Part shown: one piece after another, positions 1 through 64,000 of the stretch
Layout of the letters: the number at the start of each line of letters is the position of its first letter
Numbering within the stretch: the first letter of the stretch is position 1
Source: a virus
Virus record (IMG/VR): IMGVR_UViG_3300007351_000587
DNA length: 64,000 bases
Strand: one strand, 5' to 3'
The notes under the pieces: generated by a model
What the model was told of the DNA's origin: nothing
Database searches by the model: none
The model's input: only the letters and a program-made list of their open reading frames with translations
Position numbers and translations under genes: made by a program

Positions 1-303
1 GGTAATTCTACCAGCAATATTGTAAAAGATTCTAATTCAGAACCTAAAGATGGGTATGTGTATTCTAGCGCTGTTATGAGAATTCTTACCAACCCACAGC
101 AAGATATTGAGACTAAGAAGCTCGCGTTTGAGTATGCTAAAATGCAAGATTCTAAGATGTCTACTCAATATATAAGCACTGATAATAACGTCCCAACTAA
201 GAATGTAAGCAAGACAGGTTATTGGACTATGTTTACTACCAGTATGGGAATGGTTCTTATGAGTATTGTTTGGATGTGTCGTAGATGGCATGAAGTAGCT
301 TAA
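1..303 (+). CDS. 3' part of a membrane protein; frame is open from the window edge (track start 58)
   Basis: No stop in frame from position 1; C-terminal hydrophobic segment YWTMFTTSMGMVLMSIVWMC. Confidence 0.55.
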   Translation, partial: GNSTSNIVKDSNSEPKDGYVYSSAVMRILTNPQQDIETKKLAFEYAKMQDSKMSTQYISTDNNVPTKNVSKTGYWTMFTTSMGMVLMSIVWMCRRWHEVA

Positions 304-317
304 TCACAATTTAATAT

Positions 318-351
318 GAGATGGTAGGATCGCCCACCTACCTTCTCTTTT
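318..351 (+). terminator. Probable intrinsic terminator
   Basis: GAGATGGTAGG...CCTACCTTCTC stem followed by TTTT just after the stop at 303. Confidence 0.5.
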
Positions 352-368
352 CCTGAGGAGGAAAAGAT

Positions 369-914
369 ATGTCATTTTTCGATTGGTTCAAACCAGATCC
401 ATCTAAGCTTCCAGAAAATAAGAAGATATCTGTACAACAATTCCAATTAGGTTCTGGTGCTGTAAATTCAGGATATATTGCTTGTAATGTTCTCACAAAA
501 AATGATATTTTAAATACAGTCCCTGGTTTTGATCCATCTCTTCCACATACAGAATGTAGCGTATGTCACAAGACCAGAAATGTATACAATCCATATAATG
601 GACCTTTGTATCCATGTCCAGATTGTGAGAAGAAACAGAAGTCTGTAATTAGTTTGGATGATCTAACAAATAAGATAATTCAAACCCAACAGAAGATGCA
701 AGAGATTGAGGAAAAGCTTAAAGAAACAACTCCTAAACGTGTATTTGCTACTGGTATAATGCCTTATGGTACATTAGCTTCTGTATCTTACACATTAGCT
801 TCTGGACTTTTAACATTACAATCTGGGGATTACGTTCAGCTTAATGTATGTTCTGGAATGGTGTATATTCCAACACCTAACATATATGATGGTTATAGAT
901 ATTGTTGTTCGTAG
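369..914 (+). CDS. Hypothetical protein with CxxC pairs and a coiled coil
   Basis: GAGGAGG SD; CSVC/CPDC motifs. Confidence 0.75.
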   Translation: MSFFDWFKPDPSKLPENKKISVQQFQLGSGAVNSGYIACNVLTKNDILNTVPGFDPSLPHTECSVCHKTRNVYNPYNGPLYPCPDCEKKQKSVISLDDLTNKIIQTQQKMQEIEEKLKETTPKRVFATGIMPYGTLASVSYTLASGLLTLQSGDYVQLNVCSGMVYIPTPNIYDGYRYCCS

Positions 915-920
915 AAAATA

Positions 921-1355
921 TTGTTTTTTATAGAGAATAGGAGGACAGTTTTATGCCAAAACTGTATTCTTTTTGATTGTGATGAAACTCTGGAAATTTC
1001 AAACGGACCTGTGAAGCTTCAATCTTTAGTTGATTTAAGAATAGCAGGGCATGTGGTAGGAATTTGTGGAAATTGGGGTCTTTTTGTGAAGATTCCTGGT
1101 TGGCAACACATAGCATCATTTATCAATTGTTGTTTGGTAGTGCAAGATCAAAATGGAAATATATATGGAGATAAAGCTTGGTTTTTATCTGAATTGAAAA
1201 AGTATATTCCAGCAGATGAATATGTGCATGTGGGGAACGAGTTTGGAAGGACAAATAGTCTGGGATTTGTATGTGGTTCTCATGATGGGGATGCTGCTAG
1301 AAAAGCAAATTGGCGTTTCCTGCTAGAAGACGAATTCAGTAGAGGTATGAGATAG
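921..1355 (+). CDS. HAD-superfamily hydrolase-like protein; true start probably ATG 953 with a +1 shift (see findings)
   Basis: FDCDETL DxD motif; late VGN...DGDAA motif; AGGAGG SD at 939-944. Confidence 0.65.
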   Translation: MFFIENRRTVLCQNCILFDCDETLEISNGPVKLQSLVDLRIAGHVVGICGNWGLFVKIPGWQHIASFINCCLVVQDQNGNIYGDKAWFLSELKKYIPADEYVHVGNEFGRTNSLGFVCGSHDGDAARKANWRFLLEDEFSRGMR

Positions 1356-1363
1356 GAGGTAAT

Positions 1364-2335
1364 ATGTCTAGAAAATCTAGAATTAGCCCATCTGATTTAG
1401 AAAATTGGGTTGATGGTGAACAGAATAAGCACATTTGTGATTGTGGATGTAAAGAATATATTCAGGTTTTGCCACAACATTGGTATAGCGGTATCCCAAA
1501 ATGTATTTCTAGACATAATTTACACAAACCTAGGGCAAAGAAATGGTTGTATCCAATAGGATATAAAATTGGGAGATTATTGTTAAGAACTCCTACAGTT
1601 GTTGAGAGTGGAAGAAAAGCTTGGGTTTGCGACTGTGAATGTGGTAATGAAAAGACTATTGTTGAATACACGTTAGGGAGAGTTCAATCTTGTGGCTGTT
1701 TACAAAAAGAGGCTAGGAAAAGACCTTGGACTAAAAAGCAAAGGGAAAGATTTTCCGACTTGAGGAAAGACATGTATAGACTAGGATTATACAAAATGCC
1801 TGAGAATAAAGGAGGATTAGGCAGAATACAACCACAAGAAGAAAAAGATAAAAGAGCTAACTCTTTAAGGGGTAAAAAAAGAACTTTAGATCAGTGTTTG
1901 AACATTTCAAATGGGTTAAAAGGATATTATTCTGATCCCAAAAACGTTGAGTTGTTGAGACAAAGAACTTTGGAATCATGGAAAGATCCAGTAATTGCAT
2001 CAAAAAGAATTTCTGCAATGTTAGCCAGTTCTTTAGTATTGCCAAACAAGTTAGAAAAATGGATGATGTGTATATTAGAGAGTATGTATCCTGATGAATG
2101 GAGATATGTTGGAGACGGTAAATTAATACTTGGACACAAATGTCCTGATTTTATCCACAAGACAAGAAATTTGATTATAGAAACTTTTGGTGTGTATTGG
2201 CATGAAAAAGAAGACGAGCCATTAAGAATTAGTCAATTTGATAAAATTGGGTTCAAAACACTGGTAATTTGGGAAGGGACAGATGAGGCAACATCAAGAA
2301 ATATGATTAAAGAATTTGTTGAGGAGGTACGTTAA
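1364..2335 (+). CDS. Free-standing homing-type endonuclease, Vsr/DUF559-like PD-(D/E)xK C-terminal domain
   Basis: CxCGC N-terminus, basic NUMOD-like repeats, CPDF...IIETFGVYWH...LVIWE nuclease motif. Confidence 0.75.
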   Translation: MSRKSRISPSDLENWVDGEQNKHICDCGCKEYIQVLPQHWYSGIPKCISRHNLHKPRAKKWLYPIGYKIGRLLLRTPTVVESGRKAWVCDCECGNEKTIVEYTLGRVQSCGCLQKEARKRPWTKKQRERFSDLRKDMYRLGLYKMPENKGGLGRIQPQEEKDKRANSLRGKKRTLDQCLNISNGLKGYYSDPKNVELLRQRTLESWKDPVIASKRISAMLASSLVLPNKLEKWMMCILESMYPDEWRYVGDGKLILGHKCPDFIHKTRNLIIETFGVYWHEKEDEPLRISQFDKIGFKTLVIWEGTDEATSRNMIKEFVEEVR

Positions 2336-2770
2336 ATGGCATCATGTTGTAATAATTATCCTGGGAAGAATTATTGTGCTGATTGTGGAGCAAATTTAGC
2401 TGCTGTTCAATCTGGATCTGGTTCTTATAGATCAGTTCCACTATTCCATTCTGGTTCAATATCAATAGGATATCCTTATTCTGGCTCTATTATTTGTGGT
2501 TCTATTCCATCTGGTTTAGTAATGTCTGGTATGTATACTGGTGGAACGCTACAATCAGGTTCCATTTGTTCTGGTACTATTAATCTTAATGGTTCTTCAT
2601 CTGGAACTTATATTTCTGGAATCATGGGTGGATTAACAGGCAGAAATTTTCATTATGGTGTCAGTGGTCGTATGCTAGGAAAGCCGTCTGCATTTAAACA
2701 AGATCCATCTGACCAAGTTGTTTCTATTCCCAAAAAGAAAAACCCATTTTACGTTCATAATGAGTGGTAA
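2336..2770 (+). CDS. Hypothetical protein with Zn-ribbon-like N-terminus, SG-rich repeats and C-terminal NPFY
   Basis: ORF track; CADCG; repeated GS(I/L) units. Confidence 0.65.
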   Translation: MASCCNNYPGKNYCADCGANLAAVQSGSGSYRSVPLFHSGSISIGYPYSGSIICGSIPSGLVMSGMYTGGTLQSGSICSGTINLNGSSSGTYISGIMGGLTGRNFHYGVSGRMLGKPSAFKQDPSDQVVSIPKKKNPFYVHNEW

Positions 2771-2773
2771 ATA

Positions 2774-3739
2774 ATGAGTGAAATACTACAACCTTTTTTC
2801 CCTTATAATGGTGGTATATTTGCTACTGTTATTCTTCCTTCAAGGAAAAGACCTGCTTTATTGTGTAAAGCAATAGATTCTATCTATAGTTTGGCTGTAA
2901 ATAAGAATCATATTGAATTTATTGTTAAGGCTGATAGTGATGACCAAGAAACTCTTGATCTTTGTGAAAAACTTAGAAATTCTATCAATTTGAAAGTATT
3001 GGTGACCGATAGAGAAGATGGTTATTTGGGAATGCATAGATGGATAAACGAAATTGCACTAAAGCATGCAAAGGGTGATTGGTTATTTTTGTTTACAGAT
3101 GATGCTATTTTTGCTGGAGATGAATATCCAGAAGTAAGTGCTCAGAATTGGGACCAAAAACTGTTTGTTACAGCATTTGATAATACAGCTACTTGGCATG
3201 GTTGTCCTGATATATGTTCTTTAATCTGTTCTACATCTACTAGATCGTTTTCAGATTTCATTTTTGTTAGACGAAAAGTCATAGAAATATTAGGACATTA
3301 TTCTCCTATAACATGGACAAATATATATCTTCAAGCGGTATTGTGTTTTATCTCTTCTTCTTTTAGATACCAATTAGGTGTAATACACAATAGGGAAAAT
3401 GATAGAGCAGAAGATGAGGATATTTCAAGAAAAATTGCTCTGTTACAGGTAAATAATATTGAGGGAATTGAATTAAGAGCAAAAGATACTAAAAAACTAA
3501 TATCCTATATTGAGGATTGGAGAAGGAAGAGATGTGCAATTTGTAGAAAGTATTTGACTGAAGAATATTGGCTTCCAAGTGAAACCAAATCTTATATCAG
3601 GCTAGATTCAGGTTGCCATCATGGTGAATTCAACGTTTGCATCAATTGTGCCGACTATAATAGTTCTAGAAAGGCCGATTGTCCTATTTGCGGGTTAGAA
3701 ACGGCAATTCCAAGGGAAGAATTGGTTATTACATTTTAG
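2774..3739 (+). CDS. Glycosyltransferase family 2-like protein with a C-terminal Cys-rich (RING-like) region
   Basis: VILPSRKRP start, IVKADSDD, AKGDWLFLFTDD (GT-A DxD-like); CAIC...CHH...CINC...CPIC. Confidence 0.7.
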   Translation: MSEILQPFFPYNGGIFATVILPSRKRPALLCKAIDSIYSLAVNKNHIEFIVKADSDDQETLDLCEKLRNSINLKVLVTDREDGYLGMHRWINEIALKHAKGDWLFLFTDDAIFAGDEYPEVSAQNWDQKLFVTAFDNTATWHGCPDICSLICSTSTRSFSDFIFVRRKVIEILGHYSPITWTNIYLQAVLCFISSSFRYQLGVIHNRENDRAEDEDISRKIALLQVNNIEGIELRAKDTKKLISYIEDWRRKRCAICRKYLTEEYWLPSETKSYIRLDSGCHHGEFNVCINCADYNSSRKADCPICGLETAIPREELVITF

Positions 3740-3747
3740 GAGTTGAA

Positions 3748-3975
3748 ATGTCTTATCATATTATTTATCCACCTGATCCAGATTGTGAAAAATGTAAGGG
3801 AACAGGAGATTATTTTACAGAACCTGTTGGGAACATAAGAACATCTCACAGTAGTATATTCAATTCAATAGTTTATTGTGATTGTCGCAGGTATGATAAT
3901 ATTCAAAAGATTCAAGATAGATGTAACCATAAGTATCAATGTAAATGCACAGAATGTGGAAAGGTGAAAGAATAA
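3748..3975 (+). CDS. Small Cys-rich hypothetical protein
   Basis: AGGAG SD before ATG 3748; CEKCKGTG motif. Confidence 0.6.
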   Translation: MSYHIIYPPDPDCEKCKGTGDYFTEPVGNIRTSHSSIFNSIVYCDCRRYDNIQKIQDRCNHKYQCKCTECGKVKE

Positions 3976-4221
3976 ATGCCAAAACATCCTGGTGGAATGT
4001 CTAAGAAGAAGTCTATTGGAACAGCATGGGAAAGAATTCAATATGCAAGAGCTCGTAAAGTTAGAGGTAATGGTTTAACTCCTTATACTGCAAGACGTCA
4101 ATATTTTGGCAGAGCTAGACCTGTAGTTCCATATAATACAGAAATTAGTAATCAAAAGAATTTTATTAGCGAAGAGCGAATGGAAGAATTGGTTGATGCA
4201 CTCGCTAAAAAGTTACAGTGA
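3976..4221 (+). CDS. Basic hypothetical protein
   Basis: ORF track; abuts upstream stop. Confidence 0.55.
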   Translation: MPKHPGGMSKKKSIGTAWERIQYARARKVRGNGLTPYTARRQYFGRARPVVPYNTEISNQKNFISEERMEELVDALAKKLQ

Positions 4222-4228
4222 AAACCCT

Positions 4229-4254
4229 AAACTTTTATTTGTTTACAACGTCTA
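4229..4254 (+). promoter_or_regulatory. ECF-type promoter, copy 1 (AAAC-N16-CGTCTA)
   Basis: AAAC 4229-32, 16-nt spacer, CGTCTA 4249-54; same geometry at 4 intergenic sites. Confidence 0.75.
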
Positions 4255-4276
4255 AAGGTTAGAGAGGGTTTAATAA

Positions 4277-4591
4277 ATGATAGTAGTCGGTCCAGGTTAC
4301 GGTTATTTAGATTCTATTCCTGAATTAGAAGAAAAGTGGAAACAAGAAACAAGTAAAATTGCAGACTTTATTCTTTTGTGTCTTAATCAAGGTCCATCAA
4401 AAGGTCTTAAAAGGAATGATATTTTAGATTTATACGAAATTGAATGTGAAGATAGAGGAATGACTAGAACTCAAAGACGGGACGCTGTTGATAGTTTTGC
4501 TTATAGATTTGCTGATGCTGTGTGGAAACTACACAGAGAGTATAAAATAGAATGGTCCCCAGACCATATTTTCTTTTTGAGAAAGAAATAA
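4277..4591 (+). CDS. Hypothetical protein
   Basis: ORF track; downstream of promoter copy 1. Confidence 0.65.
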   Translation: MIVVGPGYGYLDSIPELEEKWKQETSKIADFILLCLNQGPSKGLKRNDILDLYEIECEDRGMTRTQRRDAVDSFAYRFADAVWKLHREYKIEWSPDHIFFLRKK

Positions 4592-4671
4592 TGCAAAATC
4601 TATTTGTTCAAGGTGATTTTACTCTTAATTCTGGACTAAAGAGTAACTGGAAAATAGTGTTAGACATTTGA
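4591..4671 (+). pseudogene. Stranded original 5' end of the PRTase gene (MQNLFVQGDFTLNSGLKSNWKIVLDI*)
   Basis: TAATG coupling to upstream gene; aligns with LFRSGNYRLHSGEMSTYKI at 5376. Confidence 0.75.
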
Positions 4672-4688
4672 AATAAGAATAATTATAA

Positions 4689-5768
4689 ATGTGTGTTGAT
4701 ATATTTTCTGATATTTTGTTGAACCTTAACTCAGGTGTTTATTGTTTTAGAAATTTTACCACTGGTAAAAGATATATTGGCTCAGCTTCTGTGTCTTTTA
4801 GAAATAGATTTTTAGGCTACAAAAGATCCTTGAGAAAAGGAGTTTGTCATAACAAATTACTGCAGAGAGCTTGGAATAAATATGGCGAATTGGATTTTGA
4901 GATAATAGTAGTAGAAATATGTTCTCCAGAAAATTGTATAGAAAGAGAAACTTATTGGATTTCTTTTTTCAATTCTGCCAATAAGAAGTTAGGGTACAAT
5001 ATTTGCCCAACAGGGAGAAATCACCTAGGAACTAAATTGACTTCTTCACATAAGAGAAAAATAGGAAAATCTAACTCTGTTGCGTTGTTAGGTAAAAAGG
5101 ATTCTTTAGAAACTAAAAAGAGAAAATCTGAGGCTTCTAAAGGAAAACCCAAAACTGTTTCACATAAATTAAATATATCCAAAAGTTTGACAGGAGTTAA
5201 TCGGGACGATAAGCTATCATTACTAGCAAGAATGACTTTACGACTAATTGCTAATAATCCTGAAATAACAAAACCTAAATTATTTGCTGATAATTTTTAT
5301 TGGAGGTACCCTGGGTTGTGGAAATCATTTAATTCTTGTAAATATGCTTTTAGGAAGTATTTTTCTAGGAAGGAGTTGTTTAGGTCGGGAAATTATAGAT
5401 TACATTCAGGTGAAATGTCAACATATAAAATTGATTGTAGTGTGTTGGCAGATTCTGATTGGAACACTTTAGCAAGTTTAGCCACAAATGTGTTACCTAA
5501 GTTTGGTAAAGTTGTTAGCGTCCCAACAGGTGGTGATATTTTTGCTTCTTGTTTGGAACAGTATGCTACTAAACGTGATACTGATCCAATACTAGTTGTT
5601 GATGATGTCTTGACAACAGGCAGATCCATGGAAGAAGTTAGAAATAGTATTGTTGGGAGTAATACGGAAGGCCCAAATAAAGTTATAGGTGTTGTTGCAT
5701 TTTCTAGAGGAAATTGTCCTGGGTGGATTACACCACTATTTCAATTCAATTATAGAGACCATCAGTGA
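4689..5768 (+). CDS. GIY-YIG endonuclease fused in frame to an orotate-PRTase-like (type I PRTase) domain (PRTase from ~5376)
   Basis: GVYCFRN...RYIGSA GIY-YIG motif, NUMOD3-like repeats; LHSG and LVVDDVLTTGRS PRPP-binding motif. Confidence 0.85.
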   Translation: MCVDIFSDILLNLNSGVYCFRNFTTGKRYIGSASVSFRNRFLGYKRSLRKGVCHNKLLQRAWNKYGELDFEIIVVEICSPENCIERETYWISFFNSANKKLGYNICPTGRNHLGTKLTSSHKRKIGKSNSVALLGKKDSLETKKRKSEASKGKPKTVSHKLNISKSLTGVNRDDKLSLLARMTLRLIANNPEITKPKLFADNFYWRYPGLWKSFNSCKYAFRKYFSRKELFRSGNYRLHSGEMSTYKIDCSVLADSDWNTLASLATNVLPKFGKVVSVPTGGDIFASCLEQYATKRDTDPILVVDDVLTTGRSMEEVRNSIVGSNTEGPNKVIGVVAFSRGNCPGWITPLFQFNYRDHQ

Positions 5769-6172
5769 ATATAGTGGTTTTAAGCATAGATAACGCGATG
5801 GATTTCAAATGTTCAGAGCCTTGGGCAGTAATAAGCGTTGTATCTGATGGAAGTCATCCTAAGTTATCTGCTGATAATAGGGTGGGTTTGTTGAGATTAG
5901 CATTTTGGGATGTAGATGATGTGATTCCATATCGTCCTAGAATGACTGAAGATCAGAGTATAGAGGTTTGGAAATTTATAGATGAAGTGTGGGATAAAAT
6001 ATCAACATTGGTTGTTCATTGTGAAGGTGGAATTTCTAGGTCTTCAGCAATAGCAGCAGCGATATCTAAAATTAAACTAGGCCATGAAGGTGGATTTTTT
6101 AGAACTCACATACCTAATAGGTATGTATATTCAACATTGTTAAGAGTTAATGAAAATAGGAAGAAACAATAA
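5765..6172 (+). CDS. Protein-tyrosine/dual-specificity phosphatase-like protein
   Basis: VHCEGGISRS CX5R motif. Confidence 0.8.
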   Translation: MNIVVLSIDNAMDFKCSEPWAVISVVSDGSHPKLSADNRVGLLRLAFWDVDDVIPYRPRMTEDQSIEVWKFIDEVWDKISTLVVHCEGGISRSSAIAAAISKIKLGHEGGFFRTHIPNRYVYSTLLRVNENRKKQ

Positions 6173-6184
6173 GGAGAATTAGTT

Positions 6185-6556
6185 ATGAGTGAAGAGTATG
6201 AAGATCTTGGCGAGCTTGTGCAGCAAGCTTTTGATAAGTATTTATTGGAACGTCTTCCGGGATTGATGGAAAAACACATGCCGCTTGTGGACAATCTAAT
6301 TGCTCAACGTATTAATGGTGGCTATACGCCAGAACTCAACAAAGAATATTTTAATCGTATTCAAAGTATTGTTGAAACTACAGTTGGTAATTATTTGCGA
6401 GTTGGTGGGGGAAGGGATATAGTTGATTCGACAGTTTTGAAATATCTTGATAAGAAACTTGAAGAGCATATAGAGAGTCAGGTTAAATGGCGTGTTAGTA
6501 GATTCATGGAAAGAATTCAAAAGAAGTTTGAGGAAGAAACCAAAGGAGTATCTTAA
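6185..6556 (+). CDS. Hypothetical protein
   Basis: AGGAG SD; ORF track. Confidence 0.65.
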   Translation: MSEEYEDLGELVQQAFDKYLLERLPGLMEKHMPLVDNLIAQRINGGYTPELNKEYFNRIQSIVETTVGNYLRVGGGRDIVDSTVLKYLDKKLEEHIESQVKWRVSRFMERIQKKFEEETKGVS

Positions 6557-6558
6557 TT

Positions 6559-7917
6559 ATGGATAATTTATTGCTGATGACCGACTCTTACAAAGTGTCT
6601 CATTGGAAACAGTATCCGCCAGGGACGGAAACAGTTTACTCTAATTTTGAGTCTCGTGGTGGTAAATGGAATGATATTGTATTTTTTGGATTGCAATATC
6701 TGTTAGAGAAGTATTTAGAATCATGGAGAGTGACCCAACCTAATATTCTAGAAGCTGCTGATCTTCTTAAGAACCATATTGGACATTTTAATTCAGAGGG
6801 TTGGTATCATATACTCGACAAACATAATGGTCATCTTCCAGTAAGTATTAAAGCTGTACCAGAAGGAACTGTAGTTCCTGTTCATAATGTATTGATGACC
6901 ATTGAAAACACTGATCCTAAATGTTACTGGTTAACCAATTATTTAGAAACACTTCTTGTACAGACTTGGTATCCATGCACTGTAGCAACTCAGTCTAGAG
7001 AAATGAAGAAGATCCTTTTAGATTATTTAAACATAACAGGCACTCCAGCTGATATTGACTTCAAGTTGCATGATTTTGGATTTAGGGGAGTTTCTTCTGT
7101 AGAGTCTGCTGGAATTGGTGGAGCAGCGCATTTAGTTAATTTCAAAGGAACTGATACATTAGCTGGTATTGTGTTAGCTGAAAAGTACTATGCTGCTAAT
7201 ATGCCTGGATTTAGTATTCCAGCAGCTGAGCATTCTACTATTACTTCTTGGGGCAGAGATAAAGAAGTTGATGCATTTAGAAATATGCTGGATCAATACC
7301 CTAAAGGTTTAGTTGCGGTTGTAAGCGACTCTTATAACATCTATAACGCTTGTAGGAACTTGTGGGGAATAGAATTAAAGGACAAGGTCATTTCCCGAGA
7401 TGGAACTGTGGTAGTACGTCCTGACAGTGGAGATCCAATTACTACAGTTATCCACGTTTTGGATGCGTTAGGGGAGAATTTTGGAACTGTTAAGAACAAA
7501 AAGGGATATAAAGTGTTACCATCACAGTTGAGAATTATTCAAGGTGATGGTATAGATATTGTGATGATGCAAAGAATCCTTGATAATATGTATATGCGTG
7601 GTTATTCTGCTGATAATATTGCGTTTGGATCTGGTGGTGGATTACTTCAGAAGTTGGATAGGGATACTTGTAAGTTTGCATTTAAATGTTCTTCAGTAAC
7701 TGTAAATGGTGAAGAAAGAGATGTTTGGAAGGATCCTATTACTGATTCTGGAAAGAAATCTAAGCGTGGCAAATTGAAATTAATCAAAACAGAAGATGGT
7801 TTTAAGACTGTTAGGAACACTGAACAAGGCGATGATAACTTAGTTGAAGTATTTAGAGATGGTAAGATTTTAGTTCGACATACATTTGATGAAATTCGTG
7901 AAAGAGCTAAGATTTAA
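6559..7917 (+). CDS. nadV: Nicotinamide phosphoribosyltransferase family protein (NAMPT/NadV or its phage paralog Namat)
   Basis: TDSYKVSH, LHDFGFRG, PAAEHS, VVSDSY, VRPDSGDP, IIQGDG, FGSGGGLLQK motifs. Confidence 0.92.
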   Translation: MDNLLLMTDSYKVSHWKQYPPGTETVYSNFESRGGKWNDIVFFGLQYLLEKYLESWRVTQPNILEAADLLKNHIGHFNSEGWYHILDKHNGHLPVSIKAVPEGTVVPVHNVLMTIENTDPKCYWLTNYLETLLVQTWYPCTVATQSREMKKILLDYLNITGTPADIDFKLHDFGFRGVSSVESAGIGGAAHLVNFKGTDTLAGIVLAEKYYAANMPGFSIPAAEHSTITSWGRDKEVDAFRNMLDQYPKGLVAVVSDSYNIYNACRNLWGIELKDKVISRDGTVVVRPDSGDPITTVIHVLDALGENFGTVKNKKGYKVLPSQLRIIQGDGIDIVMMQRILDNMYMRGYSADNIAFGSGGGLLQKLDRDTCKFAFKCSSVTVNGEERDVWKDPITDSGKKSKRGKLKLIKTEDGFKTVRNTEQGDDNLVEVFRDGKILVRHTFDEIRERAKI

Positions 7918-7919
7918 CC

Positions 7920-8234
7920 ATGTACACATTATTTGTTAGTTTGGTATTGTTTTGTCATATGTTGTGCGCTCCTCCAATCTTGTGGGATGTTTACATTATT
8001 GTGGAGCGGAAACCAGATGAATGGAAACAAGATAAAGATGGCAAAATTGAGTGGCACCGAAACGGCATTATTCATTTATCAAGGAGTATTACAGATGAAG
8101 AACGAGACCATTTGTGGAGAAGTTTATATGAATCAATACCACGTTTGACTAATAGTATCCGTGGTTCTAACTTTGTCAGAGAGTCAGATGTGAAGATTGT
8201 TTGGGGCATTGTTGATATCACTGATGAAGAGTAA
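7920..8234 (+). CDS. Hypothetical protein with hydrophobic N-terminus
   Basis: ORF track. Confidence 0.55.
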   Translation: MYTLFVSLVLFCHMLCAPPILWDVYIIVERKPDEWKQDKDGKIEWHRNGIIHLSRSITDEERDHLWRSLYESIPRLTNSIRGSNFVRESDVKIVWGIVDITDEE

Positions 8235-8269
8235 AGTATGAAAGTTACAAACCATAATAGGAGAAATTT

Positions 8270-8686
8270 ATGAGTAATTTGAACAAGGTAATTTTGATCG
8301 GTCGTCCTACCAGAGACCCTGAGGTTCGTACATTTACGGATGGCGGAAAGTTAGTTACTTTCCGTTTTGCTGTAAACAATCGTAGAAAGAATAAAGATAC
8401 TGGTGAATATGAAGACAACGCTGTTTTCATTGATTGTAAGGCAAATAACAGAGGTACTCGTAAGTTAGCAGATACTGTAGAAAAGTATGTGTTTAAAGGT
8501 AAGTTGTTGTGTTTGGAAGGTCATTTGGTGCTTGATGAGTGGACTGGTAAGGAAGATGGTAAGAATCACCAAGCATTAAGAGTAGCTATTGATGATCTTC
8601 ATTTTATTGACTCAAAGAAGGACACTCCAGTAAGTGAGCCTCCATTTGTTGAATGTGAGGAAGATTTTGGAGTAGATCCATTTTAA
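8270..8686 (+). CDS. ssb: Single-stranded DNA-binding protein
   Basis: LNKVILIGRPTRDPEVR; acidic tail ending DPF. Confidence 0.92.
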   Translation: MSNLNKVILIGRPTRDPEVRTFTDGGKLVTFRFAVNNRRKNKDTGEYEDNAVFIDCKANNRGTRKLADTVEKYVFKGKLLCLEGHLVLDEWTGKEDGKNHQALRVAIDDLHFIDSKKDTPVSEPPFVECEEDFGVDPF

Positions 8687-8696
8687 AGAGGCTGTA

Positions 8697-8996
8697 ATGA
8701 CTAAGGAAGAAGCTAGAATTATTTTGTTGGAAGATGCTTTACGTCAAGCACAACACACAGTTGAGTTTTTACATAATTGTTTACTTTATCCTTCTGACCA
8801 TCATATGAATGGCGGATATAATTATGCATATCCAGAACAAACCTTAAAACATTTGGAAGACTGGAATAAGTTAGCTCCAAAAGAGATTTTTTGTAACCAT
8901 TCTAGGTATGAGGAAAGTTGTAAATCTTGTGTTGATAGGGTTAATGAATATAAAAGACTGATCGAAGCCAAGGAGATCATAGATGATTGCTATTAA
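8697..8996 (+). CDS. Hypothetical protein
   Basis: ORF track. Confidence 0.6.
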   Translation: MTKEEARIILLEDALRQAQHTVEFLHNCLLYPSDHHMNGGYNYAYPEQTLKHLEDWNKLAPKEIFCNHSRYEESCKSCVDRVNEYKRLIEAKEIIDDCY

Positions 8997-9077
8997 AGGT
9001 GATTGTTCAGTGTGTAAAAGTTGGGAAGGCAAATGTATACCTGATGATTTAAAAGTGTATTTAGGGTTATAGAATAA

Positions 9078-9317
9078 TTGGATACTTTTTCCAAATCAAT
9101 TAATAACAAGAACAAAATAGCACATTGGTGGGGATCGGACCCATCAATGGATTTAATTTTTCATAGAAATGGGATTCTTCAGGTTTGGAAAGGCGATGAT
9201 CCAGATAAGTATTTGGAAAAACAATACATAGATGCAACAATGGATAATGCTATAGAATTAGCTGATACGTTAAGTTTAGTTAGAGTTATCTATATAGATG
9301 AAAATACTGGCTATTAG
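9078..9317 (+). CDS. Hypothetical protein
   Basis: ORF track. Confidence 0.5.
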   Translation: MDTFSKSINNKNKIAHWWGSDPSMDLIFHRNGILQVWKGDDPDKYLEKQYIDATMDNAIELADTLSLVRVIYIDENTGY

Positions 9318-9972
9318 TGACCTTCATGGTAACTTACCTAAACTACCAGCTTGTGATTTATTGCTTATAGCGGGGGATATTTGTCCTGGTCCATACCATC
9401 CAGAAATTGTTGCAGCTGTTAAACATGCTGATTGGCTCCATAATGATTTTAGAAGATGGTTGAATAATTGTGAATGCAAACAAGCTGTGGGAATTGGTGG
9501 AAATCATGATGTGTTATTTGAAGGAAAGATGTTGATCAAAAGTCTTCAGCTTCCTTGGGTGTATTTACAGGATGAGGGTTATGAGTTTGAAGGATTAAAT
9601 GTTTGGGGATGTCCGTGGTCGGTACCTCCTGTTGTAAATGGCGGTAAATGGACATTTGAGTGGACATTTGCATGCGATAATGAAGATGATGCTAGAATCA
9701 AGTTTAATTCAATCCCTCACGACACAGATATTTTAATTACTCATTGTCCTCCTTATTCTGTTTGTGATTTGACAAGAAATGGAAAAAGACATGTTGGTTC
9801 GATGTCTTTACTTTCTACTGTGGAAAGGTTAAATTTGAAGTTGCATGTGTTTGGACATATTCATGAAGGTTTTGGTCAAATGAAGATTAAAAACACTACT
9901 TTTGCTAATGTTTCTTATCTTACTGAAGAATACAAACCAAGAAATCGAGGATGGTTAGAAATTGAATTATGA
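9298..9972 (+). CDS. Calcineurin-like metallophosphoesterase
   Basis: ISDLHG, IAGD, GNHD, ITHCPP, FGHIHE motifs. Confidence 0.88.
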   Translation: MKILAISDLHGNLPKLPACDLLLIAGDICPGPYHPEIVAAVKHADWLHNDFRRWLNNCECKQAVGIGGNHDVLFEGKMLIKSLQLPWVYLQDEGYEFEGLNVWGCPWSVPPVVNGGKWTFEWTFACDNEDDARIKFNSIPHDTDILITHCPPYSVCDLTRNGKRHVGSMSLLSTVERLNLKLHVFGHIHEGFGQMKIKNTTFANVSYLTEEYKPRNRGWLEIEL

Positions 9973-10226
9973 GTATAAATTGGGAAACATTTTATTCTGG
10001 TTCTCCTATTGAAGTTGCAGATACTATTGTTGATATTCGGAAAGACTTCACTAGGGCTGAGATGAGTCTTTGTTACGACATATTAACTCAAATGATTGAC
10101 AAATTTCCACAGTTTCGTGGGACTAAAGTTGAAGGTTATGTATTAGCATCAAAATTATTGATGATGTATGCTAAGGTAGGATTGCTCAAGACTGGACATT
10201 GTATTCAAGTTGATCCAAATCCTTAA
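9969..10226 (+). CDS. Hypothetical protein
   Basis: ORF track; ATGA overlap. Confidence 0.6.
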   Translation: MSINWETFYSGSPIEVADTIVDIRKDFTRAEMSLCYDILTQMIDKFPQFRGTKVEGYVLASKLLMMYAKVGLLKTGHCIQVDPNP

Positions 10227-10238
10227 ATAGTTTTCATA

Positions 10239-10264
10239 AAACTATTTATTGAATAGAACGTCTA
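10239..10264 (+). promoter_or_regulatory. ECF-type promoter, copy 2
   Basis: AAAC 10239-42, N16, CGTCTA 10259-64. Confidence 0.75.
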
Positions 10265-10281
10265 AGGTTTAGGAGGGGATT

Positions 10282-11256
10282 ATGGAACTTGAAGAACTTG
10301 AGCAAATGATGAAAGACGCTCGCTCTCCCAAGGAGTTTTTTGGAAGGGACGCAGCTAAGAATTTGAAGAAGTTTTTAGGTATTTGTCATCCAGATAGAAA
10401 TCCAGGTGATGCAAAAGCTGTTGAGTTATTTAAGAAAATCAATGATTGGTATGAGGAGTTGGAAACTCCTTCTGTTGTAATTAAGTCTCCTAAACGTGGC
10501 TATACTGTATTAAAGCATTTGACATCTGGTGATGTTTCTGACATATATTTAGCGGAAGCTGCTAATAAAGACTATCTTCTAAAGATATCTAGAATAGATG
10601 ATGGAGAGAAGTATTTAGAGATAGAAAAAAACACGGTAGCTGATTTGTTGACTAAAGCTGGAGATTCTACTTATTCTAAGTATTTACCAACTTTTGTTGA
10701 ATCGTTTCCGGCTAAAGACACTATTGCGAAGAGAGTAAATGTATTTACGTATGATCCTGGTTTCTATTCGTTAGAACAAGTTAAAAATCAATATAAGGAT
10801 GGTGTGGATGGAAGAGATTTGGCATGGATGTTTAATAGAATATTGACTGGTTTAGGTTTTATTCATAAATCTGGTTATGTGCACGGTGCGGTATTACCTT
10901 CACATATTTTGATTCATCCAGAGAGCCATGGTGGTAGATTTTGTGGGTTTGTTCATAGTGTGAAGATTGGTGAAAAAGTTGATACTATCTCTGTAGATTA
11001 CAAGAGTTGGTATCCAAAAGAAGTTAATGATAAGGAAAAGGTAGGTCCAGCTTCAGATATCTATATGGCTGCTAAATGTGCTGAGCGCATTATGAGAGAA
11101 GACACTCCTAGAAAGATCAAGAATTTTGTATATTCATGTATGTTGGAGAGTCCAAGTATGAGACCTAATGATGCTTGGCTCTTATATGAAGAATTCAAAG
11201 ATTTGTTATCTGATGTTTATGGTAAGAGAAAGTTTCACATTTTTACAATGAATTAA
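10282..11256 (+). CDS. Degenerate J-domain fused to an atypical Ser/Thr-kinase-like domain
   Basis: CHPDRN (HPD); kinase-like GDVSDIY, LLKISR, VHGAVLPSHILI; lacks canonical HRD/DFG. Confidence 0.75.
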   Translation: MELEELEQMMKDARSPKEFFGRDAAKNLKKFLGICHPDRNPGDAKAVELFKKINDWYEELETPSVVIKSPKRGYTVLKHLTSGDVSDIYLAEAANKDYLLKISRIDDGEKYLEIEKNTVADLLTKAGDSTYSKYLPTFVESFPAKDTIAKRVNVFTYDPGFYSLEQVKNQYKDGVDGRDLAWMFNRILTGLGFIHKSGYVHGAVLPSHILIHPESHGGRFCGFVHSVKIGEKVDTISVDYKSWYPKEVNDKEKVGPASDIYMAAKCAERIMREDTPRKIKNFVYSCMLESPSMRPNDAWLLYEEFKDLLSDVYGKRKFHIFTMN

Positions 11257-11295
11257 TTGTGTTTGTTGTAAGTAACCTTATGAAAGGGGTTTCCA

Positions 11296-12285
11296 ATGGG
11301 TACAACTAGATGGTCGGATGCTCATTATACGGATCGTATTTCGGTAAGAGCAGCAACTAATACTCCTACGTTTGCCTATGATAGTGCTGTTAAAACAGCA
11401 GCTCTGTCTGGTAAGGTTGAGGATGTTCATAAGAGTCTTAACATCAAAGATGTTAAGATGCGTGAGAGTCGGGATTCTAAGGATCACCCAACTTCAACTG
11501 CAGTAGCTGTATTGTTTGATGTAACTGGTTCTATGTCCACTGTTCCAGCTATTCTTCAGAAGAATCTTCCTAAGTTGATGGGACTGTTGATTCGTAAGGG
11601 ATATGTGGAACATCCACAAATTATGATTGGCGCCATTGGAGATGCTACTTGCGATAGATATCCAATTCAGATTGGTCAGTTTGAGTCCGGTATAGAGATG
11701 GAAGACAATCTTACTAATATTATCCTTGAAGGCGGTGGTGGTGGACAGAAGACAGAATCTTATGAACTAGCTATGTATTTTATGGCTAAACATACCAGCT
11801 TGGATTGTTTCGAGAAGAGAAACAAGAAGGGCTATTTGTTTATTGTAGGCGATGAGATGGCCTACAATAAGATTGATCGTAAGTTGGTGAAGCAGTATAT
11901 TGGTGATGATTTGGAAGCTAATCTTTCCACTAAGAATTTGGTGGAAGAATTGAAGAAGATGTATGAAGTTTATTACATTCTTCCAAAGCAGACTGCTCAC
12001 TATAATGACACGGATGTTGAGAGCTTTTGGAAGGGTTTATTGGGTCAGAATTTCCTGAAGTTGGATGATCCGGCTGGTATTAGTGAATTGATTGCTACTA
12101 CAGTTGGATTGGTTGAAGGGAATACTGATATTGAAAGCGTCAAGGAAGATTTGAAGGAAGTTGGAACTAACACTATTACTGCTGATGCAGTGTCTAGAGC
12201 GTTGGTAGAGCTTCCTAACACTGGTAAGAAGTTACCTGCTAAGGTTAAGTCCTCTAGTAAGAAATCTGGTGTTGCAAAAGTTTGA
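11296..12285 (+). CDS. vWA-domain protein
   Basis: LFDVTGSMS MIDAS motif; GGGGGQKTESYELA; FIVGDE. Confidence 0.82.
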   Translation: MGTTRWSDAHYTDRISVRAATNTPTFAYDSAVKTAALSGKVEDVHKSLNIKDVKMRESRDSKDHPTSTAVAVLFDVTGSMSTVPAILQKNLPKLMGLLIRKGYVEHPQIMIGAIGDATCDRYPIQIGQFESGIEMEDNLTNIILEGGGGGQKTESYELAMYFMAKHTSLDCFEKRNKKGYLFIVGDEMAYNKIDRKLVKQYIGDDLEANLSTKNLVEELKKMYEVYYILPKQTAHYNDTDVESFWKGLLGQNFLKLDDPAGISELIATTVGLVEGNTDIESVKEDLKEVGTNTITADAVSRALVELPNTGKKLPAKVKSSSKKSGVAKV

Positions 12286-12286
12286 T

Positions 12287-12605
12287 CCACTAATGGACCG
12301 GGTGGTGATCGGCTAAGTCATACGGTGTATCTGTTAGCTACATTTTATATGTACAAATAAAATGGCAACACCGATTTGTAATGTTGAATATTAACATCCA
12401 AGTTGGGTAACCAACAACAATCCAGTGAAAGACTGGGTGGTAACAAGCTGGGGTAATGGCGGAAGAGCGCCACTGGCAACCTGGGGAAAGAGATTCTTTC
12501 AGAACCATACTGAAAACCCAACCATCCGTAACGATATAATGTATGGGATTGCGTTACTATAGCGACTCTATTGCGGTGATGGAAAAGAATCCTTTGGATG
12601 TTAAT
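12287..12605 (+). ncRNA. Unassigned structured RNA candidate (~320 nt)
   Basis: 12-bp helix 12390-12401/12594-12605, several hairpins and a potential pseudoknot; only long intergenic gap in the region; strand inferred from neighbours. Confidence 0.55.
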
Positions 12606-12607
12606 TT

Positions 12608-12680
12608 GGACCACTGGCATGTCTGGGATTGCATCCGCCTGTTAAGCGGAATTAGCTGGGTCCGATTCCCAGGTGGTCCT
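12608..12680 (+). tRNA. tRNA-Asn(GTT)
   Basis: GGACCAC/GTGGTCC acceptor; TCCGC-CTGTTAA-GCGGA; T-arm CTGGG-TCCGATT-CCCAG; no CCA. Confidence 0.85.
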
Positions 12681-12685
12681 TTTAT

Positions 12686-13036
12686 ATGATTCTAATAACA
12701 ACCGATGAATCTGGCCAGATGGAGCAAGTTAATTCTAGAATAACAAGGCTCTTGTATTTGGTGGTTACTCAGGTTCAAATCCTGAGCAAATACCGTCGGT
12801 TGTTATTGGGTACAATGTCGGAGGATGTGATGCGAAGATTCAGCCAAGGTTGGCGTAAGTTTTATTGTGAAGATTGTAAATTTGTGTTTGAAGAAGCGAC
12901 GAGGGATTATCAAACTCCCTCGTTGTCTCTTTGTCCTAAGTGTTCAGAAGAAGTGTTTCCAATTAGTGGACGAGAAGATTTAACTCTTCCTATTGATAGA
13001 TTTGGAAACTTGAAAGGAACTTTTCCCAATGAATAG
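12686..13036 (+). CDS. Zn-ribbon (FmdB-like) protein; real start possibly 12815
   Basis: FYCEDC...CPKCS. Confidence 0.5.
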   Translation: MILITTDESGQMEQVNSRITRLLYLVVTQVQILSKYRRLLLGTMSEDVMRRFSQGWRKFYCEDCKFVFEEATRDYQTPSLSLCPKCSEEVFPISGREDLTLPIDRFGNLKGTFPNE

Positions 13037-13138
13037 AAGAACTTTTGGATTGGCTGGTCTTGTTGGATTAATGTTGTTAATTCATTAGAAACTGCTGAGC
13101 AGGGCAATCAAAAGAAGATTCAAAATGAATCATTTTCT

Positions 13139-13441
13139 ATGTTAGATTGGGTAGATAAAAATAGACGTTTGTTAAGTAAAGGATTTGTACGTCAATATGA
13201 GGAATATGTTCCTATCTTCAACGAAGATGAAGAAGTTGTAAAGTTTCACAATGTTCATATTGAATGGACAGTATTTGATAAATACAATAATGTTGGTTTT
13301 AAACCAATTAGGAAACAGTTGATGGAACCAATATGGAATAAAACATCTGGTTTATATGAACTATTACCCGTAAGTTGTTTTGCATATAACATTAATGATT
13401 ATGAATTTTCAGTAGAGTGGAACGGAAGATTATATCAGTAA
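13139..13441 (+). CDS. Hypothetical protein
   Basis: ORF track. Confidence 0.55.
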   Translation: MLDWVDKNRRLLSKGFVRQYEEYVPIFNEDEEVVKFHNVHIEWTVFDKYNNVGFKPIRKQLMEPIWNKTSGLYELLPVSCFAYNINDYEFSVEWNGRLYQ

Positions 13442-13452
13442 CAGGAGTTAAA

Positions 13453-13497
13453 ATGAGGGCCATAATTACGGTTGGATTAGGTTTTGGGAGTGTTTGA
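13453..13497 (+). pseudogene. Stranded original 5' end of the purA-like gene (MRAIITVGLGFGSV*)
   Basis: AGGAG SD at 13443; peptide nearly identical to MTKAIITVGLGWG at 14567. Confidence 0.82.
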
Positions 13498-13500
13498 AGT

Positions 13501-14574
13501 TTGAATGACAGTATGATTGTAACTGAGGATACTCCAAAAGAATTAATTGCAACATGCCCTAAGTGCAAAAACGTTGAGGTTCGTAGAAAGAAGAAAACAG
13601 GGAGAATTCCTTATTGTTTTGATTGTTTTAAGAAAACTAAACATTGTGATAAGAATGGAAATAGAACACCAAACAAAGCAATACCTTTTGAATCTCTGTG
13701 CCAATATTGCAACAGTAAGTTTTTATATTCTAAAAAGAGAAATAAACATGGAACTTTTGTTTGTGAAAATTGTATAGGGCTTCACAAGGAGAACTTATAT
13801 CAAAGAAAGAAATCTCATATAATACAAAACTACAGAGAAAATGTGGATTTGGAGAAAAGAAAGAGATTATCTAGAGAGTTACCAAAAGTTGGACTTTCTA
13901 TAGAATGGTACGATTTGTTGGAAAAGAAATGTGGAATTTGTGGCACGTGCGATTTTGCTAACAATTGGTGTTTAGATCATGATCATAATTGTTGTCCATA
14001 TGGTGAATACTGTAGTAAATGTGTCAGAGGCATTCTTTGTGAGAGATGTAATGTAGGATTAGGAGGGTTTAAGGAAAATACAGAAAGTCTATTATCGGCC
14101 ATTGGATGGATTATGCATCAGAAAGATTCTCCGCAAGGATTAGGAATTACTTGTTTATATTGTGAAAATGCATATAAACCTCAAGATAAATATAAATGGT
14201 CTCATAAAATTTGTGTGGATTGTAAATCTAAATATCCCAAGAGGGGTTGTAGAAAACAATTGAGAGACGAGTGGAAAAACAATCCAAATGTTAGAAACAG
14301 AAAAAGGTTAATTTCAAAACTCAATAAAATTGGGGTAAGTGTTGAATGGTATGAGAAATATTCACGAGCATGTGGTATTTGTGGGTGTACAGATCAATTG
14401 TCAATAGACCATAAACATGGTTGTGAGTTTTGTAATTATTATTGTTATTTGTGCATAAGAGGCTTGTTATGTAGAAATTGTAATTTTGGACTAGGATGTT
14501 TTAAAGACAACGTTAAAACACTAGAAGCAGCTATCAAATGGTTGCAAAGTAAAGGATGTAATAGAAATGACTAA
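13501..14574 (+). CDS. Endonuclease VII-like (His-Me finger) homing endonuclease with two tandem nuclease-like repeats
   Basis: CGICG...LDHDH...RGILCERCNVGLG and CGICG...IDHKH...RGLLCRNCNFGLG. Confidence 0.82.
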   Translation: MNDSMIVTEDTPKELIATCPKCKNVEVRRKKKTGRIPYCFDCFKKTKHCDKNGNRTPNKAIPFESLCQYCNSKFLYSKKRNKHGTFVCENCIGLHKENLYQRKKSHIIQNYRENVDLEKRKRLSRELPKVGLSIEWYDLLEKKCGICGTCDFANNWCLDHDHNCCPYGEYCSKCVRGILCERCNVGLGGFKENTESLLSAIGWIMHQKDSPQGLGITCLYCENAYKPQDKYKWSHKICVDCKSKYPKRGCRKQLRDEWKNNPNVRNRKRLISKLNKIGVSVEWYEKYSRACGICGCTDQLSIDHKHGCEFCNYYCYLCIRGLLCRNCNFGLGCFKDNVKTLEAAIKWLQSKGCNRND

Positions 14575-15775
14575 AGCCATTATAACTGTGGGATTGGGGT
14601 GGGGAGATGAAGGAAAGGGAAGTACCGTAGATTACCTTGTTAGAAAGTGCAATTCCAAATTAGTTGTACGGTATTGTGGTGGATCTCAAGCTGGACATAA
14701 CGTGGTTTTACCTGATGGTAGAAAACATTGCTTTTCCCAATTTGGATCAGGCACACTAGCTGGAGCTAAGACATATTTAGGGAAACACGTAATCATCCAT
14801 CCTTCCAATCTTAGAAATGAGGCAAGGCATTTGAAGGAATTAGGAATAGATAATCCAGCATCCTTGTTGACTATTAATAAGAATGCTTTAGTTTCTACTC
14901 CTTATCATGAAGCAATTAACCGTGCTAAAGAAATATCTAGATCTGATGTTTTAGTAAACACACATGGTCGTAAAGATGATTTGAGACATGGATCTTGTGG
15001 TCATGGAATTGGTGAAACCCGTAGATATTGGAAAGATTATGGAAGTGATGCTGTGTTTGTAGGGGATTTATTTGGTTCTAAGAGCGTGTTGTCTGATAAG
15101 CTTGAATTGATGCGTCAACGATTGATGGATAAAAATTATAAGCATGCTTACTTATATGATGGTGGTGTAATAGGAAAAGATGGACCTTATAACCCTGTAT
15201 GGGATGAGTTTGATCCAATTTTTACTGAAAAGATGAGTGTTGTAGTAAATGATTTGGTAAAAGATCAGTATTTTAAATATTCTGTAGATTCTAATGGTAT
15301 TCCAGAGATATGGAAGTATGAGGGGACACCAATTATATTTGAAGGGGCGCAGGGTGTACTACTTGACGAGTGGTATGGTTTTTTCCCTTATGTAACTCAT
15401 AGTACTCTTACTCCTAGATTTGCTATTGAGACGTGTGATGAAGCTAAAATTGATGATTATTATGTGTTAGGAATTAGTAGATCTTATATGACTCGCCATG
15501 GTCATGGTCCTTTTCCAACATATAGTGAAGAACTAACCGAACAGTTTAAAGATGACGGAAATCCCCAAAACCAATGGCAGGGGAGTTTAAGATGTGGTAA
15601 GTTAGATATGGGGTTATTGAGGTATTCGGTTAGATGTTGTGATGGAATTGATGGTATCGCTGTAACATGTTTGGATCAGATTAAAGACCATGAATTGAGT
15701 GAACTGGCTCCAGTTGTTCTGGAGTCTTATGGGCCAACTTATTTAGATAGAAAAGAAGTTGGTGTTTTAAATTGA
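14567..15775 (+). CDS. Divergent adenylosuccinate synthetase (PurA-like)
   Basis: GLGWGDEGKG, QAGHNV, FEGAQGVLLD, YMTRHGHGPFPT. Confidence 0.85.
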   Translation: MTKAIITVGLGWGDEGKGSTVDYLVRKCNSKLVVRYCGGSQAGHNVVLPDGRKHCFSQFGSGTLAGAKTYLGKHVIIHPSNLRNEARHLKELGIDNPASLLTINKNALVSTPYHEAINRAKEISRSDVLVNTHGRKDDLRHGSCGHGIGETRRYWKDYGSDAVFVGDLFGSKSVLSDKLELMRQRLMDKNYKHAYLYDGGVIGKDGPYNPVWDEFDPIFTEKMSVVVNDLVKDQYFKYSVDSNGIPEIWKYEGTPIIFEGAQGVLLDEWYGFFPYVTHSTLTPRFAIETCDEAKIDDYYVLGISRSYMTRHGHGPFPTYSEELTEQFKDDGNPQNQWQGSLRCGKLDMGLLRYSVRCCDGIDGIAVTCLDQIKDHELSELAPVVLESYGPTYLDRKEVGVLN

Positions 15776-16254
15776 AAGGTTATATGTTAGAGAATTTGAC
15801 AAAAGAAGAACAAGCTACTAATTATCACACAATGCGTCATATTGAGATTGTTCGTAACAATCTCAATATGTTCATTACTGATTTGTTGAAACGCGGTGAA
15901 TTACACGATCAAACTAAGTTAGAACAACCTGAAGTTGCTTATTTTTCTTTATACACTGATAAGCTGGCTACTTGTACGTATGGAAGTGCTGAGTATGAAG
16001 GTTATAGGAAAGCTATGGACCCAGCACTCACACATCATTATGCTAGAAATAGACACCATCCAGAGCATTGGAAGAATGGTATAGATGATATGAATTTGTT
16101 GGATTTATGTGAGATGTTTTGTGATTGGTTAGCAGCTAGTAAACGACATAATGATGGTAACATACTTAAAAGTATTGAAAAGAATGCTGATAGGTTTAAG
16201 ATGTCCCCTCAGTTAGTTAAGATATTTGAGAATACTGCCAAGGAGTTTCAGTAG
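15772..16254 (+). CDS. His-rich HD-like protein (DUF5662-like)
   Basis: LHDQTK...HHYARNRHHPEHW...EMFCDW. Confidence 0.7.
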   Translation: MKGYMLENLTKEEQATNYHTMRHIEIVRNNLNMFITDLLKRGELHDQTKLEQPEVAYFSLYTDKLATCTYGSAEYEGYRKAMDPALTHHYARNRHHPEHWKNGIDDMNLLDLCEMFCDWLAASKRHNDGNILKSIEKNADRFKMSPQLVKIFENTAKEFQ

Positions 16255-16255
16255 C

Positions 16256-16582
16256 ATGAGCGATGCTAAATATATTCTTTGTGTACTTGGCAAAGATGAA
16301 GAACTTAGTTTAGAACAAGCTACAAAATATGTGGCAGATTCCTTGAATAAGCAATATCAATCATCTTTGTGGAGTGGTTTGTTTACTCCAACAGAGTTTG
16401 AATACATAGATAAAAAGATGACTATTATTGGTGATTCTTGGTTTAGTGAAGAAAGAAAATGGTGTCGATATAATTTTCTTTTGAAGGGAATAGAAACAGA
16501 TACTGATTGTAATGGTGATTCACTTCCTAACCGTTTAATGTATTGGTTGGGAGAATCCAAACTAATAGAAAAACCAAAATAG
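16256..16582 (+). CDS. Hypothetical protein
   Basis: ORF track (ATG 16256). Confidence 0.55.
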   Translation: MSDAKYILCVLGKDEELSLEQATKYVADSLNKQYQSSLWSGLFTPTEFEYIDKKMTIIGDSWFSEERKWCRYNFLLKGIETDTDCNGDSLPNRLMYWLGESKLIEKPK

Positions 16583-16593
16583 GAGTTTTAGTA

Positions 16594-16938
16594 ATGGAAA
16601 TGAAATGGGAATGGACTGGTGAGCCAGCAATTTTGGAAGATATTAAGAATTGTGTTGGTGAAGGTTGGAATGGAATAATTGAAAGATTGGTTGCTGATTT
16701 GGAGAAATTAGGATGGGATGGAACAGTGGCACAAGTGAAAGAGAAGTTTGGTGGTTTGAGGTTTTATATTGGTGGTGGAACTCATGAGGTTTGGGAGAGA
16801 ATATCAGAAGCAGAAAAAGAATCAATGAATACTTGTCAAAATTGTGGCAAGCCAGGAAAAATTGATAAATGGGGTAAATGGTGGCTATTGTGCCTTTGTC
16901 CAGAATGTGGTGAAAATAGAAGGAATTCAAAATTATGA
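16594..16938 (+). CDS. Conserved phage hypothetical protein (QVKEKFGGLRFY family)
   Basis: QVKEKFGGLRFY...CQNCG...CLC; AGGAG SD. Confidence 0.72.
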   Translation: MEMKWEWTGEPAILEDIKNCVGEGWNGIIERLVADLEKLGWDGTVAQVKEKFGGLRFYIGGGTHEVWERISEAEKESMNTCQNCGKPGKIDKWGKWWLLCLCPECGENRRNSKL

Positions 16939-17444
16939 TTCGTAGAAATTTCTTGAAGAAGGTAGTATTATCTGTTGCTGGAATGTTAGGATTGGTGACA
17001 GTAGCGAAGATACAAGGATCAGAATTAACTTATAAAGATGATTGGGATGATCTTTGTAAACATATGGTGAAGAATTGTAATGCGAAAGTTGCTGAGTTTG
17101 ATTTAGGAGTTTTATATAAATTTGAAGATGGGAATTTAGATAAGGATAGAAATAGTTACGTAGAAGAAGCTTCTCAAATGGTTAAAGACAATTATTTGGG
17201 ACAGTCTTTCAGAACATCTATGTGGAGTGGAAAATTCATTCCATTCAAAGTTCAATTTTTTGAAACAAGACAAAGCCCTTCATTTATGGTTGGTACTACT
17301 GTTTGGGTAAGATTTCTTTTTAAAATGAAAGGATTTTTGTTTGAAGAAACTGAAAATGTAGATTGCAACAAAAATCAAAAAGTAAACACCATGTTTAATG
17401 GTCCATTTAAATTTTGGGTGGGTGAGAATGTGGAGATTGTTTAA
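16935..17444 (+). CDS. Hypothetical protein with Tat-like leader
   Basis: MIRRNFLKK followed by a hydrophobic stretch. Confidence 0.6.
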   Translation: MIRRNFLKKVVLSVAGMLGLVTVAKIQGSELTYKDDWDDLCKHMVKNCNAKVAEFDLGVLYKFEDGNLDKDRNSYVEEASQMVKDNYLGQSFRTSMWSGKFIPFKVQFFETRQSPSFMVGTTVWVRFLFKMKGFLFEETENVDCNKNQKVNTMFNGPFKFWVGENVEIV

Positions 17445-17824
17445 TGTATTTATTCATAGGTGAACGGCCATCTAATAAAGCATTACAGATGGGTGTTAAC
17501 TGGGAAGATGGCAGGTTAGCTGCTAAGCAGTTATTTGATGCTTTATTAGCAAATGGAATTGATCCCACTCAACAAGTGTTTATCAACTGGTTTAAGCATT
17601 TAGATGGTCCATTTGTTGCGAAAAGAGGCATCAAATCGACTATTGGTAGAATTAAGAATGTAGGGTATCAACCAGTAGCTCTTGGCAGAAGAGTTTCTAA
17701 AGCTATGACGGAAGCTCAAATAGATCATTTGTTTATGATTCATCCAGCTGCCAGGGGCAAGATTAGAAAGAAATCAAGATATATCAAACATGTTAGAAAG
17801 GTGTTGAATGGAACTCGTAGCTAA
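17444..17824 (+). CDS. Hypothetical protein (uracil-DNA-glycosylase-like fold possible)
   Basis: FIGERPS...VALG...IHPAAR pattern. Confidence 0.5.
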   Translation: MYLFIGERPSNKALQMGVNWEDGRLAAKQLFDALLANGIDPTQQVFINWFKHLDGPFVAKRGIKSTIGRIKNVGYQPVALGRRVSKAMTEAQIDHLFMIHPAARGKIRKKSRYIKHVRKVLNGTRS

Positions 17825-18398
17825 AAAATTGTATTGGATTTCTCGAATTACTTCTGGTGGATTTAAAGTGAATCTTCCAGAAGCTTCATTATTTGATATT
17901 CGTAAAGTTCAGGAGAATCCAAATCCTGATGATACTAAACTTGATTTATGGTATAAAACCATAGCAAATTTGTATACTTTGGGGAAGGCGTATTGGTTTA
18001 TTTGCAGAGATCAACTTGGAGCTATTAATGAAATATGGCCTTTGGAAACTAAATATTTATACGAGATCAATGATGGGATGAGTTCAAGGCTTTATTATTC
18101 AAGGGAAGGTCAAAAAGGATTTGAAATTCCGTATAATCAATTATGTACATTTACGTTTGAAAAGAACGAATATTCAGATTTTCAGAATGATATGAAATCT
18201 TTCATACGTGATTATAATCTTTGGGATGATTATGGTGAGGCGTGTTGGTTAGTGGCTCATGTTGTTAGAAGATTAGATATGTGTATGGAATACATGTCTA
18301 AACAATTAAATCCATTTTATGGAACCCAGATTCCTTGCAAAGTAACCTCAATGGGAAACCCATTTTATGAAAAATACCATGGAAAAAATAATGGATAG
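17808..18398 (+). CDS. Protein containing an HK97-type portal-like segment, far shorter than a portal
   Basis: NPNP...LYTLGKAYWFICRDQLGAINEIWPL. Confidence 0.55.
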   Translation: MELVAKKLYWISRITSGGFKVNLPEASLFDIRKVQENPNPDDTKLDLWYKTIANLYTLGKAYWFICRDQLGAINEIWPLETKYLYEINDGMSSRLYYSREGQKGFEIPYNQLCTFTFEKNEYSDFQNDMKSFIRDYNLWDDYGEACWLVAHVVRRLDMCMEYMSKQLNPFYGTQIPCKVTSMGNPFYEKYHGKNNG

Positions 18399-18440
18399 GT
18401 TGTTGGAGTGTGTTTGTTGGATTTGGTCTAAATTAATGAA

Positions 18441-18920
18441 ATGAGGAAAAGGATGTCTGAATACCTTTCAGCTAACAGTGAAGAATTTCTTAAACCGTTG
18501 GAGAATCATTTAGAATCTGGAAAGCCATTAGCTTTGAGAGTTTGTTGGTCCAGAGTTGGTGGTGGTTCAAATGAATGTTTGTTAAAAACAGTAGATGATT
18601 TGGTTGTATTGAGAAGTAACCACAGATGGTGGAAACCACAAGCCATAATTTACGTTTGTTTTCATCCTTTTATAATATGGGATGGAAATTTAACAATGGA
18701 ATTGTTTCAGAAGATGTGGAAAGTTGGAATTAAGAGTTCTGAAGATGTGTTATTGATTGAACCAAATGGATTTTGGAGTAGGTATGAAACTGAAGATTTG
18801 TATGCATGGGTTTGTGAATTTATGGGTAAGAAAGTTGTTGTGATGAAGGAAACTAAATATGAAGATTTAGAAGCGTTAGTTCCAATGCCTGATGGCACAT
18901 TAGTTTCAGGAGCTTATTAA
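18441..18920 (+). CDS. Hypothetical protein
   Basis: ORF track. Confidence 0.6.
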   Translation: MRKRMSEYLSANSEEFLKPLENHLESGKPLALRVCWSRVGGGSNECLLKTVDDLVVLRSNHRWWKPQAIIYVCFHPFIIWDGNLTMELFQKMWKVGIKSSEDVLLIEPNGFWSRYETEDLYAWVCEFMGKKVVVMKETKYEDLEALVPMPDGTLVSGAY

Positions 18921-19981
18921 TGTTTTTATATGCTACGGCAGATAAGATTGGTCAAGAGAGTGGAGGAGGTCTAGTTACGGCCCAGGAACTCCAAGCATTA
19001 AAACAATTTGCTCGTGGCGAACAGGTTGTAGTTTTGGGAAAGGATGATATTGTTGGTGGAAGTGATCCTTGGGGCTGGGACCAAGTTCTGTTAGATACAT
19101 TAAAAAAACTCAAACCATTTAAGTTGGCACACTTTTATTCAGGTTCATTCACTTCATCGGTCAAGTATTTGAAAGAAAACGGCTGTAAGGTTACTTATAC
19201 ATGTGCTGCTCACAGAGTAGCAGATAGTAAAAAAGCGCATGAAGATATTGGATTACCATATAATTTACCGCATTTAACTGATCCCTCTTTGTGGGAAAAA
19301 TATAGTGGTGGGTATTGGAGTTCAGATGTTTTGATAGTGCCAAGTAAACATTCTGAGGAAGTGGTAAAAGAGCAAATGGATGCTCTTAAGATGTTTACCA
19401 GACCAAAGGTTAAAGTAGTTCCTCATGGTTGTCATGTGCCCAAGATAGGAATTAAACCAAGACCTTCTCAATTCGTTGTTGGTTATCTAGGCAGTGTTGG
19501 GGCAGATAAGAGTTTAAAGACTTTGTTGTTGGCTTGGAAGAAGTTAAAATATAAGAACTCATTACTCAAACTAGCTGGAAAGGAATCTACTTCAGACTTT
19601 GCCTATGCATTAATTAATGCTTTTGGTGGGGGTGGTTCTATTGTCTGTTGTGGATGGCAAACCAACATATCTGACTTCTACAATAGCATAACTGCTTATG
19701 TTCAACCTAGTGCTACTGAGGGATTCGGAATTGAAGTGTTAGAAGCTATGGCACATGGTAGAATTGCATTATGTTCAGATCATGCTGGGGCTAAAGATGT
19801 TGTTCATAGTTCTTGTGTGTTCCAAGCTAACAATCCAGATGCGTTAGCAGATAAGATTGAGGAAATGAAAACTACGTGGGATCTAGATGCTAGAGCTGTC
19901 ATTGCTAAAGAAACAGCTCAGAATTACGAATGGTCCAAAATTAGAGAGAAGTATATTAGAGTGTGGGAGAAATTGTTTTGA
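18920..19981 (+). CDS. Glycosyltransferase family 4 (GT-B)
   Basis: VVPHG, YVQPSATEGFGIEVLEAMAHG. Confidence 0.88.
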   Translation: MFLYATADKIGQESGGGLVTAQELQALKQFARGEQVVVLGKDDIVGGSDPWGWDQVLLDTLKKLKPFKLAHFYSGSFTSSVKYLKENGCKVTYTCAAHRVADSKKAHEDIGLPYNLPHLTDPSLWEKYSGGYWSSDVLIVPSKHSEEVVKEQMDALKMFTRPKVKVVPHGCHVPKIGIKPRPSQFVVGYLGSVGADKSLKTLLLAWKKLKYKNSLLKLAGKESTSDFAYALINAFGGGGSIVCCGWQTNISDFYNSITAYVQPSATEGFGIEVLEAMAHGRIALCSDHAGAKDVVHSSCVFQANNPDALADKIEEMKTTWDLDARAVIAKETAQNYEWSKIREKYIRVWEKLF

Positions 19982-20532
19982 TCAGATATTGCAAAAACCA
20001 CAGACGCTCTTTCTATGAAGAATGTTTAAATTGTTCAGTTGAAAATCCTTGGTTAGATGTATACCAATATTATAGGAGTCAACTTGAGAATCCCAGTTTG
20101 TGGGATTGCCAATTAAAATTGAAAGGCCCAAGGGTTATGATTGGAGAAGATCCAATTCATTATCCGGATAAAAATTGGGTTTGGAAGAAGTGTCCATCAT
20201 GTGTTAAAAAGCCGTTTCCGATTTCGCCTGATGTTCATAGACATGATATGTTTAAATATGATGATTCATTTAAGGGAATTTTAAGTTGTGCCTGGAAAGT
20301 GTATCCATATGAGCCTTGGTGGGAGCCTTCAGTTACGCCAGGATATAAGCGATTATTGATTAAGGCTTCCACTATGGGGGACACTTTATTTGTTCAAGAT
20401 GATTGGTACGCAGCATATGATCAACAAATGGAAACAGGACATCCCTTGTACGAAGATAGGAAGATAGTTATAGGATGTTACCATAAAACTGATAAATCAA
20501 TTAAAAATAAAGAAAATCCATTCTATACATAA
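19963..20532 (+). CDS. Hypothetical protein ending in ENPFYT
   Basis: ORF track. Confidence 0.6.
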   Translation: MGEIVLIRYCKNHRRSFYEECLNCSVENPWLDVYQYYRSQLENPSLWDCQLKLKGPRVMIGEDPIHYPDKNWVWKKCPSCVKKPFPISPDVHRHDMFKYDDSFKGILSCAWKVYPYEPWWEPSVTPGYKRLLIKASTMGDTLFVQDDWYAAYDQQMETGHPLYEDRKIVIGCYHKTDKSIKNKENPFYT

Positions 20533-20768
20533 GATAATAAGTTGTAGGAAATTATGAACCAGAACACTATAGATACTATTTTGGTATTTGTTTGTATATT
20601 TTTATACAGTATTGGTATTTATCTGACAATATTGACTGCTGAGATTAAAAACAAGAATAAATCTGAAAAGCAAGATTAGGGTTTGTTGTTCTACCGTTAT
20701 GGATAGGTATCAAATGGAAATGGTAGAGTTGGTTAATTTGTTTCAATCATTTCCAGTTTGGTACCAGT

Positions 20769-22067
20769 ATGAAAACCGAGAATACAGTAAAGATCAAGCA
20801 AGTTAGAAAACGAGATGGTAATTTAGATTCATACAATAACCGAAAGATAGTTAATGCTATATTTGCTGGAATGAAAGTAGTTAAAAATGGAAGTAAAGAA
20901 GATGCTACTAAAACAGCATTAGAAGTAGAAAGGAAATTAGCCAAAATAGCTGAAGAGTACAAGGATGCTGAGTACATTCCTAACGTTGAGGAAATTCAAG
21001 ATCTTGTTGAACAAGCGTTAATGGAGAATGGTTTTCACAGCGTAGCCAAAGAGTATATCTTATATCGTGAAAAAAGACGTCTTGAAAGAAAGCGCGATAT
21101 CTTTAAGAAGAGAGTTTATCTTAAACCATATGAATATCCAGAGTTTATCGAGTATATAGACGCTATCAGACACTCTTATTGGATTCATACCGAGTTTAAC
21201 TATACGAGCGATGTACAGGATTTCAAAGTAAATATTTCTGATTTAGAAAGAAATGTAATCAAGAATACTATGCTTGCCATTTCTCAAATTGAGGTGGCAG
21301 TAAAGATGTTTTGGGCGGACATATACAAGAAGTTACCTAAACCTGAAATAGCATCTGTTGGTGTGGTGTTTGCTGAGAGTGAAGTAAGACATCAAGATGC
21401 TTATTCACATTTGTTAGAAATTCTTGGTCTAAACAACGAATTCAAAAAGATATTTGATGTTCCTGTAATTAATCAGAGAATTAAGTTTCTCAGCAGTGTG
21501 CTAGAGACTTCAAAGAGTGAAGATAATAGGGAATATGTTCGTTCTATTCTGTATTTTTCATTATTTATAGAACATGTTTCTTTGTTTTCACAGTTTCTCA
21601 TAATGATGTCGTTCAATAAGTTCAAAAATGTATTCAAGGGAATATCCAATGCTGTTGAAGCAACTAGCAAAGAAGAGCAGATTCATGGGCTGTTTGGCAT
21701 CAGTATCATCAAAACTATTAAAGAAGAGCATCCAGATTGGTTTGATGAAGAGTTAACACAAGATATATATGATTCTTGTGAAAAGGCTTATGAGGTTGAA
21801 GAACAAGTTGTTGATTGGATATTTGAGAATGGTGAGCTTGATTTTTTACCCAAAGATGTAATCAAAGAATTTATTAAGAGTAGATTGAATAATTCTCTTC
21901 ATGCTATTGGATTAAAGAAAACATTCAAAGTTGATAAGCAGCTTCTTGAAAAAACGGAATGGTTTGATGATGAAATCATAGCCACTAAGCATAATGATTT
22001 CTTCAATAAAAGGTCGGTAAATTACAACAAACGGAGTAAGAGTGTAACAAGCAATGATTTATTTTAA
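20769..22067 (+). CDS. nrdB: Class I ribonucleotide reductase beta subunit with an N-terminal ATP-cone
   Basis: VRKRDG...VEEIQDLVEQALME ATP-cone; QIEVAVK, ESEVRHQDAY, EHVSLFSQF, EEQIH. Confidence 0.92.
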   Translation: MKTENTVKIKQVRKRDGNLDSYNNRKIVNAIFAGMKVVKNGSKEDATKTALEVERKLAKIAEEYKDAEYIPNVEEIQDLVEQALMENGFHSVAKEYILYREKRRLERKRDIFKKRVYLKPYEYPEFIEYIDAIRHSYWIHTEFNYTSDVQDFKVNISDLERNVIKNTMLAISQIEVAVKMFWADIYKKLPKPEIASVGVVFAESEVRHQDAYSHLLEILGLNNEFKKIFDVPVINQRIKFLSSVLETSKSEDNREYVRSILYFSLFIEHVSLFSQFLIMMSFNKFKNVFKGISNAVEATSKEEQIHGLFGISIIKTIKEEHPDWFDEELTQDIYDSCEKAYEVEEQVVDWIFENGELDFLPKDVIKEFIKSRLNNSLHAIGLKKTFKVDKQLLEKTEWFDDEIIATKHNDFFNKRSVNYNKRSKSVTSNDLF

Positions 22068-22069
22068 AT

Positions 22070-23764
22070 ATGAAAAATATGAGACAACCGTTTGCGTGGT
22101 TAAATAAGAACAGCTGTAAATTCCTGAGTCGTGAGTATTTATCTGAAGGAGTAACCCCTGAAGAACGTATTTTAGCTGTTGCAAAGCACGCTGAGAATCT
22201 TCTAAATAAAGACGGTTTTGCTGACAAGTTTTATGATTATATGGGTAAGGGATATTACTCTTTATCTACTCCTGTATGGGCTAATTTTGGTTTGAAAAAA
22301 GGACTTCCCATTAGTTGTTTTTCATCACATATATGCGATGATATGCCAGATATTCTATATACTGTAGCTGAAGCAGGGATGTTTAGCAAATTTGGTGGGG
22401 GAACCGCAGGTTACATAGGTGATGTGAGAGGTCGTGGCAAAGAAATCACAGATAATGGAGTATCCTCTGGGGCTGTTCATTTTTTACAGCTGTTCGAAAC
22501 ACTTGTAAATGTAGTTAGTCAAGGATCAACCAGAAGAGGTCATTTTTCACCATATCTTCCAATTGAACATTCAGATATAGAAGAATTTCTTGAGATAGGC
22601 ACTGAAGGAAATCCAATTCAAAAGCTTACTCATGGTGTGACGGTAACGGATAAGTGGATGCAGGAGATGATTGATGGTGATTCAAAGAAAAGATCTATTT
22701 GGGCAAAACTGTTGCAAAGCAGAGTTGAAGTTGGTTATCCATATGTATTTTGGAATGATAATGTAAACCAAAATACAGTTGATGTATATAAGGATAAAAA
22801 CATTCCGATTAGACATAGTAATATGTGTTCGGAAATTATGTTACCAACTAATGAGGATTGGTCGTTCGTATGTTGTCTCTCTTCTATGAACTTGTTGTAT
22901 TATGATGAATGGAAAGATACTGACGCAGTTGAAACTTTGGTCTACTTCTTGGATTCAGTCATGGAGGAGTTTATCCAAAGGCTTGAATCAATGAGGGATA
23001 GTCCTCAACGCGATAAGCAAATGGCTTTTCATTTTATGAGAAAAGCTTACAAGTTTGCTGTTGATAATAGAGCATTAGGATTAGGTGTTCTTGGTTGGCA
23101 TTCTTATCTTCAATCCAAGATGATTCCATTTGAAAGCAAAGAAGCCAAAACAGAGAATGTGAAAATATTCAAACTGATTCAAGAGAGATCATACGCTGCT
23201 TCAAAGCAATTAGCAGTAGAATATGGTGAGCCTCCATTACTTAAAGGTTATGGCAGACGTAATAGTACGCTTAATGCAGTAGCTCCTACTACTTCTTCTT
23301 CGTTCATATTAGGTCAAGTGTCGCAAGGTATAGAGCCATTCCTTTCAAATTGTTGTGTTCAAGATCTAGCTAAAATGAAGATAACGTTTAAGAATCCTTT
23401 TTTGAAAGACCTGTTGGAAGAGAAAGGTCAAAATACAAAAGAGGTTTGGGATTCTATTAGAAACAAAGATGGTTCTGTTCAGCATTTGAGCTTCTTATCA
23501 GATCATGAAAAGGATGTATTTAAGACGTTTTCTGAGATAGATCAAATTGCTATAATTGATCAAGCAGCATCTAGGCAGCAATATATAGATCAAGGTCAAT
23601 CGCTTAATCTTATGATTAATCCCAAGATGCCAACAAAGGACATTAACGCATTGTACATATTTGCATGGAAGTCTGGTATTAAGACTTTGTATTATCAGCA
23701 TAGTACAAATGCAGCTCAGCAGTTCAGTCAATCTAAAATGTGTATAGGCAGTTGTGAAGCATAA
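22070..23764 (+). CDS. nrdA: Class I ribonucleotide reductase alpha subunit without ATP-cone
   Basis: PISCF, SNMCSEI, RALGLGVLG, APTTSSS, KTLYY, C-terminal CIGSCEA. Confidence 0.93.
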   Translation: MKNMRQPFAWLNKNSCKFLSREYLSEGVTPEERILAVAKHAENLLNKDGFADKFYDYMGKGYYSLSTPVWANFGLKKGLPISCFSSHICDDMPDILYTVAEAGMFSKFGGGTAGYIGDVRGRGKEITDNGVSSGAVHFLQLFETLVNVVSQGSTRRGHFSPYLPIEHSDIEEFLEIGTEGNPIQKLTHGVTVTDKWMQEMIDGDSKKRSIWAKLLQSRVEVGYPYVFWNDNVNQNTVDVYKDKNIPIRHSNMCSEIMLPTNEDWSFVCCLSSMNLLYYDEWKDTDAVETLVYFLDSVMEEFIQRLESMRDSPQRDKQMAFHFMRKAYKFAVDNRALGLGVLGWHSYLQSKMIPFESKEAKTENVKIFKLIQERSYAASKQLAVEYGEPPLLKGYGRRNSTLNAVAPTTSSSFILGQVSQGIEPFLSNCCVQDLAKMKITFKNPFLKDLLEEKGQNTKEVWDSIRNKDGSVQHLSFLSDHEKDVFKTFSEIDQIAIIDQAASRQQYIDQGQSLNLMINPKMPTKDINALYIFAWKSGIKTLYYQHSTNAAQQFSQSKMCIGSCEA

Positions 23765-23772
23765 AGGGGTTA

Positions 23773-24003
23773 TTGATGGGATATGCTAGAGAAAACTTTG
23801 TTCCTGATTTTGGTAATATAGATTTGGCCCAGGAGTTCACGATCGTTACAAAGCCTGTTAAATCAAAAACTCAAGGTGAGTTTGTGTATGTTTTGCCTGA
23901 TGATCCAGAATTAATAGTGTGTAACTTAAACGGATTGTCATTTACAATGAGACTCAATGGTCCTAAAAAGAATCCTTTTTACAAAGAATTTCATGACAAG
24001 TGA
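23773..24003 (+). CDS. Hypothetical protein with C-terminal KKNPFY
   Basis: ORF track. Confidence 0.55.
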   Translation: MMGYARENFVPDFGNIDLAQEFTIVTKPVKSKTQGEFVYVLPDDPELIVCNLNGLSFTMRLNGPKKNPFYKEFHDK

Positions 24004-24175
24004 AGAAATATTGTTTGAATGCGAAGAGCGAATGGAGAAGGTAGTTCAGATGTTTTCAGATGAATTAAGAGGTCTGAGGATTCCTCCAAAGTCAGGTGAA
24101 ATAAAAATAGATTTAGATATGGTTAGAAGATATATTCATTATTTAGACACTAATAATAACTTAGGGAGATCTTAA
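23957..24175 (+). CDS. Hypothetical protein with RRF-like N-terminus (EERMEKVV...ELRGLR); start probably 23993
   Basis: ORF track; weak recalled resemblance to the ribosome recycling factor N-terminal helix. Confidence 0.4.
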   Translation: MVLKRILFTKNFMTSEEILFECEERMEKVVQMFSDELRGLRIPPKSGEIKIDLDMVRRYIHYLDTNNNLGRS

Positions 24176-24469
24176 ATGGACGCAAAAGACGTCAAATATA
24201 TGAATGAAGATTTTGAAGAAGCAGTTAAATCTTCAAAAGAGAATTTTGACGATTGGCAGGAACGTTTTGGAAAAAATACGTATGGATCGCATGAGTTGAT
24301 GGATAGGGTATATGTGTTATATGAAAATTGGGAAACTTATGTTCTTTCTCATCCTACTACCTCTCTAGACAAGTCGCTTTATGAAAAGGCTTGGAAGATA
24401 AATAAAGCCATGGCTGATTTCTATCAAGAGGTTGGAAGATGGGATTGTCCTGAAGAGGAGAAAAAATGA
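24176..24469 (+). CDS. Hypothetical protein
   Basis: ORF track. Confidence 0.6.
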   Translation: MDAKDVKYMNEDFEEAVKSSKENFDDWQERFGKNTYGSHELMDRVYVLYENWETYVLSHPTTSLDKSLYEKAWKINKAMADFYQEVGRWDCPEEEKK

Positions 24470-24744
24470 GATCTGTATTGTTAGTTATTAGAGCTGATTT
24501 TGGTACTTATTTTGCTATAGAAATGATGTTGCATGAAGCTTTGGATATTATTTCTAAACATAAGGATTCAAAACTTCCTAAAATCCTTTCTGGAACAACA
24601 CCAAACGGTGGTGCTTGGAGTGTTGAATCTAGTAAGATTACGTTAATGCATACGCAAGAAATAGATAGAACAGCTATGTCGCAACAGCAACAATCACCAA
24701 TAGGTACTTTACCCCTAATTAATTGGAAGGGGTCTGGAATTTAA
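24466..24744 (+). CDS. Hypothetical protein
   Basis: ORF track. Confidence 0.55.
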   Translation: MRSVLLVIRADFGTYFAIEMMLHEALDIISKHKDSKLPKILSGTTPNGGAWSVESSKITLMHTQEIDRTAMSQQQQSPIGTLPLINWKGSGI

Positions 24745-24757
24745 ATGGAGATGTGGA

Positions 24758-25435
24758 ATGAATGCTAAGGATCGTGAAAAGTTAATTATGGATAATACTG
24801 GTGTTGTAGGAATTGTGGCTAAAAAAGCCTGGGGATTAAACTATGTTAGAAAGTCTTTAGGTACTTTTGAAGATGCATTCCAGATAGGAATGGTCGGTTT
24901 ATGTAAGGCAGCAGATAAATTTGATCCAACCAGGTTGGTCCAAAAAGGACCAACTAAAGGTAAGCCAGTCAAGTTTGGATCTTATGCTGGTATTACGGTA
25001 TGGAATGAAATTACTCGGACAGCCATTTCAAATAGCATAATTGCTTTGCCTGAAATAATAGCCAAAAAGAAGAAAAATGCAAATTTAAAATATGAAGAAC
25101 TGGCCAAAAAGGCACTAAGCACTAGGTATATTGAAGATGTACAAATAGATCCTAGAGACAGAAGATCTCTTTCAGTTCCAGATAAAATTCATAATAGAGA
25201 AGTATTTTCTATATTGAATGAGCATATTTCTAAGCTAGATGATAGACAACAAAGGGTAATCAAAACTTATTTTCATTTCCCTGGTTTCAAAGGTCCGGGA
25301 TGTGATTTAAGTGCTGATCTGGGTATCACAAGACAAAGAGTTCAACAAGTCAAATGTGAAGCCATTTTAAAACTTAAAAAGAGTTTAGAATCATCATTAA
25401 TTGAGGAGTTGTATTGTATCAATGCTAACTATTAA
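24758..25435 (+). CDS. Sigma70-family RNA polymerase sigma factor (alternative, group 3-like)
   Basis: EDAFQIGMVGLCKAADKFDP region 2; LDDRQQ...LGITRQRVQQ region 4 HTH. Confidence 0.85.
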   Translation: MNAKDREKLIMDNTGVVGIVAKKAWGLNYVRKSLGTFEDAFQIGMVGLCKAADKFDPTRLVQKGPTKGKPVKFGSYAGITVWNEITRTAISNSIIALPEIIAKKKKNANLKYEELAKKALSTRYIEDVQIDPRDRRSLSVPDKIHNREVFSILNEHISKLDDRQQRVIKTYFHFPGFKGPGCDLSADLGITRQRVQQVKCEAILKLKKSLESSLIEELYCINANY

Positions 25436-27317
25436 TCGATCTCCTGGTACTAAAATATTGGAACTTGGAGGAGGCAGCCGTCCTCAAGTTCATCCCACCT
25501 GTTTGGGTGGTAGTGATATACATATTGACGCTAGACAATGTCATACACCTGATGGTAGAAACACCGTTGATAAAGAGCATGATTTAACAGTATTTCCATG
25601 GCCAGTTAATGATAATGAATTTGATGGTGTTATTTCTATTTTTTGTTTAGAACACTGTCCATATACTAAGACATTACAGTTTTTGAAAGAGTCTTTCAGA
25701 GCTTGTAAACCAGGTAGTAAGGTTTTGTTTATTATCCCTAACACTGAAAAACAAGTTCAGTGGATATTAAATAATCCAAATGGTTGGGACGGTAAAGATT
25801 TTTTCACTAGCGCAAGTGAGAAGCTGTTTGGTTCTCAAGATGATTCAGTGAAGGAACAAGAGGTGTTCAAAGGTTCCTTTCATGCTGCTTATTTTAATCC
25901 AATAACTGTTAATGATTTGTTTCAAAAAGCTGGTTTTGAGAGCATAGTAATTAAACCATATGGAACAAGGGAAACAGATATGGCAGTTGAAGCTATCAAA
26001 CCAGTAAACGTAAATACACCTGTAGCTCAGAGCCAACAAGAGCAGCTGGCCGGTAACCAGAAGGTCGGGGAGGGGGATAACGAAGGCCAAGTGATTTCTC
26101 CCGTGGCGACCCCCCAGGTGACATACAATGGTCCAAATGTTGCTAGTTTGACATCTGAACAAAGAGCATTATTGTTTAATAGTAAGTATTTTGACAAATA
26201 TCCAGGTAGTAAATTGGGTTATTATTGGGATGATCCCCATCATGACATAGTGTTTAGAAAAGTATTGGAACACAAACCAGAAAGTGTACTTGAACTTGGG
26301 TGTGGTCGTGGGTACATACTTAAAAGAATAGAAGATGTTGGAATTAATTGCGTTGGGTTTGATATATCTAAACATGTTAAATTAACTAAAGTTTCCAGTA
26401 GAGTGTTTACTCATGATGTGTTAACAGGGTTTGCTGGAATAGAGCTAGATAAAGGACATGATTTGTGTTTTAGTTTTAGGTTTTTGGAATATGTACCTGA
26501 AGAACATATTCCAAGTTTGGTTAAGGAAATGGAAAGAACGTGCAAGAGAGGTTTACATGGAATTACATTTGCAGGACAGGAAGACGGTGTAGATTCATTA
26601 AGATGTACATTAAAAACTAGAGAGTGGTGGCAGGGTGTTCTCCCTCAAGGACATAGTGTATACTCCATTGCTGAAATGCAACAAGGAAATCTTGATCCTA
26701 GATATGTTGCTGGAGATGGTAGAACTAAAGTTAATGTTGGTTGTGCTTGGACCATGTTCCATAATGGGTGGGATAATATTGATATTATAGATGTTGCCGG
26801 TTTTGCTGGTGGGTATGTATACAAGTACAAGCAACATGATGCTAAAACTGGTTTACCTTATGGAACAGGAATTGTTGATCTGATTTATACAAGTCATTTC
26901 TTGGAACACATTAGTTATGAAGAGGGATTAACATTCCTACGTAGTTGTAGAAGAGTGATTCGTCCAGATGGTGGAATGAGAATTTTGGTACCAGATGCTG
27001 AACTCCTTAATAGAATGTATCTTAAGCCATATGATCAGTTTAATGGAAACGTGTTGAGTGATTTTGATGAAATAAATGGCAATTGTGCTAAAGCGACCAC
27101 TCCTGCTGGTAAGATGTGGTCTTTATTACACGAGAATCATAAGTGTTGTTATGATGCAGATACACTTTGTAATATGTTAGTAGACGCTAAGTGGGAACCC
27201 AAGGTGTCTCAGTTTAGAACAGCTATGTTCCCTCCAATTGAACAAATATTGAAGGAAACAGTAGAAATGAGCTACGGATTCTCATTGTTTATTGATGCTG
27301 TACCAGCTAAGAACTAA
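25422..27317 (+). CDS. Multi-domain SAM-dependent methyltransferase (three MTase-like units)
   Basis: ILELGGG...SIFCLEH; VLELGCGRG...FLEY; VNVGCA...SHFLEH...RRVIRPDG. Confidence 0.8.
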   Translation: MLTINRSPGTKILELGGGSRPQVHPTCLGGSDIHIDARQCHTPDGRNTVDKEHDLTVFPWPVNDNEFDGVISIFCLEHCPYTKTLQFLKESFRACKPGSKVLFIIPNTEKQVQWILNNPNGWDGKDFFTSASEKLFGSQDDSVKEQEVFKGSFHAAYFNPITVNDLFQKAGFESIVIKPYGTRETDMAVEAIKPVNVNTPVAQSQQEQLAGNQKVGEGDNEGQVISPVATPQVTYNGPNVASLTSEQRALLFNSKYFDKYPGSKLGYYWDDPHHDIVFRKVLEHKPESVLELGCGRGYILKRIEDVGINCVGFDISKHVKLTKVSSRVFTHDVLTGFAGIELDKGHDLCFSFRFLEYVPEEHIPSLVKEMERTCKRGLHGITFAGQEDGVDSLRCTLKTREWWQGVLPQGHSVYSIAEMQQGNLDPRYVAGDGRTKVNVGCAWTMFHNGWDNIDIIDVAGFAGGYVYKYKQHDAKTGLPYGTGIVDLIYTSHFLEHISYEEGLTFLRSCRRVIRPDGGMRILVPDAELLNRMYLKPYDQFNGNVLSDFDEINGNCAKATTPAGKMWSLLHENHKCCYDADTLCNMLVDAKWEPKVSQFRTAMFPPIEQILKETVEMSYGFSLFIDAVPAKN

Positions 27318-27338
27318 CTCTAACAAAGGTAGTCAAAG

Positions 27339-28613
27339 ATGACTAGGTTTGATGGGGTGCTTCGTCCATATAGTACCGACCAAGTAAGAAAATTACAAGG
27401 GTCTTTGTTAGAAAATCATTCTTATGCTAATCTTGTAGCAGAGAAATTATGGAAGAAGTTGAATGAAGAAAATTATGTACATGCGCTTGGTGCTGTAACT
27501 GGCAATCAAGCAATGCAGATGGTCAGGGCTGGATTATCTGCTATATACTGTTCTGGTTGGCAAGTAGCTGCAGATAACAATGATTCACTTCAAATGTATC
27601 CAGATCAATCATTGTATGCTGTTAACAGCGTGCCAATGCTAGTAAGGCGAATTAATAATTGTCTACGAAGAGCGGATCAAATTGAATGGATGGAAAATAA
27701 TGTTACTAAAGATTGGTTTGTTCCGATTGTAGCAGATGCAGAGGCTGGATTTGGCGGTCCATTGAATGTGTTTGAGTTAATGAAGTCTATGATAGAGGCA
27801 GGGGCAGCCGGAGTTCATTTTGAGGATCAACTAGCTTCTGCTAAGAAGTGTGGTCACATGGGTGGGAAAGTATTAATCCCTACCTCTCAATTTATAAAGA
27901 CATTAGTAGCTGCTAGATTAGCAGCTGATGTATGTAATACTTCTACTATTATCATTGCTAGAACTGATGCTGATAGCGCTAAGTTGTTGACATCTGATAT
28001 AGATCCTATTGATAGACCGTTTATAAAACGCAAAGATACTTCATTGGAAGGTAACTTTGGCGACACATTAATTAGATCAGAAATATGTAGAACTGAAGAA
28101 GGATTTTATGAAATAACTGGTGGTTTGGATATGGCCATAGCTAGGGGATTGGCATATGCTCCTTATGCTGATTTAATTTGGTGTGAGACTTCTACTCCTT
28201 CAATAGAAGGAGCTAAGAAGTTTGCGGATGCTATTCATGAGAAGTTCCCAGGTAAATTATTAGCGTATAATTGCAGTCCTAGTTTCAACTGGAAAAAATA
28301 TCTGAGTAATAGTGAGATGTATGAATTCCAAATGAAATTGGGTGAATTAGGTTACAAATTCCAATTCATTACTCTCGCAGGGTTTCATTCATTAAATTAC
28401 AGTATGTTTGAATTATCTAGGAAATACAAATATTTAGGTATGACTGCTTATTCAGAATTACAAAGTGATGAGTTTCTTTCTGAAAGGAGTAATGGTTACA
28501 CAGCAGTTAAACACCAAAGAGAAGTGGGAACAGGCTATTTTGACGCAGTGATGGAGACAATAGGATCATCATTAACTGCATTAGGTGAATCAACTGAAAC
28601 GGCACAGTTTTAG
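27339..28613 (+). CDS. aceA: Isocitrate lyase
   Basis: [34 protein letters not shown] catalytic loop, [15 protein letters not shown]. Confidence 0.95.
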
Positions 28614-28727
28614 TAGATAAATTATGATAGTTTTTACTATTTATATTTTGTTACTGGTGATTTCCGCTTTATTGGGTATTGTAGTGATGGAATGGATTTA
28701 TAGAAATTAGCGAATTATTTATTCATA

Positions 28728-28753
28728 AAACTTTTTATTGAGTTCAACGTCTA
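28728..28753 (+). promoter_or_regulatory. ECF-type promoter, copy 3
   Basis: AAAC 28728-31, N16, CGTCTA 28748-53. Confidence 0.75.
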
Positions 28754-28778
28754 GTTTTTAGGTTAAGGTATAGGAAAT

Positions 28779-29108
28779 ATGGGCAATTATTATACGGGTT
28801 GGACCAGTTTTATGCCACGGCCTGGTACCGTGGATAAAAAGGATTGTCCTGTGTGTGGGGTGGGGATGAAGGTAAAAAGAAACTGTAACGGACCTACATC
28901 TTCTATTGGTGCTCAATTTGGACAAAAAACTCTCCATGATTGGTTTTATTGTGAAGATTCTGATTCAAATTGGCATATACAAGCAATGAAATTGATGCAA
29001 GAGGCTGAAAAAACTCCCAGTATGGATTTACAAAAGATTTATGAGAAGGAGATAGCAAGGATTCTTAAAAATAAGAAAGCGACTAAGAAGGTATCTAAAC
29101 ACTTTTAA
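28779..29108 (+). CDS. Hypothetical protein (Zn-ribbon-like)
   Basis: CPVCG; ORF track. Confidence 0.6.
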   Translation: MGNYYTGWTSFMPRPGTVDKKDCPVCGVGMKVKRNCNGPTSSIGAQFGQKTLHDWFYCEDSDSNWHIQAMKLMQEAEKTPSMDLQKIYEKEIARILKNKKATKKVSKHF

Positions 29109-29121
29109 CAAGGAGTTAGTA

Positions 29122-29433
29122 ATGGCAAGGGAATTGACTGAGCAAGAGTGTCGTGATTTGTTTTTGGAGAAGGTGCGTTCTTATGTTGAATATTGGGAAA
29201 ACGAATCACGTACTCCGGACTTGCGTGGTAAGTTGGAAGGTCTTGCTTTTTCCATGATGGCCATTATAGATGGTTGTGCAGATGGACTGCCAGGATTCTC
29301 ACTAACTCCTTGTCCTCATCCCCAAGATAAGGAATTCCATCAAGAACACAATGAAAATTGGTGGCCAGAAAGCGATTGCGATATCGGTGGCACCTTACAT
29401 GAAGAAATCTTTTCAGAAAAGGTAATGTCATGA
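29122..29433 (+). CDS. Hypothetical protein
   Basis: AAGGAG SD; ORF track. Confidence 0.65.
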   Translation: MARELTEQECRDLFLEKVRSYVEYWENESRTPDLRGKLEGLAFSMMAIIDGCADGLPGFSLTPCPHPQDKEFHQEHNENWWPESDCDIGGTLHEEIFSEKVMS

Positions 29434-29645
29434 CCGAAGATAAGTTTCCAGAAATAGGTAGTAGATTTGTACCTAAAGATGCTCCTCCAAAGGGAGCAGA
29501 AGTTAGGGAAGTAACGAAGAATCTTAAGAAGTCTGATGGATATGTAACAGATGCTGTTAGTTCTAAACCTGTGAAAAATATTCAAAATCCGAGTACTAAT
29601 TTTATTCCATTGAGTGATTTCAATAAGAACTACAAATTGATTTAG
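29430..29645 (+). CDS. Hypothetical protein
   Basis: ORF track. Confidence 0.55.
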   Translation: MTEDKFPEIGSRFVPKDAPPKGAEVREVTKNLKKSDGYVTDAVSSKPVKNIQNPSTNFIPLSDFNKNYKLI

Positions 29646-29675
29646 TGTTTTGTAATTTTATCAAAGGAGTTTTAA

Positions 29676-30173
29676 ATGGCTGCTGCTAAGAAAGAAGAGA
29701 ATGACGTTGTTGAGATTAAGAAGAATCCTGTAGATCCTTCCAAGATCAAAAAGAATGATTTGATGTATTTTGTGTATGCTGGTTTTGTTGAGCAGATTGA
29801 AAGGTCGGGTACTTTGTTGGGTGTAAAGTGGGTAGATAAGCCTGAAGGCTTCCGAGTTGATGGTAAGGAATTGGTGGTTAATGCGTATTCCGCTGATCAG
29901 TATACTGAGGAAAAGAAGGTTAATCAGACCGAATGTATTGATCGTTTGATGGTTAGTTTTAACCGGCCATTTACTGTTTGTTGGGATACTAAGGATACTG
30001 AAAACCGCGAACTCCGTGGCAAGTTGATCAGTTCTGATCCCAAGCGTGGTTATAGTATGGTGGAAGATATGGATGTTGATGGTCCAGCCTACAAGCGTAT
30101 CCGCCAGGTTGATCACCGCACTCTTCATTGGTTAATTGTGGACGGTACCAAGTTTGTAGTTGGTAGGAAGTAA
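29676..30173 (+). CDS. Hypothetical protein
   Basis: AAGGAG SD; ORF track. Confidence 0.7.
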   Translation: MAAAKKEENDVVEIKKNPVDPSKIKKNDLMYFVYAGFVEQIERSGTLLGVKWVDKPEGFRVDGKELVVNAYSADQYTEEKKVNQTECIDRLMVSFNRPFTVCWDTKDTENRELRGKLISSDPKRGYSMVEDMDVDGPAYKRIRQVDHRTLHWLIVDGTKFVVGRK

Positions 30174-30262
30174 CCAAACAAACAACAAACGGACTAAAAG
30201 GGAAGAAGTCGGACAAAATAGCCGATGATCTTGAGGAAGTAACTCCTCCTGTTTGTTGGTAT

Positions 30263-30345
30263 GGCATTGTGGCGGAATAGCAGACGCGCTGGTCTCAAGA
30301 ACCAGTTTCCGAAAGGAAGTGTGGGTGCAACTCCCACCAATGCTA
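30263..30345 (+). tRNA. tRNA-Leu(CAA)
   Basis: CTGGT-CTCAAGA-ACCAG; long variable arm; GTGGG-TGCAACT-CCCAC; A73. Confidence 0.88.
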
Positions 30346-30352
30346 CTAAATA

Positions 30353-30535
30353 TTGGAGAATATTATGAATGAATTTGAAGAGTGGTGGAAGAACAATGGA
30401 GAAAATGTTGCATTCATGGTGTCTATAGAATGGGGAGTGCCTGAAGATGTGTTTAAAAAGATAGCTCAAAAAGCTTGGGATGCTGCTAGAGTTGGTGAAT
30501 ATGATGGTGTAATTCCTCCTCGGAGTGATAAATGA
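30353..30535 (+). CDS. Small hypothetical protein
   Basis: ORF track. Confidence 0.5.
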   Translation: MENIMNEFEEWWKNNGENVAFMVSIEWGVPEDVFKKIAQKAWDAARVGEYDGVIPPRSDK

Positions 30536-31512
30536 AGCGTTTTATTTCGTTGGCACTAGCTGCTCTGTTACTATTACCTGTTGATGTATTTGCAGGTAAA
30601 GGTGGGGGTGGTGGACGTAGTTTTAGTGGTGGTGGAAGATCTTCTTTCTCTCCACCAAGACCTTCTGTCAGACCAAGTGTAGCACCTCGGCCTTCAATAA
30701 CCCCCAGGCCTAGTGTTGCTCCTAAACCATCAGTAGCACCAAAACCAGCAGCTGGTAGATCGTTTAGTGGTGGAAGTGTTGTTAAGCCTTCTCCATCTCC
30801 TTCTAAGGGGAATGTTAGTCCAAGTGTTAAACCTAAATCTGTAACTATAGATATGAAAGCAATAAGGGATCAAGGGACTGTTCAGAGTCGTGAAGCATAT
30901 AAAGCATCTTTAAATAAGGGCACTACACCAAAACCTTCTTATACCAATAGTGGTGGTAAAACTATTAATATCGACCCAAAAGACAAGAAAGTTGAATCCA
31001 TAAGAAATATGGATTCTCATAAATATTCAACCAGGGAAACTAGAAGTACCACTATATACAAGAATTACTATAATCGACCTCCTTTGTTTAATCCAGGATC
31101 TAATTTTGCTGACCCATTCAATATGTGGTTTTTTATGTGGTTAATGGAGAAATCTTCTAATGATAGAGCTACATGGGTATACCATCACAAAGATCAAATG
31201 GACCCAGAAAGGTATAAGCAATTGGTTGGCAAGGATGCAGAACTGGAAGCAAAAATCAGAAAGCTTGAAAAGGAGGGAGTTAAGAAAGATCCAAATTACA
31301 CACCAGCCGGAATTGATCCAGACTTGCAATATGATGATGATTTTGTAGATGCTGCAATTAATCCTCATAAGGAAGTTAAATCATCTTCATCAGATGATGA
31401 ATCAGGTGGTTGGGGTGGTTTTTGTTGTTGGTCTATTGTGATAATACTCCTCGTTGGAGTTGTTATTTGGGCTATGTTTGTGTTAGAGATTGATTTTGAT
31501 GATTTTAATTAA
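30532..31512 (+). CDS. Exported/membrane protein with Gly/Pro/Ser low-complexity repeats and a C-terminal TM helix
   Basis: Signal peptide MKRFISLALAALLLLP; (R/K)PSVAP repeats; WSIVIILLVGVVIWAMFV. Confidence 0.78.
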   Translation: MKRFISLALAALLLLPVDVFAGKGGGGGRSFSGGGRSSFSPPRPSVRPSVAPRPSITPRPSVAPKPSVAPKPAAGRSFSGGSVVKPSPSPSKGNVSPSVKPKSVTIDMKAIRDQGTVQSREAYKASLNKGTTPKPSYTNSGGKTINIDPKDKKVESIRNMDSHKYSTRETRSTTIYKNYYNRPPLFNPGSNFADPFNMWFFMWLMEKSSNDRATWVYHHKDQMDPERYKQLVGKDAELEAKIRKLEKEGVKKDPNYTPAGIDPDLQYDDDFVDAAINPHKEVKSSSSDDESGGWGGFCCWSIVIILLVGVVIWAMFVLEIDFDDFN

Positions 31513-31757
31513 TGGAGGATTGTGAAATGTTTGCAATGTTGAATTGGGACCAGGTTGGTCCTGCTGCCATGACTAGTGTAGTATTTGCAATGGTTGGATT
31601 GGGGCTTTTGGGAATTGGTTATGAGTTGTTAGATTTGTTGTTGTTTCGTAAGATGTGTTTTACCGAGGAATTGAAGAAGGGCAATACTGCTCTTGCTATG
31701 GTAATTTCCGCTTTTATTCTTGCAATGTCATTGATTATTTATGGCGTCACTAATTAG
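31512..31757 (+). CDS. DUF350-like small membrane protein
   Basis: Two TM helices; EELKKGNTALAMVISA. Confidence 0.75.
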   Translation: MEDCEMFAMLNWDQVGPAAMTSVVFAMVGLGLLGIGYELLDLLLFRKMCFTEELKKGNTALAMVISAFILAMSLIIYGVTN

Positions 31758-31824
31758 TTGTTGGGGCCGGGACAGTAGTGTGGGGTAGTTCAAACTACCC
31801 CACACTTTTAAAATAGGATTTAAG

Positions 31825-32412
31825 ATGAAACAAACATTGTGGCAATGGTTGACTACTCCTAAACCAGTAGTAGAACCAAGAGTTCCATTCAATCCATTAG
31901 AATTGGGACCCAAGAACTTTGTAACAATCAAATTTTCTGATTTTGACGACAAGATGTATGTGGTAACGTCAGTACAAGAACTGACAAGAAAAATTAATGG
32001 CAATGAACACAAGTTTGCTGATTATTTTTTAGAATATGAAATTAAGCTAAGAGCATATCCAGAGGGTCAAATTCTGGCTCTTAAAAGAATCGAAGATTTG
32101 GAGTACAACGAAGAAGTACATGAGATATGTAAAAGTGGCTCTGAATTCACTATTACTGATCACGATAATAACGATGAGCAATCTACTTATTGGAGGATTG
32201 GTGATGTAAAGAATAGCCACAATTGTACTGTGTTTGTGGGTAGCGGAGGTAAGGATTTTAAGATGGAGTATTGGGATTACTCTAGAATAACAAAGGATGA
32301 AGCTGATCAAGATGTTGAAGAATATTTGTTTATAGAAATGGACAAAGATAGTGGTAGGTTCCAAATGTGGCTTGGTAAACAGATTGGTAAGGATAGACTG
32401 TCGATTATTTAA
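31825..32412 (+). CDS. DUF2491/DUF4178-like beta-rich protein
   Basis: EYWDYSR...LFIEMDKDSG; context with PspA and DUF350. Confidence 0.5.
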   Translation: MKQTLWQWLTTPKPVVEPRVPFNPLELGPKNFVTIKFSDFDDKMYVVTSVQELTRKINGNEHKFADYFLEYEIKLRAYPEGQILALKRIEDLEYNEEVHEICKSGSEFTITDHDNNDEQSTYWRIGDVKNSHNCTVFVGSGGKDFKMEYWDYSRITKDEADQDVEEYLFIEMDKDSGRFQMWLGKQIGKDRLSII

Positions 32413-32434
32413 CCATTCTTAGAAGGAGTTTGAG

Positions 32435-33184
32435 ATGAGTGTTGTACTGACTGTAACTATTGGGTTGGTTGTTGGGTTTGCTATTGTTGCTTTTGTTATG
32501 TTCTTTTTGGATAAGGGAGCATTGAAGAAGATTTTAGATTTAGGAAGGATTAAAGTGGGTGATCTTGGTGACGCCGCAGGTAGTGTTGATCCTGTAGGTG
32601 TTTTGAAGTTGCGTAGAAAGGAAGAGGCTGCTAAGTTGGCAGAAAACGTTCGTAAGTTAAAGAGTGCTCAAGGTGATTTAGAAACGCTTGATCGTCAGAT
32701 TAGTGAGAATAGAAGCCAGATGGCTGTATATGAAGCTAGAATTCGTTCTGCTCAAAATCTGAACAATCAGCAACGCGCTGAGGATGCTGCTCTTTCTTTA
32801 GCACATGAACGGAAGCAGGAAGTTAAGAATGTAGCCCAGAGAGATAAACTCAAGGCTAAGTTTGACGAGTATGAAACCATGATTAAGCATATTGGTAATT
32901 CTTTGAAAGATTTAGACAGAGAAGCTGCTATGCTTGGCGCAGAGTTGGAGACTAGTGAGCTTGAGAAGAATTTGTCTGAGACACTGTCTGGTATTAATGT
33001 AAGTGTGAATGCTGGCGGTATTGCTGAAGCTAGAGAAAATATCAAGCGAGCAATTGATAAGAACCGTGGAGCAGTCAAGGTAGAAGCAAGTTTGAACGGT
33101 AGCTACCTTGATGAAATTGCAGAACAAGAGGAAATGCGTAGAATGGAAGCCCAGAAGATTCTCAAGGAGTTTGAGAACAAGTAA
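32435..33184 (+). CDS. PspA/IM30-family coiled-coil protein with N-terminal TM anchor
   Basis: DPVGVL followed by a long helical coiled coil, terminal ILKEFE; hydrophobic N-terminus. Confidence 0.72.
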   Translation: MSVVLTVTIGLVVGFAIVAFVMFFLDKGALKKILDLGRIKVGDLGDAAGSVDPVGVLKLRRKEEAAKLAENVRKLKSAQGDLETLDRQISENRSQMAVYEARIRSAQNLNNQQRAEDAALSLAHERKQEVKNVAQRDKLKAKFDEYETMIKHIGNSLKDLDREAAMLGAELETSELEKNLSETLSGINVSVNAGGIAEARENIKRAIDKNRGAVKVEASLNGSYLDEIAEQEEMRRMEAQKILKEFENK

Positions 33185-33192
33185 GTGATATT

Positions 33193-33262
33193 GGGAATAT
33201 GGGTAACTACTGTAATCGGAACAACGGACAACCTACAGCTAGTGCCCATATTCCCGTTTTTT
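33193..33262 (+). terminator. Long bulged hairpin with U-tail (terminator or small RNA)
   Basis: GGGAATATGGG/CCCATATTCCC 11 bp plus ACTA-CTGTA/TACAG-C-TAGT, then T6. Confidence 0.65.
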
Positions 33263-33279
33263 ATTCTTAGGAGTTTACT

Positions 33280-33612
33280 ATGAACAATAATCGTAGAACC
33301 TTTTTGCGGACGCTGGGAGCCTCTCTACCACTTCTGACAACCGGAAGCCTAGCTTTAGGGGCCGAAGTTGAGGAAGAGTCTCCTAGAGAGTGGCAGATAT
33401 TTAGAATTAGTAAAGATGGATTTTGGGAAGAAATTAAATGGGAATCTATTAGAGAAAAAGATGATGTAATTGCTTTGGGACTAGTTGATGGAAAACTTGA
33501 ATTCTTAGAAAGATGGGAGGTTGTAGAGTTGAATAAAGATAATTCAGTCACGATTAGTGACAAAATTGATTTGTTAGGTTCATTTCCAAATACAACTCGT
33601 CCTGTTAAGTGA
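33280..33612 (+). CDS. Hypothetical protein with Tat-like leader
   Basis: NRRTFLRTLGASL...ALGA. Confidence 0.65.
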   Translation: MNNNRRTFLRTLGASLPLLTTGSLALGAEVEEESPREWQIFRISKDGFWEEIKWESIREKDDVIALGLVDGKLEFLERWEVVELNKDNSVTISDKIDLLGSFPNTTRPVK

Positions 33613-33620
33613 GAATATGA

Positions 33621-33824
33621 ATGAAACAACGTCGTTTCTTCTACCATTTCAGGAAGAATACGAAAGGGATGACAGTTCATTTTAAAGGGAAGTGTATAGC
33701 TTGTTGGGATGTAAAATGTTTGGTTCCATGTGAAACCAAACGAAATAAAAGACAACCGTTTTTGGTTATGCAGGGATTTGCTGATTCAGTTGAAATACAA
33801 AATGATATTGCGGTGATTAGGTGA
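33621..33824 (+). CDS. Small conserved phage hypothetical protein
   Basis: FFYHF...MTVHFKGKC...QP.LVMQG. Confidence 0.6.
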   Translation: MKQRRFFYHFRKNTKGMTVHFKGKCIACWDVKCLVPCETKRNKRQPFLVMQGFADSVEIQNDIAVIR

Positions 33825-33827
33825 AAT

Positions 33828-34163
33828 ATGATTTGGCTTAAACGGATTGGTTGGATGTCCCTTGGTGGCGTTTTAACGTTAGGATTGTATTTGTTTACAT
33901 TTACTGGCGAGTCAGAACTTTATTGGGAGAAGAAAACCATTAATGGATGGGGAGTTGACACTTGGAATTCTGGTAGATCTAAACAATGGTATGTAATAAT
34001 GGATGGTGGGCAAAGAGCTAATTGCCCAGTTTGGGTGTATGATAAACTTGAAAACCAGAATGGTAAGAAGGAAGTAAATTGGTGGTGTAAGTATGGATCA
34101 CCAACTTGGAAGATAGAAAAAGCATTTGTTTCTAAAATTGAACCAGTTGCTCCAAAGGAATAA
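33828..34163 (+). CDS. Membrane-anchored hypothetical protein
   Basis: N-terminal TM segment. Confidence 0.6.
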   Translation: MIWLKRIGWMSLGGVLTLGLYLFTFTGESELYWEKKTINGWGVDTWNSGRSKQWYVIMDGGQRANCPVWVYDKLENQNGKKEVNWWCKYGSPTWKIEKAFVSKIEPVAPKE

Positions 34164-34165
34164 TA

Positions 34166-34654
34166 ATGTCGTTAGAAGAGTCTGAAAAAAACAAACGTTA
34201 TTTGAAAATGGCTGTTGTTTGTCGAAAAGATCTAAATATGCCTACTGGTAAGTTCGGAGCTATGATGTGTCATGCTGGCAAGTCGTTTATATTGCCAAGA
34301 TTACAGTTATGGGAAAATAAATTTGATGATGTGTCTGAATCTGGCATAACAGGGGTTGTTCATGGTTTAAAGTTTCACGCCAACAAAGATGAAATACAAT
34401 GGCTAACTGAACTTGATCCGGGTTTGGAGGAACATGGTCAAGTATCAATGGCTGCTGTAATACTGGCTGTAAATTCATTAGAAGAGTTATTAGAAGTTGA
34501 AAAGGAGGCTGAGAAACACAAATTGATTAATCACAGAGTTATAGATTCAGGGTATTCACACAATAAACCAAACACGTTTGTTTGTTTAGCTATTGGACCA
34601 CATTGGCCGGAACAACTACAACCAGTAACAGGACATTTGAAACGATACAGATGA
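34166..34654 (+). CDS. pth2: Peptidyl-tRNA hydrolase, Pth2-like
   Basis: VCRKDLNMPTGK...CHAG...VIDSG...LAIGP. Confidence 0.8.
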   Translation: MSLEESEKNKRYLKMAVVCRKDLNMPTGKFGAMMCHAGKSFILPRLQLWENKFDDVSESGITGVVHGLKFHANKDEIQWLTELDPGLEEHGQVSMAAVILAVNSLEELLEVEKEAEKHKLINHRVIDSGYSHNKPNTFVCLAIGPHWPEQLQPVTGHLKRYR

Positions 34655-34965
34655 AACTACGTCAAGCCATTAAAATATGTAATGAACTATTTCGTTATGA
34701 AAACAAGTATATGGATAGGCAGTTTCGGAAGAAGCGTAAGCGCAGTCAAATAGATGCTGCTATAAGATGTTGTAGAAAAAATAGAAGACGTTGTTGGCAT
34801 AAAAGAATTCCATATATTCCTTCTGACTCTGAACAACATGAGCAGGCTGAAATACTTGGTTGTTTGATGTTAGATTTTGCTAAAATGATGGGTGTTCCAG
34901 AAGAGGAAGTTGAAGCTAAGAAGGAAGAGTTTTTAATTGAAATGGATAAATGTAAACCAGAATAA
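34651..34965 (+). CDS. Basic hypothetical protein
   Basis: ATGA overlap; ORF track. Confidence 0.5.
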   Translation: MKLRQAIKICNELFRYENKYMDRQFRKKRKRSQIDAAIRCCRKNRRRCWHKRIPYIPSDSEQHEQAEILGCLMLDFAKMMGVPEEEVEAKKEEFLIEMDKCKPE

Positions 34966-34976
34966 ATGAGGTAAAT

Positions 34977-35189
34977 ATGACAAGTCGTGAATTTTGTTAT
35001 TGGTTGCAGGGCTATTTTGAGATTCGGGAGAATTCACCATCTGCAAATTTCTTGAATGCAGAGCAGATGGATTGTATCAAAAAGCATTTAGCTATGGTAT
35101 TTCACCATGAAATAGACCCAAGCTATGCTGATAGTGCTACTTTAAATAACATACATCATTCTTCTGGTGAGACCCTAATGAGGTGTTAG
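34977..35189 (+). CDS. Small conserved phage hypothetical protein
   Basis: FCYWLQGYFE motif. Confidence 0.65.
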   Translation: MTSREFCYWLQGYFEIRENSPSANFLNAEQMDCIKKHLAMVFHHEIDPSYADSATLNNIHHSSGETLMRC

Positions 35190-35387
35190 ATGGAACGAAA
35201 AAGACCTAAATGTGGAAGATGTAAAGGACCATTGGATATATGGCTTGATCCAGATACTGGGATTAATTTGGAATGTAATAATCCAAAACCAATGTATACA
35301 GATAAAGAGTTTTGGGAACGATTTGATAGTCTTGATGGAGATGATGTAGTCAAATTGTTAAAATGGTATGATTTTGGAGTAATATAA
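35190..35387 (+). CDS. Hypothetical protein
   Basis: ORF track. Confidence 0.5.
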   Translation: MERKRPKCGRCKGPLDIWLDPDTGINLECNNPKPMYTDKEFWERFDSLDGDDVVKLLKWYDFGVI

Positions 35388-35873
35388 ATGTGTATGACAA
35401 ATGATCCGGTTGCCGTTAAAAAACTCCTCCGAATAAAGCAAAAGTTTGTTTGGGGATATAAAGTGTTGAGAAAATATGATGAAGGTGGGAGATATCGTGG
35501 TGGGGTGTGGGAGAGCGGCGCTAGTTTGTCTTCGCCATATTTTGATTACTATGAATGGAAACCAGGTGTAAACAAATCTAATTCACGGATGAAAGATGTT
35601 TGTACATCAAGGAAAGATATATATAAGGGAATTCATGTATATTTGGTTAAAGATATTGCAATGAGAGAGAAAGACAATTATGAAGTTATTGTTAAAGTTA
35701 AATGCGAATTGAAAGATTTGTTAGGTGCTAAGTTTCATGGAGAAGACATCACCAAATATCAACGAGCAGTATTTAGACAAGTATACCTCCCTAATACTGA
35801 ATATTGTAAAGCAATGGGGTTACCATATAGGAAACGTAATAGAAGTAAAGTTGCTTTTATATTTGATGAATAA
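35388..35873 (+). CDS. Hypothetical protein
   Basis: ORF track. Confidence 0.6.
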   Translation: MCMTNDPVAVKKLLRIKQKFVWGYKVLRKYDEGGRYRGGVWESGASLSSPYFDYYEWKPGVNKSNSRMKDVCTSRKDIYKGIHVYLVKDIAMREKDNYEVIVKVKCELKDLLGAKFHGEDITKYQRAVFRQVYLPNTEYCKAMGLPYRKRNRSKVAFIFDE

Positions 35874-35879
35874 CTGACG

Positions 35880-35952
35880 CCTGCTGTCGTCTAAATGGTT
35901 AAGACACAGGATTGTGGCTCCTGGAATTTGGATTCGAGTTCCAACAGCAGGA
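35880..35952 (+). tRNA. tRNA-His(GTG)
   Basis: CCTGCTG/CAGCAGG; CAGGA-TTGTGGC-TCCTG; TTGGA-TTCGAGT-TCCAA. Confidence 0.85.
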
Positions 35953-35964
35953 CTGGAGAAAAAT

Positions 35965-36201
35965 ATGAAACCTTGTATTACAACTTGTCATTGTGGATTG
36001 GATTTGTTTTGTCCAACTCCTGGATCATTACATGGTGAGGGTTCAGGAAATCATTGGTGGTCGGGGTGGCCAGGCGCATATTGTATGAAATGCCACCAGG
36101 AAGATCCCAGAGAACTATGTTTAGCTGACAGCTGTAAATGTCATTGTCATGATGAAGTGTGGGAATTGTTAGAACAGCAATATGAACTGGAAGAAAATTG
36201 A
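35965..36201 (+). CDS. Cys/His-rich small protein
   Basis: GGAG SD before ATG 35965; the track start lies inside tRNA-His. Confidence 0.55.
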   Translation: MKPCITTCHCGLDLFCPTPGSLHGEGSGNHWWSGWPGAYCMKCHQEDPRELCLADSCKCHCHDEVWELLEQQYELEEN

Positions 36202-36410
36202 ATCACAAAACCAAACTACATATAACTTTTGGTTGTTTGTATGAAGGAGTGTTGGGTGGCGGGGCAACATTTAGTATTTTGTTTTGGAGTATTTTAAACA
36301 TAGTATTTGGTTTCAATAGTTATTTGGTATTTGGAATGATGGCATACAATTTGGTTTGTATTATCACACAAGTGATAGTAATGGACTACATAATCAATAA
36401 AGAATTTTAA
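36198..36410 (+). CDS. Small membrane protein
   Basis: Two hydrophobic stretches. Confidence 0.5.
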   Translation: MNHKTKLHITFGCLYEGVLGGGATFSILFWSILNIVFGFNSYLVFGMMAYNLVCIITQVIVMDYIINKEF

Positions 36411-36484
36411 CCAAATCTAAACCTGTTCTTAACCCAAACATATTCAAATATAGGAGGTATTACCACTTTATTCCGAGATTCAAA

Positions 36485-37156
36485 ATGAAAACACTGATCA
36501 TTAGTGATCTTCATTTGGGTGCAAATAATAGTCAAACTGATAAAATACAAGAAATACTAACTACTGATTTTGATAGATTGATTTTGAATGGTGATACAAT
36601 TGATAATTTGAATTTCAAGAGATTTAAGAAACATCACTGGTTAGTGTTAGAAAAGCTTAGTGAATTAGGATCAGATGGTAGGGCGGTTTTGGTTAAAGGC
36701 AATCATGATAACCAAACTAAAAAGGGTGAATCTAAAAACACGTTTGATATCCTTCCTAAAATAATTGGGACTGCATTTGTTGATGAGACAATAATTGAAG
36801 GTGATTTTGGCAGATATTTGGTGTTACATGGTGATAGATTTGATCCAACATTAAATTTTCCTATAATAACAGATGCCGCTGATTGGTGTTATCAAGCTGC
36901 ACAAAAGTTGAATAAGAAAACAGCTAAGTGGTTAAAAAAGAAGGTCAAGCATCTGGGCGGTGTAATTAAATTTGTTGAACAACAAGCTACAAAATATGCT
37001 TTGGAAAAAGGTTGTAATGGTGTGATAACTGGACACACTCACTATCACGAAGATAGGGAAATCAATGGAGTAAGGTTTATCAACTGTGGTTCCTGGGTTG
37101 AAACCCCTTGTCACTATGTGAAGATCAGTTCAGAGGTAATGTTAAAGGAGTTCTAG
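36485..37156 (+). CDS. LpxH-like metallophosphoesterase
   Basis: ISDLHLG, LNGDTID, KGNHD, LHGDRFD, TGHTH, NCGSW. Confidence 0.85.
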   Translation: MKTLIISDLHLGANNSQTDKIQEILTTDFDRLILNGDTIDNLNFKRFKKHHWLVLEKLSELGSDGRAVLVKGNHDNQTKKGESKNTFDILPKIIGTAFVDETIIEGDFGRYLVLHGDRFDPTLNFPIITDAADWCYQAAQKLNKKTAKWLKKKVKHLGGVIKFVEQQATKYALEKGCNGVITGHTHYHEDREINGVRFINCGSWVETPCHYVKISSEVMLKEF

Positions 37157-37157
37157 A

Positions 37158-37958
37158 ATGCCAAGATATTTTGGTGAGATTTCTCCCGATGGTCTTCGGA
37201 AAAAGGTTGAAGAAGCCAAAGAAAAGTACAAAAGTCATCTAAAGGACTTGACTCCACAAGTAGAAAAAGATTTGTCTAAAGTTCAGTTTGATACTGAAAA
37301 TTTAGAAGATGGATCATATGGAGTTGGTTATGGTCCTGGTAAGGGTCTTGTAGGATACAACACTCTTCCAAATAATGGAATGGTGTATTTGGGAATTACG
37401 GCTGGTGGGGATTGGGAACATCCAATATTCTTCATTATTTATTGGGATGGTAAACAGTTAAGAGGATATATCCCAGAAAAGGGAAATACTTGGAATACAG
37501 ATACCAAACAGGCATATGGTAATGATTATAAAGCTGATGTGAAGAATTGTAAGAAGAGATGGCCAGAGTTATATAAGGACGTAGAATACAAAGAAGATGA
37601 ACATGGTCTTCCAATTGATGAAGATGACTTAGATCCTCCTCACAATACAGCTGAAATAATGGCTGATATAGCATCTAGAATCCTACCAAAGCCTGTGACA
37701 GCTAAAGAAAAGAAAGAAAAAGATAATAGAAGCATGTCTGAAAGATTAGAGGATTTGACTTATTATGGTACTGGTTGTGAAGGAGTAGAGTTGTTTCAAG
37801 CTCTTTGCTCAGCTTGTTATAAAATGTATGGAATTGGTGATCCAGAGAAAGCTGAATTATTGTATCAATGGGCTAAGGAAGATGCTGAAGCCTCTAAGCA
37901 ATGGTGTATTCAAGAGGGTTGGGATCTTAGTGATACTTGTAGTGGGAGTTGTTACTAA
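37158..37958 (+). CDS. Hypothetical protein
   Basis: AAGGAG SD; ORF track. Confidence 0.7.
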   Translation: MPRYFGEISPDGLRKKVEEAKEKYKSHLKDLTPQVEKDLSKVQFDTENLEDGSYGVGYGPGKGLVGYNTLPNNGMVYLGITAGGDWEHPIFFIIYWDGKQLRGYIPEKGNTWNTDTKQAYGNDYKADVKNCKKRWPELYKDVEYKEDEHGLPIDEDDLDPPHNTAEIMADIASRILPKPVTAKEKKEKDNRSMSERLEDLTYYGTGCEGVELFQALCSACYKMYGIGDPEKAELLYQWAKEDAEASKQWCIQEGWDLSDTCSGSCY

Positions 37959-38242
37959 TGACTGAATACAAAACTGTATATGAATTATTAGAAGACCCAA
38001 ACAGATGGTGTAAACAATATATGGCATTGAATAGTAAATTGAACCCAACTGGATGTAGAAATGAAGATGCTATTTGTTGGTGTGGCATGGGCGCAATAAT
38101 AAAAGTGTACAAGACCCAAGATGAGATTGATAAGATAATTGATAAAGTTTGTAAAGAAGTTGGGCATCGTAGTATTACTTATTGGAATGATTGTAATTCC
38201 CATAATAATGTTTACAATGTTTTTAAGAAACTTGGAATTTAA
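37958..38242 (+). CDS. Conserved phage hypothetical protein (DUF6197-like)
   Basis: RWC...CWCGMGAI...WND. Confidence 0.6.
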   Translation: MTEYKTVYELLEDPNRWCKQYMALNSKLNPTGCRNEDAICWCGMGAIIKVYKTQDEIDKIIDKVCKEVGHRSITYWNDCNSHNNVYNVFKKLGI

Positions 38243-38250
38243 ATTTCAGA

Positions 38251-38276
38251 AAACCTTTTTAAACGGCCAACGTCTA
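38251..38276 (+). promoter_or_regulatory. ECF-type promoter, copy 4, upstream of the Y-RNA/tRNA/ro60 cluster
   Basis: AAAC 38251-54, N16, CGTCTA 38271-76. Confidence 0.72.
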
Positions 38277-38356
38277 GTTATTAGCGGAAAGGAATTTTAA
38301 GTTTTTCATTATTTTAGGGTTTTCTAATCAAAATAGAACCGCTATAATAATTATAG

Positions 38357-38396
38357 CCTTGGGACGGTTGAGCCAGTTCGACTCTGGCACCGAGGA
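38357..38396 (+). ncRNA. tRNA top-half mimic (acceptor-like stem + T-arm only)
   Basis: CCTTGG/CCGAGG; GCCAG-TTCGACT-CTGGC; ends 2 nt before Y-like element 1. Confidence 0.45.
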
Positions 38397-38398
38397 AT

Positions 38399-38468
38399 AG
38401 ATAACGTGGTGTAGAACAGGGTTACTTCATATGGCGAAAACACCTTGTTCGCTTTGTTCCCGTTATCT
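38399..38468 (+). ncRNA. Y-RNA-like element 1 (short)
   Basis: AGATAACG/CGTTATCT stem; TGGTGTAGA...GTTACTTCA...GC-TTTGTTCC shared motif. Confidence 0.72.
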
Positions 38469-38471
38469 TAT

Positions 38472-38544
38472 TTCGGCGTGGAGAAGTGGTTAACTCGTCA
38501 GCCTCATAAGCTGAAGATCGCTGGTTCAAATCCAGCCGCCGAGA
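38472..38544 (+). tRNA. tRNA-Met(CAT), partly initiator-like
   Basis: TCAGC-CTCATAA-GCTGA; T1:G72; GCTGG-TTCAAAT-CCAGC. Confidence 0.88.
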
Positions 38545-38546
38545 CT

Positions 38547-38617
38547 ACTTCCGTGGTGGAGATTACGAGTACATCACTGTTAATGATCCCAACTCGTAAA
38601 CGTTTGTTCCCGGAAGT
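38547..38617 (+). ncRNA. Y-RNA-like element 2 (short)
   Basis: ACTTCCG/CGGAAGT; TGGTGGAGA; TTACGAGT/ACTCGTAA; TTTGTTCC; apical ATCA-CTGTTAA-TGAT. Confidence 0.72.
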
Positions 38618-38620
38618 TAT

Positions 38621-38695
38621 CTGACTGTGGTGTAGCCTGGTCAACATACGTGCGTTGGAAGCACGGGAGCGCTGGTTCAAATCCAGCCAGTCAGA
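38621..38695 (+). tRNA. tRNA-Pro(TGG)
   Basis: CTGACTG/CAGTCAG-A; CGTGC-GTTGGAA-GCACG; unusual G32 and A37. Confidence 0.8.
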
Positions 38696-38699
38696 CTTT

Positions 38700-39278
38700 A
38701 TGGCAAACTTGTATCATAAGTTTCTGAATAAAAAGAATAATGCTGCTAAAGAGGGTATTGGATTTTATCTTACGTTTACAGAACTGTGTTCTTTGTTAGA
38801 AGAAGCCCAAATTTGTGAAGACGATTGGTCCAATACAGGGTATCATTTAGCTAGATACAACGATGTTGGGGACTACAAAATAGGTAATTGTAGATTTATT
38901 CCTTATCGAGATAATATTAGTGAAAAGAAGATTTCAGAAGCATCTATAAAGGCCGCAAAAATTAATATTAAAAAGGCACTTGTTTCTCTTACTGAAGATC
39001 AGAAGTTTGAAAGAAACAAAAAAGGAGGTAAAAAAGGAGGGGGAAGTAATAAGGTTACTGATAATGAATTGATTGCATTATATGAAAAAGTGTCCCAAAT
39101 AGATTTTAACAAATGGGGATCTAAAGGGGTTGCTGCAAAGATTCTTGGTTGTAGTCATACCCAAATTGTCAGATTGTTGAAGAAATGGAAAAATTTAGGA
39201 TTGATTGAAGAATATAAGAATAGAAAATTGGCCTGTTCGTCTAACGGTCAGGATAACTGGCTTTCATCCAGTAGATAG
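38700..39278 (+). CDS. HNH-like homing endonuclease with C-terminal HTH; 3' end overlaps tRNA-Glu
   Basis: HLARYNDVGDYKIGNCRFI; ATG 38700; stop inside the tRNA-Glu T-arm region. Confidence 0.68.
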   Translation: MANLYHKFLNKKNNAAKEGIGFYLTFTELCSLLEEAQICEDDWSNTGYHLARYNDVGDYKIGNCRFIPYRDNISEKKISEASIKAAKINIKKALVSLTEDQKFERNKKGGKKGGGSNKVTDNELIALYEKVSQIDFNKWGSKGVAAKILGCSHTQIVRLLKKWKNLGLIEEYKNRKLACSSNGQDNWLSSSR

Positions 39279-39301
39279 GGGTTCGATTCCCCTATGGGCT
39301 A
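39230..39301 (+). tRNA. tRNA-Glu(TTC)
   Basis: ACTGG-CTTTCAT-CCAGT; AGGGG-TTCGATT-CCCCT. Confidence 0.85.
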
Positions 39302-39303
39302 AT

Positions 39304-39436
39304 AGCAGCGTGGCGTAGAGATCGGTTACTTCTCAATTGGTATGAGGCGATGTGGGTTCGAGTCCCACCTATAGAGAAATCTATAGTCTTCTAATGGTAG
39401 GATGCTACGTTACTGGTTTCGCTTTTTCCCGTTGCT
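39304..39436 (+). ncRNA. YrlA-type Y RNA (element 3) with permuted tRNA-like domain
   Basis: AGCAGCG/CGTTGCT; TGGCGTAGA; T-arm GTGGG-TTCGAGT-CCCAC; closed acceptor CTATAGA-GAAA-TCTATAG; D-like TCTTCTAATGGTAGGA. Confidence 0.8.
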
Positions 39437-39443
39437 TATTTGT

Positions 39444-39516
39444 GGGCTCGCATGATCCAAGGGGGCGAGGATGCCTTGCAAGCAACCTGTGAAGGGTTCA
39501 ATTCCCTTCGGGTCCA
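39444..39516 (+). tRNA. tRNA-Ala(TGC)
   Basis: G3:T70 pair; loop CTTGCAA; GAAGG-(G)TTCAATT-CCCTTC T-arm. Confidence 0.82.
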
Positions 39517-39518
39517 CT

Positions 39519-39660
39519 GAGTGGTATGGCGTAGAGATGGGATACTTCATAGGAACCGCCAAAGTGTTGGTTCAAATCCAACCCTCCCGACTTATCGGGA
39601 GGTAGCCCAAAAGCAGAGGCAGCGGTAGCAAGACACCTATTTCGCTTTTTCCTACCACTT
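39519..39660 (+). ncRNA. YrlA-type Y RNA (element 4) with permuted tRNA-like domain
   Basis: AGTGGTA/TACCACT; TGGCGTAGA; GTTGG-TTCAAAT-CCAAC; CTCCCGA-CTTA-TCGGGAG; D-like GTAGCCCAAAAGCAGAGGCA. Confidence 0.8.
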
Positions 39661-39666
39661 TAATCT

Positions 39667-39736
39667 TGACTTGTGGCGTAGACAACAGTTACTTCACTTG
39701 TAATGAAAAGCCTGTTGTCGATTTGTTCCCAAGTCA
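39667..39736 (+). ncRNA. Y-RNA-like element 5 (short), followed by a T7 tract
   Basis: TGACTTG/CAAGTCA; TGGCGTAGA; GACAACAG/CTGTTGTC; TTTGTTCC; apical TTCA-CTTGTAA-TGAA. Confidence 0.75.
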
Positions 39737-39775
39737 TTTTTTTATTTCCTTGAATTTCCTTTGAAGGAGGAAACA

Positions 39776-40480
39776 ATGGCGGCTACTAACAAGAAAGTTA
39801 CTGGTATTAACACTTACGAAACTGAGCGTCTTGCCGGTGGATATGGTCCAAAGGCTGCAAGACAGCCTGAAGAACAGCAGCTTCGTAGATTGGTAATGGC
39901 TTGTTTACTTTGGGAAGATATTGCGTATTTGGATGGTGAGAAGGTCGTAGACAGCATTCGCAGTTTGATACATAAGTTGCCAGCTAGTGTGGTATCTAGT
40001 ATTGCAGTTGAAGCTCGTTTCGAGCAGAAATTACGTCATGTTCCCTTGCTGTTGGCTCGGGAACTTGCTCGCCATAAGGATACTTCTTACACTGCTCATA
40101 CTTTGGCTAAGGTAATCCATCGTCCTGATGAATTGTCTGAGTTCTTGTCTTTGTACTGGAAGGACAATAAGGACAAGGATGGTAAGCCAAAGAAGACTTT
40201 GAGCGCACAGGTAAAGAAGGGATTGGCTATTGCATTCAATAAGTTTAATCAGTACCAGTTGTCCAAGTGGGACAAGGATAGCAAGGAAATTAAGCTGCGG
40301 GATGTTATGTTTCTTAGCCATCCAAAGCCAAACCAGGATCAAGTCACTTTGTGGAAGCAGTTGGCAGAGAACAAGTTACCACCAGCTGACACCTGGGAAG
40401 TGATTCTCTCTGGAGCAAAAGAAAATGGTTTGAGCAAGACCCAAGCTTGGGAGAAAATAATTGATATGTGGGTAGATTAA
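39776..40480 (+). CDS. Ro60/Rsr TROVE-domain protein, N-terminal half
   Basis: LRRLVMACLLWED, LRHVPLLLARELA, RPDELSEFL, QVKKGLAIAFNKFNQYQLSKW, LRDVMFLSHPKP, DTWE; AAGGAGG SD. Confidence 0.88.
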   Translation: MAATNKKVTGINTYETERLAGGYGPKAARQPEEQQLRRLVMACLLWEDIAYLDGEKVVDSIRSLIHKLPASVVSSIAVEARFEQKLRHVPLLLARELARHKDTSYTAHTLAKVIHRPDELSEFLSLYWKDNKDKDGKPKKTLSAQVKKGLAIAFNKFNQYQLSKWDKDSKEIKLRDVMFLSHPKPNQDQVTLWKQLAENKLPPADTWEVILSGAKENGLSKTQAWEKIIDMWVD

Positions 40481-41310
40481 TGAACAGAAAAGAATTGCCA
40501 ATTGCTGAAATAGTTTCCTTATACTTACAAGGTATTTCTATAATGCAACTAGCAGAGAAGTACAATGTTTGGACAGGGACGTTAAAGAATAGGCTAGTAG
40601 AAGCCGGAGTTATATTGAGATCTCATAAAGAATCCCTTCAGCAATTATCAGCTAGAAAGTTAATGTCAGATTCTGCAATTGGTAGAGCGTCTTGGAACAA
40701 GGGTCTAACTAAATATACTCATAAAAGTATTGCTTCTGCTGCGAACAAACTGAGAGTTTCTAATATTGGCCATTTTGTAAGCGATGAAACTAAAGAGAAG
40801 CATAGAATTGCTGCAATTAAAAGAGGTAGACGATTTCCATACTATGCTAATTGTGTAGAATGTGGGAGGAATAAAAAAGAAAATCGTTGTAAACTTTGTA
40901 GAAAATGTACATCTAAAAGGGCATTAAGGTTTTGTTCAATTTTAAGAAAGACCAAGCCTGAAATAAAAGTAGAAAAACTGCTTGGTTATTTGTTTGGGCA
41001 GTATTCTCCGTATGAGTATACTGGATCCAGAAGCTTCTGGATTGATTTTTTGAATGACAAGAGGAAAAACCCAGATTTTACAAGTTTTGAGTTGAATAAA
41101 GTTATTGAAGTGTTTGGTAGATATTGGCATAAAGATGAAGATCCGAATGATTTAATAAAACAATATAAAGATGTTGGATGGGATTGTTTAGTTCTTTGGG
41201 AAGATGAAGTGAATGCTGATTCAATCTATAATTTTACATTTCCTTGGGAATATTTAGCTGAAATTGAAAAGTTTAGAAAAGAAGAATTTTATGGGGAGGA
41301 AGTAGCATGA
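40480..41310 (+). CDS. Vsr/DUF559-like homing endonuclease inserted in ro60
   Basis: N-terminal HTH; KTKPE...NPDF...VIEVFGRYWH...LVLWEDE; TAATG and ATGA couplings at both ends. Confidence 0.8.
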   Translation: MNRKELPIAEIVSLYLQGISIMQLAEKYNVWTGTLKNRLVEAGVILRSHKESLQQLSARKLMSDSAIGRASWNKGLTKYTHKSIASAANKLRVSNIGHFVSDETKEKHRIAAIKRGRRFPYYANCVECGRNKKENRCKLCRKCTSKRALRFCSILRKTKPEIKVEKLLGYLFGQYSPYEYTGSRSFWIDFLNDKRKNPDFTSFELNKVIEVFGRYWHKDEDPNDLIKQYKDVGWDCLVLWEDEVNADSIYNFTFPWEYLAEIEKFRKEEFYGEEVA

Positions 41311-42053
41311 CTGTCAGAAATCATTTTGCTATTTTAAAGAATCTGAGAAACATCAAAGAAGCAGGTGTTTCTTCGGAACATATGAAAAAACTCAGAAGGT
41401 CTTTTCTTGATCCTTCTTGGGAAAAGGCAATGACTGTGCCAATAGATTTTATAAAGGCGCAAAAATACATGCCTGAGTTCAGTCGAGAAATAGAAACAGC
41501 AATGTTGTCTTCGTGCAAGGGTTTTCCCAAACTTCCTGGGTTTACAATTTTCATTGTAGACGTTTCAGGCTCTATGGGTGCCCCAATGTCTGGCAAGAGT
41601 GAATTTAATAGAATGGAAGCAGCAGCTGCTATGACTGTATTAGCAGCTGAAATGTGTGAACATATCAGTGTTTATGCAACTGCAGGAAGCGATAGTTATC
41701 GTAAGCATCAAACTGCGAAGATTAATCCTCTTCGTGGATTTGCTTTGTCTGAAAAGATTTTGGAAGCCCAGCATAGACTTGGCGGAGGTGGTATCTTCAC
41801 TCGTCAAGCTTTGGAGTATGTGAAGGAACACGAAAAAGAAACTCCTGATCGTATTGTTGTATTTTCCGATAGTCAGGATTGTGATTGGGAAAACAGTCGT
41901 AAGCCTAATCCTTTTGGAAAGTACAATTATATTGTGGATGTTTCCAACCATCAGCATGGTATCAATTACAAGGGAGTGTGGACTGCTGAAGTTTCCTCTT
42001 GGTCAGAAGGGTTTTTGAAGTATATAGCAGCATCTGAACAATGCTTAAATTGA
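41307..42053 (+). CDS. Ro60/Rsr C-terminal half (end of TROVE + vWA domain)
   Basis: AILKNLRNI; IVDVSGSM MIDAS; RIVVFSDSQD. Confidence 0.88.
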   Translation: MTVRNHFAILKNLRNIKEAGVSSEHMKKLRRSFLDPSWEKAMTVPIDFIKAQKYMPEFSREIETAMLSSCKGFPKLPGFTIFIVDVSGSMGAPMSGKSEFNRMEAAAAMTVLAAEMCEHISVYATAGSDSYRKHQTAKINPLRGFALSEKILEAQHRLGGGGIFTRQALEYVKEHEKETPDRIVVFSDSQDCDWENSRKPNPFGKYNYIVDVSNHQHGINYKGVWTAEVSSWSEGFLKYIAASEQCLN

Positions 42054-42054
42054 A

Positions 42055-42888
42055 ATGAAAAAATGGTTTGGCACTAAATTCAACATGACATCTGGAATTT
42101 ATGTTATGTGTTCGACTATAGATTCCAGATGTTATGTTGGAAGTGCTACTAGATTAGGAAAAAGGTTTAATGGACACAAAAAAGATTTGTGTAGAGGAAG
42201 TCATCCAAATAAGAGATTACAGAATTTTGTTAACAAATATGGAATTGATTGTTTAAGATTTGATATTTTGGAATTTTGTAAAAAGGAGGATTTGATTAGA
42301 CGGGAGCAATATTATATGGATGAACTTAAACCATTTTTCAATATTGCACCTAAAGCTGGTAACACATTAGGAGTTGTTTGTTCTCCTGCGACTAGAGAAA
42401 AAATAAGCAATGCTAATAAGGGAATTACAAAAAAACAACCGCCAGAATGGATTGATAATGTTAGAGCATTGCTTAAAGAAAGAAATGTCTCTCAAGATAT
42501 GAGAGATAAGATTAGAAAAACAAAGAGCACTCCAGTTTCCCAATATTCCTTTGAAGGAAAACATATCAAAGATTGGCCTTCTTCTAAAGAAGTTTATAGA
42601 CAATTGGGAATTGGTGGTGTGATGGCTTGTTGTAAGGGAAAAATGAGAGAATCTGGAGGATTTAGATGGAGATTTACTTCTGAAAACTTGTTGGAACTTC
42701 CTCCTTATAAAAGACATTGTATCAGAAAAGTCAAAAACAATGTGATGAAATCGCCTTTTATTAATAAAGTATGTATTTATTGTTCTGCGCTATATAAAGT
42801 AAGACAGTTTGTTGCTTGGAGAAGTAAATATTGTAGTGAGTCTTGTAAGTTTTTGTATCGTAAGTCTAATAATGCGCCACTGGTATAG
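42055..42888 (+). CDS. GIY-YIG homing endonuclease with NUMOD3/NUMOD1-like domains; 3' end overlaps tRNA-Gly
   Basis: SGIYVM...CYVGSA; VSQYSFEGKHIKDW...GGFRW. Confidence 0.85.
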   Translation: MKKWFGTKFNMTSGIYVMCSTIDSRCYVGSATRLGKRFNGHKKDLCRGSHPNKRLQNFVNKYGIDCLRFDILEFCKKEDLIRREQYYMDELKPFFNIAPKAGNTLGVVCSPATREKISNANKGITKKQPPEWIDNVRALLKERNVSQDMRDKIRKTKSTPVSQYSFEGKHIKDWPSSKEVYRQLGIGGVMACCKGKMRESGGFRWRFTSENLLELPPYKRHCIRKVKNNVMKSPFINKVCIYCSALYKVRQFVAWRSKYCSESCKFLYRKSNNAPLV

Positions 42889-42944
42889 TGGTTGTGCCCT
42901 AGCCTTCCAAGCTAGAGAGACCAGTCCGATTCTGGTGTGGCGCT
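42874..42944 (+). tRNA. tRNA-Gly(TCC)
   Basis: GCGCCAC/GTGGCGC-T; CTAGC-CTTCCAA-GCTAG. Confidence 0.85.
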
Positions 42945-43094
42945 TTTAGCTATTCTGTTATAAGAGTTGCGTACGTCTCTGTAATGGAGAATGAAGGTTT
43001 GGGGTAGTATCCTAGCTATCTTCTGGTAAAATTAAATGGAGATTGATCATCTTCTAATATTAAAACCAGATGAAAACCCATATTTTAAGGATGT

Positions 43095-43337
43095 TTGATG
43101 TTTACTGAAGAAGAGTTTGATGATTGTTTGAGTGCAGCAGCTGCATTAGATGGTAGTTCGATAGTGGATGGCGGGGGAATAGCAGCTGTATACGTAGGAC
43201 GTATTGGTCATTCTTCTAAATGGGTAGCCATAGCTGATTGGTTTAATGAGTTTCATACTGATTCTTTGGGTGAATCTCCTAGTCATGCTCTTAAAAATTT
43301 GACAACTAAGTTAGATAAAATGAAAAGTAAGGCATAA
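43095..43337 (+). CDS. Hypothetical protein
   Basis: ORF track. Confidence 0.55.
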   Translation: MMFTEEEFDDCLSAAAALDGSSIVDGGGIAAVYVGRIGHSSKWVAIADWFNEFHTDSLGESPSHALKNLTTKLDKMKSKA

Positions 43338-43338
43338 T

Positions 43339-43557
43339 ATGTCTGCAAAAGGAATTAAAATAGCAGCTGATGCTCTTGCTTATCTACAAAATGCTAGACA
43401 CCAGTTATTCCAATTAGGATCAAAAGATCCTGAATCTCTCAAATCACAATCTGGTCATCAGGATATCTTGTTGGGTCAATTGTTGGATAATATGAAAGAT
43501 TTTGGTAAGGATAAATTTTCTAAGTTAGTTATGATGGATATAGAAACTATTTCTTAA
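43339..43557 (+). CDS. Hypothetical protein
   Basis: ORF track. Confidence 0.55.
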   Translation: MSAKGIKIAADALAYLQNARHQLFQLGSKDPESLKSQSGHQDILLGQLLDNMKDFGKDKFSKLVMMDIETIS

Positions 43558-43567
43558 AGGTTCAATT

Positions 43568-44377
43568 ATGAAGCCTATTGTTGAAGAGTTAGAAGCCAGA
43601 TGTGTGTTAAATGCTCCAGCAGATCTTGGTACAATTGGAAGTCTTATTGAGTATGGTCCAATTGAGCAAGGCAATCCAGTTCCTTGGGTAACCATGCCTC
43701 CTCCTGGAGGATGGGCTTGGAGTGGTGATCTAACTTGGCCTTGGACAGAGGGTAAAGAATATTGGTCCATTAGTGCTGCAATGACTCAGCCAGATATGTG
43801 GACTGTTCCTTTCCAATGGCCTGAGTTTGTAGGAGCAGGTGAGTGGAGTGTGTTTAGCTCTAGTTATGCTGTGGATTCTCCAATGAATCCATTCCAGATG
43901 ACGCTTCAAAGATTTACACTTCCATATGCTGAGAGTGTTGGAATTGCTATTACAGGTAATTCTGTAACAGTATACCAAGTTGCTGTGGGTAGTTTGTGGA
44001 GTGTTACAACTTTTGATCATGGTGCAAATTGGACACCATGGCAAGAGGTGGTGAATTTGACAAATCCTCCTGCTCCAACTGGATTAGTTCCTTCGTTAGC
44101 GCCATTTGGCTGGTTGGCTGATATGAATGCGTATGAACCAGGACCTGATTTTGATGGTGATGGATGGCCAGATGCTCCTGGAGTTGACCACGCATTAGTT
44201 GTTTATGGGACAATTTTTGCAAACGAAGATGGTACAATTCGTGTTGGTTTTATAAATGGCAACACAATTTATAGCGGTTTAGTTACTGATGGTTCCCTGA
44301 CGACTGAAGAAGTGGATGAATTCTTCCAACAGCCAGATTTGTGGGAATATCAAACCAATATTTGGGGTTCATCATAA
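43568..44377 (+). CDS. Putative exported protein with a Planctomycete-type LExLExRxxL N-terminal motif
   Basis: VEELEARCVLN; DFDGDG Ca-binding-like motif. Confidence 0.65.
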   Translation: MKPIVEELEARCVLNAPADLGTIGSLIEYGPIEQGNPVPWVTMPPPGGWAWSGDLTWPWTEGKEYWSISAAMTQPDMWTVPFQWPEFVGAGEWSVFSSSYAVDSPMNPFQMTLQRFTLPYAESVGIAITGNSVTVYQVAVGSLWSVTTFDHGANWTPWQEVVNLTNPPAPTGLVPSLAPFGWLADMNAYEPGPDFDGDGWPDAPGVDHALVVYGTIFANEDGTIRVGFINGNTIYSGLVTDGSLTTEEVDEFFQQPDLWEYQTNIWGSS

Positions 44378-44386
44378 TTAGGATGA

Positions 44387-44474
44387 GGAAGGTCGGCGAA
44401 GAAGGTTGCGTCGCACTGCGTTGGAAGCGCAGCCACTTTAACAAGTGGAGTGAATTCGAATTTCACACCTTCCG
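44387..44474 (+). tRNA. tRNA-Ser(GGA)
   Basis: GGAAGGT/ACCTTCC-G; CTGCG-TTGGAAG-CGCAG; long variable arm. Confidence 0.85.
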
Positions 44475-44486
44475 CTTGAGGTTATT

Positions 44487-44690
44487 ATGACTGCAAAAGA
44501 TAAAATGATTGAATTGGCTGAAGGTATATTTTTAACCCCATCTGACTACCCTGATGGACCCAAGAAATGGTCTTGGAGAAATTTGAAACCAGGTGAATCA
44601 TTTCAACAACTACCAGAAGAAATTAAAGAATTGTTGAAAGAACTTAAATCTGATGATCTTAAGAATGTACGTTGGCCACCATGGAAATGA
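44487..44690 (+). CDS. Small hypothetical protein
   Basis: GAGG SD; ORF track. Confidence 0.55.
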   Translation: MTAKDKMIELAEGIFLTPSDYPDGPKKWSWRNLKPGESFQQLPEEIKELLKELKSDDLKNVRWPPWK

Positions 44691-44692
44691 AT

Positions 44693-44779
44693 GGAAACTC
44701 GGCAAAGTTGGAGCGTTGCACCAGATTGCTAATCTGGCCGTCTTAATTGACGGTATGAGTTCGAATCTCATAGTTTCCG
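44693..44779 (+). tRNA. tRNA-Ser(GCT)
   Basis: GGAAACT/AGTTTCC-G; CCAGA-TTGCTAA-TCTGG; long variable arm. Confidence 0.88.
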
Positions 44780-44783
44780 CTTT

Positions 44784-44873
44784 GGGATGTAGGCGAATAC
44801 TGGTTTGTCGCACCTAGTTCGAGGCTAGGACCGTTGAAACATTACGGTTAGAGTTCAATTCTCTAGCATCCCG
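44784..44873 (+). tRNA. tRNA-Ser(CGA)
   Basis: GGGATGT/GCATCCC-G; CCTAG-TTCGAGG-CTAGG; long variable arm. Confidence 0.85.
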
Positions 44874-45020
44874 TATGAAAGATGAGCACTTATCCAACAG
44901 AGATAAAAAACTAAAACCAAAAGGCGGTAAGGGTTGGTGCATTTGTGATAAAGTAATTGTTCATCATTATGACAAATGTCCAAATTGTGGTCGAAGGAAT
45001 GGTAGAAAAAGATTTAAGAG

Positions 45021-45251
45021 ATGATAATCAAAACTGAAGGAATTTGTGGTGGAGATGCTAGAGTTGATGGTACTCGTATTCCTGTTTGGATGTTAGAAAT
45101 CTTACGTCAAGCTGGTTGTAGTGAAATTCAAATTCTTAATGAGTATCCTCATTTAAATCTAAATGAATTGCGAGAAGCATTTTCTTATGCTGACAATAAC
45201 AGCAAAGAAATTCAAAATTTGATTAATTTGATTAATTATACCTATGAATAA
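45021..45251 (+). CDS. DUF433-like protein (antitoxin-type HTH)
   Basis: ICGGDARVDGTRIPV...ILNEYPHL...EAFSYA. Confidence 0.82.
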   Translation: MIIKTEGICGGDARVDGTRIPVWMLEILRQAGCSEIQILNEYPHLNLNELREAFSYADNNSKEIQNLINLINYTYE

Positions 45252-45453
45252 ACTCCAAATTCTTGCAATAGAACGTATAATAGAACTAGGACAGGAAGCT
45301 TATTTAATTCATCAGGATTTGAGTAAATGGAGATCTGAACCATATACTGATCTAGTTAAAACTGAGAAGTCTGTTGAATTGAAATCAAAATTAGAACAAC
45401 AGAGATTTTGGTGTAATGCTTTACTAGAAGAATCTGAGGAGGTTGTCAAATAA
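45244..45453 (+). CDS. Hypothetical protein
   Basis: ORF track. Confidence 0.5.
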   Translation: MNKLQILAIERIIELGQEAYLIHQDLSKWRSEPYTDLVKTEKSVELKSKLEQQRFWCNALLEESEEVVK

Positions 45454-55500: not shown

Positions 55501-58500
55501 GGTTGCTGCACGAGAAGATTTAGAAAACACGTTGAAAGAATGGACAAAACAAGGCAAGTTTCATCCAAAATATACACCGGAGGTTCTGAGAAGATTTGGA
55601 ATTGCTTTAAAAAAGAAACAACAAGCATATGAAAAACGTGGAATTGTCCCAATACTGACTATTGATGATACTCAAGCTGCAATTAAAGAAGCCAGATCAT
55701 TTGCTGCTCATGCTCCATTAATATTGGCTGAAGAACAAAGACTATATAAAGATGCTCAAAAAGCAGTTCTATCAAAATATAAATCTGAAACTGATGATGA
55801 TAGACAATCAGCCATACAATTGTTCCAAAGAATTTACAGGGAAGAGATTGCAAATGGTAGCACCCCACAAGAAGCTCAAGCCAATGCTGATGCTAGAGTT
55901 GATGCATATATGCAAAAAGCCAAGTCTAACACAGGAGTTGAACGTGGTCGTGATACAGATGTAGTAGAACCAGCCAAAGCAGTTGAAGAAGCAGAAAATT
56001 TACCACAAGAGGAAGTTGAAAGATATACACAACTATTTCCAAGTGAAGATACTCAATTACAACCTATTGGAACAAGGCCATTACCATTCCCTTCAGTTGC
56101 TGAAAGTCAAAGAATTGCAAATAGGGATAAATCTGAAGCGCAACAGACTAAAATTGAAAAAGATTTACCAAGTAGTTTTGATGATTTAGTCAGTAAAGAG
56201 ATGGCTAAATATACTCCTGAACAACAAGAAGATCTCAAAGCAAGATTTGATAAAATGTATGGAATCTATTCTGATCCAGAAAATGGACTTGGGCAAGGGG
56301 AAGCTGAAAAACTAGCTCTCAGAACTGTATTTGGTAAAGAAGCAGAAGATCTTTATGTCAACTTCTTGGATCATAAGGCTCAAGCAGCATATGATAGATT
56401 AGTTCAAAATAAAGTTGATCCAGAAACAGCAATAGCTACTATTCAGCAAATGGATCCTTCTTTGTCTGATTGGCGTCCTGGTAAGTTAGAGAGTGATAAC
56501 AAAACTGATATAGCTCCTAAACGTCAAAGAAAACTTCCATTAAGTAATCAAGAATCTGAAACACTTAGAAGTGCAAAGGTAGATGCTGAGAAATTAGTTA
56601 ATAGTTTGCAAAACATATCTCGTAAAGAACGTTTGTTTGAAATTAACCATTTCAACAATAATGTTGAAAAATACATGCAAACAGGACATAATGTCGATGA
56701 TGCAGTTGAAATGGCAACAAACGATTTAAATGAAAGAATATCAGAACTCAAATCAAAAACTAAAGTTCCAGCTGGTGGTGTTCGTCCAAACGCATTACCT
56801 AAAGAAACAGTTGAACCTTCTATTGATCAGACAGAGGAAGAAATTCCAGAAGAATCTGCAACATCTGATGAACGAAAGACACAAGTTGCTCCACTAAGAC
56901 AAAGAAAACTTCCTGAAACATTTGAGGAAAAAGAAAATATACGCAGTGGTAAAATTGCAGCAAACAGAAGATTATTAAAATTAGACATTCCCCCTATCGA
57001 ACGAAGGGCTGCACACCAAAGATATAATGATAGAGTACAAGCTTATCGAGAAGCAGGACGCAATACAGTTGAGTCTGTTAAAATGGCTACAGCTGACATG
57101 GAAAAAGACATTGAATATGAATTGAAACCAATTAGTGCAGCAAGAGAAAAAGAGAAATTAAAGGGAGCATTGAAAAAAGCTGGAGGAGACCAAAAGAAGG
57201 ATGCTCTAAAAGAAAATAAACCGTTGAAACAAAAAAAGACGCAAAAGAATGACGAAATATTAGAACTTCCTGCAGAAGCTGATGAGAGAATAAGGAGGGA
57301 AGAAGTTGAAGATGGAGCCTCAAGGTTATTAAAATCTGTTGGGATTGATTCTTATGACCCACATCAATTAGAATCAGTAATTGATAATTTCAATGGTAAG
57401 TTTCATGACGTACACAGAATTGTAGATGGTTTGTTAAAAGATTCATTTTCCTCTAAATTTGTTCAGAACTTTCATAAGAGATTTGATGAGTATCTTGATC
57501 ATTATTTGAGTAGTGGAATAGATCTTGCTACAGCTTTAGAAGAATCATTTATTGATACAATGGATAAAACGATTGGAATTGTAGAAGGGAAAAAGGGAGA
57601 AGCTAAGTTCAATTCTGTTGCTGATAAGTTGATAACAGATATAGAAAACACCATTAAGCAGTTTAGAAAGAATCCAATAGGAGAAGTTGCACCTGCTGCC
57701 ATGATGGCAGATGAAATTGAAAAAAAAGTAGATGACAAGCCAGAAAACTATGAACAAACCATTCAATCTCCACAATTTAAATCATGGTTTGGCGATTGGG
57801 AAAACGACCCAGAAAATGCATCTAAAGTAGTAGATGAAAGTGGCAAACCATTGGTAGTTTATCATGGTTCAAAATCTCCAGATAAATTTGAAGTTTTTGA
57901 CAAGAATAAAAGAGGATTGGGTTTTTTTGGGAAAGGGTATTATTTTACTGATGATTTAGATCTTGCCGAAAGATTCACAGGAGATATATTTACAGGGGCT
58001 AAGGAAGATAGAACTGGCAAAGTGGTAGAAGGGTATCTAAACATTAAAAACCCATTTGATATGGATGCTTACATGGGTAGTGATTTTCTGAAAAAAGTTG
58101 AATCGGAGTTAGGAATCCATTATGATGATGCAGATGAAATTCAAGGCTATTACATATGGAGAGATATCAAAGAATACATCGAAAATCGTATAGAAAACCC
58201 AGATCTTAATTTTAGATTAGTTAATGAAAAAACCAGACAGGTATTTCAAAAACTTGGGTTTGATGGTATAAAACATATTGCGGGTGATGATTATGGAACT
58301 CCAATTCAAGAAACAGGAGATTGGGATACAACTAGAAAAGCTATTTGTTATGTTGCTTTTGAAGAAGATCAAATCAAATCCGTAGACAATAAAGGCGAAT
58401 TCAATCCAGAAGATCCTAATATATATGCTATGATGGCAAATGAAACACCATCTAACTTTCAAGATACATTAAATAAATTTAAGAATGACAACATTCAAAA

Positions 58501-59104
58501 ATGGACTGAAAGACATCAACTATATTTTGATAGAAATATCAAAAATATTGATACAGCAAATCTAGACGAAAATCAAAAACTAGAATACAAAAAAGTATTG
58601 AAAAATGTTCTTGGAAGTTTAAACAATGCAGCAATTGATAAATTGAGTAAGCAAAGTGGTGGAATGGTATTTTATCGAAGTACACCAGAATTGTTAAAAA
58701 CAATTGCTAAATTAGATCCAACTGCCAAATCTTGGTTATTACAGCAAAAACGTGTTGGCGGAGCAATGTTATCTGATGGTTCAATTCATATAGACGGCGG
58801 GTTGAAGACCACAGATAAAATAATTCAATCTTATGAAGTTTGGTCTCATGAAATCTGGCACAAATTGGGTGTTGGTTTAGATTCTGATCCAATTTGGATT
58901 GAAGTTTATGGTAGTGAAATAGCCCAATCAAATGAACCTCTTACTGCGTACGCTTTAGAAAATGCTAGAGAAGGGTGGGCGGAATTTGGAAGATTGATAA
59001 ACAAAGCTCAAAAAGAAGGTTCTTTGCGTAAAGTAGAAGAGGAGTTCCCAAAATGTTCAGATGTTGTTAAAATGTTTGGTTTATGGCCAGAAGGTACATC
59101 TTAG
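52556..59104 (+). CDS. 2182-aa polyvalent protein with an ADP-ribosyltransferase-like (ART-PolyVal-like) domain and a C-terminal zincin-like metallopeptidase
   Basis: FKSWFGDWE...SKVVDESGKPLVVYHGS...GKGYYFTDD...YLNIKNPF...GFDGI; SHEIWH (HExxH). Confidence 0.82.
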   Translation: MIPKPPFLHQPVIIESVEYNSPDGEKEQIQLSLFGWANKSYDSQSDVKDKIQKVVDEISDEDWDGISIWMLKESPHLTIVDMADWNNGKAEEMLKHGLVRALGDETNIVWHNEGGKPEGDTWIEITKTKTLNNAGLKSIPVSVKHSVDGPKTVLSPKPVYKKPEAPKPVHRVLPKQVSNTQIMPNAAKPVSGPQYASAPQPVKMPDYDPEEAIDERTLTREETNKRKQTAAQEQISQALTETPRKIGKSPFEPLEDVDSSKTGAYTPSYVPEDEESLFEGGRIVSPPGADTSELAPETVSEQEIEEQAFPEREDTYREISRRKLEQAVPQEQREQQERSPSRSATPEEVEQARQEALAGFDDEFEEVRSTHSKTNQEVYKTRRDLFKLNNPNLPPEQKEQILQTVETIWNKLDAQNNKLRQLLGRLKKAVLGQKSMTWRTKASSIFEVDMSPGTVPPEEEQVVDSPAPETAQLQQNIELLKNSESLSEDKKTAMDAVSSELENKRKTQGQLIQEVTAAKESLQTPSRNTQPIKQDADNQSVENVEEVPTATSLTPEEALGQVQSQQQEEIPKAQQAEQIEEVSGTMPDVANDPQAKARLQARLSAIKARKDKKTQVAIGDEQNPDEESQDLDAEHQEFDQKTQTAIQENDKQFGTGITDEWGNALEQAMEEEAKNNKNSDISQTPLTPEQTQAEQDWQKSLIPWVQKGGKVNPSPQAASIGYRFYSGLLNKNVGTPSHINELNDKLYQQARGIGSAILTGIAAFLEGVFDVELVQPVANITGAIFGSAALPLAQALHDYVEEINKEEEKEDLENPATFNKVALGIKRSNRGQPLNNAQVSKQAQILNNLLYSGTGKRLSDADEEEFMKLSDQEREEYLIAALKKFQHENGIKTTGNAQKDWYKVEKKMWKNRLGFVPAGVAPTTPGLGAVAPSFNKKIFHNYLAQQQHQNKLNQMTAAQRAAARPTPPPDPDKEVNRSRKNVVAAREDLENTLKEWTKQGKFHPKYTPEVLRRFGIALKKKQQAYEKRGIVPILTIDDTQAAIKEARSFAAHAPLILAEEQRLYKDAQKAVLSKYKSETDDDRQSAIQLFQRIYREEIANGSTPQEAQANADARVDAYMQKAKSNTGVERGRDTDVVEPAKAVEEAENLPQEEVERYTQLFPSEDTQLQPIGTRPLPFPSVAESQRIANRDKSEAQQTKIEKDLPSSFDDLVSKEMAKYTPEQQEDLKARFDKMYGIYSDPENGLGQGEAEKLALRTVFGKEAEDLYVNFLDHKAQAAYDRLVQNKVDPETAIATIQQMDPSLSDWRPGKLESDNKTDIAPKRQRKLPLSNQESETLRSAKVDAEKLVNSLQNISRKERLFEINHFNNNVEKYMQTGHNVDDAVEMATNDLNERISELKSKTKVPAGGVRPNALPKETVEPSIDQTEEEIPEESATSDERKTQVAPLRQRKLPETFEEKENIRSGKIAANRRLLKLDIPPIERRAAHQRYNDRVQAYREAGRNTVESVKMATADMEKDIEYELKPISAAREKEKLKGALKKAGGDQKKDALKENKPLKQKKTQKNDEILELPAEADERIRREEVEDGASRLLKSVGIDSYDPHQLESVIDNFNGKFHDVHRIVDGLLKDSFSSKFVQNFHKRFDEYLDHYLSSGIDLATALEESFIDTMDKTIGIVEGKKGEAKFNSVADKLITDIENTIKQFRKNPIGEVAPAAMMADEIEKKVDDKPENYEQTIQSPQFKSWFGDWENDPENASKVVDESGKPLVVYHGSKSPDKFEVFDKNKRGLGFFGKGYYFTDDLDLAERFTGDIFTGAKEDRTGKVVEGYLNIKNPFDMDAYMGSDFLKKVESELGIHYDDADEIQGYYIWRDIKEYIENRIENPDLNFRLVNEKTRQVFQKLGFDGIKHIAGDDYGTPIQETGDWDTTRKAICYVAFEEDQIKSVDNKGEFNPEDPNIYAMMANETPSNFQDTLNKFKNDNIQKWTERHQLYFDRNIKNIDTANLDENQKLEYKKVLKNVLGSLNNAAIDKLSKQSGGMVFYRSTPELLKTIAKLDPTAKSWLLQQKRVGGAMLSDGSIHIDGGLKTTDKIIQSYEVWSHEIWHKLGVGLDSDPIWIEVYGSEIAQSNEPLTAYALENAREGWAEFGRLINKAQKEGSLRKVEEEFPKCSDVVKMFGLWPEGTS

Positions 59105-59214
59105 AAACTGAAATTCACAATATATTCAATATTTTAAGATAGTTTTACACTGCGAGGGCGTTATAATTCCTAAAATGGACTTTTTAGATTTTCACTATAT
59201 GTAGGTATTAATCA

Positions 59215-59589
59215 ATGGGAGTATTAGAAGAAATATTTTCAGAACGGCTAGAACTTCCAGATGGAATCGGACATGCTGATGTCCTCATTTCTGATAGGGA
59301 TATTACAAATCCAGATATAGTTAATAAATCACTTCCTAATTCTGATCAAAAATCTCCTGCTGCACCAAAAACATACTACACAAGTGGCGTTCATCATACC
59401 CATCCACCTCCACCGTATGCCACAGTAGATGGAAAACCAGATAAATTAAATAGAAAAAGATGTTTTGTGAGTGGGCAGATTACACCTTGCCAAGTAATGC
59501 CAAAACGGGGACTTTCCGGCGCAGCTTCTCCAAAACACATTAAATCATTGAGAAAGAAGTATGGCAAAGGTTCCACCCACCACCAATAG
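59215..59589 (+). CDS. Hypothetical protein
   Basis: ORF track. Confidence 0.55.
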   Translation: MGVLEEIFSERLELPDGIGHADVLISDRDITNPDIVNKSLPNSDQKSPAAPKTYYTSGVHHTHPPPPYATVDGKPDKLNRKRCFVSGQITPCQVMPKRGLSGAASPKHIKSLRKKYGKGSTHHQ

Positions 59590-60484
59590 AACACACGAAG
59601 ATAAAACTGATACTATTGGTTATTCCAGAGAACTAAAAAATCCATATAGGAGATTTCCTTCTGGGAGAGTGGATGAGTCTATAAGTCTTTTGGTAAACCC
59701 AGGAAGACAATATAGAGGAAGGTTGTATAAATCAACAAATAGGTTACAATTGGATAAACGTAATCCTAGTAAGAGTATTACAGTGGCAAATGTAGCTTCA
59801 TCTCCGTTCCAAAAAGCAATGAACCATCAAACTGATGGTGGTAACGCTGTCGAATTTATTCCATACACAGGAAAAAGAGGTGGAACTGGTTGTTTGAACA
59901 CTGCTACTGGGAAAGTTAGTTATGGAGATCCCACTAAATGTGAAGTGCCTACTGGAGAGAAAGAGGAAGAAGAAAAACCAAAACCCAGACAAAGGAAAAT
60001 GGAATATCCTAAACATAGGCATAAACCAGTCAGTGGTGAAGAAGAACTTATCTCAACTATTGAAGCTGAAAGTGATTACGACTTATATAAAGGGGCTGGG
60101 AAGTATAAAAATCCAGTTCAATTCATAGTATCTAAAGGCAAAAGATTCAAAGGATCTCCATTAGCTGCTACGTTAATTCAAGGTGAACAAAGTAACTGTT
60201 TTGTTAATGCAACCCGTTTGGTATTAGCAAATCCAGATTATAATTATGCTGAGGGATTTGTAAAAGAAGGTGCAAATCCTCCAGTATTACATGCTTGGGC
60301 AGTTACAAAAGAAGGTAGAGTTGTAGATAATACTTTGGAAAATCCCGGTTCTGCTTCATATATTGGAGTAGTTTTTCCAAGGCAGCAATATTTACAATAT
60401 ATTAGTAAGAACAAGTACTACGGTGTCTTAGGTGGTAACAAAGATCAAGCTGAGGAGGTATTGAGAAAAGGTGGGATTTCATGA
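59561..60484 (+). CDS. Protein with a C-terminal papain/transglutaminase-like Cys-His-Asp domain
   Basis: NCFVNA...LHAWAV...VVDNT. Confidence 0.65.
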   Translation: MAKVPPTTNRTHEDKTDTIGYSRELKNPYRRFPSGRVDESISLLVNPGRQYRGRLYKSTNRLQLDKRNPSKSITVANVASSPFQKAMNHQTDGGNAVEFIPYTGKRGGTGCLNTATGKVSYGDPTKCEVPTGEKEEEEKPKPRQRKMEYPKHRHKPVSGEEELISTIEAESDYDLYKGAGKYKNPVQFIVSKGKRFKGSPLAATLIQGEQSNCFVNATRLVLANPDYNYAEGFVKEGANPPVLHAWAVTKEGRVVDNTLENPGSASYIGVVFPRQQYLQYISKNKYYGVLGGNKDQAEEVLRKGGIS

Positions 60485-61851
60485 GTGTTGGCGTTCCTAA
60501 TATGGCTGAACCTCTTACCCCAGAAGATCAGAAACTGGTGGAAAGAGCATTACAAGCTGGTCAGCCAATGCAAAAAGCCGTGAGAAAAAGTCCATTTGAA
60601 GGGAAATCACTGAGCAAAGGTCTCAGAAAGTGGAAGAATTTTCTTATGTATGCCAGCAAAGCTGTTGATACATTAGTTGAAAATCAGGATATTATATATC
60701 CACCAGCTCAAGATGAAATCGTAGGTTCCAAGAAGCCAGAACAACAATCATCTAAAGTATCTGGCATATCTGGATCTAAACCAGCACGTAAAACTCAAAT
60801 AGCAAATAACATAGCATTTGAAATTCCAAAAGGTGATGATCCAGATTCTGGTACTCCTGGAGAAAAAGAAGGAATATCCCATCTTCCAATCAGTCGTTCT
60901 ATATCTACTAAACCAAGATCTATTCCCAAACCTGAAGAACCAATTTCTCCCAAAGAAAGATTAGCCAGAGAACAGGAAACACTAAACAAAAATAAACGTT
61001 CTGGTGAAGCAGATGCAGCTAATGCAAAAAAAACAAAAGAAGCAAAAGAAATTGCTGAGTTTGGCACTAATGGACCATTTGACAAATCAAACGTAGATCA
61101 ATGGCCGTCTATTGATAAAATGTTGAAAATTTGGGGACCTTTAATACTAAATAGGGCTAAAAGGATGTTGGCAGGAAATAAAGGTGCGGAACAAACTGCC
61201 GAAGATATGGTTAGTTACGCAATATGGAAACATATTAAATTCAGAGGAGATGTTAAGCTAGGATATAAAACTGATGATGATGGTAATCCAGAATTAGATA
61301 AATCTGGTAATAAAATACCAGTTGAAGTTCCTAGAGGAAGATATGATTCATTAGAAGCTTTTAGAAATAGTTTTCTAAATCATATATTTTCAAGGACCAT
61401 AGATAAAGGAAGAAGTATGACTGCTGATCCTGAAACAAAAGGAAGATCTATGTTCAGCAAGGAAGGTAAATACATAAGCGAAGTTAATAAATTAGATATT
61501 TCACCTGAACAATTGTTGTCTAGAAAAGAAACTCAAGATCAATTAAGATCTATCATTGATTCTTTACCAGAGATTGAAAAAACTGTATTGATGCTTCATC
61601 ATTTTGGAAATCCAAACGATTTAAGTGGAGCAGAAGAATTAGGAAGTGGTGTTTCAAAAAGAGAAAAGGGTATGAAATTAGAAGACATTGCAAATAGTTT
61701 AAGTGTTAAACTAGGCAGGGAAATTCCAGTAAACACAGTTAAAACATGGCTTCGTAAAGCTAGACAAACACTAGAAGAAAAAATAAGTGATGAATTGTTG
61801 GAAGATGTTAAATCTCCTACTTGGAGAGAAGGTAGATCGTTACCAGAGTAA
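60481..61851 (+). CDS. ECF-like sigma factor with a ~200-aa N-terminal extension
   Basis: AEQTAEDMVSYAIWK region 2; IDSLPEIEKTVLML...LEDIA...IPVNTVKTWLRKARQTL region 4. Confidence 0.75.
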   Translation: MSVGVPNMAEPLTPEDQKLVERALQAGQPMQKAVRKSPFEGKSLSKGLRKWKNFLMYASKAVDTLVENQDIIYPPAQDEIVGSKKPEQQSSKVSGISGSKPARKTQIANNIAFEIPKGDDPDSGTPGEKEGISHLPISRSISTKPRSIPKPEEPISPKERLAREQETLNKNKRSGEADAANAKKTKEAKEIAEFGTNGPFDKSNVDQWPSIDKMLKIWGPLILNRAKRMLAGNKGAEQTAEDMVSYAIWKHIKFRGDVKLGYKTDDDGNPELDKSGNKIPVEVPRGRYDSLEAFRNSFLNHIFSRTIDKGRSMTADPETKGRSMFSKEGKYISEVNKLDISPEQLLSRKETQDQLRSIIDSLPEIEKTVLMLHHFGNPNDLSGAEELGSGVSKREKGMKLEDIANSLSVKLGREIPVNTVKTWLRKARQTLEEKISDELLEDVKSPTWREGRSLPE

Positions 61852-61863
61852 CCGGAGAAATAA

Positions 61864-62058
61864 ATGGCAACATGCAAACAAATTTATGATAATATGTATA
61901 GTTACTTAGATGGAGATCTAACCTCAGGACAAAAACACACAGTTGATAACCATATCAAAAAATGTAAGAATTGTAAAACGTATTTACACAACTGTGAAAC
62001 TGTAAACCATATTTTAGAACTCATGAAGGACATACCTATGGATAATGAACAAGAGTGA
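61864..62058 (+). CDS. Zinc-binding anti-sigma (ZAS/zf-HC2) protein
   Basis: CKQI...YLDGDL...HIKKCKNC (HxxxCxxC). Confidence 0.85.
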   Translation: MATCKQIYDNMYSYLDGDLTSGQKHTVDNHIKKCKNCKTYLHNCETVNHILELMKDIPMDNEQE

Positions 62059-62072
62059 AAGACAGTTAGTAG

Positions 62073-62564
62073 ATGTCCCGCTTGTTTTCAATTCTAGTTG
62101 TATTAATACTCACTTCTTTTGCCCAATCTGAAGTAAATATCCCCAGTACCTGTAGGGTTAGAAATAAACCCAACGGATACTGCACATATGCATCTATGGA
62201 AATCATAGGTCGTTTTTACAAGGATGAAAGACTTTATGGACTTGTTGATCATTACTCACAATGGGAATCAAGAGGTGCTGGTACAAGGGAAGTTAAAAGT
62301 TGTCTTGATCATCTTGGGGTGGAGTATAAAATATATGAAGACACTAGTTTAGATTGGTTGAAATATCAAGTAGATAATGGAATACCTGTTATAGTTGGAT
62401 GTCATTGGGGAAAAGGATCCCAACATGCAATAATAATAGTTGATTTGGATAATGAATGGGTTAAATATATAGATAGTAATGACATTCATCATAACTATTG
62501 GGTTGATATAAATTGGTTTAAACAAAATTTTACTGGTTGGTCGATAGTAATTGAGAAGAGATAA
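62073..62564 (+). CDS. Secreted C39-like cysteine peptidase
   Basis: Signal peptide; GYCTYAS...QHAIII...YIDSN. Confidence 0.72.
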   Translation: MSRLFSILVVLILTSFAQSEVNIPSTCRVRNKPNGYCTYASMEIIGRFYKDERLYGLVDHYSQWESRGAGTREVKSCLDHLGVEYKIYEDTSLDWLKYQVDNGIPVIVGCHWGKGSQHAIIIVDLDNEWVKYIDSNDIHHNYWVDINWFKQNFTGWSIVIEKR

Positions 62565-63631
62565 TGGAAAAAAGATATTGTGAATGCGGTTGTGGTGTAG
62601 AGACAACCCAGGGTAAAAAGTGTTTAGAAGGTCATTTTGTTCGATCAAACGGAGATTACTATGCAATTTGCTCTAATCCAAATGGCAACCCCAATTGTTT
62701 GAAATTTACACATTGTAGTAGTTTACCTACTAAAAAGGCATTAGAGGCGAGAGGATGTTTATGCAAAATTTGTAAACAAGAGAAAGAACAAATTAAGAAA
62801 CGAATTGCCGCAGAAGCCCAAAGTACTGAATTATGCGCGTGTGGATGTGGATTGTATCCCCGTTTGAATAGGTTATTTATTAGTGGACATAATAAACCTG
62901 GACTCAGTATGAAAGGAAAGAAAGTTAAACCAGACACTTTACAAAAAATGACTGAGGCGAGAAGGAACAGGCCTGTTCCTTCTCCTGAAAAGAAATCAGA
63001 AATTAACAATAAGATTAGTAATTCTTTATTTGGTAGAAAACTTCCTCAATCTCAAAAAGATAAAATATCAGCGTCTAACAGAGGAAAGAAAAGATCACCA
63101 GAATTTTGTAAAAGAATAAAAGAATTAAAATCAGATCCAGAATATAGAGCTTATATTTCGAACTTGTATACTGGGGAAGGAAATCCAATGTATGGTAAAC
63201 CTTCTCCTAAAAAATCTGGATTTAGTATTTCAGGGAGATTTAACGATGTATTTTTCAGAAGCTCTTGTGAGCTATCATTTTTGATTAATAATTCTCAAAC
63301 AAAATGGATTTCAGCTGAGAATAAACAATTTAGGATATCTTATATTGATAACAACGGTATTCAAAGAAACTATTTCCCAGACTTTTTTAGTTTGGAAAAT
63401 AACATTTTGGTAGAAATTAAACCTGTTAATTGGGAAAAAGATTTACGCCACGAAAATACTGAACTTAAAAGAAATGCAGCTTTAGAACTTTGTTCTAAAA
63501 TGGGTTGGGAATATAAATTTGTGGCAGTTGTCCCGTTGCCTAAAAGAAAAGTGTTTCAAATTAGAAATTCTGGTTTGATTTCTCTTACTAAAAAGTGGGA
63601 GAATCAGTTTCAAAGTTGGAAGAATAGATAA
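62564..63631 (+). CDS. Homing-type endonuclease: CxCGC and NUMOD3-like repeats, TnsA-like PD-(D/E)xK domain
   Basis: CECGCG, CACGCG; RSSCE...YFPDFF...LVEIKP. Confidence 0.78.
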   Translation: MEKRYCECGCGVETTQGKKCLEGHFVRSNGDYYAICSNPNGNPNCLKFTHCSSLPTKKALEARGCLCKICKQEKEQIKKRIAAEAQSTELCACGCGLYPRLNRLFISGHNKPGLSMKGKKVKPDTLQKMTEARRNRPVPSPEKKSEINNKISNSLFGRKLPQSQKDKISASNRGKKRSPEFCKRIKELKSDPEYRAYISNLYTGEGNPMYGKPSPKKSGFSISGRFNDVFFRSSCELSFLINNSQTKWISAENKQFRISYIDNNGIQRNYFPDFFSLENNILVEIKPVNWEKDLRHENTELKRNAALELCSKMGWEYKFVAVVPLPKRKVFQIRNSGLISLTKKWENQFQSWKNR

Positions 63632-63667
63632 TTTATTAAAGTAATAACTCTGGAAAGGGTATTAGAT

Positions 63668-64000
63668 ATGAAAAAGTTTGTTATTTGCATGTTAGTTGGA
63701 TCTCTCCTTCTTGGTAGTTTCGCAATTGCTCAAGAAACTTCTAAACCAGATATTGATTTGAAGAAAGTCCAAGAGATACAAGATTTTTCCGTTACAATTC
63801 ATGCCACAGGATCTCAGGGTTCTGGTGAAATTAAGACAAGAGATGGAATTAATTATGTTTGGACTGCTGCTCATGTTGTAGATGGTTTGAGGAAGACCAG
63901 ATCAATTGTAGATGCTAATGGTTCAACTAAAACCATTGTTGAATTTGATGATGCTAAAATAGTTAAAGAATATATCCAAGATGGAAGATCTGTTGGCCGT
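63668..64000 (+). CDS. Secreted trypsin-like serine protease, truncated by the window end
   Basis: Signal peptide MKKFVICMLVGSLLLG; QGSG...VWTAAHVV. Confidence 0.7.
   Translation, partial: MKKFVICMLVGSLLLGSFAIAQETSKPDIDLKKVQEIQDFSVTIHATGSQGSGEIKTRDGINYVWTAAHVVDGLRKTRSIVDANGSTKTIVEFDDAKIVKEYIQDGRSVGR

Follow-up and report, generated by a model that had tools for sequence, protein, structure and literature searches.

The tRNA cluster of phage T4 contains stable non-tRNA RNAs of ~120-140 nt (species 1 and 2, rnaC/rnaD), which were detected experimentally. Like the element proposed here, they are located among phage tRNA genes, co-transcribed, freed by the tRNA-processing machinery and of unknown function; the element has no sequence relationship to them, is ~218 nt long and is predicted only. 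Bacterial and phage Y RNAs with Ro60 (YrlA, RF02553; YrlB) share with the element a long 5’/3’ closing stem whose far end carries a functional module. However, the element is twice the length of a Y RNA, ro60 is not adjacent to it, and it carries neither the stem motif of the Y-like RNAs of the same phage (GUGGUGUAGA...UUCGCUUUGUUCCC) nor a T-arm mimic. ROOL (RF03087) and GOLLD (RF01998) are likewise multi-branched phage or prophage RNAs of unknown function that are often found beside tRNA genes, but they are 2.5 to 4 times larger, have deep alignments supported by covariation, and neither model matches the element. Theta (HDV-like) ribozymes of gut phages have cleavage sites no more than 5 nt to either side of a tRNA 3’ end (PMC10879173). 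They too are structured phage RNAs flush against a tRNA end and tied to tRNA maturation (PMC10879173), whereas the present element precedes a tRNA, at whose 5’ end RNase P cuts, and matches no HDV-like model.

The window, a stretch of 64,000 nt, is part of an 85.7-kb contig with 36% GC that was binned into a 1.4-Mb small-genome MAG. The gene content identifies the contig as a large phage, its marker genes including NAMPT, ribonucleotide reductase, methyltransferases, an RNA-ligase domain and a purA-like gene; searches for related phages with a 2182-aa protein and with ORF 40468-41310 returned distant domain matches only. Every ORF of at least 250 aa and each of the ten tRNA genes of the window is on the + strand, and the Y-like RNAs of this phage are interleaved with its tRNA genes. 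The stretch under study, 12287-12605, lies between the stop codon of a vWA gene, a member of phrog_2971 with relatives in mycobacteriophages of the cluster-C type and in many jumbo phages, and tRNA-Asn(GUU) (Table 1). No terminator-like site was found on the + strand between 11800 and 13600, and neither a terminator nor a convincing promoter was found between the vWA stop codon and tRNA-Asn. The vWA gene, the RNA candidate, tRNA-Asn, the tRNA-like module M2 and a zinc-ribbon gene are not separated by any terminator.

Table 1. Features of the vWA to tRNA-Asn region, with positions in the window; P, pair probability from the partition function
Feature	Position	Strand	Remarks
vWA gene, 329-aa protein	11296-12285	+	phrog_2971
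5’ spacer (region A)	12287-12389	+	AT-rich; possible hairpins CAUUUUAU/AUAAAAUG and CGGUGU/ACACCG
Closing helix P1, 5’ arm ATTAACATCCAA	12390-12401	+	perfect 12-nt inverted repeat I11; P 0.93-0.94
Hairpin H1, GUUGG-GUAA-CCAAC	12402-12415	+	GNRA tetraloop; P 0.98
Hairpin H2, AUCCAGU-GAAAG-ACUGGGU	12420-12438	+	7 bp including one G-U; P 0.97
Hairpin H3	12448-12485	+	core UGGCG-GAAGAG-CGCCA at 12457-12472, P 0.97; flanks P 0.58-0.60
Inner long-range helix, 5’ strand AAG(A)GAUUCU	12487-12497	+	pairs with 12586-12594, P 0.68-0.84; bulged A12491
Small hairpin, UCAG-AACCAUA-CUGA	12499-12513	+	P 0.83
Distal sub-domain, CCAUC...GAUGG around GUAACG/CGUUAC	12525-12582	+	ill-defined; rival pairings all P<=0.57
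Inner long-range helix, 3’ strand AGAAUC-CUU	12586-12594	+	partner of 12488-12497
Closing helix P1, 3’ arm TTGGATGTTAAT	12594-12605	+	inverted repeat I11; P 0.93-0.94
UU spacer, P1 to tRNA +1	12606-12607	+	helix-TT-tRNA layout
tRNA-Asn(GUU)	12608-12680	+	ARAGORN; Rfam tRNA 44.9 bits
tRNA-like module M2	12690-12811	+	closing stem 16-17 bp; z -6.26
Endonuclease_7 (homing endonuclease)	13501-14574		near the element; homing-endonuclease genes close to the locus

The stretch is non-coding. It contains no + strand ORF of at least 60 aa, and a 91-aa ORF on the - strand, compared with 1.84 billion representatives, gave two weak local matches to long proteins only, which we judged spurious. The domain at 12388-12607 forms a local GC maximum, with 45.5% compared to 30-40% in its flanks. 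Eleven ORF-free gaps of at least 120 nt were found on the + strand; the seven with a GC content of at least 0.40 coincide with tRNA genes or with Y-like/tRNA-mimic RNAs, and the AT-rich ones look like promoter spacers.

The first-pass annotation of the sequence had described a ~320-nt structured RNA, and all of its motifs were found by inspection at their coordinates. When folding was compared with shuffled sequences, the whole 319 nt gave a z-score of -1.74, and the 5’ ~100-107 nt folded no better than shuffles (z +0.36). The hairpins proposed in this upstream part, although present as motifs, and the proposed pseudoknot therefore have no statistical support, and the unit was trimmed to ~12388-12607: only the 3’ ~216 nt is coherent. 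The + strand of this domain gave z -3.86 and its - strand -4.26; the domain was modelled as a five-way junction with three hairpins carrying A/G-rich loops. Its robust helices have pair probabilities of 0.83-0.98. The 12-bp long-range helix of the annotation (12390/12594) has perfectly complementary arms, and three of its hairpins (GTTGG-GTAA-CCAAC, CCAGT-GAAAG-ACTGG at 12422-12436, and TGGCG-GAAGAG-CGCCA) were recovered with probabilities of 0.97-0.98. A fourth, GAAAGA-GAT-TCTTTC, exists in the sequence, but the ensemble favours a long-range helix between 12488-12497 and 12586-12594 in its place, which is predicted to stack under P1. The nested pairs CCATC/GATGG and GTAACG/CGTTAC are also present as motifs, but the fold around them is ill-defined. 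An alternative pairing is visible in the sequence for H1, in which GUUGGGU can form 7 bp with ACCCAAC at 12517-12523.

Most of the folding z-score of the domain comes from the closing helix, since the interior alone gave -1.63; the three-hairpin part gave -2.69 and the 3’ half -1.94. Across 117 non-overlapping background windows of 220 nt the mean z was -0.61 (S.D. 1.15), with one coding window at -4.4, and the window holds about seven perfect 12-15-nt inverted repeats within 300 nt. A coding control framed by such a repeat, located at a gene start (29106-29315), reached z -4.84 with an interior of -2.29. Because these controls match the z-score of the domain, folding energy does not separate the element from background. 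The background window with the lowest z (11661-11880) is inside the vWA gene and includes a hairpin at 11840-11870 with 14-nt arms (TTATTGTAGGCGAT/ATGGCCTACAATAA). In the coding control, the 13-nt perfect inverted repeat (29108-29120/29301-29313) joins the Shine-Dalgarno region ACAAGGAGTTAGT, just before ATG 29122, to a site 180 nt inside the gene; it may be a long-range structure occluding translation, or chance.

The equal z-scores of coding controls also bear on a different reading, in which a recombination hotspot has taken up the stretch as a selectively neutral insertion. It could then be a decayed gene, debris left by shuffling of tRNA cassettes or by homing endonucleases, or a MITE-like element bounded by terminal inverted repeats of 12 bp. 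Consistent with this, the robust helices are pure Watson-Crick and equal on both strands, as inverted repeats at the DNA level would be. However, no protein remnant was detected, and the GC enrichment and A-rich unpaired positions are unlike the AT-rich spacers of this phage. We consider a neutral insertion unlikely.

The strand of a putative RNA was addressed by base composition and pairing. Unpaired bases on the + strand are 45% A versus 20% U. Structured RNAs usually show such a bias towards A at unpaired positions, and in the modelled fold it would fit the + orientation that all genes share. Seven G-U pairs form on each strand, so the strand is not fixed by G-U pairs. An antisense sRNA of ~130 nt could be read from the - strand, starting from a promoter-like site at 12585-12556 and ending at CCAGU-CUUUC-ACUGG followed by AUUGUUGUUG (12436-12412). 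Besides these promoter-like and terminator-like matches, it would account for the slightly better folding of the - strand, on which the H3 flanks pair better and the H3 region forms two 7-bp helices (P 0.96-0.98). Both consensus matches, however, occur at chance frequency (7 versus 6.0 expected for the promoter, 1 versus 1.0 for the terminator), the terminator-like hairpin has a 5-bp stem and a poor U-run, the loops of such an RNA would be rich in pyrimidines, and genes and tRNAs in the window are all on the + strand. An antisense sRNA is therefore very unlikely.

We next asked whether the element belongs to a known RNA family. Of the 4227 models in Rfam 15, searched at gathering thresholds, only tRNAs passed; at E<=10, the 801-nt and 226-nt slices on both strands gave only noise (snoRNA and miRNA models at 12-18 bits). 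The set includes tmRNA, RNase P (bacterial A and B, archaeal and type T), SRP, 6S, group I and II introns, T-box, YrlA, ROOL, GOLLD, raiA, HEARO and self-cleaving ribozymes, and ARAGORN found no tmRNA in the window. The annotation had been unable to match the stretch to tmRNA, RNase P, SRP or group I cores and had named a strong hit to a known Rfam family as a result that would refute it; no family matched. Other candidates were considered and dropped. Group I intron, T-box and SRP readings did not hold. A CsrB-type sponge was rejected because six GGA motifs were counted against ~5.7 expected. A Y RNA or YrlA type has no RF02553 match, and the Y-like stem motif of this phage is missing from 12287-12607.

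Two parts of the fold resemble RNase P RNA by eye. The segment GGGGAAAG-A-GAUUC / GAAUC-CUUU is similar to helix P4 with its bulged nucleotide in E. coli M1 RNA, and UGGCG-GAAGAG-CGCCA to GUAAGAGCGC, a hairpin in the specificity domain of bacterial RNase P RNA. Together with the tRNA-rich context, this likeness is what would favour a much reduced RNA that resembles RNase P or binds the tRNA elbow. On the other hand, no bacterial A/B, archaeal or type T model matched at E<=10, the 226-nt slice included, two extra hairpins separate the P3-like and P4-like parts, and the hairpin resembling the S domain precedes P4. Such an RNA is highly improbable. A bacterial RNase P RNA was rejected as well, since the order of elements is wrong, with three hairpins before the P4-like helix, and RF00010 does not match. 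Over the whole assembly, RF00010 matched contig C24 only, at 35 bits (gathering score 100); this 509-nt match (G000 contig C24:12828-13336, - strand) is the sole RNase P RNA match of the bin and is very divergent and insertion-rich.

The vWA locus was then compared across relatives. In the nearest vWA homologues (67% identity; L003/L004), the vWA gene is followed by a ~120-nt tRNA-like module and then tRNA-Asn, and the module of L004 has the same helix-TT-tRNA geometry as the element. In the jumbo phage L112, whose vWA protein is 47% identical, the order is vWA, an odd tRNA, tRNA-Asn and purA. Other vWA relatives have gaps of 50-70 nt and no RNA; L195 was uninformative, its sequence stopping 56 nt past the vWA gene. 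The vWA-purA site carries different inserts in different phages. Because the element is missing from the closest vWA relatives, the 216-nt domain is a lineage-specific insertion at a hotspot, and because most relatives of the vWA module lack it, it is dispensable for the neighboring genes. The 5’ 100 nt can be aligned loosely with M2 and with the tRNA-like module of L004; weakly, this suggests that they may be what has decayed from the tRNA-like module that relatives carry here. The tRNA-Asn itself is replaced at this locus: the tRNA of the window, beginning GGACCACUGGCAUGU, is unrelated to that beginning GACUCAGUAGCUCAG in L004 (2034-2106) and L112 (4050-4122).

Absence from every diverged relative of the locus, a vWA-purA site with varying inserts and nearby homing-endonuclease genes all speak for a neutral insertion. 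On the other side, no second copy of the element was found in the 1.4-Mb assembly, 50 jumbo-phage records and ~210 related genomes, and no target-site duplication is visible at the ends of the arms. A MITE-like element in particular was rejected: it has the 12-bp inverted arms, but no end duplication and no second copy in the assembly or the relatives searched.

The tRNA-like module M2, 14 nt downstream of tRNA-Asn, contains a T-arm-like hairpin, CUCAGG-UUCAAAU-CCUGAG, flanked by acceptor-like GUAUUUG/CAAAUAC, and it also holds the D-loop-like CUGGCCAGAUGG; neither ARAGORN nor Rfam called it. M2 is weakly homologous (nhmmer E 0.013-0.043) to the module that precedes tRNA-Asn in L003/L004, and its 5’ arm, AATAACAACCGA (repeat I12), is identical at 9 of 12 positions to the 5’ arm of the element, ATTAACATCCAA. 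The element is built on the plan of its neighbors: a long closing stem with a variable head, flush with a tRNA. A 116-aa ORF (12686-13036) overlaps M2. The zinc-ribbon gene downstream probably starts at ATG 12830, behind GGAGGA (12820), which would make its product 68 aa long; residues 59-89 of the 116-aa form carry the Pfam zinc-ribbon match, and a search of 5.8 billion proteins returned no relatives of this neighbor other than itself.

Several searches for relatives of the element were then performed. In INPHARED, neither blastn of the RNA nor megablast of the surrounding 7 kb gave a match, a 544-nt BLAST query found nothing in 60 relatives of the bin, and nhmmer against the whole assembly and all retrieved loci found only the element itself. 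BLAST against 40 IMG/VR jumbo-phage records with a vWA gene gave matches of 14-23 nt only, which we read as chance. A covariance model built from the single sequence and its centroid structure (R1) found only the element itself in its own assembly, 50 jumbo-phage records and 150 same-class genomes. Exact and degenerate pattern scans gave no true match in viral contigs, where two matches lay in a GC-rich, apparently protein-coding stretch and were CM-negative. A 20-mer pattern gave 26 matches in metagenome contigs, all CM-negative and mostly from human-gut contigs, and scans of genome contigs found nothing or one chance match without a hairpin.

None of the sequencing runs listed for the sequence is an RNA run; DNA runs hold only small shares of it. 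In a drinking-water metagenome (run X2), a 159-nt contig matches 12468-12608 with 3 differences and then continues past the junction into a different canonical tRNA start, G-ACACUG-UA-GCUC-AAUGGC; the tRNA at this junction is thus different again in X2. In run X4, from a hot-spring metagenome, a contig covers 12209-12359 with 4 differences. Because the element is joined to a different tRNA in X2, it behaves as a module with its limit at the tRNA processing site, and these contigs show that it recurs nearly unchanged with its 3’ boundary at that site. The annotation had called the stretch a new phage ncRNA class; since only these near-identical fragments were found and no diverged homologue, the element is a single locus and not yet a class.

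We tentatively propose that ~12388-12607 on the + strand encodes a stable, tRNA-punctuated phage ncRNA of ~216-220 nt that belongs to no known family and would be a further member of the small RNAs that this phage intersperses with its tRNAs. The observed non-coding status, GC peak, robust helices, GNRA loop and A-rich unpaired bases on the + strand, lack of a terminator, junction geometry and modularity argue for an RNA gene, and the observed lack of a diverged homologue, the non-discriminating folding energy, the equal folding of both strands, the ill-defined distal sub-domain and the absence from most vWA-module relatives argue against it. Transcription, processing, stability and any trans-acting role are inferred. 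In the proposed path, the RNA would be transcribed by read-through of the J-kinase/vWA operon, with no terminator in between. Host RNase P would then cut at G12608, maturing tRNA-Asn and leaving the RNA with the 3’ end ...GUUAAU-UU; the position of the stretch against tRNA-Asn would allow RNase P to set its 3’ end, as the annotation had suggested. This end would lie directly behind the 11-12-bp closing helix, stacked on the second long-range helix (~20 bp in all), which should block 3’ exonucleases, and the 5’ end would result either from a cut at the base of the helix or from one made farther 5’. The functional surface would be the five-way junction with its three hairpins bearing A/G-rich loops.

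The same position would also suit a cis-acting 3’-end structure, either a cap that blocks exonucleases on the J-kinase/vWA mRNA after the RNase P cut or a structured leader/spacer of the tRNA. Its place directly between the vWA stop and the tRNA, an interval that lacks both a terminator and a convincing promoter, and a closing helix at exactly the 3’ end that RNase P would make, are in keeping with this. However, one hairpin would suffice for a cap, whereas the five-way junction here takes up 216 nt; in relatives that have this vWA gene the gap is 50-70 nt and holds no such structure; and the element was also found joined to another tRNA (X2). A cis-acting cap or leader is unlikely. The probability left over by these readings goes to plain chance. 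For a stable RNA released next to tRNA-Asn, it is only its company (the Y-like RNAs, tRNA mimics and the RNA-ligase domain) that suggests a protein-binding or decoy RNA. It is rather unlikely that the element founds a new family among phage RNAs freed through tRNA punctuation, with a five-way junction that binds a phage or host protein, or tRNA, and with a part in RNA repair or counter-defence beside the tRNA mimics and Y RNAs of the phage. A GGGUGGU segment is complementary to part, and CCACUGGCA identical to part, of the 5’ acceptor/D region of tRNA-Asn.

In sum, the unclassified RNA of the annotation is plausible in a phage that interleaves small RNAs with tRNAs, whereas the new class is unproven; at present it is a single-locus candidate for listing, not evidence for a new class. 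If real, it would be a further indication that the tRNA regions of large phages are packed with structured RNAs that have escaped annotation and are released through host tRNA processing, a single contig would carry Y-like RNAs, tRNA mimics and the present element, and such gaps would merit systematic RNA-seq and covariance-model mining. In L109, a related jumbo-phage contig, two adjacent tRNAs with a CUA anticodon (amber suppressors, labelled ‘Pyl’ by ARAGORN) are located at 6373-6571, near its vWA gene.

Follow-up and report, generated by a model that had tools for sequence, protein, structure and literature searches.

An Endo VII-type nuclease gene between an orphaned and a working purA 5' end in a viral genome: a probable gene-end-replacing homing cassette

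Organisation of the locus and its nuclease

In a 64,000-nucleotide stretch of viral DNA (IMG/VR record IMGVR_UViG_3300007351_000587; hereafter the window), a complete purA-like adenylosuccinate synthetase gene is preceded by a nuclease gene and, ahead of that, by a short ORF that repeats the purA N-terminus (Table 1). We confirmed this arrangement of relic, nuclease and purA, which had been proposed in an earlier sequence-only reading, as real. The relic ORF has its own Shine-Dalgarno (SD) sequence, as that reading had noticed; the AGGAG directly follows the stop codon of an upstream 100-aa gene (13439-13441), with 11 nt between this stop and the relic ATG. Relic codons 1-12 (13453-13488) are the former purA 5' end, while the final two codons and the stop belong to the junction sequence. 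The three elements are packed tightly, with spacers of 15 nt and -8 nt: the nuclease ATG lies 15 nt past the relic stop with no SD of its own in front, and the nuclease stop and purA start overlap by 8 nt (ATGACTAA). It is plausible that ribosomes reinitiate on the nuclease ORF after translating the relic. The working purA opens as MTKAIITVGLGWGDEGKG, with a possible SD (AAAGGA) at 14551-14556. A promoter and terminator scan of positions 12600-16400 gave signals at the level of shuffled sequence.

The purA gene, presumably both target and host gene of the nuclease, is present as a single copy in the whole assembly. Its product reached 42.7 bits against the PurZ model NF038379 (cut-off 300) and thus does not qualify as PurZ; it also fell under the NCBIfam PurA equivalog cut-offs (166 vs 402), and its nearest PDB structures are bacterial PurA.

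Table 1. Coordinates of the features of the purA and PRTase (phosphoribosyltransferase) cassettes in the window
Feature	Position	Strand	Basis or remark
Orphaned N-terminus of small PRTase, 26 codons	4591..4671	+	Alignment A3
GIY-YIG nuclease	4689-5375	+	In frame into second PRTase copy
Complete second PRTase copy	5376-5768	+	Possible TTG start after AGGAAGGAG
SD AGGAG of orphaned purA start	13443..13447	+	Sequence; 5 nt ahead of ATG 13453
Relic (orphan) ORF, 14 codons, own SD, reading MRAIITVGLGFGSV and a stop	13453..13497	+	Sequence and ORF list; stop 13495-13497
Left junction of purA cassette, AGTGTTTGAAGTTTGAA	13489..13505	+	Holds alternative TTG start 13501
Nuclease gene, 353 aa, Endo VII / DHHRN type	13513..14574	+	PF02945, motif scan, homologues; start ATG 13513
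Nuclease module 1, aa 1-207	13513..14133	+	Alignments A1, A2; motif scan
Nuclease module 2, aa 208-353	14134..14571	+	Alignment A1, motif scan
Putative replacement purA 5' end, codons 1-13, MTKAIITVGLGWG	14567..14605	+	Sequence
Complete purA-like adenylosuccinate synthetase gene, 402 aa	14567..15775	+	PF00709, E 3.3e-59

The description of the nuclease as Endo VII-like held (PF02945, E 3.2e-18), with one correction: the Pfam match falls in two stretches, and the intact ORF encodes a tandem of two Endo VII modules. Module 1 combines an Endo VII catalytic core (aa 140-180; CGIC...DHDH...R172...CERC-N180) with two CxxC zinc ribbons and a helical linker, and is the full-length counterpart of single-module relatives (40-46% identity to P0122-P0124; alignments A1 and A2). 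Module 2 likewise has a linker and a complete Endo VII core (aa 287-324; CGIC...DHKH...R...CRNC-N) but a single zinc ribbon; in alignment A1, aa 173-353, which carry this module, are 29% identical to aa 1-172. Both satisfy the signature of F-CphI (DHHRN), CxxC...DH(D/K)H...R...CxxC-N. For F-CphI, this signature is given as an N-terminal CX2-4C, a central DHDH, an R, and a CX2C followed by N, and has been mutationally tested; within DHDH the first D and both H are important and the second D is non-essential (PMC6083498). By its sequence the nuclease is a member of the DHHRN / F-CphI homing-endonuclease family, with cleavage activity predicted. A single-sequence structure prediction was unusable (pLDDT 36). 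The composition of the gene (GC 32%, GC3 0.24) equals that of the phage's own genes (GC3 0.265 +/- 0.053), and base composition carried no mark of recent or foreign origin.

The nuclease lineage is tied to the start of purA. In all six full-length relatives (P0122, L005, L006, L008, L009 and L010; 34-43% identity), the nuclease starts about 50 nt or less from the start codon of a phage purA, head to head, compared with 0/77 more distant Endo VII loci having a purA within 3 kb. All six are divergently oriented to purA. Neither a motif scan of L005-L010 nor flank scans of the nuclease's relatives found a relic, and among the loci scanned the co-directional, relic-bearing form occurs in the window only. 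The nuclease gene is free-standing beside a conserved target and patchy in its presence, being missing from the purA loci L003/L004.

Introns often house phage homing nucleases, and a junction anywhere between the two copies would yield a correct PurA N-terminus, so that the short ORF might instead be a first purA exon or a take-off site, joined to the gene by a group I intron, an intein or ribosomal bypass. We give this explanation almost no credence. A search of positions 12000-16500 against Rfam gave neither a group I or II intron nor any other family at E values up to 1, and the 15 non-coding nt before the nuclease and the 8-nt overlap after it leave no space for a ribozyme core round its ORF. 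An intein is contradicted by the TGA that closes the relic and by the separate, overlapping ORFs of nuclease and purA, which lie in different frames. The complete purA also has its own start, making any joining unnecessary, and a bypass of 1.1 kb would be without precedent.

Divergence between the two purA 5' ends

As the sequence-only reading had stated, the two copies agree in protein and differ in codons: relic and working end share 9/10 residues (AIITVGLG-G) and 21/30 nt, and 7/9 synonymous codon pairs differ. The two identical pairs compare with 3.3 predicted from random synonymous choice. The break, also as read earlier, falls directly ahead of DEGKG (the P-loop codons), and the longest run common to both copies is at most 8 nt. 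Two controls place this likeness beyond chance. Every ORF of 120 aa or more in the 1.4-Mb assembly, 1118 in all, was screened for N-terminal likeness up to 3 kb upstream; the relic/purA pair scored 44 and ranked 4/1118 (median 23, 99th percentile 36), and the pairs scoring equal or higher resembled adjacent paralogues. When the flanks of 85 other genes for Endo VII nucleases were compared in 125 control tests, the top score was 35. The relic has just 36 nt and the contig comes from a metagenome bin, which might suggest a fortuitous match, or strains with and without the nuclease merged into a chimera during assembly. Yet SD and start codon are in register with the match, the lack of any common run above 8 nt would leave an assembler no repeat to jump across, and the nuclease protein is recorded from two contigs of up to 85.8 kb. 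Chance and chimerism are therefore highly improbable.

The closest nuclease-free relative has an uninterrupted purA, with a PurA 59% identical to that of the window (L003/L004). There, a kinase, a vWA-like gene, purA and DUF5662 are syntenic and another gene lies upstream of purA; upstream homology would therefore be missing between such genomes. The protein of this uninterrupted gene (P0001) has the relic residues AIITVGLGFG unchanged at its positions 3-12, and these residues agree with the family consensus at 10/10 positions. The expectation that relatives hold an uninterrupted allele with the old 5' end was thus borne out in protein but not in the relic's exact DNA: no nuclease-free allele carrying it was found by IMG/VR, protein or family-genome searches, among them an exact 29-nt search of IMG/VR. 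The upstream 100-aa gene gave no match in IMG/VR, where purA itself gave one locus at 35% identity. The top match to purA in a search of 5.8 billion proteins was at 59%, and the best purA among INPHARED phages, in mycobacteriophages, was <40% identical. Look-ups for the window's own nuclease and fusion protein returned no record, and 3.1 kb of DNA compared with 49 genomes of the bin's family gave only 30-nt chance matches.

The sequence-only reading had also held that the nuclease duplicated the purA 5' end in place and that the working copy was then silently recoded by selection for escape. The seven differing synonymous codons would fit such recoding, as would a break adjoining the best-conserved codons, the kind of site that homing nucleases typically target. 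However, the differences are those of random synonymous choice, and divergence of the whole gene from the 59%-identical L003 is alike (48% identical codons, 47% expected), as in ordinary divergence between lineages. Nor could a useless stub hold its amino acids while its silent sites became saturated, which argues that the copies diverged as functional genes in separate lineages; the relic fits the consensus throughout. In the sister cassette described below, moreover, the stub and the new end differ in amino acids (35% identity), pointing to allele divergence. In-place duplication and recoding is thus very unlikely. Judged from their sequences, the relic and the working end represent two alleles, each of which was functional during their divergence; gene conversion presumably united them later.

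Which of the two is native is a separate question. Over 30 nt, L003 matches the relic at 24/30 and the working end at 22/30 positions, 12 codons being too short to tell the native copy. Polarity could be the reverse of what we favour, with purA native including its 5' end, and relic and nuclease brought from a donor into the upstream spacer, the relic as the donor's homology arm. A fragment that travels with the element is part of the model for the yeast WHO elements (see below), the six nuclease relatives lie directly upstream of the purA start and not within the gene, and composition gives no signal of polarity. The relic nevertheless occupies the position of a native start, its SD and ATG closely following the upstream gene, and the 8-nt overlap welds the nuclease translationally to the working purA start. 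In purA codons 1-150, moreover, synonymous identity to L003 falls below that in codons 151-402 (40% vs 55%; Fisher p 0.035), a weak hint that the 5' part may have been imported. We consider reverse polarity unlikely.

A second cassette and the shared junction motif

A GIY-YIG/PRTase cassette (4591-5768), 9 kb from the purA cassette, is equally real and has the same architecture with a nuclease of another family. The PRTase break follows an invariant K-I; F5, S14, G15, K21 and I22 are invariant across the family (alignment A3). The left junctions of the two cassettes (the GIY-YIG one at 4656-4672) are equal at 14/17 nt, and at the purA junction there are stops in all three frames within 22 nt. 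The AGTGTT(T/A)GA that the sequence-only reading saw continuing both fragments is common to both junctions and extends to AGTGTTWGANNTTTGAA, but the window shows no enrichment of the 9-mer by itself (AGTGTTWGA; 5 found against 2.05 expected). When both strands of the 85.7-kb contig were scanned, GTGTTWGANNTTTGAA occurred in only two copies, and 47/200,000 random position pairs matched as well as the junctions do (empirical p about 2e-4). In IMG/VR the 17-mer gave at least 116 scattered single matches, a count that seems attributable to chance given the size of the collection; among the matches listed, none was near relatives of either nuclease, purA or PRTase. RNA folding predicted a hairpin over the region round the nuclease start at both junctions, with the 17-nt motif as its 5' arm and the hairpin over or just past the start, but with z scores of -1.9 and +0.1 these hairpins are not evidence taken alone. 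The proposal that two nuclease families converged on one strategy therefore stands as far as the common layout goes, whereas the independence of the two cases is softened by the shared motif.

It may be that the relic and the 17-nt motif are not scars but working parts of a modular phage homing cassette, the relic acting as left homology arm and ribosome launch pad and the motif as an exchangeable expression or junction element of two unrelated nuclease families. We regard this idea as speculative and, on balance, doubtful; were it true, phages would own a general, unpublished route into gene starts that needs neither introns nor inteins.

Proposed mechanism and comparison with known systems

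A gene-end-replacing homing cassette at the purA start is our best reading of the locus, and a probable one. It builds on features that are all observed directly: the anatomy of the locus, where an endonuclease ORF lies between a complete gene and an orphan end, the two ends being conserved in protein and diverged in DNA; the nuclease's family signature; a nuclease lineage faithful to purA starts; a relative whose purA is uninterrupted; and saturation at the silent sites. We infer that the DHHRN nuclease, specialised on the first phage purA codons, would cut a nuclease-free purA near codon 12-13, and that repair would copy the nuclease-carrying genome. The nuclease gene would arrive with the donor's diverged, presumably uncuttable purA 5' end, whose immunity can reasonably be inferred from the way homing operates. 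What had been the recipient's own 5' end would be displaced upstream, SD and start codon included, as the 12-codon relic, leaving a working purA that would be a chimera with foreign first codons. The founding event probably proceeded via a non-homologous left junction, by one-sided homology repair, after which the relic and the DNA upstream of it could serve as left homology arm in ordinary homing. The translation signals of the relic probably supply ribosomes to the nuclease gene, and the nuclease would be translationally coupled to purA.

On this reading, phage homing nucleases can settle in the starts of essential genes by carrying a substitute end, with no need for an intron, intein or split gene. 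Short orphan ORFs ahead of nuclease genes would then be footprints of likely cut sites, and the first codons of such genes may differ in history from the remainder, a point to heed when trees are built or genomes annotated. One defined clade of Endo VII-type nucleases, whose target should be predictable as the P-loop region of purA, can now be tested, and the tandem two-module nuclease and the motif common to two unrelated cassettes are further testable leads.

Gene-end replacement by a homing nuclease has been published for fungal mitochondria and yeast; in the literature searched we did not find it described for phages. The mitochondrial examples are the mORF hybrid genes of Glomus atp6, atp9, cox2 and nad3 (Beaudet et al. 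2013, PMC3630166) and of Allomyces macrogynus atp6 (Paquin et al. 1994, as cited in PMC3630166). In these, as we propose here, a conserved gene has received an endonuclease ORF along with a foreign version of its own end, the displaced native end lies orphaned alongside, and the two ends are close in protein and distant in DNA; nuclease and gene end can also run in phase with the host gene, as in our GIY-YIG case. mORFs replace the 3' end, however, so the 5' replacement seen here is the mirror image, in a bacteriophage and not a mitochondrion, and the nuclease is of the Endo VII/DHHRN family instead of LAGLIDADG or GIY-YIG. The orphan here also keeps a predicted SD and start, which probably serve translation of the nuclease, and the native origin of the orphan and foreign origin of the working end are predictions here, with 12 codons to compare and a nearest relative at 59%.

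The WHO elements of Torulaspora and Lachancea yeasts, in which the fragment is a homology arm and the replaced end gives resistance (Coughlan et al. 2020, PMC7282813), are likewise homing elements without intron or intein whose unit is a nuclease plus a resistance-conferring gene end. The WHO nuclease cleaves a sensitive housekeeping allele, repair swaps in the resistant end, and the old end stays as a fragment. There the 3' end of FBA1 is replaced and old fragments form clusters, in contrast to the 5' end and single relic of purA. Cleavage and allele specificity have been demonstrated for WHO, with a different nuclease family, whereas both are predictions for the purA cassette.

Among phage enzymes, the nearest comparison is F-CphI of cyanophage S-PM2, founder of the DHHRN family (Fang et al. 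2018, PMC6083498). It too is encoded by a free-standing phage gene adjoining its conserved target and carries an Endo VII core at its C-terminus, but the window's nuclease differs in having two complete catalytic modules in one chain, N-terminal zinc ribbons, and purA rather than psbA as its presumed target; the parts of PMC6083498 considered do not mention gene-end duplication. In T4-type phages, one-sided homing with illegitimate junctions is known (PMC2988022), and free-standing cases include intronless homing by SegF, SegG and MobE and mobA with the gene 60 insert (PMC2988022), while mobE splits nrdA in Aeh1 (PMC2988022; see also PMC3045599). As proposed, the purA cassette resembles these in intron-less homing, co-conversion of flanking markers and a nuclease beside or inside an essential nucleotide-metabolism gene. 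Yet the T4-type cases leave the target gene untouched or split into two working pieces; as far as our searches reached, none preserves an intact gene with an imported substitute end while the old end is stranded, as we propose for purA.

A second purA start in front of the nuclease

We confirmed that the short ORF preceding the Endo VII-type nuclease is a purA 5' end, as the sequence-only reading had proposed. This relic encodes AIITVGLGFG, which corresponds to residues 3-12 of P0001, the closest PurA homologue, and differs from the working purA only by F/W; the match is in register with the start codon and a canonical ribosome-binding site. When residues 2-19 of all 1118 assembly ORFs of 120 aa or longer were each searched for their best 10-residue match within 3 kb upstream, the relic/purA pair scored 44 (rank 4; median 23, 99th percentile 36), and the ORFs scoring at least as high were apparently adjacent paralogues. 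Flanks of 85 other IMG/VR Endo VII nuclease genes, taken in both directions (125 tests), gave a maximum of 35. An assembly artefact is very unlikely, since the two copies have no long identical run in common and an assembler would have had no repeat to jump across.

Features of the two cassettes and related loci (window positions unless a contig is named)
Feature	Position	Strand	Remarks
PRTase relic	4591-4671	+	26-codon ORF; matches PRTase N-terminus up to invariant K-I
Shared junction motif	4656-4672 and 13489-13505		GIY-YIG and Endo VII cassettes
Kinase-like/vWA-like genes near purA	10282-12285; L004:3-1909; L006:2759-3661 and 5644-6612
SD AGGAG	13443-13447	+	5 nt before ATG 13453
purA relic ORF	13453-13497	+	14 codons, MRAIITVGLGFGSV; opens at ATG 13453
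Nuclease ORF	ATG 13513 (or in-frame TTG 13501) to 14574	+	353 aa; begins 15 nt past relic
Nuclease module 1	aa 1-207		complete: two CxxC ribbons, helical linker, catalytic core
Nuclease module 2	aa 208-353		without first ribbon
purA (adenylosuccinate-synthetase-like)	14567-15775	+	402 aa, starts MTKAIITVGLGWGDEGKG; ATG 14567 overlaps nuclease end by 8 nt
DUF5662 gene	after purA, region 14567-16254		also follows purA in the 59% relative (L003:1627-3499)
Head-to-head purA/nuclease starts	L005:4938-5001; L006:4983-5001; L008:~2947-3001; L009:1415-1426; L010:2989-2990

P0001 is 59% identical to the window PurA and is encoded on contigs L003 and L004, which show synteny to the window over the kinase-like, vWA-like, purA and DUF5662 genes and carry an uninterrupted purA beginning MKAIITVGLGFGDEGKG. 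The gene immediately 5' of purA differs between the window phage and the L003/L004 phage, so that in a cross of such genomes left-side homology to a purA break would be missing. Searches of IMG/VR DNA and proteins and of 49 genomes of the bin's family found no relative closer than P0001. The Pfam PurA match ends at profile position 331 of 416, which indicates a trimmed PurA, and the protein falls under the NCBIfam cut-offs for PurA and PurZ alike; its PurZ score and its nearest solved relatives ruled out identity as PurZ. Apart from this single phage relative, the closest source-named PurA proteins are from planctomycetes (Gemmataceae, Pirellulaceae; 45-52% identity).

The window lies in an 85.7-kb phage-like contig with nearly all genes on the same strand, including those for NAMPT, ribonucleotide reductase, SSB, a J-domain kinase-like protein and a vWA-like protein. 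The latter two accompany purA, in varying order, on every related phage contig seen, and the DUF5662 product may be an HD-type hydrolase, judging by an H-D and RHHPEH pattern read by eye. Despite the planctomycete affinity of the nearest named PurA proteins, the contig was binned with a 1.4-Mb genome whose family members are all ~1 Mb; its bin assignment or host is open to doubt.

The tandem nuclease and its lineage

Endonuclease_7 (Pfam) was matched twice in the nuclease, and alignment with its closest relatives resolves two modules; all six close relatives have a single one. In alignment A1, the residues carrying module 2 (aa 173-353) share only 29% identity with aa 1-172, so the tandem enzyme stems from an old duplication or from two nucleases that were fused. 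T4 Endo VII is active as a dimer, and by analogy two active sites in one chain could, speculatively, allow a double-strand break at an asymmetric site. Both cores carry the complete CxxC...DH(D/K)H...R...CxxC-N signature (aa 140-180 and aa 287-324), which Fang et al. (PMC6083498) established for F-CphI or DHHRN homing endonucleases and probed by mutagenesis.

The closest relatives in a 5.8-billion-protein collection (P0122, P0123 and P0124; 37-43% identity, 214-230 aa) and the three full-length relatives in IMG/VR (on L008, L009 and L010) adjoin a phage purA in head-to-head orientation in six of six cases, P0122 being placed without DNA sequence of its contig. Start codons are 0-50 nt apart, so that each gene's promoter must lie inside the other gene. 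By comparison, no purA lay within 3 kb at any of 77 more distantly related Endo VII loci or at P0125. Such fidelity is the behaviour that a homing endonuclease cutting near the purA start would show. A motif scan of L005-L010 and a flank scan found no relic in the six purA-linked relatives, and the co-directional, relic-bearing, two-module form is so far unique to the window.

Origin of the two 5' ends

It had been proposed that the nuclease duplicated the purA-like 5' end and recoded it, making the recoded copy immune. Seven of nine synonymous codon pairs indeed differ, yet this is saturation without excess: two of nine codons are identical where random choice under this phage's codon usage predicts 3.3, and over the whole gene, residues identical between the window and L003 purA have the same codon in 48% of cases (47% expected). 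Silent sites are saturated, nothing beyond. Because a useless stub cannot retain its protein sequence during silent saturation, the relic and the working end must have diverged as functional genes in separate lineages before they were joined. This speaks against duplication in place followed by recoding, and favours the view that a foreign allele's 5' end was imported along with the nuclease. Compared with L003:1627-2823, codon identity at identical residues is 40% for codons 1-150 of the window purA but 55% for codons 151-402 (Fisher p 0.035), a weak gradient that fits a chimeric purA and could reflect a co-conversion tract; base composition gave no polarity signal.

For such an import we propose that the nuclease would cut a nuclease-free purA directly 5' of the DEGKG codons, and that the right end would invade a donor purA, with copying leftwards across the donor 5' end and the nuclease gene. 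The left side would close at a non-homologous junction, or on a relic already in the donor. For T4, a review (PMC2988022) documents one-sided homing that leaves illegitimate junctions, and pairing with a resident relic corresponds to the WHO model, where a fragment is the homology arm (PMC7282813). The relic would then hold only a broken target site and the working copy a diverged one, and immunity would follow. The relic retains its SD and start, and 15 nt separate its end from the nuclease start, which lacks a dedicated SD; given this spacing and the nuclease/purA overlap, the three ORFs appear translationally chained. No intron family was detectable at the locus, which also leaves no non-coding room for an intron, and the stop codon and frame changes exclude an intein.

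A second cassette, a shared junction and known systems

The sister case in the window (4591-5768) has a GIY-YIG nuclease at a gene of stand-alone phosphoribosyltransferases (PRTases) of roughly 125-135 aa. Its nuclease follows a relic and continues in frame into a second, complete transferase copy, which begins where family proteins begin. The two N-termini are 35% identical; as they differ in amino acids too, this cassette likewise suggests a foreign allele and not recoding at silent sites. The family of this PRTase (5376-5768) numbers 1625 representatives (E up to 0.001), mostly stand-alone and 125-135 aa; many others reach far greater lengths, up to 554 aa, and carry the domain C-terminally, so fusion to an N-terminal partner may be frequent.

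AGTGTTWGANNTTTGAA stands right after both break points, where target-gene homology ends (14 of 17 nt identical), and the 16-mer GTGTTWGANNTTTGAA has just these two occurrences in the whole 85.7-kb contig. With a freedom of +/-3 nt, 47 of 200,000 random position pairs match equally well (empirical p ~2e-4, post hoc). The motif is the 5' arm of a hairpin predicted, with weak fold statistics, over or just past the nuclease start in both cassettes. Among the matches listed from IMG/VR none linked it to nucleases elsewhere.

Our literature searches found no description of gene-end replacement by homing elements in phages, and Barth et al. 2023, who treat phage nuclease genes, do not mention it. Of interest in this case are an Endo VII nuclease clade specific to purA, the tandem enzyme, the 5'-end polarity, and two cassettes with a common junction motif in one genome. 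Gene-end replacement itself has already been published for fungal mitochondria and yeasts: the proposed foreign 5'-end import in the window resembles the gene-end import in Allomyces and Glomus mitochondria (PMC3630166), and yeast WHO elements likewise import a foreign gene end with a nuclease (PMC7282813).

Follow-up and report, generated by a model that had tools for sequence, protein, structure and literature searches.

We propose that positions 38251-42053 of the window (the whole 64,000-nt stretch of viral DNA that was analysed) very probably hold a phage-encoded Ro60/Y-RNA system, in which closing stems and Ro60 would set the ends of five Y-like RNAs, Y1 to Y5, and their heads would link partners (Table 1). 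What was established computationally is that the RNA family exists, that it has a covarying structure and is linked to Ro60, that the protein is Ro60 and that its gene is split; from these data we infer co-transcription and processing of the Y elements, their binding to Ro60 and their function as adaptors. Judged by sequence comparison, the five elements are a real, conserved and divergent phage Y-RNA family, a branch of the known Ro60/Y-RNA system and not a new kind, because the same arrays occur beside Ro60 in 17 of 17 related IMG/VR contigs and in crAss001. By the same comparison, a Y array beside Ro60 is the rule in this clade and not peculiar to this phage; several phage Y-like RNAs beside Ro60 are already on record for phiLo and CKA15.

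Table 1 Features of the RNA/ro60 block (window coordinates; R1 and R2 are covariance models described in the text)
Feature	Position	Strand	Evidence or remark
Candidate phage-specific (ECF-like) promoter of the RNA/ro60 block	38251..38276	+	AAAC-N16-CGTCTA motif
Possible acceptor/T-arm minihelix	38357..38395	+	read from sequence; fold z -1.1 vs shuffles
Y1, short-form Y-like RNA	38399..38468	+	R1 54.4 bits, E 1e-11, outside seed; fold z -3.6
tRNA-Met (CAT)	38472..38545	+	ARAGORN; Rfam tRNA 65 bits
Y2, short-form Y-like RNA	38547..38617	+	R1 67.4 bits (in R1 seed); R2 43.9 bits, E 1.9e-8
tRNA-Pro (TGG)	38621..38696	+	ARAGORN, Rfam
192-aa ORF interrupting the RNA array	38700..39278	+	phrog_16521, unknown function, E 6e-10
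tRNA-Glu (TTC)	39229..39302	+	ARAGORN, Rfam
Y3, long-form (YrlA-like) RNA	39304..39436	+	R2 78.7 bits, E 1.8e-16, full length
Non-canonical tRNA-Ala-like element	39444..39517	+	tmRNA tRNA-like domain is best match, 19 bits
Y4, long-form (YrlA-like) RNA	39520..39659	+	R2 76.7 bits, E 5e-16, full length
Y5, short-form Y-like RNA	39667..39736	+	R1 55.6 bits (outside seed), R2 47.1 bits
ro60 N-terminal half, 234 aa, TROVE HEAT repeats	39776..40480	+	phrog_850 positions 31-205
276-aa inserted ORF splitting ro60	40480..41310	+	weak HTH_7 and phrog_559 HNH matches
ro60 C-terminal half, 248 aa	41307..42053	+	VWA_2 34.7 bits, above cut-off; vWA_Ro60 20.6 bits

An earlier note, made from the sequence alone, had described five elements with one scaffold and with stems that differ in sequence yet still pair; both observations were borne out, with all five elements at the positions it gave. 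On its + strand, the window has five copies of the core motif TGGYGKAGA-N7-TACWTC (38407, 38554, 39311, 39527 and 39674), against a mean of 0.61 matches in shuffled sequences, none of which (0/100) reached five. A pattern search of the 1.4-Mb assembly returned no convincing extra copy: its one match, with a single mismatch on contig C9, was not matched by R1, which found only the window's own copies there. RNAfold gave all five elements the same structure (z-scores -2.1 to -3.6): a 7-bp stem closes the element and is followed by a bulged U and a GG:CC step, and an asymmetric internal loop (5'-YGNAG and 3'-UUGUU) then leads to a 9-bp second stem, which carries a head that varies. The two conserved motifs are similar to GNCGAAN0-1G and YUAY of the literature, the window form of the first being GGYG(U/G)AG and thus differing from strict GNCGAA; we propose that the 5' strand of this module corresponds to the published motif and that the module is a phage version of the Ro60-binding bulged helix. 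By their predicted folds, Y3 and Y4 have the YrlA architecture, in which the scaffold is followed by a V hairpin, T arm, closed acceptor-like hairpin and D arm, the permuted order that the earlier note had read in them (the D arm of Y4 is a variant, its loop lacking GG). Y1, Y2 and Y5 are, on the same reading, short YrlB-like forms that keep only a short hairpin.

All five elements were recovered by two new covariance models, R1 (seeded with Y2 and eight elements of other contigs) and R2 (seeded with elements of other contigs only, holding no window sequence). R1 found Y1 and Y5 at 54-56 bits, and R2 found Y3 and Y4 at 77-79 bits, as well as Y5 and Y2. The Rfam YrlA model, proposed in the earlier note alongside a new one, brought no element to its gathering score of 69: Y3 scored 16.6 bits, on its T/AS/D part only, and the best relative, a long form aligned end to end, 33.6 bits (E 2.5e-5). 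Both stems covaried strongly across relatives. In the nine-sequence set, 92% of cells were paired (62% in shuffles, ~50% with slid partners), with double changes in 15 of 18 pairs. Stem 1 covariation is partly circular, because stem 1 pairing was the selection criterion for the first element set; stem 2, 90% paired, played no part in picking elements, and it and the leave-out model are free of this circularity. Across 39 sequences, 87.6% of cells were paired and the GG:CC pairs showed five double changes with none broken, while in the long forms 25 of 32 pairs were compensatory, T, AS and D arms included.

Arrays in other ro60 phages, for which the earlier note had advised a search, were found in every related locus examined. 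Over 254 kb, R1 made 39 matches, each of them on the same strand as Ro60 and upstream of it, mostly no more than 1.5 kb away; together with R2, it placed arrays of 1-6 elements, with spacers mostly <15 nt, at 17 of 17 related IMG/VR Ro60 loci. Elements also occur in L028, a second contig with split Ro60, and in crAss001. Sequence data support a structured-RNA family whose genes, in related phages, consistently accompany Ro60 on its own strand. tRNAs are part of some arrays (L011, L017), and L016 has four tRNA genes immediately upstream of its array. Since elements sit in and beside tRNA clusters, they could instead be tRNA-derived structured spacers that punctuate or stabilise a tRNA/mRNA precursor, with no specific relation to Ro60; in this direction, ARAGORN calls the 5' part of long forms tRNA (L008 2058-2134, L014 1157-1235), and one such form scores 29.7 bits with the Rfam tRNA model. 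However, a stretch of 28 tRNAs in LR756511.1 with no Ro60 nearby gave no R1 match, the two elements of L016 adjoin Ro60 downstream of 20 tRNAs and not among them, many arrays hold no tRNA at all (L007, L012, L013, L015, L019-L023), and the internal-loop sequence is conserved, for which a simple spacer would have no need. We give the spacer explanation very little credence.

Proximity to the coding region raises another alternative, that the elements act in cis, as leader structures within the ro60 mRNA (for instance autoregulatory sites bound by Ro60, or attenuators), and not as free RNAs. Between the end of Y5 and the ro60 ATG there are 39 nt, the usual distance from array to gene is 20-110 nt, and no terminator separates elements from ro60. 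A leader is nevertheless difficult to square with up to six copies that have differing heads and intervening tRNAs and an ORF; the crAss001 elements are found on the downstream side of the TROVE gene gp96, in L028 an IS605-type gene separates array and ro60, and the long forms carry the full YrlA tRNA-like domain known from free RNAs. Leader structures are the least probable of the alternatives, and we regard them as very remote.

We return to discrete Y RNAs and to the array that would release them. The order given in the earlier note held for tRNA-Met, tRNA-Pro and tRNA-Glu, whereas its 'tRNA-Ala' proved to be a non-canonical tRNA-like element; 39444-39517 was called by neither ARAGORN nor the Rfam tRNA model. 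It has G3:U70, UGC at the anticodon position and a degenerate D arm without a proper D stem. An element within the tRNA array of the 595-kb uncultured phage LR756511.1 shares 92% identity with it, the differences including a compensatory one in the acceptor stem. The source contig of the window is itself probably a large phage. Spacers between neighbouring RNA genes are indeed short, measuring 1-7 nt (2-7 nt in the earlier note). The ORF described as a nuclease had no Pfam match and a PHROG of unknown function; its atlas leads, NUMOD3 and I-HmuI_NUMOD-like clusters at 0.86-0.87, lie below the 0.9 mark, and its final 50 nt overlap tRNA-Glu. It may be a small homing endonuclease of the HNH/NUMOD type, with an HTH at its C-terminus. 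The putative minihelix combines a CCTTGG/CCGAGG stem with a good T-arm-like hairpin (GCCAG-TTCGACT-CTGGC), although its fold energy is no better than that of shuffles. The motif at 38251, taken in the earlier note for an ECF promoter, is present and belongs to a set of four exact + strand copies in the window (nine matches with ≤1 mismatch vs 2.3 expected); it stands as a candidate promoter. The window also encodes a sigma-70 region 4 protein (60481-61851). The RNA/ro60 unit is bounded by neither a sigma-70 promoter nor an intrinsic terminator that rises above background.

The block is most likely one + strand transcription unit. Its precursor would run minihelix, Y1, tRNA-Met, Y2, tRNA-Pro, endonuclease-like ORF, tRNA-Glu, Y3, tRNA-Ala-like element, Y4, Y5 and ro60 mRNA, and may be cut at the embedded tRNAs by host RNase P and 3'-end processing. 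Closing stems and bound Ro60 would then define the final Y RNA ends, and the differing heads, a permuted tRNA-like domain as in YrlA for Y3/Y4 and a short hairpin as in YrlB for Y1/Y2/Y5, would connect Ro60 to differing partners such as PNPase or tRNA-binding enzymes. Several points count against this model: no element attains the YrlA gathering score, the window motif departs from strict GNCGAA, no sigma-70 promoter or terminator above background bounds the unit, a protein-coding ORF lies inside the array, Y-Y junctions without a tRNA (Y4-Y5, 7 nt) require a further processing route, and a split Ro60 might be inactive. The heads also suggest free tRNA mimics whose main job lies outside phage Ro60, with Ro60 at most a chaperone; such RNAs might be decoys or competitors for host tRNA-targeting nucleases, tRNA-modifying enzymes or the translation apparatus. 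The tRNA-like T, acceptor and D arms of the long forms fit mimicry, as do the many tRNA and translation functions nearby (PTH2, many tRNAs, a helicase fused to a 2H phosphoesterase) and 7-nt anticodon-type head loops, CU-NNN-AA, in Y2 (CUGUUAA), Y5 (CUUGUAA) and ~10 elements elsewhere, but by this crude count such loops are confined to a minority of the elements. What all elements conserve is the stem/internal-loop module and not the head, and their linkage to Ro60 is strict, which argues for Ro60 as the common partner; mimicry as the main role is improbable, if the least so of the three alternatives.

The Ro60 homologue named in the earlier note was confirmed by its vWA domain and by matches to phrog_850 and phiLo Ro60. 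Its gene is split into two coupled ORFs by what appears from its sequence to be a homing-endonuclease-like gene; the account of the array in the earlier note had not included this split. Ro60 would be made as two polypeptides because this gene is inserted into its most conserved motif. The N-terminal half, preceded by a strong SD, has 2020 homologues, most of which are unsplit, 440-500 aa long and score as TROVE+VWA, while the C-terminal half (phrog_850 positions 210-395; phiLo Ro60, E 3e-7) holds the end of the TROVE ring with an LKNLRN motif and a vWA domain with DVSGS. The inserted ORF, with an HTH and a nuclease-like C-terminus, overlaps the ro60 halves at its start and stop (TAATG, ATGA) and shares 38% identity (E 7e-63) with the ORF that occupies this site in the split ro60 of L028, a lineage whose N-terminal half is ~50% identical. 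It is missing in 16 of 17 IMG/VR relatives, and in L010 the ro60 C-terminal half was not found. A seamless junction, an SD of the C-terminal half's own, the recurrence in the L028 lineage and a complex prediction support the view that the split is tolerated. For the two halves, the prediction gave an ipSAE of 0.55 (best control 0.01), graded by the tool as weak support, with runs that share at least 40% of their contacts and a partner pLDDT of at least 74; of 78 solved complexes 51 attained the pass mark, as did 2 of 108 mismatched pairs. The two polypeptides probably come together again as the ring, though the split Ro60 might be inactive. The literature searched held no description of a split Ro60.

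YrlA (Rfam RF02553) and YrlB are the Y RNAs of Salmonella, Mycobacterium and mycobacteriophages, and in Salmonella and M. smegmatis only the 5' strand of the binding module is recognisable (Chen et al. 2014, PMC4201824). The window family shares with them genes on the Ro60 strand within a few kb, a GNCGAAN0-1G-type 5' motif, a UAC (YUAY) opening the V hairpin, long forms with T arm, acceptor-like hairpin and D arm in the same permuted order, and short forms without the tRNA-like domain alongside. It differs in its YrlA scores (16.6-33.6 bits with relatives, against a threshold of 69), in a motif relaxed to GGYGNAG, in conservation of both module strands (3' UUGUUCC) with a bulged U and a covarying GG:CC step, and in having up to 5-6 copies per locus packed head to tail. 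The idea of a joint Y RNA-tRNA precursor has a precedent in D. radiodurans, where Yrn2-tRNAAsp-Yrn1 forms one polycistronic precursor upstream of rsr; Y RNAs are separated by tRNA in both, with two Y RNAs and one tRNA there and five Y RNAs, three tRNAs, a tRNA-like element and an ORF here.

The best solved-structure match of both Ro60 halves is Ro60 of Thermus phage phiLo (PDB 9KOP, 9L5Y), which binds Yrl1/Yrl2 and, with them, host PNPase (PMC12135203). Here too a phage Ro60 has more than one Y-like RNA encoded upstream, but phiLo has two such RNAs, identified via a CGAA motif, and a single-chain Ro60, and sequence similarity is low (E 0.25 for the N-terminal half, which is collinear with 9KOP). 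Listeria phage CKA15 has three abundant ncRNAs upstream of an Rsr-like gene. The closest cultured-phage homologue is the TROVE-domain protein gp96 of crAss001 (Crassvirales), 49% identical over the C-terminal half; the same RNA models match in the 906-nt unannotated gap adjoining gp96, on its downstream side, and its Ro60 is unsplit. In the accessible crAss001 literature, gp96 figures only as an early 'possible ribonucleoprotein component', and Y RNA goes unmentioned. Phage genes split by free-standing homing endonucleases are known, as in the split nrdA of Aeromonas phage Aeh1; there, as here, the endonuclease gene lies inside a conserved motif and leaves two translationally coupled halves needing reassembly, whereas the target here is Ro60.

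In the 64-kb window, the motif TGGYGKAGA-N7-TACWTC has exactly five matches, all on the plus strand, compared with a mean of 0.61 matches in shuffled sequence, where none of 100 shuffles reached five. The Y-like elements marked by these copies (Y1–Y5) lie 40–1380 nt upstream of ro60 on the plus strand, in a region (38251–42053) of a contig that carries every gene on that strand. When folded independently with RNAfold (z-scores −2.1 to −3.6), all five adopted one shape: a closing stem of 7–8 bp, a single bulged U, two G:C pairs, an asymmetric internal loop (5′ side 4 nt, 3′ side 7–8 nt), a second stem of 8–9 bp, and a head. Stem sequences vary among the copies, yet pairing is intact in each. 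Y3 and Y4 additionally carry a T arm, an acceptor-like stem-loop, and a D arm, in that order, and Y1, Y2, and Y5 do not. The observation made in the earlier note, of five elements with a common scaffold at these positions, ordered Y1, tRNA-Met, Y2, tRNA-Pro, a nuclease-like ORF, tRNA-Glu, Y3, tRNA-Ala, Y4, Y5, and ro60 with short spacers (1–7 nt), is confirmed, as is the permuted domain of Y3 and Y4, which is evident from the folds, the long-form alignment, and full-length covariance model matches; the interpretation placed on it is partly supported. Across the 1.4-Mb assembly, the only additional pattern match (one mismatch, on another contig) did not match our short-form covariance model and was rejected as a Y element.

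Of the tRNAs that the earlier note had placed among the elements, tRNA-Met, tRNA-Pro, and tRNA-Glu were called concordantly by ARAGORN and Rfam, but the tRNA-Ala proved non-canonical and was called by neither ARAGORN nor the Rfam tRNA model. This tRNA-Ala-like element is 92% identical to a sequence inside the tRNA array of a 595-kb uncultured phage (LR756511.1), with a compensatory change in the acceptor stem between the two phages; the 12-kb stretch of that phage examined contained no Y-like match. DNA similarity to known phages was confined to tRNA matches and this element. Two endonuclease-like ORFs each overlap the 5′ portion of the tRNA gene that follows. Further downstream, a DUF7873 ORF is followed by a structured non-coding stretch that lacks the Y scaffold but has a T arm, a D-like arm almost identical to Y4's, and, at its 3′ end, a strong hairpin with a T run after it.

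Coordinates of the features described, in the window unless another sequence is named
Feature	Position	Strand	Remarks
Y1	38399–38468	+	motif at 38407
Y2	38547–38617	+	motif at 38554
Y3	39304–39436	+	motif at 39311
Y4	39520–39659	+	motif at 39527
Y5	39667–39736	+	motif at 39674
AAAC-N16-CGTCTA	4229, 10239, 28728, 38251	+	exact copies, T-rich spacers
192-aa endonuclease-like ORF	38700–39278	+	50-nt overlap with tRNA-Glu
tRNA-Ala-like element	39444–39517		G3:U70, UGC, no D stem
ro60, N-terminal half	39776–40480	+	
Inserted ORF	40480–41310	+	276 aa, endonuclease-like
ro60, C-terminal half	41307–42053	+	
GIY-YIG endonuclease-like ORF	42055–42888	+	15-nt overlap with tRNA-Gly (42874–42944)
DUF7873 ORF	45637–46380	+	
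Structured non-coding stretch	46380–46860		~480 nt; T arm ~46608
Sigma70_r4_2 protein	60481–61851	+	
CU-NNN-AA loops	Y2 38569–38590; Y5 39690–39709; ~10 elements in related loci L007–L020		e.g. CUGUUAA, CUUGUAA, CUCAUAA
Long-form Y RNAs called tRNA (Pro, Gln) in 5′ part	L008:2058–2134; L014:1157–1235; L020:5406–5470		related IMG/VR contigs
Mini-tmRNA	L017:5049–5121		73 nt; related IMG/VR contig
tRNA-Ala-like counterpart	L024:6001–6083		LR756511.1
Ro60 N-terminal half	L010:3191–3796		related IMG/VR contig
Split ro60	L028:4001–6337		metagenome contig
IS605 OrfB/TnpB-type gene	L028:2651–3748		between Y-like array and split ro60
crAss001 gap	L030:5242–6146 = NC_049977.1 ~95965–96869	minus strand of record	at least two or three model matches

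To place the array among its relatives, we used 17 IMG/VR contigs encoding a homologue of the downstream protein (38–51% identity) and built two covariance models. The short-form model (R1) was seeded with nine short elements, Y2 being the sole one from the window. In the seed alignment 92% of cells are paired, versus 62% after shuffling and 43–53% with slid partners, and both-side changes occur in 15 of 18 pairs; the seed elements were chosen partly by stem-1 pairing, and stem 1 is hence no independent test. Stem 2, which lay outside the selection criteria, is 90% paired in this nine-sequence alignment, with compensatory changes in eight of nine pairs. Searched against both strands of 254 kb, R1 returned 39 matches, every one on the strand of the Ro60 gene and upstream of it, most less than 1.5 kb away, and these included Y1 and Y5 (54–56 bits). 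Some copies would allow GGYG to pair with a 3′ CGCC, as in Rfam's YrlA model; the 39-sequence alignment favours a GG:CC step instead, since the two sides of this near-invariant step have changed together in five cases (to A:U or C:G) and the pairing is nowhere broken.

Y3 and Y4, owing to the long inserts they contain, received no score from R1 even with filters off, a problem solved by the long-form model (R2), which was seeded as a leave-out test with 12 long forms from other contigs only and matched Y3 (78.7 bits) and Y4 (76.7 bits) at full length, as well as Y5 and Y2, where the match skips the tRNA-like module. The RNAalifold consensus of the long-form alignment (13 elements) comprises both stems of the scaffold along with a T arm, a closed hairpin, and a D arm, with 25 of 32 pairs compensatory. 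With R2 included, same-strand elements adjoin the Ro60 gene in 17/17 related loci, packed head to tail in arrays of one to six; tRNAs stand within the arrays of two loci (L011 and L017) and directly upstream of the array in a third (L016). As arrays of this size range are found in all 17 loci, the five elements of the window are a typical large example of a conserved architecture rather than a peculiarity of this phage. Among the checks suggested in the earlier note were a new covariance model and a search of other ro60 phages for arrays; the new models recover the elements, the 17 related loci carry such arrays, and compensatory changes are seen in the alignments.

About 300 nt upstream of one related array (L017) lies a 'mini-tmRNA', in which a tmRNA tRNA-like domain with an encoded CCA is retained and ~10 nt replace the mRNA/pseudoknot part (Rfam tmRNA 65 bits, threshold 47). 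In three other related loci, long-form Y RNAs have a 5′ portion that ARAGORN or Rfam reads as a tRNA, the parts so taken being the closing stem, the GNCGAAG-like motif, a V hairpin with a 7-nt loop, and the T arm; long-form Y RNAs would thus lead to spurious tRNA calls when phage genomes are annotated, and there is a hint here that the scaffold is of tRNA origin. A clear 7-nt loop of the anticodon-loop form CU-NNN-AA was seen in the head or V hairpin of about a dozen elements; such loops recur and are not universal, the count being crude, as it comes from a simple hairpin finder that often chose alternative hairpins, and we attach no statistics to it.

Judged by sequence, the downstream gene is a Ro60 homologue, but a split one. 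Its two ORFs match phrog_850 ('RNA-binding protein') collinearly at positions 31–205 and 210–395, and both find their best match among solved structures in the Ro60 of Thermus phage phiLo, with the N-terminal half aligning to residues 27–199 and the C-terminal half to 300–476. An exhaustive HMMER search found 2020 relatives of the N-terminal half, mostly single proteins of 440–500 aa; among the best 150 representatives, both halves align in 122, and the pairs listed are collinear and seamless. Neither half alone reached Pfam TROVE, and nor did a whole-genome TROVE search, because the split falls within the best-conserved TROVE motif. Four unsplit relatives (~50% identity) score 39–62 bits for TROVE versus a Pfam cut-off of 23, and all four match VWA_2, one above its cut-off. 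The C-terminal half itself reaches 34.7 bits for VWA_2 (cut-off 27) and carries a DVSGS MIDAS motif (DxSxS). The assignment to Ro60 therefore follows from the collinear phrog_850 matches, the phiLo match, the TROVE- and VWA-bearing relatives, and the VWA_2/DVSGS signature.

Rather than a single polypeptide, ro60 comprises two ORFs around an inserted gene of 831 nt, placed between 'WEKIIDMW' and 'LKNLRN'. A group I intron was ruled out: at each junction the stop codon of one ORF overlaps the start codon of the next (TAATG and ATGA), leaving no space for an intron structure. The halves are translationally coupled, and the C-terminal half has its own GGAGG. The gene is unsplit in 16 of 17 IMG/VR relatives; in the remaining one (L010), tblastn found an N-terminal half and no C-terminal half in the next 6 kb, and the gene there may be split, truncated, or too diverged. 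The same split recurs in a metagenome contig (L028), where the N-terminal half (P0002) is ~50% identical to that of the window, the inserted ORF is 38% identical (E 7e−63), and three Y-like elements lie upstream; this contig also carries an IS605 OrfB/TnpB-type gene. Three further homologue representatives (P0023, P0043, and P0067) terminate at or near the end position of the window's N-terminal half. Both halves are intact across the divergence between the window and the metagenome contig, which argues that a two-piece Ro60 would be functional. Complex prediction gave an ipSAE of 0.55 for the two halves versus 0.01 for the best control, with at least 40% of contacts shared between runs and a partner pLDDT of at least 74 (51 of 78 solved complexes attain the pass mark, as do 2 of 108 mismatched pairs), and this modelling weakly supports reassembly of the halves. 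The split Ro60 offers a natural experiment on ring assembly.

The contig probably stems from a large phage that was binned into a MAG, because it carries several homing endonucleases, 11 tRNAs, metabolic and sigma-like genes (RNR, NAMPT, isocitrate lyase, PTH2, and a sigma-like protein), and PHROG matches, and because the relatives were all found on viral contigs, the longest of 253 kb. Among the genes of the window, none was recognized as a structural hallmark; neither the 2182-aa ORF nor the other large ORFs matched one. A promoter/terminator scan yielded nothing above background. The window contains four exact plus-strand copies of AAAC-N16-CGTCTA and encodes a Sigma70_r4_2 protein; these copies may be promoters for a phage-encoded sigma factor.

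Among cultured phages, the closest relatives of the Ro60 protein are TROVE proteins of crAss-like Bacteroides phages (49% identity). A 906-nt unannotated gap directly downstream of crAss001 gp96 (TROVE), between it and gp95, matches both models (R1 32.4 and 24.2 bits; R2 20.7 bits), and both R1 matches fold into the scaffold. The accessible crAss literature describes gp96 as an early gene and a 'possible ribonucleoprotein component', and we found no mention of Y RNAs beside it there. As crAss001, where the same elements adjoin the early TROVE gene, is a culturable phage from a group dominant in the human gut and has published transcriptomes, the hypothesis that Ro60 adaptors are interchangeable can be tested directly.

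Beyond the observed element family, its structure, its linkage to Ro60, and the split gene, we propose that a single transcript would start from the AAAC-N16-CGTCTA motif at 38251, that the interleaved tRNAs would be processed by RNase P and at their 3′ ends, freeing the Y RNAs, that Ro60 would bind the conserved module, and that the heads might serve as partner-specific adaptors. The broadest version, which we consider rather improbable, is that a phage clade stretching from large freshwater to gut crAss-like phages encodes combinatorial Ro60 adaptors, each combining one Ro60-binding module with varied heads (canonical or variant tRNA-like domains, anticodon-loop-like hairpins) in arrays grown by tandem duplication, so that early in infection a single Ro60, here a two-piece ring, would be sent to various RNA-processing partners or would act as a decoy for host defences that target tRNAs.

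The features of YrlA compiled by Chen et al. 2014 (PMC4201824) are a location near Ro60 on its strand, a GNCGAAN0-1G motif toward the 5′ end that is proposed to contact Rsr, YUAY starting the V hairpin, the arm order T, acceptor-like, D, and the presence alongside of shorter Y RNAs, YrlB being an example. All five elements of the window lie within ~4 kb of the TROVE gene on its strand, as do those of the 17/17 related loci. The 5′ motif reads GGUGUAG, GGUGGAG, and, in three copies, GGCGUAG, thus keeping G, G, and AG, with U or G in place of A at position 5 and, in two copies, U at position 3; the exact GGCGAAG is present in two relatives (L014 and L021), L021 also has a CGGCG variant, and the Rfam YrlA alignment sets GNCGAAN0-1G and the relatives' motif opposite each other. 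At the YUAY position we find UUAC in Y1, Y3, and Y5, GUAC in Y2, and AUAC in Y4, with UAC invariant and the V hairpin next. The two conserved strings singled out in the earlier note correspond to the two YrlA motifs, GGYG(U/G)AG being apparently a relaxed GNCGAAG. Y3 and Y4 follow the YrlA design, and Y1, Y2, and Y5, lacking the tRNA-like domain, a YrlB-like one; unlike YrlA, the phage family has a conserved 3′ strand, UUGUUCC. By analogy, with binding and function read from this likeness, the family would work like YrlA/YrlB.

The likeness to the YrlA model itself, a check suggested in the earlier note, is partial: RF02553 aligns a related long form end to end (33.6 bits, the best relative), but Y3 gave the single, partial YrlA match of a permissive scan of the window (16.6 bits), the scan at gathering threshold returned tRNAs only, and the YrlA threshold of 69 bits was reached by no element of the window or of 11 related loci. 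The family is probably a distant relative of YrlA, below the threshold for curated membership, and R1 and R2 could serve as seeds for an Rfam family, whether a new one or an extension.

Y RNAs have been described from both bacteria and phages, though few have been studied. Ro60 with Y-like RNAs has been described in mycobacteriophages, CcrColossus, Bacillus phage G, and phiLo, the last with two Yrls and bound PNPase (PMC12135203); Iyer et al. 2021 noted TROVE proteins of jumbo phages 'with a tRNA-like partner', Listeria phage CKA15 has three abundant ncRNAs upstream of an Rsr-like gene, and Deinococcus produces a Yrn2-tRNAAsp-Yrn1 precursor (Chen et al. 2014). The kind of system is therefore already known, and the window holds a divergent, multi-copy phage branch of it. 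As far as could be checked, the specific family, the array size, and the reach are new. Interest comes mainly from a well-defined, widespread family now testable in crAss001, and the lineage is marked by a predicted Ro60-binding module that is sharply defined on both strands and covaries, by heads diversified inside a single array, and by its being missed by Rfam's current YrlA model.

Follow-up and report, generated by a model that had tools for sequence, protein, structure and literature searches.

Which partner bacterial and phage Y RNAs contact through their variable, effector-facing end is a long-standing question. In YrlA (RF02553; structure 6CU1), a Ro-binding stem bears the YUAY motif together with a T arm, an acceptor-like hairpin that is closed, and a D arm, in permuted order. 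The literature describes these RNAs as mimics of the tRNA elbow that have no anticodon loop: Wang et al. 2018 (10.1101/312249) write that "YrlA lacks the anticodon loop", and Chen et al. 2014 (PMC4201824) mention nothing between YUAY and the T arm except a "less-conserved" V stem-loop. YrlB-type RNAs (S. Typhimurium YrlB, M. smegmatis YrlB and D. radiodurans Yrn2) are second, shorter RNAs that are encoded beside rsr, on the same strand, and are co-transcribed with a longer, tRNA-like Y RNA. Each folds into a long hairpin whose Ro-binding motif lies close to the 5' end and whose apex is "a small pyrimidine-rich loop" (Chen et al. 2014, PMC4201824). In the literature on YrlB-type RNAs, we came across no anticodon-like loop of 7 nt that keeps its frame while the triplet varies. 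In phages, Ro60 of Thermus phage phiLo (PDB 9KOP, 9L5Y) binds Yrl1 and Yrl2, encoded directly upstream, and forms a ternary complex with host PNPase in vitro; the paper mentions no anticodon-like tips, and the word "anticodon" is absent from it (PMC12135203).

The window analysed here is a 64,000-nt stretch of viral DNA (IMG/VR virus record IMGVR_UViG_3300007351_000587). It contains five Y-RNA-like genes on the plus strand at positions 38399-39736, three short (Y1, Y2 and Y5) and two long (Y3 and Y4), which lie among tRNA genes; a split Ro60-like (TROVE+vWA) gene begins shortly downstream (Table 1). The short elements resemble YrlB-type RNAs in size (70-71 nt), strand, architecture and company, and Y3, Y4 and their relatives resemble YrlA. 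In contrast to the described YrlB-type loci, up to three short copies are present and the array is punctuated by tRNA genes. No sequence similarity between the short elements and the described RNAs is detectable, and a search of Rfam at E ≤ 10 over positions 38200-39800 assigns them to no family.

Organization of the array and its Ro60 gene

Spacers in the array measure only 0-7 nt, and the Ro60 start codon follows the 3' end of Y5 by 40 nt on the same strand. Scanning the array for promoters and terminators gives a background level of hits. Among the sequencing runs listed as containing this stretch there is no RNA run, and one freshwater DNA run has a small share of its sequence words. The array would be co-transcribed with the interleaved tRNAs and, because the spacers are so short, could be excised by tRNA-processing enzymes. 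The array lies within a phage tRNA island. Against GenBank phages, blastn matches only its tRNA genes and the tRNA-Ala(UGC)-like gene between Y3 and Y4, which shares 92% identity with part of LR756511, an uncultured huge phage. The latter gene is built from a 7-bp acceptor stem (G3:U70 among its pairs), an anticodon arm whose loop reads CUUGCAA, a T arm and, in aberrant form, a D region. ARAGORN makes no call for it, and its acceptor and T parts give weak tmRNA and mascRNA-type matches in Rfam.

Table 1. Features of the Y RNA array and the adjoining Ro60-like gene, in window coordinates
Feature	Position	Strand	Evidence
Y1, short Y-like RNA	38399..38468	+	covariance model R1, 65 bits, E = 3.9e-19; fold
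Y1 apical hairpin, UUC-AUAUGGC-GAA	38426..38438	+	direct reading; fold
tRNA-Met (CAU), adjoins Y1 and Y2	38472..38545	+	ARAGORN; Rfam tRNA, 65 bits
Y2, short Y-like RNA	38547..38617	+	R1, 61.9 bits, E = 4.3e-18; fold
Y2 apical hairpin, AUCA-CUGUUAA-UGAU (triplet GUU)	38573..38587	+	direct reading; fold
tRNA-Pro (UGG)	38621..38696	+	Rfam tRNA model; ARAGORN
tRNA-Glu (UUC), adjoins Y3	39229..39302	+	Rfam tRNA model; ARAGORN
Y3, long Y-like RNA	39304..39436	+	R1, 43.1 bits; fold
tRNA-Ala(UGC)-like gene, between Y3 and Y4	39444..39516	+	direct sequence reading
Y4, long Y-like RNA	39519..39660	+	R1, 39 bits; fold, z = -3.6
Y5, short Y-like RNA, then a run of U	39667..39736	+	R1, 64.7 bits, E = 5e-19; fold
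Y5 apical hairpin, UUCA-CUUGUAA-UGAA (triplet UGU)	39693..39707	+	direct reading; fold
Ro60-like protein, N-terminal half, divergent TROVE domain	39776..40480	+	profile of homologues
Inserted ORF, splits the Ro60 gene	40468..41310	+	weak HTH matches
Ro60-like protein, C-terminal half, vWA domain	41307..42053	+	Pfam VWA_2, 2.9e-8; vWA_Ro60, 4.6e-4

The N-terminal half of the Ro60-like protein alone finds no match in Pfam. A profile of 14 homologues retrieves the phage phiLo Ro60 structures 9KOP and 9L5Y (E = 3e-16), the closest solved relative of the clade, and a full-length homologue (L022:3001-4344) matches Pfam TROVE (2.7e-13). Both phages encode their own Ro60 homologue; phiLo has two Y-like RNAs, whereas the window has a five-member array interleaved with tRNAs and a Ro60 gene split by an inserted ORF, which is probably a homing endonuclease. 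RtcB (contig C12) and an Rnl2-type ligase (C4) are found in the same assembly bin on other contigs and cannot be linked to the phage-like contig. A search for a T4 Rnl1-type ligase gave no match, and its positive controls were silent too.

The scaffold and the tips of the short elements

The Ro60 clade of the window comprises 316 viral and at least 577 genomic candidate loci, of which 80 of each were used. With a covariance model of the scaffold, 435 family elements were found adjoining Ro60 homologues at ~190 viral and bacterial loci, every one of them on the Ro60 strand. The scaffold consists of a terminal stem of 7-8 bp, an internal loop (5' GGYGUAG / 3' CGCUUKUUCC), a helix of 8-9 bp, the motif UACUUC and a small hairpin, and 12 of the 15 pairs in the terminal stem and second helix have compensatory changes. 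By its letters, the internal loop corresponds to the Ro60-docking motif GNCGAA(N)G. Specifically, the family stem motif is GGYG[U/A]AG; some relatives have GGCGAAG or GGUGAAG, and the window has GGYGUAG, one base off the published Y-RNA motif. Y1 exemplifies the build: its terminal stem has 8 bp and its second helix 9 bp, the internal loop between them is GGUGUAG / CGCUUUGUUCC, and UACUUC and the apical hairpin follow. Two features that mark a Y RNA are accordingly present in the array, namely a Ro60 gene within ~2 kb on the same strand and paired ends that carry a motif-type stem.

The three short elements fold more stably than their shuffled counterparts (z = -3.6 for Y1, -3.1 for Y2 and -3.9 for Y5), and in the minimum-free-energy folds of the whole elements their small hairpins are apical. 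The hairpins are exactly those of the original prediction, and in all three loops position 2 is U and position 6 a purine, as it had said. The predicted identity of the Y2 loop with that of the phage's own tRNA-Asn is also correct, in that the tRNA-Asn gene called by ARAGORN at 12608-12680 carries the same CUGUUAA. The short elements contain no T, acceptor or D parts; neither ARAGORN nor the Rfam tRNA model calls a tRNA in Y1, Y2 or Y5, and the cloverleaf and free acceptor end of a functional tRNA are missing.

Excised from their elements, the hairpins have a folding energy of 0 kcal/mol each, with stems of only 3-4 A/U-rich base pairs. Within the window they are thus only marginally stable, and three such hairpins, one of them non-canonical, are by themselves unconvincing. 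These facts agree with an alternative, namely that the tips are short A/U-rich hairpins that happen to carry 7-nt loops. The homologues, rather than the three hairpins of the window, establish an excess of tips of the Y2 and Y5 type over chance. A Y-U-NNN-R tip (stem of at least 3 bp, 7-nt loop) is present in 64 of 158 short elements, compared with 3.6 ± 1.8 (maximum 10) in 200 shuffles that preserved the UACUUC motif, and in 44 of 128 long elements, compared with 5.2 in shuffles. Among hairpins of at least 4 bp, a loop length of 7 is the only one enriched (60 observed, 12.4 expected). The Y2 loop, CUGUUAA, is the commonest tip in the family and is mounted on at least nine different, covarying stems. 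Given these numbers, the loop-length-specific enrichment and the stem covariation, an origin of the tips by chance is extremely improbable. The Y5 arm has an identical copy at another locus (L142:282-360).

The remaining short elements carry D-loop-like tips of the type A..UGG (17 of 158) or other or degenerate tips (77 of 158). Y1 belongs with the former: its loop conforms to the letter of the Y-U-NNN-R pattern by its U2 and purine 6 and yet groups with the D-loop-like tips, a better fit than the His-like anticodon loop first proposed, and it is no clean anticodon mimic by its sequence. In about half of the short homologues the tip measures 3-6 or 8-10 nt or is missing, and the 7-nt tip is therefore not essential to the family. 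The expectation that homologous loops would keep the frame YU-NNN-RN while the triplet varies thus holds in large part, for the 64 short elements above and with 35 different triplets among 117 canonical tips, and fails in about half of the short homologues, so that the outcome named as refuting it, free variation of the loops in length and sequence, is seen in part too.

The corresponding hairpin in long relatives

In Y3, UACUUC is followed by the hairpin CUCA-AUUGGUA-UGAG (39332-39346) and a T arm, and these by a closed, acceptor-like hairpin of 7 bp and a D-like region that is weak. Y4 has a T arm and an 8-bp closed hairpin, and its first hairpin has shrunk to UUC-AUAG-GAA. Y3 scores only 16.6 bits against the YrlA model of Rfam and the long relatives score 33-43 bits against RF02553, so that neither the window elements nor any long relative reaches the YrlA gathering score of 69. 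The distinction from YrlA is also one of structure. In the RF02553 consensus, YUAY leads to the T arm with no hairpin in between, whereas the long YrlA-type relatives have at this place a hairpin with a 5-bp stem and a 7-nt CU-NNN-RA loop, followed by a 5-nt AGGUC linker and the T arm. This is the place of the anticodon arm in tRNA. The original prediction had the long elements imitate the elbow and acceptor of tRNA only; the imitation of these two parts stands, and the restriction to them does not.

Choosing the first hairpin of long elements by energy alone is unreliable, since alternative G-U-rich pairings win, and such a choice was replaced by column analysis and shuffle tests. We aligned 41 distinct long elements (39 loci) by the UAC motif and the T loop only, with no selection for a hairpin. 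The consensus of this alignment is UAC-UUCGc-CU-NNN-aA-gCGgG-nGGUc, followed by the T stem. Of the 205 stem cells, 185 are paired, compared with 85-127 when the partner strand is slid, and the closing pair covaries (CG 23, AU 9, UA 4, GC 2). Loop positions 1 and 2 carry 0.82 and 1.30 bits of information, and positions 6 and 7 carry 0.79 and 0.96 bits; the triplet, which takes 27 different forms in the 41 elements, has 0.08-0.22 bits. Positions 32, 33, 37 and 38 in tRNA numbering are thus conserved, while the triplet is nearly random. Programs built for tRNAs read the hairpin in the same way: ARAGORN takes it as the anticodon arm in ~19 long elements, and five long elements reach the gathering score of the Rfam tRNA model (29.3-33.9 bits).

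The hairpin shares with a tRNA anticodon stem-loop the 7-nt loop with Y32, U33, R37, A38 and a free triplet, a likeness at the level of sequence, and in the long relatives also the 5-bp stem, the 5-nt variable loop and the T arm. It differs in that the stems in the window have 3-4 bp, the short RNAs have no acceptor end, and some triplets are not used by bacterial tRNAs. Two marks of an anticodon-stem-loop mimic are found in the family, a kept frame with a variable triplet in the short elements and the anticodon-arm position in the long relatives. Because these relatives carry the same hairpin at the tRNA anticodon-arm position, Y2 (GUU) and Y5 (UGU) are, judged by family descent, canonical anticodon-arm mimics.

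We therefore favour, as probable, the reading that Y1, Y2 and Y5 are minimal members of a large family of tRNA-derived Y RNAs that goes with one Ro60 clade, the tip being a homologue of the anticodon arm. Y2 and Y5 would consist of a Ro60-docking stem and an anticodon-stem-loop mimic, minus the T, acceptor and D parts, and Y1 would be a rarer, D-loop-like variant. The hairpin of the short RNAs would be homologous to the first hairpin of the long YrlA-type members with its C32-U33-NNN-R37-A38 loop. An anticodon-arm mimic, sometimes as the sole module on the docking stem, would then be added to the elbow mimicry of published Y RNAs. The dimeric-tRNA origin model places the anticodon arm of the first tRNA directly 5' of the variable loop and T arm (10.1101/312249). 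The family hairpin lies at this very place, which supports the anticodon-arm reading and provides sequence-level support for the descent of these Y RNAs from tRNA dimers. In published work, the crystal structure included, the Y stem itself occupies the anticodon-stem position, and the hairpin discussed here is the "variable arm" (PMC4201824; 10.1101/312249), so that in three dimensions the tip may lie elsewhere than a tRNA anticodon arm does.

Fixed frame, free triplet and possible roles of the tip

By analogy with other Y RNAs, for which this has been shown, the Y stem would dock on the ring of the phage Ro60, and the tip would be displayed to a partner that recognises the U-turn frame and not the triplet. 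A candidate partner is an anticodon-loop-directed tRNA enzyme or nuclease, which the tip may recruit or compete for as a decoy. With its frame fixed and its triplet free, the tip restricts the search to factors that read the architecture of an anticodon loop, and the 70-nt RNAs are short and readily synthesised for pull-downs, modification assays and nuclease assays.

How the triplet evolves bears on these proposals. Among 22 RNAs with 80% identity or more, the hairpin stem does not vary at all, and the triplet columns have a pairwise difference of 0.6-0.73, compared with a whole-RNA mean of 0.27. Such variability equals that of unconstrained columns and may be plain drift rather than selection. 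A search for an intramolecular pairing partner found no column both informative and complementary to the triplet, and nothing covaries with it. These observations would fit a hairpin that is a leftover, that is, an ancestral anticodon arm of a tRNA or tRNA dimer kept only as a stable helix cap or as a spacer gating the Ro60 cavity, with no partner specific to anticodon loops. The loss of the tip or its exchange for 3-6 nt loops in many short relatives points the same way, as does the RF02553 consensus, and so do the triplets themselves, among which GUU and triplets one step from it predominate and 50% of the bases at position 36 are U, as expected of drift from one ancestor. Nevertheless, the 7-nt length and positions 32, 33, 37 and 38 are kept between loci with Ro60 proteins of only 45-55% identity and across fully covaried stems. 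A mere cap needs no such frame, and tetraloops would be more stable. We thus consider a partnerless leftover conceivable but unlikely, and an anticodon-arm homologue displayed for its frame remains our preferred reading.

The short RNAs had also been proposed to be Ro60-stabilised decoys, whose tip would imitate the loop of one particular tRNA and divert anticodon nucleases or loop-modifying enzymes. A conserved frame with a variable triplet is what such a decoy would have, and the location within a phage tRNA island suits it. Within the Acidobacteriota cluster of 22 members, all 13 triplets occur as bacterial anticodons, and UGG, CGG and CAG are followed by G37 just as they are in genuine tRNAs; in the family, A is under-represented at position 34 (11 of 117). 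Hughes et al. [quoted passage not shown] However, the tip triplet equals that of a tRNA gene at the same locus in only 5 of 29 cases, compared with 3.4 expected (p = 0.24), and ~10% of triplets are A-initial or otherwise not bacterial anticodons (e.g. AUU, ACU, AAA, AAU and UCA). The link between G36 and G37 is weak outside the one cluster (p = 0.02 on arms, 0.19 on distinct loops). Such tips are no more a phage trait than a bacterial one, being found in 43% of viral and 36% of genomic short elements, and half of the short homologues lack them. Across loci, no gene other than Ro60 itself is conserved within 2.5 kb of Ro60, and no nuclease or ligase partner is found there. Two further comparisons are not significant: the exact 7-mers of the tips equal real tRNA loops of the same data set in 16 of 39 distinct loops (13.8 after column shuffling), and 0 of 12 pairs of triplets within one array are identical (1.1 expected). 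The decoy function thus finds no support in these comparisons, and we regard it as improbable.

A bolder version would make the tips exchangeable tRNA-identity baits. Each Y RNA would show the loop of one tRNA, and the enzymes drawn to it would be captured, inhibited or passed to Ro60-PNPase; arrays would show several tRNA loops, and the triplet would turn over in an arms race with such enzymes. Judged from the sequences, this seems quite doubtful. If true, it would tie Ro60 directly to tRNA-targeting conflict systems and make Ro60 and its Y RNAs a counter-measure to tRNA damage in phages and bacteria, with the long forms as complete permuted tRNAs, anticodon arm included.

Y-like elements upstream of a split Ro60-like gene

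A dense non-coding array spans positions 38399-39736 (+) of the window. Its members are arranged in the order Y1, tRNA-Met, Y2, tRNA-Pro, a 192-aa ORF, tRNA-Glu, Y3, a tRNA-Ala-like element, Y4 and Y5, with spacers of just 0-7 nt between them. 3' of the array, a Shine-Dalgarno sequence precedes a Ro60-like gene that starts at 39776. The Ro60-like gene is in three pieces (39776-42053, +), with overlapping stop and start codons at both joins. By itself, the N-terminal half has no Pfam match. Searching with a profile of 14 homologues gave a match at 3e-16 to the solved Thermus phage phiLo Ro60 (9KOP, 9L5Y), and a homologue without the split matches Pfam TROVE at 2.7e-13. The Ro60 of phiLo is the closest solved relative; it binds Y-like RNAs encoded upstream of it and complexes with host PNPase in vitro (PMC12135203).

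Y elements and split Ro60-like gene in the window
Feature	Position	Strand	Remarks
Y1	38399-38468	+	short element
Y2	38547-38617	+	short element
Y3	39304-39436	+	long element
Y4	39519-39660	+	long element
Y5	39667-39736	+	short element
N-terminal (TROVE) half of Ro60-like protein	39776-40480	+	
Inserted ORF, 280 aa	40468-41310	+	weak HTH matches
C-terminal (vWA) half of Ro60-like protein	41307-42053	+	matches VWA_2, vWA_Ro60
GIY-YIG endonuclease gene	42055-42888	+	3' of split Ro60 gene, runs into tRNA-Gly

The neighbourhood is phage-like, with all genes on one strand, and encodes homing endonucleases, endonuclease VII, ribonucleotide reductase, a PurZ-like enzyme and NAMPT. An ORF at 14567-15775 (+) matches phrog_1211, a PurZ-type 'aminoadenylosuccinate synthetase' (3.5e-69), which suggests that 2-aminoadenine may take the place of adenine in the phage DNA. 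The 192-aa ORF of the array (38700-39278, +), located between tRNA-Pro and tRNA-Glu, is assigned to phrog_16521 (function unknown) and has no Pfam match; its 3' end extends into the tRNA-Glu gene. In the tRNA-Ala(UGC)-like gene (39444-39516, +), the acceptor stem is 7 bp long and includes G3:U70, the T arm is normal, the anticodon arm has the loop CUUGCAA and a single A-A mismatch in its stem, and the D region is enlarged and aberrant. The gene was not called in the ARAGORN run, and is 92% identical to a stretch of LR756511, an uncultured 595-kb phage. Directly 5' of Y1, a 6-bp stem (CCUUGG/CCGAGG) encloses a T-arm-like hairpin, GCCAG-UUCGACU-CUGGC (38357-38395, +). This segment, with a fold z-score of only -1.2, looks like a tRNA 'top half' minihelix; it might show where the array is processed at its 5' end.

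All five elements share a scaffold. On the 5' side, the terminal stem leads into GUGGYGUAGA, a helix, GUUACUUC and a variable apical part, and the 3' side consists of the helix return strand, CGCUUUKUUCC and the terminal-stem return strand. In viral contigs, this scaffold also precedes genes of Ro60 homologues (45-56% identity), and compensatory changes occur in 12 of the 15 pairs of the consensus structure in an alignment of 14 short elements. R1, a covariance model based on this alignment, detected 71 elements across the window and 32 loci, 143 further elements in 72 viral loci, and another 221 in 79 loci from bacterial and archaeal assemblies, with Acidobacteriota, Alphaproteobacteria, Moraxella, Chloroflexota and candidate-phyla MAGs among the taxa. 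All R1 matches are on the Ro60 strand, and arrays reach eight elements. Of the 353 distinct elements that remained once the aligned matches were de-duplicated, 162 are short, 63 are intermediate and 128 are long and have a T loop. The 5' motif GGYG[U/A]AG is the counterpart of GNCGAA(N)G, which Chen et al. 2014 link to Ro60 recognition, and UUAC is that of their YUAY (PMC4201824). The elements are thus Y RNAs by all criteria testable in sequence.

Six to eight Y-like elements, short and long mixed, precede a single Ro60 gene in the related loci L183, L177, L112, L157 and L141, far exceeding the two Y RNAs described per locus. Upstream of the Y array of another locus, both ends of a 73-nt segment (L012:3049-3121, +) match the tmRNA model (65 bits) and the entire middle is absent; it is a tmRNA-like tRNA domain without the message part.

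Loop length, frame and triplet of the apical hairpins

The original prediction was that the short elements present anticodon-like 7-nt loops. The three hairpins are present as described, namely UUC-AUAUGGC-GAA in Y1 (38426-38438), AUCA-CUGUUAA-UGAU in Y2 (38573-38587) and UUCA-CUUGUAA-UGAA in Y5 (39693-39707), and the Y2 loop is indeed identical to that of tRNA-Asn at 12608. All three are apical hairpins in the minimum-free-energy fold of the whole elements (z -3.1 to -3.9). The window alone is insufficient for the anticodon-loop claim, because each hairpin folds at 0 kcal/mol when excised.

Among homologous hairpins of at least 4 bp starting right after UAC, 7 nt is the only loop length above shuffled expectation (60 vs 12.4 in short, 61 vs 20.5 in long and 20 vs 8.2 in intermediate elements). 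A tip of at least 3 bp with a 7-nt Y-U-NNN-R loop is found in 64 of 158 short elements, compared with 3.6 ± 1.8 in shuffles, and in 44 of 128 long elements, compared with 5.2. The other short-element tips are D-loop-like (A..UGG; 17) or have other lengths, a degenerate hairpin or none (77); the Y1 tip and the Y3 hairpin (AUUGGUA) fall in the D-loop-like type. The 117 canonical tips carry 35 triplets at loop positions 3-5, of which GUU is the commonest (19), followed by GCU, UGG, UGA and UGU, and the loop CUGUUAA is found on at least nine different complementary stems.

The same pattern appears without hairpin selection, in the columns of 41 distinct long elements (39 loci) with 35 nt between the UAC motif and the T loop. 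Their consensus is UAC-UUCGc-CU-NNN-aA-gCGgG-nGGUc-GCgGG-UUCGA, with 0.82, 1.30, 0.15, 0.08, 0.22, 0.79 and 0.96 bits of information at loop positions 1-7 and 27 different triplets. Of the 205 cells of the 5-bp stem, 185 are paired; sliding the 3' strand by 1-2 columns leaves 85-127 paired. The closing pair covaries (CG 23, AU 9, UA 4, GC 2). In 22 long RNAs of at least 80% identity, the stem UUCGC/GCGGG hardly varies at all, while the mean pairwise difference is 0.6-0.73 in the triplet columns compared with 0.27 for the whole RNA. The expectation that homologous loops keep YU-NNN-R(A) while the triplet varies thus holds for a large part of the family, but about half of the short homologues vary freely. 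The anticodon-like tip is frequent and selected without being obligatory.

Earlier work already describes Y RNAs next to bacterial and phage Ro60 and their mimicry of tRNA, as well as second short Y RNAs and complexes of phage Ro60 with Y RNA. The literature searched contains no report of an anticodon-arm-like hairpin with conserved frame and hypervariable triplet in Y RNAs, of minimal Y RNAs bearing solely such a hairpin, or of arrays of these minimal RNAs punctuated by tRNAs.

Correspondence of the long-element hairpin to the anticodon arm

The long-element hairpin has the dimensions of a class I tRNA, with a 5-bp stem (27-31/39-43) and a 7-nt loop (32-38), followed by a 5-nt AGGUC-type linker (44-48), a 5-bp T stem and a UUCGA T loop. 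Run blind over all loci, ARAGORN called about 19 long Y elements as tRNA and took the hairpin as the anticodon arm; five of these reach the gathering score of the Rfam tRNA model (L021 33.9, L183 31.8, L054 31.3, L015 29.7 and L157 29.3 bits). The Rfam YrlA consensus lacks a hairpin here, and Chen et al. describe only a less-conserved 'V' stem-loop oriented as a variable arm (PMC4201824). According to Wang et al., 'YrlA lacks the anticodon loop', and the Y stem occupies the anticodon-stem position in their structure (10.1101/312249). The dimeric-tRNA origin model quoted there predicts an anticodon arm, that of the first tRNA, immediately 5' of the variable loop and T arm; the long-element hairpin sits at that place. 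In three dimensions it may stack like an anticodon arm or protrude like a long variable arm. The short RNAs would be a Ro60-docking rod with this hairpin alone left.

A second long architecture (L120:2272-2407, L147:2281-2420, L133, L121, L128, L152, L154, L161, L188) has UACUUC followed by a tRNA body in normal order, namely D-loop-like AGUGGUAGAG, a 5-bp arm with a 7-nt loop, an AGGUC linker and a T arm. Because its UACUUC-AGUGGUAGAGC is close to U8-A9 and the D arm of ordinary tRNA (UAGCUCAGUUGGUAGAGC), the conserved UACUUC motif may derive from U8-A9 together with the D-stem 5' strand.

Possible roles of the anticodon-like tip

Because the spacers are so short, the array is probably co-transcribed with its interleaved tRNAs and freed by tRNA processing. 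The Y RNAs would then dock on Ro60 and display the tip to a partner. Fixed Y32, U33, R37 and A38 with unconstrained 34-36 would fit a partner that reads anticodon-loop architecture, not identity, as would the result that no column pairing with the triplet was found in a search within the elements.

A narrower role, as decoy for anticodon nucleases, has a precedent in the published suggestion that a YrlA tRNA-like domain could be a competitive inhibitor of an anticodon nuclease (PMC7790460). Four predictions of this role were tested. The tip triplet matches a tRNA gene of the same locus no more often than by chance (5 of 29 cases, 3.4 expected, p = 0.24), repeated triplets within arrays (0 of 12 vs 1.1 expected) are not significantly avoided, anticodon-like tips are not enriched in phage loci (43% vs 36% in genomic loci), and no conserved nuclease, ligase or other gene lies within 2.5 kb of Ro60. 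We therefore consider the specific decoy a minority possibility, and quite an improbable one.

Against real mimicry, non-tRNA triplets (AUU, ACU, AAA, AAU, UCA) occur outside one Acidobacteriota cluster, and exact matches to real tRNA loops are no more frequent than under a position-independent null. On the other hand, A34 is rare (11 of 117), which favours real mimicry of some sort. So does the Acidobacteriota cluster itself (22 long elements of at least 80% identity, from L024, L027, L123, L127, L135, L136, L138, L141, L144, L147, L148, L152, L154, L157, L168, L172, L177 and L183), in which each of the 13 triplets is a genuine bacterial anticodon. As in real tRNAs, UGG, CGG and CAG are followed there by G37, and GUG by A37; this G37 rule does not hold outside the cluster. 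The main rival explanation, an inherited hairpin without a loop-specific partner, appears unlikely to us.

In assembly G000, an RtcB ligase (contig C12:18010-19077) and an Rnl2-type RNA ligase (contig C4:702-1298) are encoded in the same assembly bin, on contigs other than the phage-like one.
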